A stretch of DNA of 64,000 nucleotides from Octopus vulgaris (Eukaryota). A model generated the notes under the pieces. The model ran no database searches and was not told the DNA's origin. It worked only from the letters and a program-made list of their open reading frames with translations. Shown here in pieces: positions 1-64,000 of this stretch (position 1 is the stretch's first letter; every line of letters begins with the position of its first letter). A program made the translations under genes and the position numbers. The DNA is taken from positions 6,634,001-6,698,000 of the forward strand of contig OX597825.1 in assembly GCA_951406725.2 (NCBI GenBank). The letters are read 5' to 3'.

Positions 1-547
1 TTTGAAGTTCAAATGGTTCTGTGAGCTCACCACACTGATAGTAGTTGTAGTAGTAGTAGAAATAGTAGTAGTAGTCTATCTTTAATTAGTCACAAAGGCT
101 TGAAGAAATACAAAAATATGAAACTTTTTCTTTAAGTGCTACAAAATAAAGTGGAGTTAAAAGATAAATTTCTAAAGATAAAAAAAGGAGGGGGTAGAGA
201 AATATACAGTATATGAATGGACAGATTAAGATTTTAAATAAATATATATATATATATATCAATGAAAATAAAATATAAACATACAATTAAGCTAATGACA
301 ATTGAACCACGATGTAATTAAAAAGAAAACAAAGTGAAAGATTAGGTTGGGTTTGAACACTCAACAATCTAATCCATTATGAATTAATCCTGATTATAAG
401 TGCAACCGAATGCAACAGTATGCATTTTTTTGAGATATTTAATGTTGAAAGACTCTATCTTCAAGATATACTCTTTTAAGATTCATTCCCCTCCCCTCCA
501 CTCTCATTGTGTGAGTGTGTGCGTGTTATGGATGCAGGAATAATTTT

Positions 548-952
548 TTTTTGATCAAGAAGCTCACTTCCAAACCATGTTGATTTTTGTTTCACCCCTC
601 TTTGCACAGGACCCTGGGCAATTGTATATTATTACAGTCTAGTCCTGGCCAAAACTTTTGAGTGGATTTAATAGACAGAAACTGAAAGAATCCCATTGTA
701 TGCATTTGTTTTTGAGTTTCTGTTTACATGTTCTTTGAATATCAATCTATAAGCAGCAAGGCTCTTGCCATTTCTCTGGTCAACAAAATCGTCTGCTGGC
801 TTTGCATCTTTGAAGACATGTGAGATACAAGATCCTTACTTGAAAAACAGGCAAGTGTTAGAGACAGCAAGGGCATCTGGCTATAAAATAAGGCCTTGAA
901 AATACAGTCATCTAACCCATGCTAGCATGAAATAATGGACGTAAAACAAATG
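548..952 (+). mobile_element. Old degenerate SINE (family A-like head with RTE-type 3' tail)
   Basis: Decayed match to family A head/body (gagtggatttaatagacagaaactgaaagaa) followed by RTE-type end aacccatgctagcatg...ggacgtaaaac. Confidence 0.5.
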
Positions 953-1244
953 AAAAAATATAGACAGTGTACACACACACACATCGACACAAAAGAATAA
1001 TTACTCTTTTACTTGTTTCATTCATTTGACTGTGGCCATGCTGGAGCACTGCCTTTAGTCGAGCAAATTGACTCAAGGACTTATTCTTTGTAAGCCTAGT
1101 ACTTATTCTATCAGTCTCTTTGCCGAACCACTAAGTTATGGGGACGTAAACACACCAGCATCAGTTGTCAAGCGATGTTGAGGTGGGGAGGACAAACACA
1201 GACACACACACACACACACATATATTATTCATATATGTAATATA

Positions 1245-1417
1245 TATTATTCAAAAAAATTCAACTCTATTTTTTATGTTTTATTTATATTCTTTATAAT
1301 ATTAATGAAGAATATAGAATATATAGTATAAATAGTATATATATAATAAAATGAAATGAAGTATTGATTGTCTTATTGAATTGATGAACTATTGAATATA
1401 TTGAATATGAAGGGATA

Positions 1418-1420
<3 letters not shown>
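1245..1420. repeat. AT-rich dispersed repeat, copy 1
   Basis: Near-identical to 59288-59463 (gaatatagaatatatagtataaatagtatatatat...aaatgaaatgaagtattgattgtcttattgaa). Confidence 0.8.
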
Positions 1421-1487
<67 letters not shown>

Positions 1488-1489
<2 letters not shown>

Positions 1490-1746
1490 CTGGTCACAAT
1501 GCGCTCGCATTGCTTTAGCCTTCAAATGATGCCACCCACTGGCTAAGTGAGCAAGCCAACAGAAGAAAGAGTGAGAGAAAGTTGTGGTGAAAGAGTACAG
1601 CAGGGTTCACCAGCACCCCCTGCCAGAGCCTCGTGGAGCTTTACGTGTTTTCGCTCAATAAACACTCACAACGCCTGGTCTGGGAATCGAAACCGCAATC
1701 CTACGACCGCGAGTTCGCTGCCCTAACCACTGGGCCATTGCGCCTC

Positions 1747-1747
<1 letters not shown>
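1488..1747 (-). mobile_element. tRNA-derived SINE family E
   Basis: Minus strand starts ggaggcgcaaTGGCCCAGTGGttagggcagcg...GGTTTCGATTCCc (A and B boxes) followed by a non-tRNA body. Confidence 0.85.
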
Positions 1748-1779
<32 letters not shown>

Positions 1780-2380
1780 GACGGGCTTCTTTCAGTTTCA
1801 TCTACCAAATTCACTCACAGGGATTTGGTCGGCCTGAAACTAGAGTAGAAGACACTTGCCCAAGGTGCCGTGCAGTGGGACTGAACCCGGAACCATGTAG
1901 TTGGTAAGCAAGCTACTTACCACACCTATTTATAAATATATTATATCTCGATTTATCGTAAATCTAAAGTATTCCACTTTAATACATGTGTCTCTCTGCG
2001 GTGTAGCAATATATGTTTCACATAAGTAGAACTAAAGCCAAACAGTGGAATTTTATATCAGTTGGTCATAACTAGTTTATGCGACTAATGGACACCGGCA
2101 TCACACAGAGAGAGAATGTTTAAAGAAAGGAGAAAACTTATTGAAAATGGATTATGAATACATTTAAGTAAATTAAGAGAGCAATAATAACCGACTCAGC
2201 CTGATATTTAACAGTTTAAGATGTTTTACAGTCAAAGTTACAACTGCAAATAAGCCATTCAAGTGTTTAATTATGTTGGAGTCAGTTGAGAGAAGGAATA
2301 AAGGAAAAGAGAAGGATTGATGTTAGTATACTAGTTCTGCGGTAGATTGTAATGTAGTAAGACCAAAAACTGCATTATAT

Positions 2381-2788
2381 ACTCTTTTACTCTTTTACTT
2401 GTTTCAGTCATTTGACTGCGGCCATGCTGGAGCACCGCCTTTAGTTGATCAAATCGACCCCGGGACTTATTCTTTGTAAGCCCAGTACTTATTCTATCGG
2501 TCTCTTTTGCTAAGTGACGGGGACGTAAACACACCAGCATCGGTTGTCAAGCAATGCTAGGGGGACAAACACAGACATACAAACACATACACACATACAT
2601 ATATATATATATATATACATATATACGACAGGCTTCTTTCAGTTTCCGTCTACCAAATCGACTCACATCCATTGGTCGGCCTGGGGCTATAGCAGAAGAC
2701 ACTTGCCCAAGATGCCACGCAGTGGGACTGAACCCGCAACCATGTGGTTGGTAAGCAAGCTACTTACCACACAGCCACTCCTGCGCCT
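2381..2788 (-). mobile_element. tRNA-derived SINE family A, full length
   Basis: Minus: aggcgcaggagTGGCTGTGTGG...GGGTTCAGTCCC, CORE-like cttgggcaagtgtctt, central microsatellite, (taaaagag)n tail; about 10 copies in window. Confidence 0.93.
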
Positions 2789-2862
2789 ATATATATTAAA
2801 TAAAAATGTAAAGTAATCTTAATGGTTGTGAATAATTGTTTTATGTGATCAAGCAAAGCAGA

Positions 2863-3093
2863 TTATGTTGCTAGGTGTTGGAATTCCCATGAATGGACTG
2901 TTTTACAAATAATTATTGTTATCACATCCAAAAGAAATTCACTTTCTGTAAACTCTCCTGTAAATACCGTTTCTCCTGCTTGATGTGATCTTAAAACAAA
3001 ATAGTTTCTATAATGTTTTGACTCTGCTGGCGTATTTCCCTGTTGGCCCTTCTCTTCCGTTCTGTCGGCGGCTTTTATAAATAATTCACGTGT
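2863..3093 (-). other. Candidate terminal exon (76 codons + stop), product unknown
   Basis: Acceptor ctctctag then open frame TRELFIKAADRTEEKG...EFQHLAT*; non-repetitive sequence; no recognised homology. Confidence 0.15.
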
Positions 3094-3202
3094 CTAGAGA
3101 GTGGATGATGCGATTTTCTATGACATACATTTTGTTGCTTGGTTTCAATTACAGAAAGAAATTAGAGATTTCAAAACAGAACTTATTTTGAAAAAGGAAA
3201 AT

Positions 3203-3346
3203 ACACACACGCACACACACACACATATATATATATATGCATATATACACATACATACTCAAACATACATACATATATATACACACATATACATATATAC
3301 TCACATATATACATGTATATATATATATATGTACATACATACTCAC

Positions 3347-3389
<43 letters not shown>

Positions 3390-3556
3390 TACACACACAT
3401 ATATACTCACGTATATACATATATATATATATGTACATACACACACACATACATAGTCACATATATACATATATATGTACATACACACACATACATATAT
3501 ATATGTACATACACACACATACATACATATATACATGTATACACACACATACATAT

Positions 3557-3587
<31 letters not shown>

Positions 3588-3688
3588 CATATATACACAT
3601 ACATACACACACATACATACATATATACACATATACTCACATATATACATATATATATATACACACACATACATATATACATACATGT
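3203..3688. repeat. Compound (TA)n/(CA)n/(TACA)n microsatellite
   Basis: Directly visible; source of the HIY/YMC-rich ORFs. Confidence 0.97.
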
Positions 3689-4001
3689 ATCTCACAACAG
3701 AGTAGATTAAATTACATAAGATTAAACAAGAGATGGAGAAAAGGGACACACAGACAGATTGCGAAAGAGAGCAAGTGGTTTAACGATCTATAGATATAAA
3801 GATGAATATGTATATTTAATATAATTAAATATGTTGGATAATGACTTAAGAGTTATCTTGCAACTAATTAGACCATTAATAAAATGGAATAAAGTGCCAT
3901 TTTATTTATATATATATATTATATTTATAGATAAATTCCTCTATTTACATAATATCGAAGTCTCGTTCATTCTTTTATTGTCATACCATCACTATTAATT
4001 A

Positions 4002-4035
<34 letters not shown>

Positions 4036-4039
4036 ATGT

Positions 4040-4405
4040 GAAGGTGCATAGCTCAGTGGTTAGAGTATCAAGCTAACAATCTCGAGGTTGTGAGTTCACT
4101 TCCCAAACCGGGCCATGTTTGTGTTCTTGAGCAAGACACTTTATTTCATGTTGCTCCAGTTCACTCAGCTGTAGATAAGAGCTGCAACGTCACTGGTGCC
4201 AAGCTGTATCGGCCCCTTTGCCTTTGCCTTGGATAACATCAGTGGCATGGAATGGAGAGGCTGGTATGTACAGGCAACTGCTGGTCTTCCATAAAAACAA
4301 ACCCAGGTTGTGCGTTTGCCAGTGAGGCAACTTTCCACCTGGACTTGTACCACGGAGGGGAACTTCTTAGGTGCATCCATGGTCTTTCATGACCAACAGA
4401 GTCAA
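4040..4405 (+). mobile_element. tRNA-derived SINE family D
   Basis: gaaggtgcaTAGCTCAGTGG...GAGTTCACTTCC head, cttgagcaagacact domain; homologous to 27324-27843 and 40157-40262. Confidence 0.85.
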
Positions 4406-4729
4406 GTTATATATATGTATCTGTGTGTGTGTTTGTGTGTGTGGAGGGAGCATGTAAATAGCAGGTCTATTGTTGAAAACTTTCGAATACACATGTTCTG
4501 TTTGTCTCTAAAGACATAGTGTTATGGAACCTCTTTAAGATGGTAAGGTTTGATTTTGACTGGGAACTGGAACTATTATGCTGGTGAGTGTATCTGATCG
4601 AATCAGTCTTATTGTGTGAAGACCTTAGTTTCTATAGTTACAAGAAGAACATAGAAAAGAGGAAACTTAACAGGTCAAAAAAGTCTGGTATTGTCCATGG
4701 GACAATGGTAAGAAACAAATTTTATTTAA

Positions 4730-4949
4730 CCCTTTCGAATTTAATCCAACCACATCAGGCCAAAATATTCTACCCGATCTATGGTAAGACAGGCCAGGTT
4801 TGGCCTCTCACACCTACACTACCATGTCATTGTAAAAATAAACAATTACAACATTGAAAATTTGAAGCTACAAGATAATGAATGGTGGATACAAACCAAT
4901 GGGAATAAATTAGCATCACGTTTTGGAGAATAATTTGAATACTAAAGGG
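4730..4949. mobile_element. piggyBac-type MITE
   Basis: TTAA|CCCTTT...AAAGGG|TTAA: TTAA TSD and short imperfect TIRs. Confidence 0.75.
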
Positions 4950-4987
4950 TTAAAATAGAATACACACACACACACGTGTGTATGTAT

Positions 4988-5150
4988 TATCATCATTTGA
5001 TGTCCACATTCCATGCTGGCATGGGTTAGGGGATTTAACAGGATCCAAGGGTTCAATTGACCACGTTATACTCCACTGTTTGCATTGGTATGGTTTCTAT
5101 AGCTGGAGAGCTGTTCCTAGCATTGACCCCTTTACAGAATGTCCTGGGTC
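4988..5150 (-). mobile_element. Degenerate RTE-LINE 3' end (family B)
   Basis: catcatttgatgtccacattccatgctggcatggg end motif. Confidence 0.6.
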
Positions 5151-5507
5151 ACCAGTAAAAGTGAGGGAAATATGAACCTACACAGCCATACATACACACA
5201 CATATTCTGATAGAATCTTCCATGTGTTAACATGTACCTCCTTGCCACAATGAAAATTTTTATTTAATGAAGATATCCTTGGCATGAAGAGTAGCCTGTG
5301 GTACATACCTCACTTGGATATTTACCACTTCTGAGGTTCTGCTTGCTATGAAACACATGTAGCCTAGATCTACTCCATTCCTTAACTCTTATATATATAT
5401 ATATATATATATAAGTAAGGAAAAATTTTTTTAAAAATGCAGAATGCTCAAATGAAAGAAAATTTTAATAAAATGAGAAAATGATAAAATATATAAATAT
5501 ATATATT

Positions 5508-5548
5508 TATTCAACCGGTTTTCGTCAATGTATGACTTGTCAAGAATA
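5508..5548 (-). ncRNA. Decayed minimal hammerhead ribozyme motif
   Basis: Minus: TATTC-TTGACAA-GTCA tacat TGAC-GAAA-accgg-TT-GAATA; stems I and II intact, two core substitutions. Confidence 0.55.
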
Positions 5549-5766
5549 TTTATGTTTTAAGAAGTTTTTTAAAAATTAGAAAGGGAAAAAAAGAAAATTG
5601 CAATGTTTTTTGTAAAAGAATAATGATAAAAATGTACAAAAATTAAAAAATAAGTTCTCCGATACATTGTGAGTTCGTTGTGTATCTTGAGTTTTATGGT
5701 TGTTTACCAAAAAATTACCTTGAGGTGTTAAGATCCAAAGGGATTAACAACCCCACCATTTATTGA

Positions 5767-5801
<35 letters not shown>

Positions 5802-6033
5802 ATAGGTATGTATTTCTAGCATCTCTATATCTAACTAACCCAGAAATGGCGGTCTCAAGTAATCGATGTACGAGTGATCTTTCATTATTTTTCCCGCTAT
5901 ACCTACATGAATTGTTTTTGAGTATACAATGTCTGGGAGACTCTTCTTATAGTAGAGGAAATATATAATTCCTACTAAATCTAAAATGTGTTTAGTGCCT
6001 CTGTCCACTCAGTCATGTACATGTGTATGTATG

Positions 6034-6086
<53 letters not shown>

Positions 6087-6103
6087 ATACATACGTATGT
6101 ATT

Positions 6104-6289
6104 CAGTCACCATGATAGATCGTTAGCCACTACACATTTTTTTCTCTCCTTGTTTTTTCTGTGTCCCTTTCTGTAGAAGTGCGTAGGCTCGAAATGTAAA
6201 AGACTTTTTCTATTCCTGAGCATTATACTAATACATCTGTTTGTTTTGTACACCACCTGTCTTCGTCTTTTGTTTTTTTCGTAAACTCT

Positions 6290-6292
<3 letters not shown>
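6104..6292 (+). mobile_element. Hammerhead-bearing short repeat family P2 (Penelope-like non-autonomous)
   Basis: Homologous to 20140-20349 and 52892-53134; motif CTTT-CTGTAGA-A-GTGC gtag GCTC-GAAA-tg-TA-AAAG at 6167-6202; abuts (TA)n. Confidence 0.75.
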
Positions 6293-6324
<32 letters not shown>

Positions 6325-6328
<4 letters not shown>

Positions 6329-6520
6329 TAATCCAAACATGAAAACACAACAATGCGAGGATGTGGAACAAGTATAGTATTATTGGATGCTCAGGAAAGA
6401 AGGAAAGAAGGAGGGTTTAACGTTTCGAGCGAAGCTCTTCGTCAGAAACATAGGAAAAGGAAAGATCCAAAGAAAGGAAGATGGAGGGAAAAAAATCGCC
6501 AACGGTACACACGTGGTCAC

Positions 6521-6522
<2 letters not shown>
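6325..6522 (-). mobile_element. Hammerhead-bearing short repeat family P3
   Basis: Homologous to 43250-43456; contains the intact-core motif at 6415-6449; abuts (TA)n. Confidence 0.78.
6415..6449 (-). ncRNA. Minimal type I hammerhead ribozyme (intact core)
   Basis: Minus: GTTT-CTGACGA-A-GAGC ttc GCTC-GAAA-CG-TT-AAAC; stem I GTTT/AAAC, palindromic AACGTT in place of stem III. Confidence 0.75.
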
Positions 6523-6552
<30 letters not shown>

Positions 6553-6573
6553 ATACACACACATGCATACTCA

Positions 6574-7474
6574 CATGGTGGTATTAAAAATTCTCCCAAA
6601 CAAATTTAATAAAAAATAACCTATTTCTTAAGTTCTAACATCATCTCCTTCGAAACAGTCACCTTACACAGCATTCCTGCCACTTTTGCAATCCAGCCTG
6701 GAAGTCGTTTTCTGTAAGTGGGTCAAGGACCTTCTGTGATTTGGTCTGGATCCGGAGAACTGTGTTAAAATAGTGACCTTCGAGCTGGCTTTTCATCTTG
6801 GCGAAGAGATGGAAATCCACAAGTGCTAAATCTGGCGAATAGGGTGGGTGTGGAAGTGATACAATGTTGATCTTTAGATGAGGAATTCATGAGTGAGGAG
6901 AGCTTGATGACAAGGATCACTGTCATCACGAAGAATCCAATTCTTTGTCCACCACAGATCTGGTCGCTTCCCCCAAGTGTCCTCAATCAAATGCTTCAAA
7001 ACATTCCAGTAGAACTCTCAGTTGATGGCCTGGCCCTGGGGAATGAACTCTCCATGCACAATACCACATTTTCGGGGGTGATGCTCGTGGCAGGTCTTCC
7101 AGAATGTTCATTGTCTTCCAGGGATGCTCTTCCATTTTTGAAGCACCCATGCCTCTTGGAGCATTGCATGTGACCCATAGCCTTGTCACTGTAACCTGGC
7201 CAAAGCATGCTCAATGTCTCTGTAGCAGACTTCCCAGGTTTAATGCAAAATTTCACGCTGACCCTTTGTTCCTATCCATCACAAAATCACAAACTACAGC
7301 AAACACATAATCACAAAAACACAAATTTCACCAAGTTACAAAGTAAAAACAGCAATGTCACTCAACACACTCTCTCATGAAGGTCACTGCTGGCTCTCAC
7401 TTCACACGCAACCATGTGCTGCCGTTTATTGGCGTGCTACAGAACTAGTCCAGGAACTTTTTGAAACCACCTCG
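6574..7474 (-). mobile_element. Internally deleted mariner transposon (transposase pseudogene)
   Basis: ORF 6996-7256 KFCIKPGKSATETLSML...SLEDNEHSGRP is a mariner N-terminal HTH; PPYSPDLA motif near 6825-6848; degenerate TIRs, TA at the right end. Confidence 0.9.
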
Positions 7475-7500
7475 TATATAGAAATATATATATATATATA

Positions 7501-7729
7501 TAAAATACAAAATGAGACAAGAACGCAAAACATCCGGACAACTAGGTGATACAAAAAGGGACAACAAAACATCCAGACAGACGATACAAAAAAAACAAGG
7601 ACGGGTCATTCGAAGCTTTTTGTCTTCAGTCAATAACCAGATCATCCTCGCAATTTCAGCTGATTAATCTTGTTGTCTCTTTTTGTATCACCTAGTTGTC
7701 CGGATGTTTTGCGTTCTTGTCCCACTTTG

Positions 7730-7736
<7 letters not shown>
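7501..7736. repeat. Foldback element, 67-bp inverted arms within (TA)n
   Basis: 7501-7567 is the reverse complement of 7670-7736 (3 mismatches counted). Confidence 0.9.
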
Positions 7737-7781
<45 letters not shown>

Positions 7782-7805
7782 CGACATATGTACACTTTGT
7801 TCTCT

Positions 7806-7852
<47 letters not shown>

Positions 7853-7971
7853 CAGCATAACGTACACTTTGTTCTCTTATGTGTGTGTATATATATATAT
7901 ATATATCTGAAGGAAATGTAGCAATAAGCATGTGAATAAGCTGTAGATTCTAAACTTAATTCTTCTGCGTT

Positions 7972-8003
<32 letters not shown>

Positions 8004-8616
8004 TATGTAATATGGATTTATTGGTTTTTATGTATTTCATGAAAAAGAAGGAAAATATATCCAGAAGGCAAAAAAGAATATGATTTTGTGCATTTCGATA
8101 TATTTCCAGAAAACATTTTACAGTGTTGAGATGTTGATCAGAAATTTACTAAGGAAAACTGAAAGAGAATTCTTTAAAGTCTTACAATTTAATGATTTAG
8201 AAACAGATTATATATTATTATAGGGTGGAAGACTCTAATGTGAAGTGAAAATTCTATCGGGACAAAACAAGATTTATTTTCTTTTCTTATTTGCAGACCA
8301 CTAAGTGGAAACAGCAGTTAAAGCAGATCCTGAATTGAAAATGTTAGAAAGCAGAAAACAAGAGAAGTCAGTTAAAATGCCTTGAAGTTTCTTCTTGCTT
8401 GAGAGTTTGTAAGGTGAAAGATTTCTTATGAGACTAAGAATTATGATATATCTGCTGGCAATTGGTCACTTATTATTTGAGGTGTTACACTGACCAGACT
8501 GTAGAAATATAAATTCAATAGTGAAAGTTGATAATAGAAAAATATGAAAGACAAACTGTTGAAAATTCAACTGACTTTCCAGGTTAACACATTAAACTAC
8601 ATACATATATATATAC

Positions 8617-8649
<33 letters not shown>

Positions 8650-8760
8650 CATATATATACCCCATACCCATCAAACTCAGCAAGAAAAACTAAATGAAGG
8701 TAAAAAAAAAAATTATTTTTATCAAGTTGAAAAATATTTCCATATTTGAAACTGACTTAC

Positions 8761-8961
8761 CTGTGTGGTCCATAACAAGAGCAAGATAGAGCAGCAGTAC
8801 TTTTGCAAAGGCAGGATATATTTTAGTGAAAGAGAGCAAATGAAGAGATAAACAGATTGGTAATGACCACCAGATAGAGTTGACAATTGTATTTGCCAGC
8901 CGGAGTAACAAGACTCCAACAGGCACAACAATATTTTCAGCTTTTCCTCATTATCTACTGG
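8761..8961 (-). other. Candidate internal exon (201 nt, phase 0/0), product unknown
   Basis: Acceptor tttctttag, donor CAG|GTAAGT, open frame PVDNEEKLKILLCLLESCYSGW...LLLLWTTQ. Confidence 0.3.
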
Positions 8962-9059
8962 CTAAAGAAACATCTAATAATTACATGCTCACCATTTTCC
9001 TAATGTATTTATAAAAAAAAAAAAATTATTATTATTATTATTATTATTTCATCATTATT

Positions 9060-9600
9060 TCACTCAGTACTTTGTAGGTGTTCTGCTGATATTTGGATTC
9101 CAAGATACTTAGTTGTATCCCACAACCTTAGGCGTCAAGCACGTATCCGATATTCCCTTCTGTGTTAAGAAAATGGGTTTTCTCTCTAAAGCCAGGAAAT
9201 TCATCTCAAACCTCACATCATCAACCAACCATTCAAACTTCTCGCAACCGTTTCCTAAGCTTCTGACTACAATTGGGATAATGATAACTTTACAGTGATT
9301 CCAGATTCTTTGAAGTTTGTATTTTAAGTCCTAGAATTATTTGTCTTACATTCTTTATTTGCCATTCCTGTATCAAACAGGCAAGAAATATCAATTAAAC
9401 AACACACTCGTCTCTTTGACAATATCTGGCCAGGAATGTTCTATTTGCTTATCTCTTTGAAGTTCCATATCCCACACTTCCTTCACACAACGGTTCTCAA
9501 AGATGTATTCTGTTTTTATGGCCCTACCATACTGCCAAATCTTTCTAATCCATAATTCTTTTCACAGATTTGTCAATGGATGATTGTTGCAACCTTGTTA
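9060..9600 (-). mobile_element. R4/Dong-type non-LTR retrotransposon, degenerate endonuclease region
   Basis: Minus translation VWDMELQRDKQIEHSWPDIV resembles the RLE WD..IQTD..I...RPDI motif; flanked by (TTA)n. Confidence 0.65.
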
Positions 9601-9837
9601 TATCTCTTTTATAATTATTATTATTAATATTGTTGTATTTATTATTATTATCATTATTACTAATAGTGTTGTTGTTGTTGTTATTATTATTATTATTATT
9701 AGTGTGATAGAGTAGGAAAATTGAGAGTGCCCCAGACAAAACACATTTACACATCTCTTTACATTCTCACGTTAAATCCTCCCAGAGTCGACTTTATATT
9801 TTATCCTTCTCAGTCAAGTACTTGAGGGTTGATCTAA

Positions 9838-10030
9838 GCTGAGGGGCTGCACCAGACTCCAGTCTGATTTGGCATGGTTTCTACAGCTAGATGCCCTTCC
9901 TAATGCCAACCACTCCCAGAGTATAATGGGTGCTTCTATGTGCCACCAGCACAAGTGCCAGTTGCAGGACACCAGTACCTACCACAACTACAATTTCCCT
10001 CGGCTTGATGGGTCTTCTACTAAAGCACCT
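9838..10030 (-). mobile_element. RTE-LINE 3' fragment (family B)
   Basis: ctgcaccagactccagtctgatttggc...gatgcccttcctaatgccaaccactcc. Confidence 0.8.
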
Positions 10031-10034
10031 GGTT

Positions 10035-10522
10035 CCTTACTGTGAATTAAGTTCTCCAACATTTCATACCAATTCATAAAAGGCATCTCATGTTTTCTGC
10101 TACTCCAGACATTTCCATAGTTCTTGTTATCCCAGAGTGAGATATCATATCATATCATATGCTTCATGACAATCAATCCATGCCATGCTCAGATTTGGGT
10201 ATCTTCTCTGGCAATTTCTGATGACTAGTTTATCAATCAACAGCTGATCTTTGGTTCCACGGCTCCTCTTTCGACACCCCCTTCTCTTCAATAGACAGCA
10301 ACCCACTTTTTACTTGGTGTTCATACAGTTCACTGGCCAAAAGACCTGACAATAATTTCCGCATTAATGGAAAGCCTGTTATTGGTCAAAAGCTGGATCC
10401 AATGTCATCCTTTTAGAAGATCCTTGACACAAATCAATGTCTTCCCTTTTATCATCCAGCAGTCCTGTGATCCTTTCATGGAGCCCTCTCACCATTTCAT
10501 TCAATAACCTTGGATGCCATCC
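10035..10522 (-). pseudogene. R4/Dong-type reverse transcriptase fragment
   Basis: Minus translation PITGFPLMRKLLSG...[17 protein letters not shown]...[12 protein letters not shown] with stops/frameshifts. Confidence 0.85.
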
Positions 10523-10582
10523 AGTATTACTATTATTATTATTATTATTATTATCATCATCATTGCTATTATTATTATTATT

Positions 10583-10811
10583 GCCTTTGCACAGTTTCTA
10601 AATGCTGCCGATGTACTACAGTGTCAGCTGTTCACTACCAGTGAACTAAGGTAACACCTCTTATTTTTCAAGCACCATCTGGAGTATTCGAGCAGTTCCA
10701 AGCAGTGCTGTTTTCTGCAAGTGCTCCACCCTTATTGCAGCCTCTATTTGTTCCATGTACTACTTAAAATTTTTACACACTGTTCCCAGGGCTCCGACAA
10801 TTATTGGTACC
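10583..10811 (-). mobile_element. R4/Dong-type LINE 3' end inserted in (TAA)n
   Basis: VPIIVGALGTV...HLQKTALLGTARILQMVLEK* plus 3' UTR; (ATT)n on both sides. Confidence 0.88.
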
Positions 10812-11527
10812 ATTATTATTATTATTATTATTATTATTATAGGTCTATAGAATTATAGGTCTGTGAATTAGAGTAGAATAAATAGACAAACTACAGCTCA
10901 TACTTAAATACTGTTAAGCTATTAGAAGATCGTAACCCATTGCATTACTTGACAACATACGGAGAGAGAGCGGGGAGGGGGAGTAAAAGAATTCAAATTA
11001 ATAAATAAATCAACACTCTTGCTATGCCTCTCCAGCCATGCCACTCTGCTGAACCACATTTCCCATAGCAAACACTTTACTCAGTCTTTCTACCCTCAGA
11101 CCTGTGTCATCTCTTTATAGCTTCCATATTTTCCTTCTCACCTGTCCTCGCAGTCTCTCAGGACACAAAAGACCATAAGCATCCCTCTTTCTTTCTCTAA
11201 CTAATACAAAACACTTAATCTGTGGTTAAATCTTTGGAGTCTGGAGCCAAGTTCTTCACTGAATGCCTATCGAGAACGGTCACATGACTGAGTGATACTA
11301 GAATATTACTTATGCTTTACAAACTTAACAAAACTCGCAAAATCCTCTCTAAATCCCGCATACTTTGTCTTTTTTACTCCAGAAAATATATCTGTCTGAT
11401 TCGCATTAGCATAAGCTGTAAAAGATTAAAGTCAGATGTAAAAAGGTTGAATAGTCAGTCAATACTAATCTAGTTACAATTGTACAATGTAGCAGGGCTT
11501 AGCACTGAATCTTAGAAAAGAAACAGA

Positions 11528-11558
<31 letters not shown>

Positions 11559-11855
11559 CAAAAAATGCAATATGAATGTATTAGATTATTATAATACGTG
11601 AATAAGAAACAAAAGTTTGAGTTTGACTTATTCTTTAACTCATAAAAAAAATATTGTTATAAAAATGTAAACATATTTTCAATATTAGTTTGTGAGAGAA
11701 ATTTCTTGTATTTTGTGTGAATGTATGAAAGTCGTTAACCATTGATACTTAATTAACAAATACTTAATTAACCCAGCACAGGGGAAACATAATTACAGAA
11801 CAAAACAGTTAACAAAATCATATAATAATAAAACTATTATCTGAATAATGAAACT

Positions 11856-11856
11856 A

Positions 11857-11920
<64 letters not shown>

Positions 11921-11938
11921 GTAATGATAATGATGATA
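11856..11938. repeat. (AAT)n microsatellite
   Basis: Directly visible. Confidence 0.95.
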
Positions 11939-12311
11939 CTGAATTCAGTTTAAACTGCAAGTGATTAATTATATTGTTTATTTTAATTAACCACAAAGCT
12001 ATTTTGCATAGAAGAGGACATAGTCAACTGAAGAAAATTCAGTTTTGTATTGTAACGTATGTTATGAATCCCAGAAGAGTAAAAGCTGAGGTGATCTCAC
12101 TAAGATCTGAACTCCAGATAGCAGAAGTGAATGCAAAATAAAAAAATTGTATTAACTGGTTCATAATTGTTGATTATTTACTCATTGGTAAAAATAACAT
12201 TCAATTATGATGTAAAGAAGCATTACACAATGAGTATAGTTCTGAGTATTGTTCAGCAAGAAAGTTGCATAGATATACACGTCCAGTATGGTTTGGTAGA
12301 TGTCTTTTAAC

Positions 12312-13000
12312 AAGAAGAAGAAGAAGGAGAAGAAAGAGAAGAAGAAGAAGAAGAAGAAGAAGAAGAAAAAGGAGAAGAAGAAGAATTGAAGAAGGAGAAG
12401 AAGAGAAGAAGACGAAAGAGAAGAAGAAGAAGACAAAAGAGAAGAAGAGGAAGAAGAAGAAGAAAGAAGTAGAAGAAGAAAGAGAAGAAGAATTGAAGAA
12501 GTAGAAGAAGAAAGAGAAGAAGAAGAAGAGAAGAAGAATTGAAGAAGAAGGAGAAGAAGAAGAAGAAGAAGAAGAGAAGAAGAAGAAGAAGAAGAAGAAA
12601 AAGGAGAAGAAGAATTGAAGGAGAAGAAGAAGAAGAAAAAGGAGAAGAAGAAGAATTGAAGAAGGAGAAGAAGAAGATGAAAGAGAAGAAGAAGAAGACA
12701 AAAGAGAAGAAGAAGAAGAAGAAGAAAGAAGTAGAAGAAGAAAGAGAAGAAGAATTGAAGAAGGAGAAGAAGAAGAAGAAGAGAAGAAGAATTGAAAAAG
12801 AAGAAGAATTGAAGAAGAAGAAGAATTGAAGAAGAAGAAGAATTGAAGAAGAAGAAGAAGAATTGAAGAAGGAGAAGAAGATGAAGAAGAAAGAGAATAA
12901 GAATAAGAATAAGAAGAAGAAGAAAGAGATGAAGAATTGAAGAAGGATTGAAGAAGAAGAAGAAGAAAAAGAAGAATAAGAAAAAGAAGAAAAAATGAGA
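12312..13000. repeat. About 690-bp (GAA)n-derived polypurine tract with higher-order units
   Basis: Recurrent gaagaattgaagaaggagaagaa units; + strand almost all purines. Confidence 0.97.
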
Positions 13001-13440
13001 TGATAAAGTGACTTGCTGCCATCTCTAACAGACACAGCTACACTGGTATAGGTGTATAGGAGAATGAAGAATACAAAGCAGGTGAGAGAACTGCTGTGAG
13101 CAGACGAAAGATGGTGCCAGGGAATGAGGAATACGAAGGATAAAAATATGGAGGTAGTGGTGTTATCTGAGGGTGTTGAGCCTTGGAACTAAAATGGTAA
13201 ATGGTGAAGGAGTCTGGCGGTAATGCCACTGTACTCAGACCCACATGACATAGGTTTATATATAAAAAGAAATGTAAGCATAATAATAATAATAATGTTT
13301 GGTTACTATGGAAATAGAGAGGAATGGAGGGAAGGGTGAGTGAGAGGAGGAGGAAGTTAGGATTATAAATTACAGTCTAATACCATAGGTTTCATGTCAA
13401 CAGATGACAACCAGTTGATCTCTTTGACCAGCATTAATGA

Positions 13441-13852
13441 AACTTGAATAACAAACCATAGAAGTTGCTTAAATCCTAAGCAATGCATTCACACACATAC
13501 ACACACACGCACGCACACACACACACACACACAAAAACCCCCACACATACACAAACACACACACATACACACACACACAAAAAACAAAAACACACAAAAT
13601 TAAATAATTATAGACGTTTCTTAAATCTTAAGAAATGCACTCACACACACACATACATACATGCACACAAACACACACACATACACAAACAAATACACAC
13701 ACACACACACACACAAACAAACACACACACACAAAAACACAAACACACATACAAACTTGAATAACAATTATAGAGGTTTCTTAAATCCTAAGAAATGCAT
13801 TCACTCACACACACAAACACATGCGTACAAACACACACACACAAACACATGT

Positions 13853-13902
<50 letters not shown>
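13441..13902. repeat. Three-copy tandem repeat (about 50-bp unit + (CA)n, period about 156 bp)
   Basis: aacttgaataac...cttaaatcctaag(a/c)aatgcattcac at about 13441, 13597, 13754. Confidence 0.85.
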
Positions 13903-13906
<4 letters not shown>

Positions 13907-14058
13907 ACTGAGTATTTTTCTTTTTCTGCTTTAATATCAATATCTTACAGCAATTAAATCCGTTCTGATTGAGAAAAGTTGTTTTTCAGATTTAGAGCTT
14001 TTTTTTTTTTAAATTTTAAACATGGAAAGAAATGCTGATTGTAATGATTTCTCACAAA

Positions 14059-14274
14059 ATAATCCTTTCTATTATTGGCACAAGGCCTGAAATTTTGTGG
14101 GGAAGGGATCAATCGATTACATTGACCCCAGTGTTTAACTGGTATTTATTTCATCGACCCTGAAGGGATGAAAGGCAAAGTTGACCTCGGCAGAATTTGA
14201 GCTTAGATCGTAAAGATGGATGAAATGCCGCTAAGCATTTTGCCCAGTCTGCTAACAATTCTGCCAGCTCGCCA
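14059..14274 (-). mobile_element. tRNA-derived SINE family C (Meta/MESC-like central domain)
   Basis: Minus: ggcgagcTGGCAGAATTG...gctcaaattctgccgaggtcaactttgcctttcatccc...gtcgatgaaat...taccag; many copies in window. Confidence 0.85.
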
Positions 14275-14363
14275 CATTCAATTGCTGGCAAGATAATAAT
14301 ATAGAGTACATTATTTACATTATTTACATTTGACAGATATTTGTCCTCATCTTGTATGTTGTT

Positions 14364-14409
14364 AACACAACGTTTCTGCTGATATACTCTCCAGCCTTCT
14401 TCAGGTGTC
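14364..14409 (-). ncRNA. Minimal hammerhead ribozyme motif (P1)
   Basis: Minus: GACAC-CTGAAGA-A-GGCTG gagagtatat CAGCA-GAAA-CG-TT-GTGTT; one stem II mismatch. Confidence 0.72.
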
Positions 14410-14481
14410 TTGGGGAAACTTTGAACCTGGGTTCTCATTCCTAAGGTATACTTTTTCGATGTTATTATTATTATTATTATT

Positions 14482-14556
14482 CAGTTCACTTCTTGGAATT
14501 GAGCTCGGTATCTTGGGGTTAGTAGCCTGTGTTCTTAACCACTATGCCATATGCCC
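14482..14556 (-). promoter_or_regulatory. tRNA-like Pol III head of P1 (A box/B box)
   Basis: gggcataTGGCATAGTGGttaagaacacaggctactaacccc...GAGCTCAATTCC; other copies read AGTTCAATTCC. Confidence 0.75.
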
Positions 14557-14590
14557 ATAGAATGAGAACCCAGGTTCGAAATTTCCCCAA

Positions 14591-14633
14591 GTCACCTGAT
14601 GAAGGCTAAAGGGTATATCAGCCGAAACGTGTT
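14591..14633 (+). ncRNA. Hammerhead motif (P1), 3-nt deletion at the cleavage site
   Basis: gtcac-CTGATGA-A-GGCT aaagggtatatc AGCC-GAAA-cgtgtt. Confidence 0.65.
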
Positions 14634-14952
14634 AACAACAAACAAGATGAGGACAAATATCTATCAAATGTAAATAGTGTAAATAATGTACATAATTCCT
14701 CATCTCTTGAATATAGAACTGAACAATATAGAGTGTTAGAAGGAAATGGTTATATTTCCTATGCTGGTTAAAATAACAGAACTAAGCTGAATAATTTACT
14801 CAAAATTTCGTCACAATTAAGTCGCAGAGAATTATTTCATTCTTCTTGTTTTAATTATGTTTTTTGGTGGAATTACTGCATGCTGGTCCACCACAAGGTC
14901 CAGTCTTTATTGTGATGTTGTGGCTTCTATGCCTCGATGACTATGAAAGATA

Positions 14953-15409
14953 TTCTTTTATTTTTTTTACTTGTTTCACTCATTTGACTGTGGCCATGCT
15001 GGAGCGCCACCTTAAAGGGTAGTTGTTGAAGAAATTGACCCCAGGATTTATTCTTTGTAAGCCTAGTGCTTATTCTATTGGTCTCTTTCTGCCAAATCGC
15101 TAAGTTACAGGGACATAAATGCACTAGCATCAGTTGTCAAATGATGGCAAGGGTACAAACACAGACACACATACATATATACATACATACACCCCCCAAA
15201 CCCATACATACATACATACATCATCATCGTGTGTGTGTATGTGTGTGTGTGTGCGATGGGCTTCTTTTAGTTTCCATCAAATTAACTCTCAAGGCTTTGG
15301 TCAGCCTGAGGCTATTTTAAAAGACACCTGCCCAAGGAGCCATGCAGAGGGAGTGAACCTGGAGCCATGCATTGGAACCAAGCTTCTTAACAAACAGCTA
15401 CATGTGTCT
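14953..15409 (-). mobile_element. SINE family A, diverged
   Basis: Colinear with 2381-2788. Confidence 0.85.
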
Positions 15410-16681
15410 ACTATCAACGATGTAAATGCTGTTAGTAGGGCCTTCCATGCAGGACAGGTCAAAAGACAGGGGCCAGATTATTAAGGGTCAATTCTTCCCA
15501 GAGTTAAAAATGAGTTTGTGTAGGGCCAACACTCCTTCTAAGGAGAAAACCCCAAAGTCACAGAAGCACCAACGACAATTTGAAATCAACAAAATTTGGG
15601 AAAGAAAACAACAACCCAGAGTTGGGAACAATGGGGACAAGTTGTTGATGGTGTTTGGTCCTTAAAGAGCAAAGAGCTTAAGGTAAAAAAAAAAGAAAGG
15701 GCACTGCATATATCACTGTATATCTTCCAACACAAATAAACTATTAGTAAGAGATGTTATCTGAGTGACATTACAATAGAAAGAAGATACAGACTTCTTT
15801 CTTTTGTTTCTTAAAGATTTTGTGTGTGAGAGAGAGAGAGAGAGAAGAGAGAAAAGTTTTGTGAAATGATATTTGAATATGAATGTGTAACAGGGAGATG
15901 ATGTGTATTTCTATTTGATAATATCTTTGCATGGTTGCAAAATGTGTCAGTATGCAGTTTGTGTGTGTGTGTGTAACTATGTATCTCAATTTATATCTGT
16001 ACATATGATTATCAGTATTTTTCTATATGTGGGGGTGATGTGTCTATCTGCAGGTGGGAGAACGTTGTTAAAAGTTTTCTTCAGGTCCATAAATTTTCAG
16101 TATTTATTCGTAGCCATCCATAACTGACTCAAACTTCAATCATCTTTAAAGGCAATGCGTTGTGCTCCAGGGACGATCAGCTCAGCTGGTCTCACTCAGG
16201 TTTCCTGACTGACAAAACAGATTATAGTCCTAGTTCGGGGAAGACAGAAATGGCATCCAGCTATAAAACCATTTGTTCTATCAAAAACCAAACCATTTGC
16301 ACAAACGTAAGAAGTGGATATAAAGAGATAAAGGAAATATATTGGAATATTCCCTTTGACATCACTATGTTCATAGAGGAATGAATACCATAATTTAGAA
16401 TAATGTTCTGTTAATTAACCCCTATGTATTTAAAGGGGAAATGTTTGATTTGACCCCAGTTGGTTCAGTATTGATTCTGGAGCTGATTTAGTGAGATTTG
16501 AAAAGGTTGGTCTGTAACTCTGTGGAAAACTACTTGCTTCCCATAGTCGTAATATACCATATTTCTGAAGACATTAATAGAAGCAAAGCCATTATTGTGA
16601 CAGCAGTTACCCAAGGGAACGTTTAATAAAGGAAAGTTTTTAGAAGTGAAAGTTTCAACGACACCAAGTAATGCAATATAC

Positions 16682-16767
16682 TTCAACATGTTGAAACATA
16701 TTCGTTGCCGTTAGTAAATATTTGTAAGATTCCGTCAAGACCGGACTTAGATTGGAAAAAAAGTTGT
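16682..16767 (-). other. Candidate exon (86 nt), product unknown
   Basis: Acceptor ttgtcgtgtttttcag, open NFFSNLSPVLTESYKYLLTATNMFQHVE, weak donor GAA|GTATAT. Confidence 0.18.
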
Positions 16768-17075
16768 CTGAAAAACACGACAAATAAAATTACAGCAAAA
16801 ACCAAAGGAATTTACTATGCTAAAGACGGCTTACAAAATATTTATTTATCAACAAATATTTATTTTCTCTCAGCTACAATGCTCTCCCAGTATTGGCACC
16901 GAGATCTCAGAACTCTTTCTTATTCTCAGAATGTGCTGATAAACATAAGACCAATGAGAATAGAACCGTTTTGTCCTGAAGGAGTAGTTTAATTCAAAAG
17001 AGTTTAAAAGGGATAAAGAGAAACAAAAAACAAAAACAAAGAAAAGTAGTGGAAAACTATACGAATATAAATAAA

Positions 17076-17481
17076 AGTGCAGGCATGGCTGTGTGGTAAG
17101 AAGTTTGATTCTCAACCACAAGGTTCTGGGTTCAGTCCCACAGAGTGACATCTTGGGCAAGTGTCTTCTACTATATACTTGTGCCAACCAAAGCCTTGGG
17201 AGTGAATTTGGAAGACAAAATTTGAAAGAAGCCCTTTGTATGTATGAATGTATGTATGTATGTGTGTGTGTGTGTCTGTATGTTTATGTTTGTCCCCTAT
17301 CTGACAACTGAGGCCGGTTCTATGTTCCTGTAACTTAGCAGTTTGACAAAGAAGACTGATAGAATAAGTACCAGGCTAAAAGAAAATACAAGTACCGGGG
17401 TTGATTCCTTTGACTAAATACTCTTCAAGACTGCTCCAGCATGGCAGCAGTCTAATAACTGAAACAAGTAAATGACAAGAA
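17076..17481 (+). mobile_element. SINE family A
   Basis: gtgcaggcatggctgtgtggtaag...gggttcagtccc...gaaacaagtaaa. Confidence 0.88.
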
Positions 17482-18099
17482 TACCACCTGAAACTCTTGT
17501 ATACATAATTAATAAATTGTTGATCGTTTTTTTTTGGTCTTCGGTAAACGCTGACACTTTGCATAACATTCAGTAATGGAACAGAGATACTCTACGGATA
17601 ATATTAAGAAAGCATAAATTATTGATTTCGACTTAAATATAAAATACTTACAATGACAATAATATTGTTCCATATTAGCTAATGTGGAGAGGAACAAAAA
17701 AAAAAAAAAACTTTTTCCTTGTGTTTCTCTTTTAGCAACGATTTAAGGAGTTTTTGTCCATGCTTTTATAAAAACACATAGATTGTTTTTCACTAAACTG
17801 CTTTGATCAGTAAATTATTTATCATCTTCCAAAGTATTATAGATTGAACTTGACTAAATACAACGGTAACTTGTACAAAATTCACTGATCACATGGGAAA
17901 AGAAGAAAAATTTGACTTTGAAGAGATTTGAGCATAAATTTTGGGAAAGTGAAATTAGATAATGTGAAATAATAAGTTCACTGCCACATCGACAAAGCCA
18001 TCCCCAATGACATATTTCTTCTTCTTATATATTGTAATAATAATAATAATGATAATAATAATAATAATAATAATAATCATCATAATTATAATAATAATA

Positions 18100-18237
18100 G
18101 TTTAGTGCAGCTCCAGAAAACAGTATTCTTAGGGACAGCTAGAATACTTAGGAAGGTTCTTGGCATCTAAGGTTGCTTCTGGCAGCCTGAAGCTAGGGAT
18201 TTTTTTCCAACAGTCTAATTTGTTGTGCATATATGAA
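18100..18237 (+). mobile_element. R4/Dong-type LINE 3' end in (TAA)n
   Basis: VQLQKTVFLGTARILRKVLGI* then 3' UTR; (AAT)n both sides. Confidence 0.85.
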
Positions 18238-18249
18238 ATAATAATAGTA

Positions 18250-18303
<54 letters not shown>

Positions 18304-18305
<2 letters not shown>

Positions 18306-18428
18306 GGGCATCCAGCTCTAGGAACTCTGCCAGATCAAGATTGGAGCCTGGTGCAACCATCTGGTTCGCCAGTCCTCAGTCAAATTGTCCAACCCATGCT
18401 AGCATAGAAAGCGGACGTTAAACGATGA
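18304..18428 (+). mobile_element. RTE-LINE 3' end (family B)
   Basis: aagggcatccagct...aacccatgctagcat...ggacgttaaacgatg. Confidence 0.85.
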
Positions 18429-19061
18429 ATAATACTAATACTAATAATACTACTACTAATAATAATGATAAATTATCTACAATGATGTATGTATATTGAA
18501 TCTAACCTGAACCATTACATCTTATTTCCGTTAGTTCTTATCTGAACAAGATCTGGGGAAAGTCTATTTCGATGACCATGTAATATTCTGTGAGAGAGAG
18601 GTTTGACAGACCTGTGGCTATTATGTATTTCAAAATGTCCAAATGGCAGGAGACTGTAGATTAATTCATTGATTTTCTTCCTGAGAATCAAATTTCTAAT
18701 GAAGATGTTGATTATCCATCTTTTTACACCTATACATCTATAGGTTGGACAGGTATTCTTTACAGCATATTAAGAATTACCTTTGCTTGTCATCATCTCT
18801 TCTTTTATATGCAATATTTGGGAATCCAACCTTGCCATTTATTCCTATATCTTCTTAGACTTTCTTCTTCCTATGTCAATATTCATTCTCTATTCACTTC
18901 ACATCTATGTCAACACAGACATTACTCCAATAGAATCCATGAGAGCCAGTGCCTGGTACAGCATCAGGGCAATTATTACCATCATCATCATCATCACCAC
19001 CACTGCCACCACCACCACCACCACCACCACCATCTACACTTCCAGTCGGTTAAAATCAGAA

Positions 19062-19352
19062 GCCATGAGAACCAGTGCCTGGTACTGCATCAGGGTGTTG
19101 CCAGTGCCGCTGAACTGGCTCCTGTGCAGGTGGCACATAAAAAGCACCATTTGAGCGTGGCCGTTGCCAGTACCACCTAACTGGCCCTCGTGCCGGTGGC
19201 ACATAAAAGCACCCACTACACTCTTGGAGTGGTTGGCATTAGGAAGGGCATCTACCAATTGAAACTCTGCCAGATCAGATTGGAGTCTGGTTCGCAGACC
19301 CCAGTGAAATCATCCAACCCATGCTAGCATGGAAAGCAGACGTTAAACAATG

Positions 19353-19354
<2 letters not shown>
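19062..19354 (+). mobile_element. RTE-LINE 3' end (family B)
   Basis: ggtggcacataaaaagcacc subrepeats plus conserved end. Confidence 0.85.
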
Positions 19355-19397
<43 letters not shown>

Positions 19398-19964
19398 GCA
19401 GCATAAACAATGTTTTGGGTACAGTGATGGTTGGAGTTGAATAATGAAAACTTTCACTATGGCTGAAGATCAATATATTTTCAATAAGTTAAAGGAACAT
19501 TTGAAAGTTTTTATGTGTGTTTTAGTGACCTTTAATTGAAAGACTATCGCTAAATTTAGAGACAAATAAAGAAAACTGCAAATAAATAAATAAATAAATA
19601 AGAAATTAGAAAATAAAAAATCTTGAATGATAGAAAAAGAGTGAGACTAGTAAAATGATTCCCCTTTACCAACATTGGTAAATCTAAGAGAATTCCTGAC
19701 ATATGACTGTAGCAACTATTATTTACAGGACACCCTTCACACACACACACACACATTTTAATCACCTCAGTTCACTTTTTAATAAGGTACTGCATCAGAT
19801 TTAATAGCTTATTTATTTTTTTAGAGCAGTTTTAAAAGAATAAAGTAATAAATGATTATTAAACATGGTGTTGATATTGATTGTAACTTTAAGTCTTTTT
19901 AATTATGTTTTGGGGTTGAAGCAAGAACCAAAAAAGTAGTCTTGGAATGAGATATGCCAACATC

Positions 19965-20606
19965 GGCAAAGGTGTAGTTGTGTGGCAAGAAGCTTGCTTC
20001 TCAACCACATGGTTCCAGATTCAGTCCCACTGCGTGGCATCTTGGGCAAATGTCTTCTACTGTAGCCTGGGGCTGACCAAAGCCTTGTGAGGGGATTTGG
20101 TAGAAGGAAACTGAAAGAAGCCCATCGTGTGTCTGTGTGTGACCCTTCTGTCCGGCACTAGTCGCCATGATTGATCGTTAGCCACTACACATATTTTTTT
20201 CGCTCCTTGTTTTTCCTGTGTCCCTTTCTGTAGAGGAGCGTAGGCTCGAAGCGTAAAAGACTTTTTCTATTCCTGAGCGTTATACTAATACATCTGTTTG
20301 TTTTGTACATCACCTCTCTTCATCTTTTGACTTTTTCGTAAACTCACCCTATATGTAATTAATAATATCAGGGTAATAAAGATTTTTGAAATTTTTACTA
20401 TCAGTGGCCTAGCGTATAGTAAAATTGGTCAATAGACTATATATTATTTATATAAAAAAGCCTGAAACCATGCTCCAGGAAATAGATGGTAAATGTTTTT
20501 ATTTTTCATTCCCTTTGAGATTTTATCCCTAATTAGTGGTTTGAACTTTAGCTGTTCCTTCTAGTGTAAGGGAGTGCTCCAGCATGGCTGCAGTCAAGTA
20601 AAAGAA
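19965..20606 (+). mobile_element. SINE family A, disrupted by nested inserts
   Basis: 5' half 19965-20140; 3' remnant gtgctccagcatggctgcagtcaa at 20574-20606. Confidence 0.7.
20140..20349 (+). mobile_element. Family P2 with hammerhead-like motif
   Basis: CTTT-CTGTAGA-G-GAGC gtag GCTC-GAAG-CG-TA-AAAG at 20224-20259. Confidence 0.75.
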
Positions 20607-20651
20607 TTGGCATAATTACAAGTTAGAGCCAATAAGTTATATCTTCAGACA

Positions 20652-20766
20652 TTCTTTTAATCTTTTACTTGCTTCAGTCATTTGACTTTGGCCATGCTGG
20701 AGCACCACATTTAGTCATGCAACTTGACCCCAGCACTTATTTTTTGTAAGTCTAGTACTTATTCTA
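20652..20766 (-). mobile_element. SINE family A 3' fragment
   Basis: cttttacttgcttcagtcatttgact...ctagtacttattcta. Confidence 0.8.
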
Positions 20767-21431
20767 TTAGGGGAGAGGGATGTGACAGAAAATGAAGCAG
20801 AGGGTGAGGAAGCAGTGGATGAGTGCATCAAGGGAAGTAAGAGAGAGAGAGAGACATGTTAAAGGGTGTCTTGGAATTGTGAGGGCAAGTAATACAACAG
20901 GATGCCTGTAGCAAATGAGACAAAAGGGAGCTGTGAGTGATAAAGGGACACAAATGGTATTTCTAATAACTGGTGCTATTTGTTGGTTGCAACAACTCAT
21001 GACACAAAAGCTGCTGTTGTTTGGTGAAGGGGTCAGGATTTGATCTCAGAATGTACAGAGGCAGAACAGTTAGCACAAAACATCCTACATTCTAACGAAA
21101 CCACCAGTTTCCCACTTTGGACTGGTTCTTTATCAATCCACAAAAAAAAAAAAAAAGATCAAAGTTGACAGTTGTGGTGTTAGAATTTAGATGCAAAGAA
21201 TCAGAGCTAATACTTCAAGATCTTCTATCCAATATTCTAATGCCCTTCCCAATTCACCACTTTTAAGGGAATTGAGACAAAGACATAGAATTGGTTAGGG
21301 AGTTTATTTTAACTCTTAAAGTTCATAGTGTTCTCTCTATATAAATCTCTGAGTCCTGTTAGCAACTAGAGATGTTCATAAAATGCAGTTAGTCCAGTAT
21401 AAAAACGATATATACATATATATGCATACAT

Positions 21432-21480
<49 letters not shown>

Positions 21481-21559
21481 CATATATATACATAAACATA
21501 TACATACATACACATATGCATATATATACATACATATATGTACATACATAAATGTTCAT

Positions 21560-21608
<49 letters not shown>

Positions 21609-21699
21609 CATTGCATGAATTTGGTTTTGTTGCATTAGAAAAGGCAAGAAGAAAGAGACAGAAGTTGTTGGGAAATAATTTCATGCCAGTCAATCAGGA

Positions 21700-22215
21700 A
21701 ACCCCTTAGTTTGGAAGTATCTAGAATGTCTGGAAGCATCTAGCACTGACCAAAATGTGGGAGCAGTTGTCCATTGTAATTCACAGGGGGACTTAGAGTG
21801 AGGTAGGTCAGGGAGGAAATGAAAGGTGGCATCATCTATAGAGGAATATAGATTGCTGAAGTGGCAACAGATGCATGGAAGGAAAATGTGAAGAACACCA
21901 GAGTTTAAAGATTGTGGGTCACAGAGGGTTCTGTCAGCACATGGTATGATGTTGCAACAGATATGAAGTCATTATCCAAGAGACGAGAGGTGAATAGAAT
22001 TTTGCCAGGAATTCTGCATGTCAAAGACACTTGAATGTTTTGCTGATGTCAAATGCAAGACTGTGTTCACCAAAATTCTAGGGGTGATGATCCTTAAGTG
22101 AATGGCACAAAAGACTAAATTTCCAGTAGATTTGGCTTCACGGTTAAATGGTTACCGCTGTCACTTTTGAGACAGTGAGGGTGAGTACAAGCAGAAATGA
22201 TAATTGGCAGAGACA
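21700..22215 (-). pseudogene. Highly decayed CR1/L2/Jockey-type RT remnant
   Basis: Minus translations SLNSGVL and SNLYSSIDDATFH in the order expected for NSGVPQG and YADD motifs. Confidence 0.4.
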
Positions 22216-22562
22216 AGGGTGTTGATAGATATTCAACACACACACACACACACACACACGTTATTAGAGAGGTTTGAATTAAATATTTACAAGTTTCTTC
22301 TTGTAGGTATAGCTCTTTATGTATAGTACACTTGTCTCAAGTGCTTAATGTATTTTTAAGGAAAACACTTTAACCTCTTACCTCTCAATAATACGCTAGC
22401 TACTCAGCAACAAGAATTATTTGGTTTATGGAAAATGCTAAATTTTCAAGACTAAAGACAGAACCAAAGCAGACTCTGGCTTCTGAAGTATCACTTGTCT
22501 TATAACCATGTCTGAGTTGCTATTGGAAGAATATTTTGGATAGTCTTCCATCTACTTTGGTA

Positions 22563-22953
22563 TCAACTTAAGTTTAGTTTCCAGTTTTTAAACCACCACT
22601 GTTTAATTCCATCCTGATAAAAATAAAACCAAAACGAAAATACATTCCGTATCTGTATCAAAGAAATAGTTTCCACTAAAACTGGTTGGGTAAAAGCACA
22701 GGCAATTCCTTGAGCAGAAAAAAAAATAATGATTGACAAATAAGCCATTTTTAAAATAGAGAATAAAGCAAATTCTAGAGTATTGGCAACAAACAGGATG
22801 GAATGGGAATTCTTGATGAAGATGGAGAAAATGGTAATGGCACATTGCATTAATTTCCCAGAATTGTTTCCACTTTGTTTGATTAAACATTCTTTGACAT
22901 TTGAAAACAATGAGCACTTTTCTTTCTGTTGAAGATCTTTTAAAGATAAAATT
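22563..22953 (-). other. Candidate terminal exon encoding a hydrophobic 130-aa segment
   Basis: Longest non-microsatellite ORF in the track; acceptor tttttcattcatag at 22954; no recognised homology. Confidence 0.25.
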
Positions 22954-23745
22954 CTATGAATGAAAAAACAATAAGATAAAAAAAAAAATACAATAAGACA
23001 AAGCAATTAAACAGAGAATTGTTAAATTCTTGTAGACAGTGTGAGAAGAGACAATGGTTGTAAAGGGAAAAAGAGTTAAACCCAAGCTTGGAAGAAGAGA
23101 ATAGAATATTTATTTATATTCTCTTTGACTTTGGACAGAAAAAGATGAAATAAAATGAAACCATAGAAATATTCGTTTCAGCTGCTGTCATTAGGAAATA
23201 TGCTTCGTGTTACCATTTTTAGTTGTAAGAAATAATTATTTTGCATGGTAATGTATACAGAACTGAAGTAAATACTCTGAAAAATAATTTGTTGATCAAA
23301 ATAATTTAGAATTCTTGATAAAACAAAGGACATAAATACTTCATTTGTAAGAAGAAACATTTTCTTTGAATAAATAATTTAAATTCAGGCACATTAAGTT
23401 TTTCAATCAGTGTTACAACACCGTTTAACCCACATGTAGAAATATGTGTATAAGAATATATTTTTAAGGTATTATATTGCAGACTCATATAATTTATGAG
23501 TAAGATGGCACTGGAAAATGGATTATGAATGATGTGGTCACTCAACCAGCTACAAATAGCAGCCAAATCTTTCCTCTAATCATAAAATCTCTACTTGATA
23601 AATTATCAACCCACCCCAAATAGTTCTCAAACACAACCCACCCCTTATAGTTCTCAAATGCTATCTACCCAACCATATAGTCAAGGGGGCATTTTTCTTC
23701 TTTTACTTTCCTCCCCTTTTTTTTTCTTTTCTTTTCTTCACAATC

Positions 23746-23928
23746 TGGTGCATGAAAAAAGCACTCAGCATGCTGTGTAAAAGGTCGGCATTAGGAAGGG
23801 CATCCGGCTGTAGAAGCTGTGCCCCAAATTTACATTGGAGCTTGATGTGGTCCTATGGCTCATGGGATTCTGTCATACCATCCAACCCATGCCAACATGG
23901 AAATGGATGTTAAATGATGATGATGACG
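23746..23928 (+). mobile_element. RTE-LINE 3' end (family B), diverged
   Basis: ggcattaggaagggcatccggctgtagaa...ccaacccatgcc...(gat)n. Confidence 0.8.
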
Positions 23929-24062
23929 ATAATGATATTGTTTCACATACATTGTATCTATGACCATGTTATCAACTGGAATAAACTCACCTGAGCCTGG
24001 ACAATAACAACAAGAATATGGATGATGGCACCTGGATTATTACAGGTATTCGAATACTGAAA

Positions 24063-24302
24063 ATTTACATTATTTGTCCTCATCTTATTTACATATTTGT
24101 CCTCATCTTGTTTGTTGTTAACACGTTTTGGCTGATATACCCTCCAGCCTTCATCAGGTATCTTGGGGGAATTTTTGAACCTGGGTTCTCATTCCTAAGG
24201 TATTTTTTGATGTTATTATTATTATTATTATTATTAGTCAGGTCACTGCTTGGAATTGGACTCGGAATCTTGGGGTTAGTAGCCCGCACTATGCCACATG
24301 CC
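24063..24302 (-). mobile_element. Family P1, full unit (tRNA head-(AAT)n-hammerhead)
   Basis: Colinear with 14308-14556; motif at 24120-24162 has GAAA>AAAA and the 3-nt deletion. Confidence 0.85.
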
Positions 24303-25349
24303 TGTGGCATCAATAGGTAACAATTTTAAAAATGCAATACCATTTATAGGCATTATGTCGAACCCTTGGGTGACATGATACACTTTATGTACGTAACATT
24401 TTATCAAATGCTTGGCTGGCATCTTTAAAGTGTTATAAAAAACTAAATATTCAGTAAATTAAGGACTTATATTTCTTGAGTTTTCAGACAAATGTTTCTC
24501 CTAGTTATGATACAGCTCATCCGAGAATAATTTGTCTGTAAAAGTATTGCCTCTTCAATATTATTGTTGGTGGTTATATTCGTAAACTCTATCTTCTACA
24601 GCACATTTTAAAGAGAAATTGTCCAGTATGGAGGTCATCCATATGGTTAAGAAGTTTGCTTTTTAATTCCATAGCTTCAGGTCTCACCCTACAACATTGA
24701 AGTTTGGGTGAGTGCCTTTTACCACAACCATGGGTTAATCTAAGCATTGATAAAGACAATGGATGCAATACAATATCCTGTCACATGGCCTGTATCATTT
24801 TGTTTGGAGTGGTACACTAAATCCCTTGTATGGATCAAAAGTCTAGCAGGTACCCTCAAGTGTCTGTTTTCTTTCTGACCAAGTCTCTCCAGGGTGAATT
24901 TAACCAGATTTCTTGCTACATGGCTTCTCATTGTAGTAACACAACAATCATGGTTTCTCTTTATCCCTTTCTGACATCAGTCTCAGAGGCTCTAACAAAG
25001 CCAGACAATTCTATTCCATCTGTGGGAAGAATGAAATATTAGTAATTAGGTGACATTACAATGTCATGGCCAGCTGTGATCTTTGGCCGTTTTACATGGC
25101 CGTGCTATAAGAGGCATTAAATAACTTTAGAAACAGCTTTCAGCTAGTCTTTTGACTAAATTCTTTATAAGATTAGTCTTTTAAATCTAATAAGCTTCTT
25201 AATATTCTTAATATAAAATCTCTTGCTATGTATAACAATGACAAAAGATAGGTATATATATATATATACAAGACAAACCATTGCTTATATGTGTATGTGT
25301 AGGCTTATATGTATATGATATAAAATTTAAATGATGTATATATTGATAA

Positions 25350-25742
25350 CTAGCAGCTAAGCCCGGTTTGGATGATGTGGCTGTGATCGTTTTCGGTTAG
25401 GCATAATCTATAACAGCGTTTGTCAACCTTATCATTTTGGGTCCTCTGTTTCGATTGGGGCCTCCAGCTATATGAGAATTTCCTTATCCCACCCCATCAG
25501 AAAACAGCTTCTAAGCAACTGGTTGTTTTAATGGCAGAAGAAAGAGGGAAATTCCATTAGAAAAGTTTTAATCGATTTTCTCGCTAAGTATGGGGGTTAG
25601 GAAAAAAAAATACAAACTGCATTCCAATCTATGCACCTGAATCCAAATGTGTGCCATTTTTCATGTGAATCCATCCAGCCATTTGGCTGTGAACCTCAAG
25701 AAAGAATACAACGATCGCCCATGTCCAAATTTATATTATAGA
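25350..25742 (-). mobile_element. Non-autonomous Helitron
   Basis: Minus: A|TCTATAATATAAA ... ccgggcttagctgCTAG|T; TC/CTAG termini, A-T target. Confidence 0.7.
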
Positions 25743-27323
25743 TAACTGATATTTCATCATCAGTTATAAGGAGCTGAAATAAGTGGGGGAGATTGGGTTC
25801 CAGTTTAATGACTGAAGATTTAAGAGTTTCAATTCTTTCTTTTTGCTTTTAGTTATGCTATATATATTAGCAAGGTATCAAATAAGTTAGTCATGTACCA
25901 TAGCAAAATATAAGAATAAAATACAGAATGACTTCGTCGTCATAAATTATAAATTACTATCTTATTTGATGGTTTACAAAAGTTCTGACTGTTTTAGATA
26001 TAAACATTGAATAAAATGGTATCCGAGACTATGATGGAATTTTAAATCAGATAATTGTTAGAAGCTCGGTTATTATTTAGAAATCTTATGAAACTAGAAG
26101 ACAACTGGAAAGTTTGGACACAAAGAAATTGGTTCTTAAATTGGATATAAATTGAAGCAACACAGTATATTTTAAAACGAATTTTCAAAAACGAGGAAGT
26201 AAAATGACTGCATGTCCATCTTGGATGCTGATAAGGTCAACAAGCACAAATCTAAACCATAAAATGTGACTTAATAGTGCAGATGGTATATCTAAATCTA
26301 ACATCTTTGAAACTACCCCTGATAGCATAAGTAATACAGATGCAGTTGCAAAGGCCAAGGACTCAGAACCACTTCCAGTCAGGACTATTTTATGGTAAAA
26401 CTATTCATTTTAGGCATATCTCTTAAATCTCTGCTTTCACATTGCAATTGACTGATTTTTTGAAAACAAAAAATAAATTTGGAAAAATGTAATTATTTTA
26501 AAAACTTTATTTGCAAATCTTAAGAGAGTTTTATTTCCCTATATTTACTCCTTACTGTGTTTTAAATTATTTTTTCCTGGTTTCCATTTTGATAGCTAAA
26601 GGAAATTAAATTTTTAAGTAATAATTTTAAAAAAGTAATATCACAAGGCTTCTGTCAGTTTAGAGATTATATTTTGGTTAATTGCAGTTTGAATTGCTTT
26701 GCTTACCGCAATAAAGGAAGCAGAAATGACAAGAGTAATAAAATAGACCTAAAAGTAATTTGTAATATAGGTTCATATTGAGAAGAATTTTTCATTGTTT
26801 TATTCTGTTTTCTAAATTATTTCTTAGAACACAAATCACAAGCCTAATTTTCTGCTTTAAACGCACAAACACAAACACACACACATAAACACACACATTC
26901 AATTTAAAATCACGTAATCAATGCTTTAAAACAGTACAATAAAAGAGTTTAATTTGCATTCATATTGCACGAAAACTTTTTTACTCTGTGTCTGCATCTG
27001 CCTTACTTTGTGTTTGTTTATGAATTCCAAACTAAACTATTATACGTAAGTATATGACTGTAGTTATTGATTTATGTGGTTTAGTGACAGCTATTAGACA
27101 TTTCTAATATGCTACTACCTCTCCACCACTTAAAATTCTCAATTAATCACAGCAAACATCACTCATTCTCTCTTTTCTCCAATAACACAAACTTAATTCA
27201 CTGAGGATTCATATAAACTAGGACTAACAATGTTCACATCTTGACATACTGGGGAAAACACGGATGCAAATCATTGAATCCTCACAAATGTTTCTCTGTT
27301 AGTATGGGTCTGTCTATAGCATG

Positions 27324-27843
27324 AAGAGTGACCCCACTCTTCGGTCATGAATGACCATGGGATTGCACCTAGAAAGTTACCCTCCGAAGCACCAAGTCCA
27401 GGCAAGGTTGTTTTTATGGAAGACCAGCAGTCGCCCATGCATACCAGCCTTCCCTCTCCATGCCACCGAAGTTATCCAAGCAGAAAGTAAAGGGGCCGAT
27501 ACAGTTTGGCACGAGTGATGTTATTACTCATTTCTACAGCTGAATGAACTGGATCATCATCATCATCATCATCATCGTTTAGCATCCGCCTTCCATGTTG
27601 GCATGGGTTGGACGGTGCAACTGGGGTCTGAGAAGCCAGAAGACTGCACCAGGCTCCAGTCTGATCTGGCAATGTTTCTATGGCTGGATGCCCTTCCTAA
27701 CGCCAACCACTCCATGAGTGTAGGATGAGCAACGTGAAATATTGTCTTGCTCAAGAACACAACACGCAGCTCAGTCCAGGAATCAAACTCACAACCTCAC
27801 AATCATAAGCTCGATGCTCTAACCACTGAGCCATGTGCCTTCA
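27324..27843 (-). mobile_element. SINE family D with 14-bp TSD, interrupted by family B
   Basis: TSD ctgtctatagcatg at 27310-27323 and 27844-27857; homologous to 4040-4405. Confidence 0.9.
27553..27724 (-). mobile_element. RTE-LINE 3' end nested in SINE D
   Basis: (cat)n-cgtttagcatccgccttccatg...aaccactcc. Confidence 0.88.
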
Positions 27844-28335
27844 CTGTCTATAGCATGTTACCACCTATATTGGTCTGGTATCATTTGTTCACTGGACTCC
27901 ACTCACCTGAGATCTGATTTCATTACCATTTCCTTACTTTTATTCTTTTCTGCTTGGGAAACAACTCTATTCCTATCTTGAAATCATTTCATTCTACATA
28001 CATGTCATGCATCAATACAATTTCAGCCATTTCTCCATCCTTCTTAATTTGTTTGAATCCTGTGATAGCCATTCACTCTCTCTGCTTGCTTAATCTGTGC
28101 ATTTGAGGTATGTTAAAATCCCACATTTAATAAACTACTACAACCATATTACATCTACAGCTTCAAGGTAGACTCAGTCTGTCTCACCACCTTCCAGTAT
28201 CGTACTTCTCACACATCTCCCATATTCTTTGCCCTTGGCAGGAACGAAACCCTTTCTTCGCAAGAAAGGCAAGAGGGACTTCACTATATTCCACCTGCTT
28301 CCTCACTGGTTGTCTCTATGGAGGCTTGTACAGCT

Positions 28336-28561
28336 ATCATCATCATCATTTAATGTCTGTTCTCCATGCTAGCATGGGTTGGACGGTTCAACTGGGGTCT
28401 GGGAAGCCAGGAGGCTGCACCAGGCTCCAATCTGATCTGGCAGTGATTCTACAGCTGGATGCCCTTCCTAACGCCAATCACTCCGTGAGTGTAGTGGGTG
28501 CTTTTTACGTGCCAGGGGAGGCTGGCAATGGCCATGATCGGTTGGTGCTTTTTACATGCCA
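28336..28561 (-). mobile_element. RTE-LINE 3' end (family B)
   Basis: Conserved end and subrepeats. Confidence 0.88.
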
Positions 28562-28767
28562 GTATTTATCATATCTCAAGTCTTAACTTCCTGTCAGTCT
28601 GCCAGAAATCCTACTTACTGTACCTTTGATGTACCTTTTTACTTGTTCCCAAATACCACACGTCTACAACCTACCCTGTACCTAGATATCAAGTAAGAGG
28701 AGAGCAGAAAAGGATTTTCTTTGATCTTTAGAATGGAAATCAGTTTTATATTCAGATTCACACACAC

Positions 28768-28833
<66 letters not shown>

Positions 28834-29965
28834 GTACACATACAGCAAATGATAAATTTCAAAACCCTTAATTTGCTACTTTTATTAAATTTTCATTTCC
28901 TTTTCATTGCCACAATTATGAATTCTACAGAAAGTTATTGAAGTCAACGATTTAGGAACTGAACTTGGAGAATAGTAAAACTATTCACTGGAGAAAATGG
29001 CAACTGTTAGAAATGGTTCACATATTTCTTCCCATTCCTTCTGTATTTCATTTTACGAGTAAAAAGTAATTGGAGCAGAGCTGTAAGGATTATTTGAAAC
29101 GTATCCAAAAACCTTCATAACAAACTTCACAACAATTTAGAGACAAAGACTGATTTATATTCGTTCTCTTTCTTTATTAGCATTTTTCTATAATCTAGCA
29201 ATTTCTAAAATGTTTAACCTTTCTCTTGCAGCAAACAAAAGAAAGTAATTTTGACAGTGAGTCTGTGTAAGAGGAAGACAAGAGGAAGTGCCAGAGATAA
29301 CAGCCATAAAAAAAAATTTCATTTTTCTTGCTTCTTTTTTATGTTCAACATTTTTTTACTGACATTATATCCTGTGGGAGACAGCGTGTACAGGATGCTC
29401 CTACCAGAATGGAATGGCAATCAAGTCAGATCTAGTTTTACATGCCAAGGTATATGCTTGAAAACAGATAATTGTCTGTAGGTCTAGAAAATTGTTTCAA
29501 TAGCAATTTCTTCTAAATGTTATACCTAACAGAACCGTATTCCATATGTGTGCGTTTGCATTAACGGCAGCAAATGTACATCCTTAGTTACAGAATGTTC
29601 CAACCAATAAAACACAACATCAATTAGGTTTTTAAAAAGTTATTCTTCAGTTTTTGGCTTCTTGGAACTACACATAAAACATTTCCTGCTTCTGCCAGCA
29701 TGCATCAACCAAACTTTGATTTTTAGACACGAATTCTTTGGAATGAATTTTTAAAATATCTGATCACAAATTTTTGTACATGAATATTCTTCTATTCCAG
29801 TGGTCGCCAACCTTTCCACTACCAAAGACCCCTTTTATTCAAATGAAGTTTTCCATGGGGCCCTTTTAATATGCTTATCCTTGTAATCGTGTAACATTTT
29901 CTCCCTTTTCTCATTTTTTTGTCCATGTTGATGCACATATTTGCTCACTTTCTTCCAAAAGTTTA

Positions 29966-30137
29966 ATGCCAGTCGATTAGATCAACCCCAGTATGTGACT
30001 GGTACTTAATTTATCAACCCCCGAAAGGAAGAAAGGCAGAGTTGACCTCGGCACAATTTGAACAGAGAACATAAAGACAGAAGAAATACCGCTAAGCATT
30101 TCGCCCAGTGTGCTAACGTTTCTGCCAGCTCACCGCC
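29966..30137 (-). mobile_element. SINE family C
   Basis: ctggtacttaatttatcaacccccgaaagg...ctgccagctcaccgcc. Confidence 0.88.
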
Positions 30138-30410
30138 CTACAATGCTTGACACATTACAAAATGAATTAGGACACAATGTTGCAACTATGTTAAACAACC
30201 ATGTTATTACAAGGCAATGTATGAAGTGGGCTAAATATAGAATGCGGCTGTAATGGAGTAACAAGAGCCTCCGATAGTTGAACACTAAACAGAGTAAATA
30301 AGTTATTGATATGCCAAGTGTCTTTTGTTGTAATTATTTTAAGAGTCTCTATCAGAGCATTTCATTGGATGGATGGATTGAAAGAGAAAAACACTTTGAA
30401 AAATCCTGAC

Positions 30411-30497
30411 CTTTTACAGCAAAGAATTAGAACCAGACAAAGAGAGAAAGCAGCACAAATAATGGCACAAGTGATAAATAAGAATGATTGGAACAAA
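30411..30497 (-). other. Candidate exon (87 nt, phase 2/2) encoding a TM-like helix
   Basis: Acceptor ttctccttaacttctcag, donor AAG|GTCAGG, LFQSFLFITCAIICAAFSLCLVLILCCK. Confidence 0.25.
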
Positions 30498-30641
30498 CTG
30501 AGAAGTTAAGGAGAAACCAAAGATATACATACACAGACACACACACAAAAATATATGTGTGAGTATACATACACACACACACACACACACATATATACAC
30601 AAATACATATATACATCATCATCATCATCATCGTTTACATA

Positions 30642-30673
<32 letters not shown>

Positions 30674-30738
30674 CACAAATACATATATACACATATATAC
30701 ATACACATATGTATGTGTATATATATATATATATATAT

Positions 30739-30986
30739 GCCGGTGCCACGTAAAAAGCACCATCCAAACGTGGCCATTTGCTAGCCCTGTCTGGCACCTG
30801 TGCCGGTGGCATGTAAAAAGCCCCCACTACACTCACGGAGTGGTTGGCGTTAGGAAGGGCATCCAGCTGTAGAAACACTGCCAGATCAGACTGGGCCTGA
30901 TGCAGCCTTCTGGCTTCCCAGACCCCAGTCGAACCGTCCAACCCATGCTAGCACGGAAAGCGGACGTTAAACGATGATGATGATGA
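30739..30986 (+). mobile_element. RTE-LINE 3' end (family B), young
   Basis: CpG-rich, close to the family consensus, (gat)n tail. Confidence 0.9.
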
Positions 30987-32294
30987 AATAGATGTGCACA
31001 TTTTTCCCTTGTTAACAATTAACACGGAAAAAATATTTTTCCTATTTTATAAGATTTTATTTAATATACATATAGTCATATACTTCTCATTTATTTAGTT
31101 CTTCTTTAATTTATCCCTCCTCTTTCTATAGGCTACCTCTGATGTTATATCATATAACGTTTTTTCAAACAATATTAATAGCATTCAGTTAGTCACTCTA
31201 TATATCCATCATTTTCTGTTAAAATGTCTTATTGACGAGTTTCCTTTCTTCACTTCCCCGAAGAGAAGTTTACATTGCTTTACAACATTTATACTTTGGA
31301 ATAATATCAGTGAAATCTTCGAAACATGTGTCAGAAGTAAAAGAATTTGAATTACACTTGCGTTAAACTCCATTTATTGATATATATATATATATATATA
31401 TATGCATGAATATACATACATATATATAATTAAATAATAAGGATAGACATTGATATTAATCAATTAAAATCAGTGGCTTAGCATATTTAAAAAAAACTGA
31501 AGATTAAAAATGTAACATAATTTTGTGTGTGTATATATATATATATGTGGTTATGCATAAATACATTTATATATGATATCCATAAATAAATATAGATGAA
31601 ATCCAGATATTCCTCATATATGATACACTTAGTAGTTCTTAAGAGATTTAAATTTGAGCAGGTTTAGAAGTAGATGTAGGGATAAGCAAATTAGACAGAT
31701 CACTATATTAAATACACGAAATACAAAAAAATGTATATATGTATACATATAAAAAGGTCCAACTTACACAGAGTACAAATGATAAAGAGAATTAAAGGGG
31801 TGGTGGAAGAGTATTACAAATTCATAGCAGTTTCTGGGGGTTTGGTGGTCTGTATAGCTGAAAGAGCTCAGATCTAAGGACTCTCACTACTGAAATTTTC
31901 AGTAGTTGTAAGCATATGGTTAAATTCTTGTTGACAAATTGAAAAGTGCCAACCACTTTGGATTGAATAACTGCACCACAAACTCTAAGTCATTATCTTT
32001 CCAGCCTTATAATTTACAGTCTACGGGGAAATAACTTGAATTCTACACTTTAGCTTTTTTCTATTTTCTCTTTCATTTTCTTCAATCTTCCACCATTTAT
32101 ATCTACTTCTTTTGCACATTTCCTTGCTTTTTACCCCCATCTTATCATCTCATTTTTAGTTTGTTATACTATGTGGGCAGTGCCCAATGATTGTGCTAAG
32201 ACACCAGACATGTTAAAAAACATGGTGTGGCATGCTCTTAGCACATGAAACTAATAGTTGCACATAAAAACATACATTGTGTTCATTAAATTAT

Positions 32295-32336
<42 letters not shown>

Positions 32337-33628
32337 GTATACGGAACTGCTTATTTAGAGTGAAGTTGTCATATTGCAACAAAATTTAACAGTAGGTTTG
32401 AGATAATTGTGTATTGTCAATATGAGATGAAAGTAATCATTGACAACCTTAACTGAAATACAAGTTTGTTAGGATTTGTCTCTAGATACTATGAGCCCCA
32501 TTGATAGGGTGTTCTTAGCCATTAATCCATAATTTTGGTTTCAACAGGTCTTTGCTGATAAACTACTTATAACTGACAAATAAATATGATTTTAGGCAAC
32601 TGTCTGAGAATTTGACAATTCCTGTAATGTCAGCTGCCTTGTGCTGCCCCTGTGGCAAATCCATTTAACTTTTGATAGTTCTGTCCACCATGTTAGTAAG
32701 TCGGTCTTGTTATAAAATATTGCTTACTGCTACGAGCAGCAGGAGTCCGGTCTGATCCCTGATATCTTATTTGAGTTGCTAAGATATGCTTATCTTCCTT
32801 ATTACTTTAAAATCAGCTTTATGGATTAATGGCTTATTTAAAAAAGAGAGACACTTCATAAAATTCAACGGTTTCAAGAATACTTAGACATTTTATAACA
32901 GTCAGCAAGGCACAAAAATAATATATACAAGCTTCTTTAATAATAATACACGAAAAGAGATAAAATGTCATTTATAAAACTAAAAAAAAAAGCTAAATCA
33001 ATCAGAACAGAAGTGAAATTTAAAAAAAACATTTAAGCATTTTCAATAGAAATGTAAAACATGTTGTGTCAAGTTCTAAGTTAAAATTTTTAACGAGTCT
33101 TCTATTGATCTTGCTTATATTATTTTGTTTAAATATACCAAGAGATCTTTTAAATTCTAAAATCATAAATTGAAAAAAACAGTCAAACACAAACTGGCAG
33201 AAAAGAAATCTGACAAAATTCCAATTAAATCTTCTTTGTTAATTTGCTATATTAAAATGAATTCCATTTATAGCAGTGCAGAGAGTTGAACAATGTGTTC
33301 AGACTGCCATTGAAAACAAACCATTATTACTATTTTCAGAAACCAGTGACTGATTTTCTTAAGTAGGGAGACCTCCTAAAACAAACACACTGATAAGTGA
33401 TTTAATGGGTGAGACTAGATTCCTTCATTCAACATGCAACATGTCCATGTGGTTCAATTCTATTGATATGATTTGTATTTCAGTTCAGCTTGGAGTTAGG
33501 ACGAAAGCCTGTTCTTTATTTATAAATCTAAGTTCTATGGAGCTGGTTCCTGTTAATAAGTCAATGTATGTAAATCTCTGTGAGTCTGTGCAAAAATTTA
33601 CCATTCTTTGACTTGTTATATTTCGTGA

Positions 33629-34006
33629 TTCTTTTTCTTTTTACTTGTTTCTGTCATTTGACTGTGGCTATGCTGGAGCACTGCCTTTAGTCGAACAAAT
33701 CGACCCCAGGACTTATTCTTTGTAAGCCTAGTACTTATTATATTAGTCTCTTTTTGTTGAACTGCTAAGTTACGGGGATGTAAACACACCAACATTGGTT
33801 GTCAACCGGTGGTGGGTGGGGACAAACACACACACATATATATGATGGGCTTCTTTCAGTTTCTGTCTACCAAATCCACTCACAAGGCTTTGTTCAGCTC
33901 ATGGCTAAAATAGAAGACACTTGCCCAAGGTGACTCACAGTGGGACTGAACCTGAAACCATGTGGTTGGTAATCAAGCAACTTGCCACACAGCCACTCCT
34001 GTGCCT
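33629..34006 (-). mobile_element. SINE family A
   Basis: Colinear with 2381-2788. Confidence 0.92.
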
Positions 34007-34501
34007 ATATGGTCATTTTTATTTTTGCCAAATAAATACATGCATTACATAACTCATTCTCCACTTCAGCTTTATTATTATTATTTTTCTTATTTGAGTG
34101 TCTTTTGTCTGAAATCTTTCATCACACATCCTGTGATTTCTTCAGTGACCTGCTATCTCATGTGTCTCTCAACTGTCCTGTCTAGTCTATTCTGTGTTGT
34201 TCTATTAGTCCAGAATAGACTAAACAGGGCAGGAGGAGACATGTAGGACAGAGATTTGCTGACGAGGTCACAAGATGTGTGATGAAAGATTTCAGACAAA
34301 GACACTAAAATAATATTAGTAATAACAATGATCACCCATCGTTTTGCCCAATATATCCTTCCATATTTCAAAATGCACTTTTAGGGAGATCTGGCCATTA
34401 TTTTTTAGTAGGTCAAGCGATCATATAGAAGCTCCCGTGTTAACTGATTCTGAAACCAAAATCTGAATCTGAGTGCTAGATATTTCCTTTCCTCTCCAAA
34501 C

Positions 34502-34588
34502 CTGAGATTCCACTGACAGATAAGGACGTTGTTCTATTCTAGATCTCTCACTGATATGCTTCAATGCTTCTGTGTCATCAAAATGGAT
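34502..34588 (-). other. Candidate exon (87 nt, phase 0/0)
   Basis: Acceptor ttttctcaatttattgacag, donor CAG|GTTTGG, IHFDDTEALKHISERSRIEQRPYLSVESQ. Confidence 0.25.
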
Positions 34589-35982
34589 CTGTCAATAAAT
34601 TGAGAAAAGACAAAATGCCAGTCTGCATGATTGGTCAGCTTCTGACATATTTCAATATTGGTTTGCTTTTCACTGAAATCTTAATTAATGAAAATAGCCA
34701 TCGTTCACATTTGTCCTACTGAAAGAATCTAACAGTAAATACATCCATTATAATAACTGAAGAACTTATTTCAATAAAACATATTTCCTATGTTATTAGA
34801 ATAGCAAAACTAATGTGTGAAAATATAAGATAAGAAAACGTCTTTGAATGATTCTATGACAACTTGATAATAACTTTGGTAATGATTGATAATTCCATCT
34901 TAGAATGGAAAAGCAATATATGATTCATTTACTCATTTACTGGATGACTGACTGACAGCAAGGACAGTTCAGTCCAATACTATCATCAGTCCAACTTGTA
35001 AAAGATACTGATGCTGATGATAATGATGATGATGGCATTACAATTTTAGTATAGACGGTGTTTAATTTTCAAAATGATAAATCAGTTTTATGGATGAAAG
35101 AGACAAATAATTTATTTATTGCCATCAATATAATTGCATTTAGTGAAAGATATATCCATTAACATGTATCACTGTTTCAGCTGAGGTGTGCAGGAATTTT
35201 ATTTAAGAAATTAGCAGTGAAGAATAAGAAATAACTTGAGTTAACTTGGAATTAAGAAGCCGACAATATCAGGTTATCTCATCTGGTATCATGGACAGGA
35301 AAGCAAAACAAGATTTGAAATATATTTTGTGCTATGATTTTACAAGCCATTTTATGATTCCATTTTTACCCCTCAGTTTCAGTTTGTGACATTTATTGAT
35401 TCCTTGTCATTCCTGTTGTTTATTTGTTAATTAGAAAATGGTTTTTGAATCTTCAGCTTTGGTTTAATTTCACAAATTTTTAACTGTTAAATGGTGTTAT
35501 AAGATATTTCAAGCGTTATGCCATTGGAGGTTAGACTACTAAGTACTATGTCGGCAGAGTCAAATAAACTGGTTTTTTTAAAGGATGGATAATTCAGAAA
35601 TATTTTTAATTTAATTAAAAATTTTGCTGAGAAGACAATCAGGAATTGCAGTTTCAACCTTGATTATAATAATAATCAGAAGAAAGACAATCCTGATACT
35701 AGTTACAAGTAAATCCCATTGGATGGTACCTATGGGAAGTCACATGGTAAAACAATTGTCTTTGAATGACTCAGTCCAGTAACTTCAAATAACCAAACAC
35801 TTTTGGTAATAAACAGGTATCTTCTAATCTCTTTCTCTATCCTCACTGCACTACTTATACTACTCCCACTGTTTCCTGTGGGCAGATCCCCCCCTCTCTC
35901 TTACTTTGACTGTTTCTCTATCTTTCTCTCCAACTCTCTCAGTTGCATTCCCTTTCTCAACTGAGAGGTACTTGTTTTGCAA

Positions 35983-36478
35983 GCTCCTGTGCTGGTACCA
36001 CATAAAAAGCACCCTTGCTGGTGCTATGTAAAACGCCCCTTACTGGTGCCATGCAAAAAGCACCCATGCTGGTGTCACATAAAAAGCACCTGTGCTGGAG
36101 CCATGTAAAATGCCCCCTTGCTGGTGTCACGCAAAAAAGCACCCGAGCTGGTGCCACATGAAAAACACTTGTGCTGGTGCCATATAAAAAGCTGGTGCCA
36201 CGTAAAACACAGCCGTGCCAGTTCCACATGAAGAGCACCTGTGCTGGTGCCATGTGAAAAGCACCTGCCATGGTTCCACATATAAATCACTGGTGCTGGT
36301 GCCTTGTAAAAAAGCACCGAATACACTCTGTAATGCGGCTGCTATTAGGAAGGGCATCCAAGTGTGAAAGCCCTGCCAAAACAGACATTTGGGGAGCCTG
36401 GTGCAACTCTCCAGCTTGTCAGCTCCTGTCAAACCATCCAACCCATGCCAGAATGGAAAATGGATGATGATGATGATG
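35983..36478 (+). mobile_element. RTE-LINE 3' end with expanded array of about 26-bp units
   Basis: About 13 units of gctggtgccac(a/g)taaaaagcacc.. followed by the family B end. Confidence 0.85.
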
Positions 36479-36779
36479 TTGGAAAATATCAACTAACACA
36501 TATTACTTTAGTTATTGATAAATTAAGTTACAAAGGAAAAAAAATGGATAGTCCCTTAGAAATACCCACTCAAAAGTAAATACCGAAACAACAAACAACA
36601 GCAACAACAATTAAAACATACAAAAATAAGAGTTAAATTATTCTTTAATCCTTACCGAAAGCATTTCCTTAAAGATATAAATGATGTAAAGGAAAAAAAA
36701 AAAAGAAAGAGAGACAAATACTACAGTAATATAATAAAAATGAATAGCATAGAAACCGTCTTTGAATATTTTGAACCAA

Positions 36780-38045
36780 ATACTTTTATCAAGAATTAGG
36801 TGAAAATAAGTGGAAATCAAAGAAACGCCAATAGCAAAAGAAACTGAGAAATTCTTGAGTAGAGAATACAATAGACAACATTGATGCAAACAATGAAAGA
36901 AGCACCTGAAGAAAAAATAACGGAGGCCATAGCAAAAAGTAGACTAGACACAATAGTAAACAAAACAATGGGAAGATATCAGGATGAGAGGAAAACTTAG
37001 AGTTAAAATATTTAATAGGGACGTATAAGGTTTAATAAGATTGTAAAAGAACCAGAGACAACACCTACCTAGCTTGCTGAGGAAAGAAGAACCATTTTCT
37101 TGTCCTAAATTAAAGAAAGAGGAAACCTTGAAGTCTACAGATTACATGATCTGTCTTTTTGTACAGCTTTAACTGTATTAATATCTCTGAGAATGAGAAA
37201 ATGGCCCCGTTGTGGGATAAAACAACCCACACAGACAGGGAGAGCAAAATTAATTAGTTAAATAATTTTGTCAAGAACCAACAGGAAACGATAATTGCTT
37301 CCTAATCAAAGTATCTGCCTCGACAGATAATAATGTAGAATAGAAAGGCAGAAATTATCTAAATATGAAGATCTGGAATAAAAGACGACTGTAATGGTTG
37401 CAAGGGGACCGAAATGAGAAACAAGTGTCACGATGAGGGGCCACTCGGAGAATGCTTAAAAACAGAGGAATATACAACAAAATCACCAAGATTTATATTC
37501 TTTTATTCTTTTATTTGTTTCAGTCATTTGACTGTGGCCATGCTGGAACACCAACTTTAGTCGAGCAAATTGACCCCAGGATTTATTCTTTGTAAGCCTA
37601 GTACTTATTTTATTGGTCTCACTTGCTGAACCGCTAAGTGACAGGGACGTAAACACACCAGCATTGGTTGTCTAGCGATGTTGGGGAGACAAACACAGAC
37701 ACACAAACATATACATACATATATGTATATAAATATATATATATATATATATATACTTCTTCTTTCAGTTTCTGTCTATCAAATCCACTCACAAAGCTTT
37801 GGTTGGGCCTGAGACTATAGTAGAAGACAGTTGCCTAGGGTGCCATGCAGTGGGACTGAACCCGGAACTATGTGGTTGGTAAGCAAGCTACTTACCACAC
37901 AGCCACTCCAGCGCAATTTGCAGAAAATAGCATGACTAAGCACTGAATAGTTTCAAGTCGAAAGTCCAACTCCACAACAAAATACTGCATGAAGTGCACA
38001 GAGCTGCACTAAATAGTGCAGTGAATGCATGCTGTTAAGATAATG
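36780..38045 (+). mobile_element. Old deleted R4/Dong-type LINE interrupted by SINE A
   Basis: Decayed CFLIKVSASTDNNV..KYEDLE and LQKIA motifs; 3' UTR gcacagagctgcact...gtgaatgcatgct matches 47117-47252. Confidence 0.6.
37497..37914 (-). mobile_element. SINE family A
   Basis: Colinear with 2381-2788. Confidence 0.92.
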
Positions 38046-39671
38046 ATGTAGATAAATATAAGGGCCAAAGTAGTCTTGTTTATCTTTATGAATCAATGTT
38101 ATTTACAAACTGTTTCATTTTTTATTGCAATACCTGGCGTCCACAAGTAACTGGCAAAACCTAATGGCTTGGCAGATTCTACACAAAATAGATTTTGAAC
38201 TGTTAATTATAGTGAGGTTCAGCTACAAACAGCAAGAAACAGTACCTTCTTATGTTGCCTGTTGACCAATCAGATAGAATAAATCAACTCTAGTTAAGTC
38301 ACTGAAGGGATATTCTATTAAGTGTGTAGGGTTTTGACTCTATTTTGTAAAATATGAAACAAGATAGAATAAACTTTGAGTTTAAACTGAGGTTTAAAGT
38401 GGATTTTGAGATGTTTAATTCTGATTTCCAGTTATTTGGGAAAACATCGTTTCAACCATGAAACTATCTCAGCAGATCAAGTTGGTATGGTAACAAGTTG
38501 TGTATTATATATTTTAATTTGATTTGTGTTTCATTAAAGACAATGTCTTTTTTTTTATAGTAAAGAAATTGGATATATACTGATATTAGAAGAAAGAAAG
38601 CAGCCAATACCATTATATATATGAATCAATTGAGATTTCTTTGTGTCATTGCAATGTTCCATAGAACTAAATATATAATAATGAACAAATAATACCATTT
38701 AAAGATCTGACACAAGAAGAGATATAAGTATATAAATGTGAAAAACTCTCACTATGCAAATCAATTATTAATGAAATCAGAGTGAAAATGTATTTTAAAT
38801 TGTTTTAATTCTTTTTCAACAAGAAACTCTGATCTAAATTTTCAATTCATGAGACAAATGACTGATGGTTTCTTTAAAATGGCTCAAAATCCACAGCAAA
38901 AAGCAATAATGTTACACTATTTCCCATACTTCTGTGGTCAGGCCAGTTTATTGAGAGAGAAAAAATACAATTGACCAATACGTAGTTATATAAAATGAAG
39001 AAAATACCCATAAATAAAAGTGTATTAGTTTTTGATAGCTGTTTTCACTTTCTGAATTTACTTGCCAAATTGATCAGTCATGTGTCTTGCTTTCTAGTGA
39101 AGCAGTTAGTGTATTGATTTCACAGTTGGTATCTTCAGTAACCGAAGAAATTTAGTGAACCATAGGGAAGAAAATAATGCTGATTGGACAATGTACTTTT
39201 AAATTTTCTCTGCCACATCTTCTAAGAATACAGTTATATTCTATGTTGGCAAGAGTCAATGTAGAAACATTAGGGCGACAGAAAATATGTCAATCACTGT
39301 TAAAGATGCTATCAATCTCGCAGCAAATATGAAAGCAAGTTCGCTGTTTCTGTTGTACACATCGTGTTTTTGTTGGTATTTTCTTCTTGTGTACGGTAGG
39401 TGTGAGCGAGGGGGATGGATAATGTATTTCATGAAATCAATACTCAGGATGTTACGGCAAATCTTTCCATTAAGGTTCAACTTTCTGCAAATAATGGTGA
39501 TTGCGTTTTACCTCTTCCAGTCCTAATGAAACAACCAATCAATTAATTGATAAGGATTTTAATTTCGGCAATGTCAGCACATTTCTTTCATTTTGTTGTG
39601 GCATGAGTGTGTCTATGTACATATGTATCTGCCAATGCACACACACACGTACACACACACATTCTTGTGTT

Positions 39672-40066
39672 CCTTTATTTGTTTCGGTCATTTGATTGTG
39701 ACCATGCTGGAGCACTGCCTTTTGTTGAACAAATCGCCCCCCACCCCCGACTTATTCTTTGTAAGCCTAGTACTTTTTCTATCGGTCTCTTTTGCCGAAC
39801 TGCTAAGTTAGGGGGACATAAACACACCACCATCAGTTGTCAAGCGATGGTGGGGGAACAAACACAGTAACACAAAAACAACCACCCACCCACCCACACA
39901 CACGACGGGCTTCCTTCAGTTCCCTTGTACCAAATCCACTCACAAGGCTTTGGTTGGCCCAAGGCTATAGTACAAGACACTTGCCCGAGGTGCCATGTGG
40001 TGGGACTGAACCCAGAACCATGTGGTTGGTAAGCAAGCTACTTACCACATAACCACTCCTGCACCT
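39672..40066 (-). mobile_element. SINE family A
   Basis: Colinear with 2381-2788. Confidence 0.92.
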
Positions 40067-40074
40067 ATATATAT

Positions 40075-40144
40075 CAGGTCACCTGGAATTGAACTTGGAA
40101 TCTTGGGGTTAATAGCCCATGCTCTTAATCACTATGCCATATGC
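40075..40144 (-). mobile_element. Family P1 tRNA-like head only
   Basis: caggtcacctggaattgaacttggaatcttggggttaatagcc...actatgccatatgc. Confidence 0.8.
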
Positions 40145-40156
40145 ATAGTGATTCAT

Positions 40157-40262
40157 GGGGAGCTGCTGGTCTCCTATAAACAACCTTGCCTGGACTTGTG
40201 CCTTAGAAGGGAACTTCCTAGGTGCAATCTCCTGGTCATTCATGACTGAAGGGGTCTTTACC
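40157..40262 (+). mobile_element. SINE family D 3' fragment
   Basis: ctgctggtctcctataaacaaccttgcctggacttg...ggtcattcatgac. Confidence 0.75.
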
Positions 40263-40289
40263 TTTTTTTACTACCTTCACATCATGCCA

Positions 40290-40500
40290 TGGGAAGTTGG
40301 ATCTTCTTCATTGCTATGTATCTTGCATCACTTCTTTCTGGCCTTTCCAAATATTCTGCATTCAAGCCCCATGTCTTACTACCATGCTGTAGTCTGAACA
40401 CAAGCATCATACAATCTACTCTTCACTTGGAAGGAAAAGGCCTTTGTAAACCAGTAAAGGTAATAGCTACACGAACCTTTTCTACTCTATGCATGCCCTG
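40290..40500 (-). pseudogene. RTE-LINE ORF fragment
   Basis: HGSKTWGLNAEYLERPERSDAR resembles the RTE (Y/H)GSETW...LER.E motif. Confidence 0.6.
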
Positions 40501-41736
40501 GTTGTTATACTTTTGGAACAGCTACCTAGAAATCAGCCCTAGAATTAAGACTGAACTTAGAGTACTGAGGGTCGGAAAAAAATTCAGCTCCCAAATCACA
40601 CTGCCTCTACACACACACACACAAAATATGTATATAGAAACTATTTTGAGACAGTGTGTGTGAGCAAAACTTGCAATACACTTACTCTCTGACACAGTTT
40701 AGCAGGAATTTTATCCAATTTGCAAAAAATCTTGGGAGATGAAAAAAAATTTTATTTATATTATGGTAGAAAATGAACCATTTAACATTATGCCAGTATG
40801 TATAAGCATCTTGCCAACATATCTGATTAGTTTTATTCCTTACAAATAAGAATATCTAAATTATATTGGTGTTACAAGTAAGCTTTATAGATAATTAAAA
40901 TACTTTACATTTGATGCTTGTTATATAAGTTATGCTAGCTACTTGATACATACTTAATTATCAAGATAAAGTGATGGAGAGCCGCGGGAGCAGTGGGGGT
41001 GGGGAAAAAATAACAAGAACAACAACAAGAGAAAAACAAATAAACAAAGAAGACTTGTGAATCAATGCAGAATTTCAAATCTGTGTTGAAGTATTTGGCA
41101 ACAAATAGAGTTTTGTAGAATCCATTAATTGGAATGGCAGGTAATAGCTCAGCAGTGAATGAAACTTGTGGAAATCCGATTAGAATAGAGGTGAAAAAGG
41201 AACAGTTAGCAAGAAAATGGAAATAAAATAAAGTAGAAAAAGTGAAGCAGCACTGAAATATATTTATTTGAATATTTTGCCAAATGGACTTTCAGTCAGT
41301 CTGGCTGTTGCAAGACATTTAAAGCCTCATTTTAGTTAGGTCACGTACAAAAATTATATCTTTCAGCTGGCTTAAAAAGAAGAAAAACCAAGAAAAGAAA
41401 ATAACGATCAAAAGTAATCAAGCTATTGCAGCAACACTCATTAAGAATGAAAACTAATATTAATGAAAGTAAATAACAAATGCAGGCAGAAAATATAGTC
41501 TGAGCTGAGCTTTAAAGAATAATCTCATCGCTCTTGATTGACAAGACAAAATTTAATAGGATTCTTGAGCAGAATAATTAAATCCGGGGCTGCGGAATGA
41601 TTCTCTTTGGATTTTATTCGGAACCAGCCAAATGTTTCTTTGTCATCTTTACTAATAGAATAGTATTTCTTGAATAACAATTCTTGTCAGTTATGGCTTA
41701 AACATTCTAACCATTATAGATCCTATATTATATATA

Positions 41737-41790
<54 letters not shown>

Positions 41791-42412
41791 TGTGTGTGTG
41801 TGTGAAGTCTAATAGTTCCTACTAAGTTTCCTGAGTTGTATTTAAAACTTACTCAATGAGAGTCGAACTGTACCTTCTTAATAGCGAGGCTAGTGTTAAT
41901 GGGGGTCCTTAATGTTACAAAATAACATTAACTCATGTTGTGGAAGTTTTATGGGGCTCATTTATTTCCTGGCAAGTTTGGTGTGACTGATTTCATGGCA
42001 GGTGTTACAATAATAATAATAATAATAATAATAATAAGGATAATAATAATAATGGTGTCTAATTTAGTTGCAAGGCCAGTAATTCTGAAGGCAGGCATCA
42101 GTGGAATTAAATCGACCTTAGAACTAAGACTCATACTTCATTTTATTAATCCTAGAAATATGCCACTCAGCTATTTCTCAGTCTACAAATGCATGCTTAT
42201 AACAGGCATTTTCACATGGGCCATATATGTCACTCTTATCCATCTTCTGCAAAAAATCACTGGAGGATGGGTGAAAGCACCTCTGACTACACTCTCACCT
42301 TTCTTTGCAAGTAAAACTTAAAACAGTTGATGAGGGTTCAACCGGCCAAAGAGGAAAGTGTCTGTCTTCAAGTCTTTACAATCATGTCCATTACACAATC
42401 TCTTTCACTGTA

Positions 42413-42672
42413 GCCATGTCGGTGGCACGTAAAAAGCACAAACCGATCATGGCTGTTGCCAGCCTCGCCTGGCACCTGTGCTGGTGGCACATAAAAAGCA
42501 CCCACTACACTCACGGAGTGGTTGGCATTAGGAAAGGCATCCAGCTGTAGAAACACTGCCAGATCAAACTGGAGCCTGGTGCAGCCTTCTGGCTTCCCAG
42601 ACCCTGGTTGAACCATCCAACCCATGCTAGCATGGTAAACGGACGTTAAACGATGATGATGATGATGATGAT
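42413..42672 (+). mobile_element. RTE-LINE 3' end (family B)
   Basis: Conserved end with (gat)n tail. Confidence 0.9.
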
Positions 42673-43249
42673 GTAGCCAGTGGGAAACTGCTTACTGTTG
42701 CTGACCAAGGAAAAGTGGAGATTTGATTTTCATAAGTGATGGGGTTAATAGCCATATCTGTCCAACATACACCAACAACTACTGGACAAAACTCTACAGA
42801 TCAGCATTGCTTGGACACTGAATAAGGGCATGCAGAATGATTTCATTGCTCTGCATGGATATTGACTACATTTGGCTAATTGATAGCACTTCCATATCTG
42901 TAGAGTTTGTTTCAAACCAGCACTGCTCCACCCTACTAGTACTGCAGGGCTAGAGGTTCTTGGAAGTTATCTACATCTGGGTGTCTTTTACATTGCACCC
43001 AGCGCTTTTTATGTGGCACCATCACTGCTGATATTTGGGGTTACATTCTATGCCTTGACCTGAGAATAGGATGGGGCTCACCTCTTTGAGCTGGGAAATG
43101 AATGGAATGTCTGGTGTGTGTCTTGCTGTGGCTACCCACCTCCTAAAAAAAAATGGGGAATAGGCCAGGGTATATGTATGTATGAAACTATTAATAGCAC
43201 TTAAAGACATGTATTGTGTCCTTTAAATAATACACACACACACATATAC

Positions 43250-43456
43250 ATAATCCAAACATGAATAAAGAGAAAACACAACAACGCAAGGATGTGGAAC
43301 AAGTATAGTGTTATTGGACGCTCAGGAAAGGAAAGAAAGAAAGGAGAATTTAATGTTTCGAGCAGAGCTCTTCGTGAGAAACATAGAAAAAGGAAAGATC
43401 CAAGGAAGGGAAGACAGAGAAAGAAAATTGGCAATGATACACACACAATCACATAT
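43250..43456 (-). mobile_element. Family P3, decayed hammerhead motif
   Basis: Colinear with 6325-6522; minus GTTT-CTCACGA-A-GAGC tct GCTC-GAAA-CA-TT-AAAT at 43348-43382. Confidence 0.78.
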
Positions 43457-44171
43457 TGAAATCATATATATATATATATCTTTTGTGTTACTTCTAGCTG
43501 GTGATATTTATGTACTGTAACAGGAGCAGTTCACCAAATAAACATTGATTAAGCAAGCAACAGACTTAAAAATAAGTCCTGGGGGCTAATGTTTAGCAAG
43601 GCTCGAAGAATATTGGTTACTGGATTGTAGCCCCAACATGACAATAATCCAATAACAAACTAAATGATAGAATATATATATATACACCATTTTCAATTTA
43701 ACATATTTATTTACCAAATATATGTTTTATGAATTATATAAATAAACTAAACGTTGTATCTACAATAGATGACGCCTTTGATTTCTTCCCATAGTTTACC
43801 AATTTTATGAATAATCTAAACTGTACGTCTTCCATTTGGTTCAATAGCGACAGCGTAACATACACAGACAGAAACAGAACAACTTCACAGACAAATAAAT
43901 TTGAAATGTTTACTTTGGCAAACAATAATTAATTGCACCAAACCAAATGTGTTAAGTAATTGACAATTTGATCAATCACTTAACAACACATGTGGTCTGG
44001 AATTTGGAAAAGTGTTGGCAGATGCATAATTACTGGGTGGCTGCCGAGTAGGATGTAACCAAACTATTTCTGTCACCTTCTTCTTATTACCACGGGAATG
44101 GTCATGTAAGCAATTTCTATGCCTGTCTTGCAATGGTACCCAAAATAAAGACCGCAACCATTGTATTGTAT

Positions 44172-44547
44172 ACTCTTTACTCTCTTTTACTTGTTTCAGT
44201 CATTTGACTGCGGCCATGCTGGAGCACCACCTTTAGTCGAGCAAATCGACACCAGGACTTATTCTTTGTAAGCCTAGTACTTATTCTATCGGTCTTTTTT
44301 GCTGAACTGCTAAGTTATGGGGACGTAATCACACCAGCATCGGTTATCAAGCAATAGTGGGACACATGCACACACAAATATATGACGGGCTTCTTTCAGT
44401 TTCTGTCTACCAAATCTACTCACAAGGCTTTGGTCAGCCCTGAGGCTATAGCAGAAGACACTTGCCCAAGGAGCCATGCAGTGGGACTGAACCCAGAACC
44501 ATGTGGTTGGGAAGCAAGCTTCTTACCACACAGCCACTCCTGCACCT
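44172..44547 (-). mobile_element. SINE family A
   Basis: Colinear with 2381-2788, short central microsatellite. Confidence 0.92.
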
Positions 44548-44831
44548 ATAGCAGTAATTCATAAAGAACTTTCATAAATGAACCAGTGTCAGTTAGCAGT
44601 TGATTCTCTTCACACATATTAGTTAATGACCAGGAAATAAATACAAAAATTCACAGCTTCCATTTATTCTGCCCTAAATACATTAATGGTAACTGTCACT
44701 TATGGAATGTTTCTGAGTACAAAAATCCAAGTAACTTATGACATTAATTCAGCAAACACTTAATGGATTAATATAACAATGATCAGTTAATTTAAGCAGT
44801 TTCATAAGCTGAAGTTAAAATACAGACGAAT

Positions 44832-45165
44832 ATCATCATCATCATCGTTTAATGTCTGCTTTCCATGCTAGCATGGGTTTGGAGGATTTGACTGAGGGCT
44901 GGTGAACCAGATGGCTGCATCAGGCTCCAATCTTGATTTGGCAGAGTTTCTACAGCTGGATGCCCTTCCTAATGCCAACCACTCTGAGAGTGTAATGGGT
45001 GCTTTTACATGCCACCAGCACAGGGGCCAGTCAGGCAGTACAGGCAATGGTCATGGAAAAATCGTGTTTTTTTTTATGTGTAACCTGCACACCGGCACAA
45101 GGGCCAGTAAGGTGATGCTGGTAATGATCACGCTCGAACGGTGCTTTTTACGTGCCACTGGCACG
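44832..45165 (-). mobile_element. RTE-LINE 3' end (family B)
   Basis: Conserved end plus three subrepeats. Confidence 0.88.
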
Positions 45166-45920
45166 AATGCTAGATTCCCTTGATTGAAAATATAAGGACA
45201 CAGATCATGTTGTATAGCCAGCTGGAGACGATGTCTCCTGGGGCTAAATTACAGCAACATTAGTCCTAAACCAGGACTGCCATGTTATGTTGGCAAACAA
45301 TCTTTACTCCAAAGTACTGTTGCTGAATATCTCATGTTGTGAGATTTAAAAATAGAAATTTTCTAATAAATTTTGTGTTGCAGAATTCAAATTGAAAACT
45401 TAGAGAATTAATACAATTCTTTTACAGTTGTTCCTTTTCCTGCTTTCATACGTTGAGCTCAGCATGCAGGTACAAAGTTTATCAAAAGATTATTTAAGCC
45501 ATAAAAGAATGCAACACCAGATTCCATAAAAACACACAAACTTTGGTTTTTTTTCTTTGTCTTACAGTCAGTATAACCATGTTTACCTTAATGACCAATC
45601 ACCAATTATTATATTGATTCCATTTTTCAGATAAACAGTCTGCTTCCAGACAGGCACAGCTCTCAGAAAACAACAACAACAACAACAAAATTTCTAAAAT
45701 AAGTGCTGGACATAAATATGTTAACCAATATTCTTTCCTGTTCAACTTCAAACAGAGATATCAAATTGCCGGTTACATAAATTATTCATTCTTTTCTGCT
45801 AATTATTGCAAGAGGAATGGCAAGCAACACCTAGCATTTAGCTTTTGCTGACTTTTACTTGCCACATGCAACTTGATTTGGAGTAATTCACTATTAGTCT
45901 TGCTGCAGCATGAGACACAA

Positions 45921-46336
45921 ATCATCATCATCATCATCATCACCATCTTCATCACCAACTTCATCATCATCATCATCATCACCACCATCATCACCATCAT
46001 CATCATCATCACCATCACCACCACCATCTTCATCATCACCATCATCATCATCACCACCATCATCACCATCTTCATCATCATCATCACCACCACCATCATC
46101 ATCATCACCACCACCATCATCATCATCACCACCATCACCACCATCATCATCACCATCTTCATCATCACCATCATCATCATCACCACCATCATCACCATCT
46201 TCATCATCATCATCACCACCATCATCATCATCACCACCATCATCATCATCACCATCATCATCACCACCATCATCATCATCACCACCATCATCATCATCAC
46301 CATCATCATCGTCGTTTAACGTCCGTCTTCCATGTT
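45921..46336 (-). repeat. About 390-bp (CAT/CAC)n array continuous with a minimal RTE 3' end
   Basis: Array runs directly into cgtttaacgtccgtcttccatg. Confidence 0.92.
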
Positions 46337-46942
46337 TGTGAGAAATTCCCGCTGTCATTATCCAATTTCACTTATTGATCCCAAAGTTAGTATATGATAG
46401 CATTGTAGTAATAGTAATAGTAGTAGTAGCAGCAGCAGCAGTAGTAGTAGTATTAAGAGGGGGGAGAGGAAGATGGCAGAAAAGAAATACTGATATTCTT
46501 TGCAATTTGTCTTCCGTCTTTTTCGGATTGTTTTATATTTTCTATTGATTTCACAGACATAAATGCAATGGCTGCTCTCACACAACAATCTCGATATCAA
46601 CTAAGTAAATGGTAAAAGTGGAACCGAAACTATAATAGCTGTGTAAAAATAGTCTCAGAACAAAATGGAGGTCAATTTGTAGGTTGAGACTGCTATTTTC
46701 AATAACACTAGTACAGTCTTATTGGTACAGTGACCTCGCTACTAGAAATAAAGACAACAATGGTTCCTAATTTAGGCATAAAACCATAAGTAAACCCCAG
46801 GAACTTCATTTTATCAACCCCAGGAAAATAAATGGCAAACTTGACCTTGGGATTTTATATCAGAATGTGAGGAACCAGAACAACATCTTTAACGACACTG
46901 ACAATTCTGCAAATTCCTCCAACTGTAATAAAAGTAGTGACG

Positions 46943-47084
46943 TTATTTACATTTGACGGATATTTGTCCTCATCTTGTTTGTTGTTAACACAACATTTCG
47001 GCTGATACACCCTCCAGCTTTCATCGGGTGTCTTGGGGAAATTTCGAACCTAGGTTCTTATTCCTAAGCTATTTTTCGATGTTG

Positions 47085-47116
<32 letters not shown>

Positions 47117-47376
47117 CCAGTAGTTTTATTTTTGTAGCGTGCTTTCACTTCACTACCAAGCGCAGCTCTGTGTGCCTTGGGTATGTGCTGTGATTTGTTG
47201 TGATGCTCTGATGGTTATTGTATGGAAAGTGTTCTGCGTAGGATGTGTGCAATTATTATTATTATTATTATTATTCAGGTCATGGGCATATGGCATAGCG
47301 GTTAAGAGCATGGGCTACTAACCCCAAAATTCCAAGTTCAATTCCAAGTGGTGACCTGAATAATAATAATAATAAT
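46943..47376. mobile_element. Family P1, inverted, with nested R4/Dong 3' end
   Basis: Minus body with motif at 46987-47032; plus-strand tRNA head 47284-47358 followed by (aat)n. Confidence 0.85.
47117..47252 (-). mobile_element. R4/Dong-type LINE 3' end in (TAA)n
   Basis: Minus AHILRRTLSIQ* plus 3' UTR; (tta)n both sides. Confidence 0.75.
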
Positions 47377-48092
47377 CTGTGATATGCAATAGAAATAATA
47401 TTAGATTAAAATAGTTATCCGTGTAGCATACTTGATGTAAACAGATGGTGAAAAGGCAAATTTATAGCAGTATTTGTTTGGACATAATATCCCTTTTGGA
47501 TATGTTTTATTTAAAAACACAATAATAATAATAGTAATGTGAGCAAAACTGATTACTTATCAATAAGACCAGTTTTTTTTGTTTAGTATATGTTTATAAT
47601 GTAATCAAAATTTTTTTACTGCCTTGTTAAAAATAGCAAATAATTTGATTATCTACCATAAGATTAACAAACTAGAATACAAAGAGAAACAGAGGTAAAT
47701 AGTATATAACCGTCATTAGATTACAGAATGCTACTTCATCGACATAAGCATTACACCAACATAAAATCTATGTTGACACACAGACATCGATATATGGAAT
47801 GTTCACAGAAATAAGATTGTGCCAAGGACAAATAAACAACTATGGAAGATATTTTGAAGATTGTCAGATGTTTTTCTTTAAAATGCAAATACTTCCTGCC
47901 ACAACAATTTCGTTTTGCTTGAGATAACATGAAATTGTGATAGGTCAGCAAAATAGTGTCTAGTGACTTATTTAAGAGATATAACTGTATTAGTACAGAC
48001 ATATTGGTATTGAGAGTAAATAAGCGGTAGTGGAAAATACATGCTGTATAGATGGCAGTTGGAGACAGGGGTATCCCACATGACATAGAAAA

Positions 48093-48270
48093 GCAGGGGT
48101 TCTCAACCATTTTTTTATCTATGTCCCTTTCATTACTATTTTATTCTCCCATAATAAACCATATTCAAGGTTTAAAAACTAGCTTTATAGAATTTTATTT
48201 ATTAATGTTTTCCCCACATTGACTTGTGTAGGTTGAACTCTGTAAAATGTCAGAGAAAGAAATCTACCTG
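48093..48270 (+). mobile_element. Possible hAT-type MITE fragment
   Basis: Begins CAGGGGTTCTCAACC; similar terminus cagtggtcgccaacc at 29798; no second TIR seen. Confidence 0.35.
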
Positions 48271-48282
48271 TTTCTTGCAATT

Positions 48283-48637
48283 ATCATCATCATCATCATC
48301 ATCATCATTGTTTCACGTCTGCTTTCCATGCTGGCATGGGTTGGACGGTTTGACTGAGGACTGGTGAGCCAGAAGGCTGCACTAGGGTCCAATCTGATCT
48401 GGCATAGTTTCAACAGCTGGATGCCCTTCCTAACACCAACCACTCCGAGAGTGTAGTGGGTGCTTTTATGTGCCACTGGTATGAGGACCAGTCAGGTGGT
48501 TCTGGCAACGACCACACTCAAAAGGTGTTTTTTACATGCTACCTGCATGGGAGCCAATCTGGTGGCACCGAGGTTGACTTTGCTTTTCATACTTTCAGGG
48601 TAGATAAATTAAGTACCAGTTGCATACTGGGGTCAAT
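48283..48637. mobile_element. RTE 3' end (minus) joined to SINE C fragment (plus)
   Basis: Family B 48283-48568; family C core 48568-48637. Confidence 0.8.
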
Positions 48638-49120
48638 AGAAAAGAATATCAACATTGTCCTTCTATTATATAAAACATACCCTGAATATTAACATTCTAA
48701 CAGAAGAGAATTTACAAGTGGCTCTTATATCTTTCAGTTACGCAACAAATGTTTCCATTTTATAATCAAAACATCAACTTAATTCTGTTTCCTCATGGGA
48801 AAAGTATTCCAATTTTATACTTAAACAAATGAAACCCTGTCAAAAGTTATTCTTCAAATGAAAGATCTCACAAAGGATTTTTTCGAAATGCTCATCATTC
48901 AGAAATAGCAAAAACAGTTTATTAAAATGCTGGAGGCAACTATAAATAGCGAAATAGTTAAAAGTTTCCATTATTAATAGTGATTTATTTTATTGTTGAA
49001 AATGAATGAAAGATATAAAATTGAATTATGGCTCCTCCTCCAATGAATACTATATAATATTTTCCTTCATTGACTGAGTCTTTCAGGAATTATTTTTTAG
49101 ATTTGGTAAACCATTACCAT

Positions 49121-49221
49121 TATCATTTAATGGCTGTTTTCCATGCTGGCATGAGTTGGGCAGATTGACAAGAACTGGCAAGCCAGAGAGTTGCACTGGG
49201 TTCCATTTGTCTGTTTTATTA

Positions 49222-49264
<43 letters not shown>

Positions 49265-49880
49265 GGTGGCAAGATGAAAGAATTGTGGAGACAATGGGCA
49301 AAATGCTAAGTGGCATTTTGTCTGTCTTTACATTCTGGGTTCAAAGTTGACTTTGCTTTAATCCTTTTGGGGCTGATGAAATAAGTACCAGTGATACACT
49401 GGGGTTGATGTAATCGACTAGACTCCTCCTCACAAAATTTCAGACCTTGTGCCTATTGTAGAAATAATTATTATTGCTCTTACTAACACCAACCACTCCA
49501 AGAGGGCCAGAGGAGGCTGGCATCGACCATGATTGGATGGTGCCTTTTATGTGCCACTGGGGAGCCAGTCAAGGCAATGCAGGCATCAGCCACATTCGGA
49601 TGGTGCTTTTTACGTACCACCAGCACAGAAGCCAATCGGGGTGAGGGGGCTGGCATCGACCATGTTCAGTGAGCTGGCAGAATTGTTAGCACACCAGTCA
49701 AAATGCTTAAAAGCATTTCGTCTACCTCTACGCTCTGAGTTCAAATGCTGCCAGGGTCAACTTTGCCTTTCATTCTTATGGGGTTAAGAAAATAAGTACC
49801 AGTTACGCACTGGGGAAGATGTAATCGACTATCCCCCACCTCAAAATTTCACGCCTTGTACGTTTAGCGGAAAGGATTAT
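49121..49880. mobile_element. Cluster: split family B (minus) with two SINE C copies (plus: 49265-49468, 49668-49880)
   Basis: Family-diagnostic motifs in each part. Confidence 0.8.
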
Positions 49881-52718
49881 TATTATTATTATTCCTATTA
49901 TCAGATCTCGCATGATTCTCCCCTGGTACCATTACCACTGCTACAACATGCTATACACTTCTCAAGGATGATGTATTGAGTTTTTACTTCACTCTACAGA
50001 TCTGACTCTTGTGACATCCCCCCCTCCTGCCAAAACAACAAAACAAAACAAGATAATGAGATAAACCAAACCATCTCGTTATTTCTATTAACAACATAAC
50101 GAATGTTCAACTGATCACAGTTGCAGAAGAGATGATAATTAACAAGCGTAAGAAACTGGTTTTTTCTTTTCTAGATTAAAATGTTTGCCAGAGCATGTAA
50201 AATGATAATTAAAATGTTGCACCTTCCAAAGGTAATTAATAAGTACTCAAGGAAGTATTTAAGAAATAAGCATCTTGTTGCGGAAAAGCTATTTGGTAAA
50301 ACAGCTCAACTAATCTTCATAGAAAATTGTTATTACAAAAGCAACTACAAACTCGGTTTTATATATTTTCACTAAATTTTTTTTGATTTAAATTCTACAA
50401 TTTATGAGAGCAACATCTATCCTTTCTTTTCAAAACAATGTGAATTCTGTTGTTCTTCTCCCATCTCTCTCTCTCTCTCTCCGACTTTCTCTTTCCATTT
50501 CTTACAACCTTTTCACTTTCTGAATAATTTTGTAACACTATTTTAACAGCAGTAAGTATATAAATTTCTCAAGTATAAAAGGGAGCGAGAGAGAAAAGAA
50601 AAGCAAAATTCATTTAGCATATAACAAACTGTATCATATGATCCAAATATAAGAGAATGCAGAACATAACCAACAGACAAGAGAGAAAGAAAACGTCATT
50701 TTATTTATCTCTCATGTTCTTTTTCTTGTTCTATATCATAATTGTAATTTCATTTGATTATATTTTGAATTAAAGGAAAACTCAGGGAAAGAAAACTAAA
50801 ACAGTATTACTTTGTGTATACAGACATGATTGCTGTAGACGTATATGGTGGGTTTGTGTGTGTTTATTTATGTATGTAAATGGATGTAGTTGCATAATAG
50901 TTACATAACCACTACACCGTTTGTTATTTTAATTATTAATTCATTATACCAAACGTTGGTGACGAGACAATATTGGGAGTGTAAGACTGTCACCCATCAG
51001 TGATCGGGCAAAATATTTTCTTTGCTTCTCTATTTGAAACTGCAAAATAAATATTATTCTAAGCAATTAATTCTGTGTAACGTATTTCTAATCCAATAAA
51101 TTTTAGGCTAATAATTCCCAGAAAGAACATATTGTTCAAACAAAATGTGATTCTTCTGTTGTTAGACCTGATGCTCTCTGTATGGCCGATAACCTAAAAA
51201 CTGACACAGAACAAAGCTAGGAGTGGTTTCATATGTGGAATTGTTTAAATTAACAATCAATTATATTTAAGCTTTCCTGTATACAAACTGACTATAACAT
51301 CTACACTACGAGATGATTTATGCTAGATATTGACTAAAATAAAAATGCAGACACAATGAGACCAAACCATAATTTTTCAATTGCTACACTCACATATTCT
51401 CCCACTGGGTTATTATACCACAATTGTCTTACGGTGAAATTTTGGAGTTATCAAACAGATTTTGAATAACAAGATGTCTAATAAAAATAATACCAGCAAA
51501 CTGAGCAGTGTCGGTCTAGAGACTTGTTCTAACAGTTACCCACCCCCCATCAGTTCAACATATTGCCTCTTACTGGTGAAGCCAAGTTAGATATAAGAAA
51601 ATTGAGCGTTAAGACTTCTTCATCCAATTAAATGAATCTTTATCTGATAATAAAACCAACGCTGTTGAATTCCTCTCTTTAACATTATTCAAATGAGAAA
51701 GTTCTGGAGGGGAGGAGAACATAAACTGAATTTCAGGACTTGAAAGGAATAGAAAATAGTTAATTGGATCAATGGAAAAAAATTCTTGGCATTTTTAAGG
51801 AATCATTTAAATAGAGACAATGTTGAAGTTTTCCGTTTTTCAGGGAATCTTCTAAATGAATTTCAACGACATCCAATTTCACAGCATTTCTATGTTATGA
51901 ATTATCGATATGTTTACACTTTATTATTTTTTAAAGGTCAACATCTCTATTTATTTATCTTAATATGTTGTCGCTTCATTAACTTTCTCTTTAATATGTC
52001 TGTTGCTTATTTTAACGTATTTCAGACTTAAGAGTTAATGTTCTGAATGGAATATTGGCAACACCATGGTAGAACTGTTTTCAATTTGGGCCTCTATAGT
52101 GGATTTCTACCCAGTTATTGAGGTGTTGGGTTTAATACTTCTCTATATCCTGACTTTTAGATTAGCAAAAATGTCTGATGCTCAATTTGTTCTCTAATTC
52201 CCATTTTCATTTATAAGCAGTTCTAAGATTATAAAAAGTAAAACTGTTTGAATATTCCTTTCAAATGTCTTAGAGGAACCTACAAATTATTGTATTTAGA
52301 AACATTTTTGAAAACCTTGATCAGACAAGGAGTCATTTTTCTTTTAATGTCAAACCTATTTCACCTGCTTATCTCATCATCATCCTCCTCCTCCTCATCA
52401 TCATTTAATATCCATTGCCCATGCTGGCATAGGTTGGATGGTTTGACCATGGCTGGTAAATTGAAGGGCTGCACCAGAGAGTGTAATGGGTGCTTTTGCA
52501 TGCCAACGGCATGGGTACCATTTAATCCATTAATTTACATCATTTCATTTTGCTGATAGACTTTCAAGGACTTCTTCACATCTAAAAGAGTGTCATGGAA
52601 GACAATATTATTTTTACCCTTCAGTACCAGACAAATACTGATTGAATAAATTTATAATCAAAGAAATTCCAGTTATGACCATCTTGTTTCTTTATCATTT
52701 TCTTTATATATATATATA

Positions 52719-52880
52719 TCATCATCATCATCATCATTTAATGTCCGTTTTCCATGCTAGCATGGGTTGGATGGTTCAACCGGGGTCTGGTAAGCCGTGG
52801 AGGCTGCACCAGGCTCTAGTCTGATTTGGCTGTGTTTCTACAGCTGGATGCCCTTCCTAACGCCAACCACTCCGTGAGTG
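52719..52880 (-). mobile_element. RTE-LINE 3' end (family B)
   Basis: Conserved end; a second diverged copy at 52375-52520. Confidence 0.88.
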
Positions 52881-52891
52881 TGTGTGTGTGT

Positions 52892-53132
52892 GTAGCCCCT
52901 ACACGCAATTTTTTTCTCTCCTTGTTTCTTTTCTGTGTATCTTTCTGTCGAAGAGCGTAGGCTCAAAACGTAAAAGACTTGTTTTATTTCTATTCCTGAG
53001 CGGCATACTAATACATTATTTGTTTGTACTCTACCTGCCTTCGTCTTTTGTTTATTTTCGTAAACCTGCCTTTGTCTTTTGTTTATTTTCGTAAACCTGC
53101 CTTCGTCTTTTGTTTATTTTCGTAAACCTTCC

Positions 53133-53134
<2 letters not shown>
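52892..53134 (+). mobile_element. Family P2 variant with 3 x 31-bp terminal repeat
   Basis: CTTT-CTGTCGA-A-GAGC gtag GCTC-AAAA-CG-TA-AAAG at 52941-52976; repeat units start 53034, 53065, 53096. Confidence 0.78.
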
Positions 53135-53171
<37 letters not shown>

Positions 53172-54889
53172 AATATAGGTAATAAAAACTACAATAAAAT
53201 ATCCAATGATTCTTCCCTTTTTGAAACGATAGTATGATATTTGGGTGAGGCTTGTCTGTAATTTTTAGCAGGTTGAGTGACTACCCTAGAAATTCTGTCA
53301 TTGAGAAACTGTATATGTCGAGTGTCTTGCAATTCTTCTGAATTTTCACAAGGAATGATACTAAAGTGAGGAACCACTGAGAACATTTATGAGGCAACAC
53401 TATAACTTTGTAAGGATTTCAAAGGAATTTAATAATTAGAAAAAACTGCAGAGGTTTTTTACAGTTACGGCTGTTGGTAGATTACAATAAGCAGTGTAGT
53501 GTGGACATTTTATTTACTTCTTTTAGTTGCAGATTTACATTTGTATTAAACTCTGGAACTTGTGGCAAAGAAGAAAAAGCAACAATAATTAATCCTTCAA
53601 AAATACATTAATACCTGCTTCTCTGAGTTTTTGGTAAAAAAACACAAAAGCTCTGATATTTGACGTATTAACTAATCCGATCTCCAAGGTTTACTCAAGG
53701 GGAAGAGTAAATAATAAAACCGTTATTCTGTGATTCTTAAAGTCAAAAAGAATGTTATTATTTTCAGTATCAATATATGAACTGAATGAAGTATTTCTTC
53801 AGCTGTTTTTATGGTTTTATTGTCTTTTTTTTTGTTTTTTTTTTTTACATCCAATTTTTCATGCTAAGATAACCAAAATGGATTTTCTTTGAAGAAATCT
53901 TTCACAACAGGAAGATTGTCCAACTGGTAACCAAACTAAAAACTCATTTGTCATTCAGATCCAATTTTCCATGGTGAGATGACCAAGAAGGAGTTTCTTT
54001 GATGAAATATTTTTTTTTTTTACAAGAGGAGGTCTGTTCTATTGACAGCTAAAAGTAGAAACTAATTTATCACTGAGACAGACTGAAACAAGGAAGGTTC
54101 TATCACTTGCTCAAAGACACAAGAGATGGCTGTAATAAGGATTGAATGTGGAACTTAGTCGTCAGTATCTCATCACTTTAACCATTATGCTGTTCTATAT
54201 TACACAAAATATTGGCTTCCCAGTATATATATTAAAAAAAATACTGAAAATATTGGAGTTTAAAGATCCTGTTAGACATTGCATTTCATGAATGAAACAG
54301 AATTAAATTTGTGGTTAAATATTTGTCATAATTACCCAGATCCAGGCTTTGAGTTCTTTGATTTATTCAAATTTCTATTGAGTTGAAAGGTAAGAAAAAT
54401 AGGAACAGTATCGATCCTTTCTTCTAAATTGAAGAATCCTTTTACTACTAAGTAGAAGAGACCAAATCAAAATGTCAGTCAACATCCAGATACTTTGAGG
54501 TTGATATATCAGAAGAAAATGGTTTCTTCAAGTTGGCAGCTAAAGATGTCAGTGAATGATGACTTAAACATGGATTTTTACTTTCTTTCTTCCCCCATCT
54601 TTCTTAAAAAAAACTTTTCAGTGTTGATGGATAAATCAACAAAAAGTTGATTTGTAGAAACAAATCAACTTTTTGTAAGTTACGCAGCTCACCCAATGTT
54701 TTTATTTTTCCCTGAACAAGGACAATAAAACAGGAGATGTCAGCGATATTTGAGCAGAGAAAAATGATGGACTGAATTCAATTTAGAAAAACATCAAGTA
54801 TGACATTCATATATTGCAGCTTCAATATTTATTTTCCATGCACAAGAAAGCTTTAACATTGACTTAGGAAACAGGTGTATGACTAACCT

Positions 54890-55287
54890 ATTTCTTTACT
54901 GCCCACAAGGGGCTACACACAGAGGGTACAAACAAGGACAGACGGACGGATCAAGTCGATTATATCGACCCCGAAAGGATGAAAAGCAAAGTCGACCTCG
55001 GCGGAATTTGAACTCAGAACGTAAAGATAGACGAAATACCTATTTCTTTACTACCCACATGGGGCTAAACACAGAGGGGACAAACAAGGACAGAGAAAGG
55101 GATCAAGTCGATTATATCGACCCCAGTGCGTAACTGGTCCTTAATTTATCGACTCCGAAAGGATTAAAGGCAAAATCGACCTCGGCGGAATTTGAACTCA
55201 GAACGTAATAGCAGACAAAATATGGCTATGCATTTCGTCCGGCTTGCTAACGTTTCTGCCAGCTTGCTGCCATCCCCAGCTCACCGC
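54890..55287 (-). mobile_element. Dimeric SINE family C with 11-bp TSD
   Basis: TSD atgactaacct at 54879-54889 and 55288-55298; two monomers joined at about 55040. Confidence 0.9.
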
Positions 55288-55614
55288 ATGACTAACCTTC
55301 AGACCAAAGACTAGGATATCCTTCAACTCACTGTTTTACAGAATTCCAGTTCTAATTAATTGGGACTCATTTGCATTAGTTAATTAAAAACACATACACA
55401 CACATACTGCCATCTATGTATCACATCTAATGTGACAGCATTGTTGAAAAGCAAATTTATTGTGATAATCATCCCAGGATAACATCTCTTATGGCTATGT
55501 TGTTTTTAGAAGTACAAATATATTGGAGGAAGATGGAAATCATCTCAGCAGGGGTCAGCAAGAATGCAAGATGTACTTCAGCCTTGTTGGGTCTTGTCAA
55601 TGGTGTGTACTCAC

Positions 55615-55704
55615 AACTAGTGACATGCTTGAATGAGATCTATCATCTCCAGTACATAGGAAAACAGTGAACAAACATTCACTGGTATTGCATACAACTG
55701 CTGG
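55615..55704 (-). other. Candidate exon (90 nt, phase 0/0)
   Basis: Acceptor cttttattcag, donor GTT|GTGAGT, PAVVCNTSECLFTVFLCTGDDRSHSSMSLV. Confidence 0.18.
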
Positions 55705-56551
55705 CTGAATAAAAGTCTATTATATGTGATAGAATCAGAATTAGAATAAAACAGCTATTTATGTATCATACACAATGTAAATACATAACTGAAGGGCAAA
55801 TTTACTGTGGTATTAGACCAGAGATGATATTTCCTATGGATGTACTGTATTGCAAAACAATAAACATATAGTGTTGTGACCCTTAGTTCAATCTGGTTTT
55901 GTTAAACATTGTACATCAATGCTTCTTTACCTTTGATCAGGATATTGTTTTGATTAATTAAAGTAGTCTTGCCTACCACATGAATTACCAACCATTATGG
56001 TAATGAGAAAAGCCAGACTTTTAATCTACTAACATTCTAATAACATTATCCTGTTATCTAATTAATATTAAAACTAGAGGGTTGTAGATTAGTGATTATA
56101 TCTGTAGCAGGGTTTACTATCACTCCCTGATAACTGTAATGGTTTTAATTCATATACAACAATAATATCATTGAGAAAGGCATGAAAGCCATGCAATCTT
56201 AATGCTTGGCTCTGATAAAAAGATTTCTGTCTCATGGGGAGAATCAATATTAAATACCTGAGATTAAACAAAAGTACCCAAGAAATAAATAGCTTGATCA
56301 GATAATAACTTATTATTTACATATATGAACTTCATAATCTCACAGACTGGGTCTTCTTGATTCCTCTACTTGAAATAAATATTTAGAAAAACAACTTTAG
56401 TAAAGATATATCTTAGTGTATCTCATAAGAAAAACATAGAGACATCTTCATTCTAACTAAAAAGCAACACTTATATTGTTAAAGGTAGAAATCATTGAAT
56501 TTAAATATTGTTTTAACCCTAGCTAATCATTATACTGATGAAAGTTAAACA

Positions 56552-56720
56552 GCAAGGAGTGGCTGTGTGATAAGTAGCTTGCTCAGGAAACACATGGTTT
56601 CGGGTTCATTCCCACTGCGTGGCACCTTGGGCAAGTGTCTTCAACTATAGCCTTAGGTCGACCAAAGCCTTGTGAGTGGATTTGGTAGATGGAAACTGAA
56701 GGAAGCCCATCGTATATATG

Positions 56721-56793
<73 letters not shown>

Positions 56794-57174
56794 TTGCGTC
56801 AGAAATTAATTAGCACTTCTCAAATTTCTACATTAAATAGGTTAAATCAATTAACCTATGAGCTGTTCAAAACGTCTTACGCGATGAGAAAACTTAGTAT
56901 GGTGTGATTTCGGTCCTTGCGAGGCGCTACCTATATCTATTAAACAAAGGAAGATTTGTCTGCATCCGCACTCCAAGTTGTTGTTGCACTGCTATGTCAA
57001 CATCATAAGGCTGTAGACTCTCAAACTGCTCTGCAAACAAAGTTACGTCATCGTTCTGCGCAACAGTGAACTCGCAACAAAGCAATAGTTCGAGATATGG
57101 CCACTAGGTGACAGCACATACCTTGAGTGAAGAGCAAATCAAGGGTGCTAATTAATTTCTGACGGTAGTGTATA

Positions 57175-57205
<31 letters not shown>

Positions 57206-57425
57206 GTTTGTGTGTCTGTGTTTGTCCCCCCACCATTGCTTGACAACTGATGGTGGTGTGTTTACATCCCCGTAACTTAGCAGTTCGGCAAAAAAGACCA
57301 ATAGAATAAGTACTAGGCTTACAAAGAATAAGTCCTGGGGTCGATTTACTCGACTAAAAGGCGGTGCTCCAGCATGGCCGCAGTCAAATGACTGAAACAA
57401 GTAAGGAGTAGAAGAGTAAAAAGAG
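56552..57425 (+). mobile_element. SINE family A interrupted by a MITE
   Basis: 5' half 56552-56713, 3' half about 57200-57425. Confidence 0.92.
56791..57170. mobile_element. Tc1/mariner-type MITE (380 bp)
   Basis: 26-bp TIRs cact(tg/ac)cgtcagaaattaattagcac (24/26 match), TA on both sides. Confidence 0.88.
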
Positions 57426-58263
57426 CAGTACAGCACTCAAGTGAACATTTTGTAGTTTTTAATTAAGTGCCTTCACATTCTAAGTTCAAATCTTGCATTC
57501 AGTACTATATTTTATCCTTCTACAATTGATAAAATATAGAGATTAAACCTCTCAAATGAATCCTTTCAACTGGCAGGGACCACCCACAAACTTGTGGAAT
57601 GGTGCTAAATATAATAAACCAATATCATCACTTTCCATAAATTCATTTCAATTATAAAGTAGATTTCTGACTGTATATTTTCGGGAGAATATTAATGGTG
57701 AATGTTTTCCACAATGTTAAAAGAATGCCAGCAATTTTCAAACTAGAATGATGTAGTAAGTAAAGTTTGCCGTCATTATGTCCTGACATAGATCCAAATA
57801 TAATATAATTGAAAAAAAGAGAATTGCATTGCATACCAAAGAATACTTTTCTTTATAAGAATAAAGCTTTCACGTAGAATTACATCCAGCTATTCAAAAT
57901 GAAATTCTTTGAAAGTAACTCCAGTTTAAAGAAGTCTGACATCAAGAGATTTCAAGAAAAATCATCAGAGACCGTTGTTCTGATTATAATTTATGTAACA
58001 CTGTATTTTGTCAAGAAAACTAATTTAAGAAAAAAAAAGAACCAACGAAAGCTTTGCAAAAGTTCAATAAGATATAATAAGATATTCATGGTTAGAGATA
58101 AGAGTACAGATTAGACATTTGGATCGGAGTTGGCTTAGAAAAAATTGGCTTAGGTACAGCTGCACATATTAATATGGTTTGGCAACTACTGCATTCATTA
58201 AAACTTCTAGGTAGAAGCCAGAGGCTGTGTGAAGTAGGATGTTATATCCTATTGATTGTCCAT

Positions 58264-58311
<48 letters not shown>

Positions 58312-58315
<4 letters not shown>

Positions 58316-58496
58316 TCTTTATTGCCCACAAGGGGCTAAACACAGAGGGGACAAACAAGGACAGACAAAGGGATTCAGTTGATTATATCTACTCCAGTGT
58401 GAAACTGGTACTTTATTTATCGACCCCGAAAGGATGAAAGGCAAAGTTGACCTCAGTGGAATTTGAACTCAGAACGTAACGCCGGGTGAAATGCTT
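58312..58496 (-). mobile_element. SINE family C, 5'-truncated
   Basis: Same subfamily tail as 54890-55287. Confidence 0.88.
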
Positions 58497-58806
58497 GGGA
58501 AGATCTTCATGAGGCGACGGATGAAGGTTGCAAATTGTCTCTTCCAACATCCCAAAAGTAGCGAAAGGTCCCACCCAAAAGCAACTTAGATGGAGATTGA
58601 AAAAAGTCTGCAATAATCCTATGTGAGGGAGAGAGCAGACAAAGAAGTCTGGGTTATGGTTTGTCAACATAAATATAATTTCAAATTAATAATAAAAGGG
58701 TAAAATTAATTAATTAAATTAATTAATTAATCAATCAACTAATTAATAATTTTACCAAGTAGATCAGTATGTTTAAATAACCTTTATAGGTAAAATTATA
58801 CAAATA

Positions 58807-59222
58807 TTCTATAATTATAAACATAATTATAATTAGGGGTCAGCTAATTGCTTCATACTGAATTTAGAAATAGGAGTTAAAAATTCCTTTTCTACTACTG
58901 TAAGAATCTCCCAGACAGTAACACACTTTTTTAGGTAGGCAAAGAGAAAAATAATGAGAACATCAACATGACTCCAATTAGCCACAGATGTGTTTTGAGA
59001 TTAAAGTGTTTAATTACTTACTTCTCTCTTCAGTGTAGCATTTCCAATTATAAAATTTGAAAGTGCTAGGGTTTTACTCTTTGCCTTCGTAAAAAAGTGT
59101 GTTACTGTCATGGAGATTCTTACAGTAGTATAAAAAGGAATTTTAAACTCCTATTTCTAAATTTGGTGTGTGTTGAAGCAATTAGCTGAACCCTAATTAT
59201 AATTATGTTTATAATTATAGAA
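58807..59222. repeat. Long inverted repeat (arms about 145-150 bp, spacer about 120 bp)
   Basis: 58807-58950 pairs with 59072-59222. Confidence 0.92.
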
Positions 59223-59223
59223 A

Positions 59224-59254
<31 letters not shown>

Positions 59255-59287
59255 GGGGTTTGTATGATTGTATGTAGAGGGATATAT

Positions 59288-59463
59288 ATTATTCAAAGGA
59301 ATTCCAACTCTGTCTGCTTTTTGTGTTTTATTCTTTATAATATTAATGTAGAATATAGAATATATAGTATAAATAGTATATATATAGTAAAATGAAATGA
59401 AGTATTGATTGTCTTATTGAATAGATGAAATATTGAATATCAAATATTAAGGGACTAGTATAC
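59288..59463. repeat. AT-rich dispersed repeat, copy 2
   Basis: Matches 1245-1420. Confidence 0.8.
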
Positions 59464-60183
59464 TTTCTTGCATTAAAGCAGTCTTCAAGGTCCCAGGTTG
59501 TGACAGGAGTATATATATATGTATTGATTAAGTCTTTCCTTGTTTGTTTTGCAAAATAGTGGTTTTGTCTCTAATAATATTATATGTATATATATATATA
59601 TATTGCACAAGTGCTCTCACACATACACAGAGATGTGTGTATGTGTGTGTACAATGTAAAGTAAATCTAAATATCTAATGCCTTGGAAGACACTAACAGC
59701 ACAAATTATTCGTTTGACTTATATTCTTACCTGATTAAATAACCATTCATCTCTATCTGGAGAGACGAAGATCACAGCTGTTTTGTGAAAAATGTACAAC
59801 AATATTGAATATAAATTTTCATTTTTTTTTTATCAAACATAAATTTAAATAAATAAAGCAAATAAACAAATAGATAATGAGAATTCTTCCAACAGAAGAA
59901 TTTATAAATCAGTCTGACAACTGATTTCAATTAAAACGAGTGAGCAGAAGGGATTTTGGTGTTAGTCAGTCACAGAATGTGTGAAAATAGAATCGCCTGA
60001 TAGCAAGAAGAAACAAATCAAAATCACATCCAAGTATACACATGCTCGCTCACACACACACACACACACACAAACACACACTGTATAGGATAAAAGTCAA
60101 ATAGCAAATCTAACCTGTAAAGTAATGCAGAAGACCATTGCATAAGTATGTGTGTATGTATGTTTGCTTGCATACACCACATT

Positions 60184-60582
60184 ATCATCATCATCGTCAT
60201 CCTTTAACGTCCATTTTCCAAGCTGGCATGGGTTAGATAATTTGACCAGAGATGGCAAGCTGGAGAGCTGCACCAAGTTCCTGTCTGATTTGGCTTGATC
60301 TCTATAGCCAGATGCCCTTCATAACGCCAACCCCTTTACAGTGTGCATTGGGTCCTTTTAATGTGGCACTGGCATAAGTGATTCTACATACACAAGTGCT
60401 TTTTACGTGGTACTAGCACAGGACCCTTGCAGGCCAATCTTCTTTATCGGAGTGAGTGGTCTTAACACTTCTGCTATGGAGGGCAGGTCTTCTCGAATAC
60501 AGCAAAGCAACAGATATCTCTGTCCTTTGTCATCTCCACTGAAAGGATCAATGCCCTGAGGTTGTCCTTTAGTACTTCCTCA
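60184..60582 (-). mobile_element. RTE-LINE 3' end including ORF C-terminus
   Basis: EEVLKDNLRALILSVEMTKDRDICCFAVFEKT upstream of the family B UTR; links family B to RTE LINEs. Confidence 0.8.
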
Positions 60583-61816
60583 GGACACATATGTTTGTAT
60601 AGAAATATGTGTCTGTGTCTCAATGATGTATATCAGCAAAAGATGCAACCAATAGCAAGAAAACCAATAAACTGGTGCATTGTAACAGAAATACCTTCCT
60701 TGTTATTTGTTGTCTTTCAATTATACACGTATTCTGTTGGTAGTGTTGCCCTTTTAACTGCAGGGAATGACTGATTGACCTGTAGGAACCCTTTAACTAC
60801 CATTGCCAGTGTTCCCTAAATGCTAGATGTTATGATGTACTTTAAGTAAAATGAAATCAAACATGAACAAAAGTGGGAGTTAAGCATTAAAGACATAACA
60901 CAGTAACCAAAGCAGAGAAGTAATATTCAGGATGTATTTGTCTCATACGAAATGGGGAGATGTATGAAGACCCACTGTATATAGGCTGGGGTTAAAATGA
61001 TAGTTAAAGGATCAAAGACAAAGCAGAATAAAAGAAGCCACATGTTTATTCTTATCTTTTACTTGCTTCAGTCATTAGACTGCGGCCATGCTGGGGCAAG
61101 TGAAGAGAAAAAAAAGCCAAAAACAAAAATAAAAAAAACAAAAACAAAAGCACACACACACACACACAGATCCAAAGAACTTTCCTTTCATTCTCTACCT
61201 TAGATGTCAATCAGTACAAATTCAGGATCATCAAAAAGTGATTTATAATAATGAAAAGAAAGAAAAAAAAATTTCATGCTTTTGACCTCATTTTAAAACT
61301 TGCCTTTGATATAAGTATGTGTGCTCAGGCTGGAATTGAACCTATAAATCCATTTTCCATGTATAGTTCCATATAGGTACCTCAATGTCATAGATAAGTA
61401 GTGTGTATACATGTATATATATATATATATATTCTGCGGGCTTTTAACATACTTATTCACTACATCCCTGATGAGCAGTATGCATTAAAATCAATTTATG
61501 TAATTTATAACCCATTCTCAGTGTTATCCCTTTTGGACTGAACTGGAAGTAAATTTTACTAATTAAATTTTTACCTCATGAAAACTAAAAGCAGAAGTGC
61601 ACTCATCACCACCTGAAAATCCAATTAGTAAACCTTTCACCAAGTTCGGCCTAAAGTGGTTGTCACTTTAGTAAATAAATTTAAATACCATATAATTTGA
61701 CATTTATTCATATTACTTGACAGATTCTTAGCAAATAAATGTGCTGAAAGCCTGCAGAAAATAAAAGCATTTGAATTCATGCTCAATCACAGATACATAT
61801 ATAGTTCTAGAAGTAG

Positions 61817-61862
61817 AGCACCTGAAGACGGTTGAATGACTTACCAATTGAAATGCAGTGCT
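61817..61862 (+). ncRNA. Decayed minimal hammerhead ribozyme motif
   Basis: AGCAC-CTGAAGA-c-GGTTG aatgacttac CAATT-GAAA-tg-ca-GTGCT; perfect stem I, U16.1 lost. Confidence 0.55.
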
Positions 61863-62316
61863 GTTAGATACATTAGACATGAGACAGTAAAACAAAACTA
61901 CTCGAGCAATAATTGACCACCATCACCAGCGGTATATGTAAATGTAAATTGATAAGATTAACTTTGGAAAAAATAATGATTAGTGATAAAGAATGAGGAG
62001 ATTAGTAAAGCAAGAATATATGGAAAATAAGGGAAAGGAAAGGAAAGAGGGGAGTTGTGTGAGGTTTATGTAACAAAAGGAAAGAGAATTTTAGACATGA
62101 GACAAGTTTTCCAAAGTGGAGAGAGAGAGAGAGAGGGGGAGAGAGAGGGAAAGAGAGATGAACTGTCACTGCAAAATGGTTGATTATGACAAAGCTGTCA
62201 AATTCTTTTACTTTGCAACATTTCTCAGATGTGGCTTCAATATGGAAGATATATATTCACATATCGAACGCAATGAACCCTAAATCATTTTTTTTCAATC
62301 GAAATTATACTAATAA

Positions 62317-62760
62317 TGGGTTCAGATTTTGGCACAAGGCCAGCAATTTCAAGGGAAGGCATCAGTTGATTACATTGACCCCCAGTGTACAACTGGTACT
62401 TATTTTATCGGCCTTGAAAGGATGAAAGGCAAAATTGACCTTGGTGGAATTTGAACTCAGCACATAAAGACAGACAAAATGTTGCAAAGCATTTTGCCCA
62501 ACATGCTAACAATTCTACCAGCTTGCTGTATTATAAAGTTACAGTAACAATGGTCTGAAATTTTGGCACAAGGCCAGCAGGGTCAAGGGAGGGGGTAATG
62601 TGATTACATCGATCTCAGTGCTCAACTGGTACTTATCTTATCAACCCAAAACGATGAAAGGCAAAGTTGACCTTGGCAGAATTTGAACACAAAATGTTAA
62701 GACATGAAATGCACCAAGCATTTTGCCTAGTGTGCTAATGGTTCTGCCAGCTCACCGCCT
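62317..62760 (-). mobile_element. Two tandem SINE family C copies
   Basis: 62317-62530 and 62548-62760, each followed by ttataaagttaca. Confidence 0.85.
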
Positions 62761-63171
62761 TATAAAGTTACACTGATAATGGGAAGAAAAAGTCATTGAT
62801 ATTAATGACAATTCTTGTCAGAAGAGCATGGGGGATAACTCAAAATTGTAAACTGATAAAAATTAAATAGAGATACACAGGTGTGGTAGGGAGAGTGAAT
62901 GGGTCTTTCTGTAACCATAGTGACAAGCACAAACATGTCTTGGCTTTATTAGCTTTTCTCAGGCACACAACAACCTGGTATTAAAAGGACTCTGAAGAAA
63001 TATGGATTTTGTGTGAAAAATATTTACTGATTTGGCAATTTAAAACCATGACAACAGAAGATTTATCAGGAATAACTTCAACACGAATAATATGTAGTTA
63101 AGTATGTCTAGTCTTCTCTTCATGTTAAATATGTCTATTAGAGAAAATATAATGTCTATGAGAGAATATAT

Positions 63172-63527
63172 GCTGGTCAATGCCAGAGCCACCTGACTGG
63201 TCCTGTGCCAGTGGTATGTAAAAAGCACCATTCCAGCGTGACCATTGCCAGTGCCTCCAGACTGGCTCCCGTGCTGGTGGCATGTAAAAGGCACCATTCA
63301 AATGTGGCTGATGCCAGTACTGCCTAAGTGGCCCTCATACCGGTGGCACATAAAAAGCACCCTTTACACTCTCAGAGTGTTTGGTGTTAAGAAGGGCATC
63401 CAGCCGTAGAAACTTTGCTAGATCAGATTGGAGCTTGGTGCAGCATCCTGGCTTGCCAGCCCTCAGTCAAACTGCTTGACCCATGCCAGCATGGAAAGTG
63501 AACGTTAAACAACGATGATGATGATGA
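63172..63527 (+). mobile_element. RTE-LINE 3' end (family B)
   Basis: Three subrepeats plus conserved end. Confidence 0.88.
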
Positions 63528-63773
63528 AGATGCATTGCAGTGTTTACCATAATCTGATGGTATATCTTCTGCAACAGACATGGAGTTTGACTTTTGAAGG
63601 GTTTAAAGTGCACACTTGTAATTCTGGCAGCAGAGGCTAACGAGAGAACATCATTGGGAAAAATCTCTTCTTTTGTGATACACTTGTTAACTCTTCTGAT
63701 TCAAGAGACACGTCCTATTTTCATCTTTACGTCATCTTCATCCACCACCACCACCTTTGCTGTCACCATCATC

Positions 63774-64000
63774 AACTGGCACCCATGCTGGTGGTACATA
63801 AAAAGCACCCTTCAAACTTTGGACCTCATGGACGTAGTGACAAGTGACCGAGACCTTTGGCAATATACTGTGCTTGAGAAGATCTGTCAAGCCGGTGTTT
63901 TGTAACTGGCACCCATGCCAGTTGCATGTAAAAAGCAGCCACTACACTCTTGGAGTGGTTGGTATTAGGAAGGGTATACTTCTGTAGAAACCATGCCAAA
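63774..64000 (+). mobile_element. RTE-LINE 3' region, cut by the window end
   Basis: LQTLDLMDVVTSDRDLWQYTVLEK is an RTE-like C-terminus, followed by family B UTR. Confidence 0.8.

Follow-up and report, generated by a model that had tools for sequence, protein, structure and literature searches.

SINEs, by definition, ride on LINEs and are read by Pol III, an enzyme whose usual products are exclusively small non-coding RNAs; autonomous retroelements are defined as Pol II transcripts (or Pol I co-transcripts). Octopuses possess SINEs of their own: three tRNA-derived families, OK, OR1 and OR2, were reportedly described by Ohshima and Okada in 1994, and OR1 and OR2 are related to tRNA-Arg. The short unit that we analyse here has in common with them a tRNA-derived head and probably the animal group. 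It may already have been named as one of these families, or as a library family, our comparison having been made with the literature. OR2 is a CORE-SINE in one account (PMC4758252), while a 2026 annotation of octopus repeats gives 190 Penelope-like families and, as far as that account goes, lists no hammerhead (PMC13282606).

Penelope-like elements (PLEs) have hallmarks of a different kind: pseudo-LTRs (pLTRs), inverted 5′-truncated copies and a one-sided tail of 30–40 bp (as summarized in PMC8557442). Poseidon_Ac (PAc), from Anolis carolinensis, has a single ORF for a reverse transcriptase (RT) plus a GIY-YIG endonuclease at the C-terminal end, and this ORF begins in the hammerhead. Its protein cut and extended both target strands, at AT-rich targets. 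Reverse transcription starts at two internal sites within the first 111–172 nt of the ORF, and what lies between these sites is the tail; insertion in vitro still took place with ribozyme mutants, so that cleavage was dispensable for insertion in that PLE (PMC11167929). The octopus element is alike in having a single ORF of this composition that begins around a hammerhead, and in its AT-rich targets; both strands would be cut, and the tail would be set by two internal start sites, which here we infer. PAc, for which no tRNA-derived promoter is reported, differs from it in two respects: the octopus ATG lies upstream of the hammerhead core, and short octopus copies consisting of the pLTR alone start sharply at a tRNA head.

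Other systems share single parts of this arrangement. The SINE-like repeats SM-alpha and Sj-alpha of schistosomes likewise place a type I hammerhead after a Pol III-type promoter; these tandem repeats are described as non-coding, their hammerheads as canonical and their processing as starting from multimers, and the account, within its coverage, gives no autonomous element with the same head (PMC6765202). Octopus copies, by contrast, are single or inverted, with a minimal motif that is part of coding sequence. Non-LTR retrozymes are also short hammerhead repeats related to PLE pLTRs, in tandem arrays giving circular RNAs, and the accounts, as far as they extend, report no tRNA head (PMC7229834; bioRxiv 10.64898/2026.07.22.740005); they are seen as PLE derivatives (bioRxiv 10.64898/2026.07.22.740005; PMC7229834; PMC7761336). 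Unlike them, the octopus unit forms no arrays, and no circle joint (cleavage site to cleavage site) occurred among the 15 listed of 164 joints. In Cassandra, Helenus and Ajax, a small-RNA-derived Pol III promoter, tRNA or 5S, resides within the terminal repeat, as does the octopus head, a likely promoter of this kind; those are described as non-autonomous LTR elements (PMC10886601), whereas the octopus element is a PLE that encodes its own RT and endonuclease. Each part thus has its precedent, be it minimal-hammerhead pLTRs, retrozymes, repeats uniting Pol III signals with a hammerhead, or tRNA and 5S promoters in LTR elements. Our searches of the open-access literature yielded neither a PLE whose pLTR contains a tRNA promoter, nor a tRNA-headed family described along with the PLE that mobilises it, nor an autonomous retroelement read by Pol III.

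In the window, that is, the whole 64-kb stretch of DNA analysed, the copies are laid out as follows.

14295..14307, no strand: left target-site duplication, 13 bp, 12/13 identical to the right copy
14308..14556, minus strand: full arm (head, (AAT)n and body), whose end is the short RT start site, without tail
14482..14556, minus strand: tRNA-Arg-derived head; A box 14549–14539, B box 14506–14495 (one change here)
14462..14481, minus strand: (AAT)n linker, of a length that varies among copies
14308..14438, minus strand: beginning of the partner ORF, whose ATG is at 14438; its frame stays open across the hammerhead as far as the end of the arm
14364..14409, minus strand: minimal type I hammerhead motif; in this copy the pair that closes stem II is altered
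14560..14721, plus strand: inverted 5′-truncated arm, tail at its end; its hammerhead has a 3-nt deletion at the cleavage site
14692..14721, plus strand: 30-nt tail, equal to the ORF sequence between the two inferred RT start sites
14722..14734, no strand: right target-site duplication, pairing with 14295..14307
24063..24302, minus strand: second copy, its head with an internal deletion; short end
40075..40144, minus strand: head-only fragment
46940..47080, minus strand: body arm with a short end, its (AAT)n linker interrupted by another repeat
47284..47358, plus strand: head arm, head-to-head with the 46940 arm

The two 13-bp target-site duplications (TSDs) differ by one mismatch and agree exactly over 10 bp. 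Between them the minus and plus arms are joined head-to-head, and the 30-nt tail, which in the predicted fold would base-pair with the upstream body, is found on the plus arm alone. The anticodon-like loop of the full arm is at 14525–14519. An earlier note, made from the letters of the window, had recognized most of this. It placed a full minus-strand unit and a partial plus-strand unit inside one 13-bp TSD, saw an extra 30-nt tail on the plus unit only, and pointed to further copies at 24063, 40075 and 46943, all of which are present (the last as the body arm at 46940 and the head arm at 47284). It also held that no single copy is intact, and all four window copies do have a hammerhead defect. 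Its A box and B box are there as well, with one wrong letter in the latter, where this copy has C for the T given. Finally, it described a non-coding unit made of a tRNA-like head, (AAT)n and a body: the three parts are real, while 'non-coding' must be dropped, the body being the start of a retrotransposon ORF.

Other repeats lie close by. Directly left of the insertion, 14095–14270 belongs to another abundant short repeat family, D16, D18, D19 and D20 are further such families in the window, and a tandem array with a 26/52-nt unit occupies 35981–36318. Inserted repeats of 140–560 nt split the (AAT)n linker at 47117–47251 of the window and at loci L107, L108, L188, L193 and L216.

The unit is abundant. 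In an assembly of 2.8 Gb (227 contigs), a 32-mer of the body has 2,916 exact matches and a 19-mer of the head 5,491, with none for either reversed control; scaling these counts by the share of copies that retain the word (12/92 for the body, 41/120 for the head) gives a rough estimate of ~22,000 arms for the body and ~16,000 for the head. Twenty arbitrary 10-kb stretches contained one locus, so the window has more copies than is usual. Anatomy was read from the first 93 anchors of contig 1 in order of position, equivalent to 84 insertions without mirror hits, with a few segmental duplicates among them. The majority unit of these 93 anchors is 269 nt long. In size (<700 bp) and in its Pol III RNA-derived head with A and B boxes it agrees with the SINEBase definition of a SINE; the definition's simple-repeat 3′ tail is lacking, for the unit ends in ORF-start sequence and its simple repeat is internal. 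Compared with the tRNAs called in 34 fetched loci, a set without Arg-ACG and Arg-CCG, the head matches tRNA-Arg(TCT) best (52/75 nt) and Arg(TCG) next; against a profile of these tRNAs its E value is 4e-4. The A and B boxes are kept but the tRNA fold is lost: the acceptor and T stems are degenerate, ARAGORN matches the head only at a 70% threshold, and the fold z of the head is +1.1. Apart from that match ARAGORN finds no tRNA, and the Rfam tRNA and Hammerhead_1 models no match, in either the window or the near-consensus copy L104, because the hammerhead is minimal and the head decayed. Head and body nevertheless go together, most head-anchored loci having a body; the earlier note had named their separation in most copies as the case against it. 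Repeated insertion of the body into the (AAT)n of unrelated repeats was considered for the 33 of 93 anchors scored as head-less, and rejected: several of these have a head 400–650 nt upstream, behind an inserted repeat, or are truncated inverted arms.

Where does the body come from? Two loci (L007 and L016) continue past the tail into common sequence, and a search with that sequence gave 326 candidates; of 30 loci, several (L246, L250, L262, L264 and L265) run from the body into an RT. The body itself has an ATG immediately behind (AAT)n and from there reads open across the hammerhead, over 51 codons (chance 0.02, one frame), and a database relative, P0123, has the matching peptide at its N-terminus. 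None of 131 scored copies has an intact ORF, the longest frame being of 573 aa, so the ORF was read from the majority of broken copies, which gives one RT and GIY-YIG frame of ~835 aa. An apparent frameshift in it was an alignment artefact: 6 of 11 copies carry two bases at a place where the other five have deletions. The RVT_1 cut-off is passed by two genuine fragments; Pfam gives no match for the endonuclease fragment, whose assignment to GIY-YIG comes from motif and homology. The endonuclease has a CCHH motif, and no Zn-finger linker separates it from the RT, two features that serve to define Penelope/Poseidon (according to PMC8557442). An RT tree, built with no named Repbase references, groups the protein with others from Anolis, sea urchin and insects (99/98), apart from the Zn-linker families of this genome. 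Its closest relatives (P0121–P0129) are 52–75% identical, and an unnamed Anolis protein of 836 aa (P0211) is 37% identical over the ORF. We have little doubt that the element belongs to Penelope/Poseidon.

The far end of the ORF leads back to the head. The ORF end is included in seven of ten RT-anchored loci, each of which goes on with the stop codon, ~28 nt and the tRNA head, as do 3/3 extended loci; at L264 joined to L277, head and body stand at both ends (pLTR-ORF-pLTR), full-length coverage coming from few loci (13 short extensions of partner loci). From stop to ATG there are thus 28 nt, the tRNA head and (AAT)n, with no pyrimidine tract. The body being the ORF start, and the head lying behind the stop codon in 7/7, we therefore take the unit to be the element's pLTR. 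This agrees with the earlier note in its preference for a PLE over a LINE as the mobilising agent, and the autonomous RT and GIY-YIG element sharing body and tail, for which it recommended a search, has been found in the ~835-aa ORF. Other PLE families retrieved with the GIY-YIG Pfam model (a young 781-aa family and others) were rejected as partners: they share no DNA with the unit, apart from one inserted copy at L095. The young family, of the Zn-linker type (L081–L088), has an intact 781-aa RT and GIY-YIG frame in 16 of the 148 listed matches, an overlapping upstream frame of up to 479 aa (for example L084, 267–1703 and 1625–3967), and a 3′ UTR that contains a TATA-like box as well as CCAAT/CRE-like repeats in tandem; PLEs do not usually have a second long ORF.

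The geometry of insertion is informative. An inverted arm is present in 44 of the 84 insertions. Among 40 two-arm insertions with both 3′ ends scorable, the tail is on exactly one arm in 39, on neither in one and on both in none. A TSD, mostly of 10–14 bp, flanks 30 of the 39 one-tailed insertions, versus 1.2 (maximum 4) in shuffled pairings. In these 39 the tailed arm is complete and the short one truncated 11 times, the reverse holds 13 times, both arms are complete in 6 and both truncated in 9. Either arm can be truncated (13 versus 11), and the arms are therefore independent cDNAs; fold-back from a single cDNA is ruled out as their general source. Direct head-to-tail dimers are rare (L163 is an example). 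Two-armed insertions would fit twin priming from two internal RT start sites.

The hammerhead consensus proposed in the earlier note is, in the majority of 93 copies, as it was described. It has all four marks of the minimal motif of PLEs: the core, an extra base between 9 and 10.1, G10.1–C11.1 and the palindromic 15.2–16.2 (as given in PMC4209133). Apart from CpG decay, its core varies only at the free position 7 (T 64, A 25). The motif is intact in 31 of 93 anchored copies and in 0/4 window copies. Covariation of the stems, proposed beforehand as a test, is present: 6 of 7 pairs change on both sides and 0/500 shuffles reach the score, in a comparison with eight hand-picked motif matches of related elements that were chosen by their stem II pattern and are therefore biased at stem II. 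Self-cleavage of the unit is best regarded as a putative activity. In the predicted fold of the whole unit stem II would form (p ~0.9) and stem I would not (p 0.02), copy ends do not pile up at the cleavage site among anchored copies or RNA-seq reads, and cleavage would separate the ATG from the rest of the ORF. The same genome contains at least three other hammerhead families (L127–L146), found with Hammerhead_1, for which 8 of 59 matches reach the Rfam cut-off; one of them has a long stem II insertion, and they are distinct from the unit.

If short copies had a history of their own, it should be written in their variants. We compared 199 solo bodies with 23 ORF-linked ones from the fetched loci, the latter a small sample that several searches favoured. 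Non-CpG divergence is 3.7% for ORF-linked and 3.6% for solo bodies. All common variants (position 7, one site each in head and body, a 9-nt duplication and the loss of 3 nt at the cleavage site) occur in both classes, with no common variant private to the solo copies in this comparison. Common recurrent indels in the coding part are of 3 or 9 nt, homopolymer one-base slips and a 5-nt deletion in five copies excepted. The separate non-autonomous family of the earlier note is therefore not upheld: the head is inside the autonomous element's pLTR, and variants and divergence are equal in both classes. Nothing here points to a lineage of solo copies, although one with a tail might yet serve as a source.

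Evidence on transcription comes chiefly from copy ends and base composition. Of the head arms, 49 of 102 in the body-anchored set and 24 of 41 in the head-anchored set begin at −8..+5 (counts that include inverted arms and a few mirror duplicates). The stop rate is ~0.08 per nt at the head's 5′ edge versus ~0.002 upstream in the ORF end, ~40 times less; 12 of the 102 arms run 55 nt or more into the ORF end. Many junctions retain 3–6 nt upstream of tRNA position +1, and a 5-bp hairpin stands at the head start, in the autonomous element too. The 2,650-nt majority sense strand contains no run of four or more T, versus 30 runs of four A (GGGG is likewise absent). Other PLE ORFs of this genome have 9 T runs in 2,343 nt, 8 in 1,722 nt and 1 in 1,002 nt. 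Decayed single copies have 0.40 per kb, versus 2.2 per kb in outside relatives (twenty of 1.5 kb or more, with 78 T runs in 36 kb), though in 3 of these 20 the coding part is also free of them. The absence is moderately significant: P is 0.007 by base shuffle, 0.015 by back-translation, 0.029 by synonymous shuffle and 0.084 by first-order Markov model. T runs stand between ORF end and hammerhead in 11 of 18 outside relatives that could be scored (some loci being duplicates). No tRNA-like segment follows the ORF end in 79 metagenome loci of relatives 31–54% identical, about half of which reach that end. One metagenome contig has a tRNA-like segment (L324:2393–2461) upstream of a truncated related ORF, with T runs after it; it looks like an unrelated SINE rather than a pLTR.

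RNA-seq data came from two runs (~6% of each read) of a fragmented, possibly unstranded library with a coded species label. Reads on the unit number 10,067 and 8,302, equally in both directions, and 77% extend into unrelated flanks; in neither run is there a pile of read starts at the head or of ends at the cleavage site. This is the pattern of read-through from host transcripts, uninformative about a small or gonad-limited Pol III RNA. In two RNA runs (X23 and X24), L104:1396–1660 shows A>G at 27–30 places and T>C at 17–21, versus 4 and 2–6 in unmatched contig runs; this looks like A-to-I editing of inverted arms. The unit is present with similar variants in runs of species labels A, B and C (X1, X16, X23, X24), and next to none of its words are found in D and E.

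We propose, with a probability of roughly 0.6, that the unit is a Penelope/Poseidon pLTR in which a captured head resembling tRNA-Arg is combined with the first ~51 codons of the ORF, the head being likely to act as a Pol III promoter. The proposal draws on what the copies display directly: the anatomy, the partner ORF, the head in both pLTRs, the asymmetry of the tail, the TSDs, the 5′ pile-up and the lack of T runs. Transcripts would begin a few bases upstream of the head. The encoded protein would cut the two target strands at points 10–14 bp apart, and reverse transcription, by analogy with the Anolis Poseidon element, would begin at two internal sites ~30 nt apart near the ORF start. With no more than 240–270 nt between these sites and the 5′ end of the RNA, every transcript started at the head, whether full-length or made from a solo copy, would yield a short SINE-like unit; priming at the downstream pLTR would give the rarer ORF-bearing copies. 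Two cDNAs, one from each start site, would be joined head-to-head, and one arm would thereby be tailed and the other tail-less. Whether Pol III transcribes the coding element stands at about even odds: the 5′ pile-up and the T-run absence point to it, and the lack of an explanation for the translation of an uncapped Pol III RNA counts against it. More tentative still, and somewhat less likely than not as a whole, is the complete scenario, in which an autonomous coding retrotransposon swapped Pol II for a captured tRNA promoter, purged terminators over its 2.6-kb unit and came to be translated from a Pol III transcript, the SINE-like family being a built-in by-product of an RT start near the RNA 5′ end.

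The head might instead be a passenger only, derived from an old tRNA-SINE, that became fixed in the 3′ UTR of an ordinary Poseidon element transcribed by Pol II. Short units would then be truncated 3′ ends or solo pLTRs, their sharp edge due to a Pol II start site or to the hairpin at the head. Known PLEs are described as using an internal Pol II promoter overlapping the pLTR intron (in PMC8557442), and the presence of that hairpin in the autonomous element itself, the lack of a head-initiated pile in RNA-seq and the arms running on into the ORF end all favour this account. Yet a mere 28 nt separate stop codon and head, the A and B boxes persist in a head that has lost its tRNA fold, and the entire sense strand avoids T runs, which most scorable outside relatives have between ORF end and hammerhead. 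On balance we find it unlikely. That a longer Pol II transcript is cut by RNase P at the head's 5′ edge, the tRNA-like segment being a processing signal that sets the RNA 5′ end, accords with the clustering of 5′ ends near +1; degenerate acceptor and T stems, the bases kept upstream of +1 at many junctions and T-run avoidance, which it leaves unexplained, make it very unlikely.

The remaining alternative is a separate non-autonomous SINE with its own Pol III masters, processed as dimers by the hammerhead, borrowing a PLE protein and later recombined into the autonomous element. Solo bodies do far outnumber ORF-linked ones (199 versus 23, even with searches favouring the latter), and a tailed solo copy, which holds the promoter and both start sites, could retrotranspose again. 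Such a family would, on the other hand, be hard to reconcile with the lack of solo-private variants, with equal divergence and with coding-part indels mostly of 3 or 9 nt. Direct dimers are rare and inverted arms place two hammerheads on opposite strands, nor do copy ends accumulate at the cleavage site; we hold this origin to be decidedly improbable.

Returning to the reading of the unit as a pLTR with a promoter-like head, its meaning goes beyond one locus. The 39 one-tailed insertions among 40 are genomic support, independent of Pol III, for two-site, two-strand priming in PLEs, a model of a poorly understood cycle that becomes testable in vitro. The element also shows how a PLE can spawn a tRNA-headed short family with no shared 3′ tail. 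The SINE-like unit and its engine are one sequence, joining the two categories with which we began, and, if Pol III does read the ORF, nature would offer an example of a long protein translated from a Pol III transcript.
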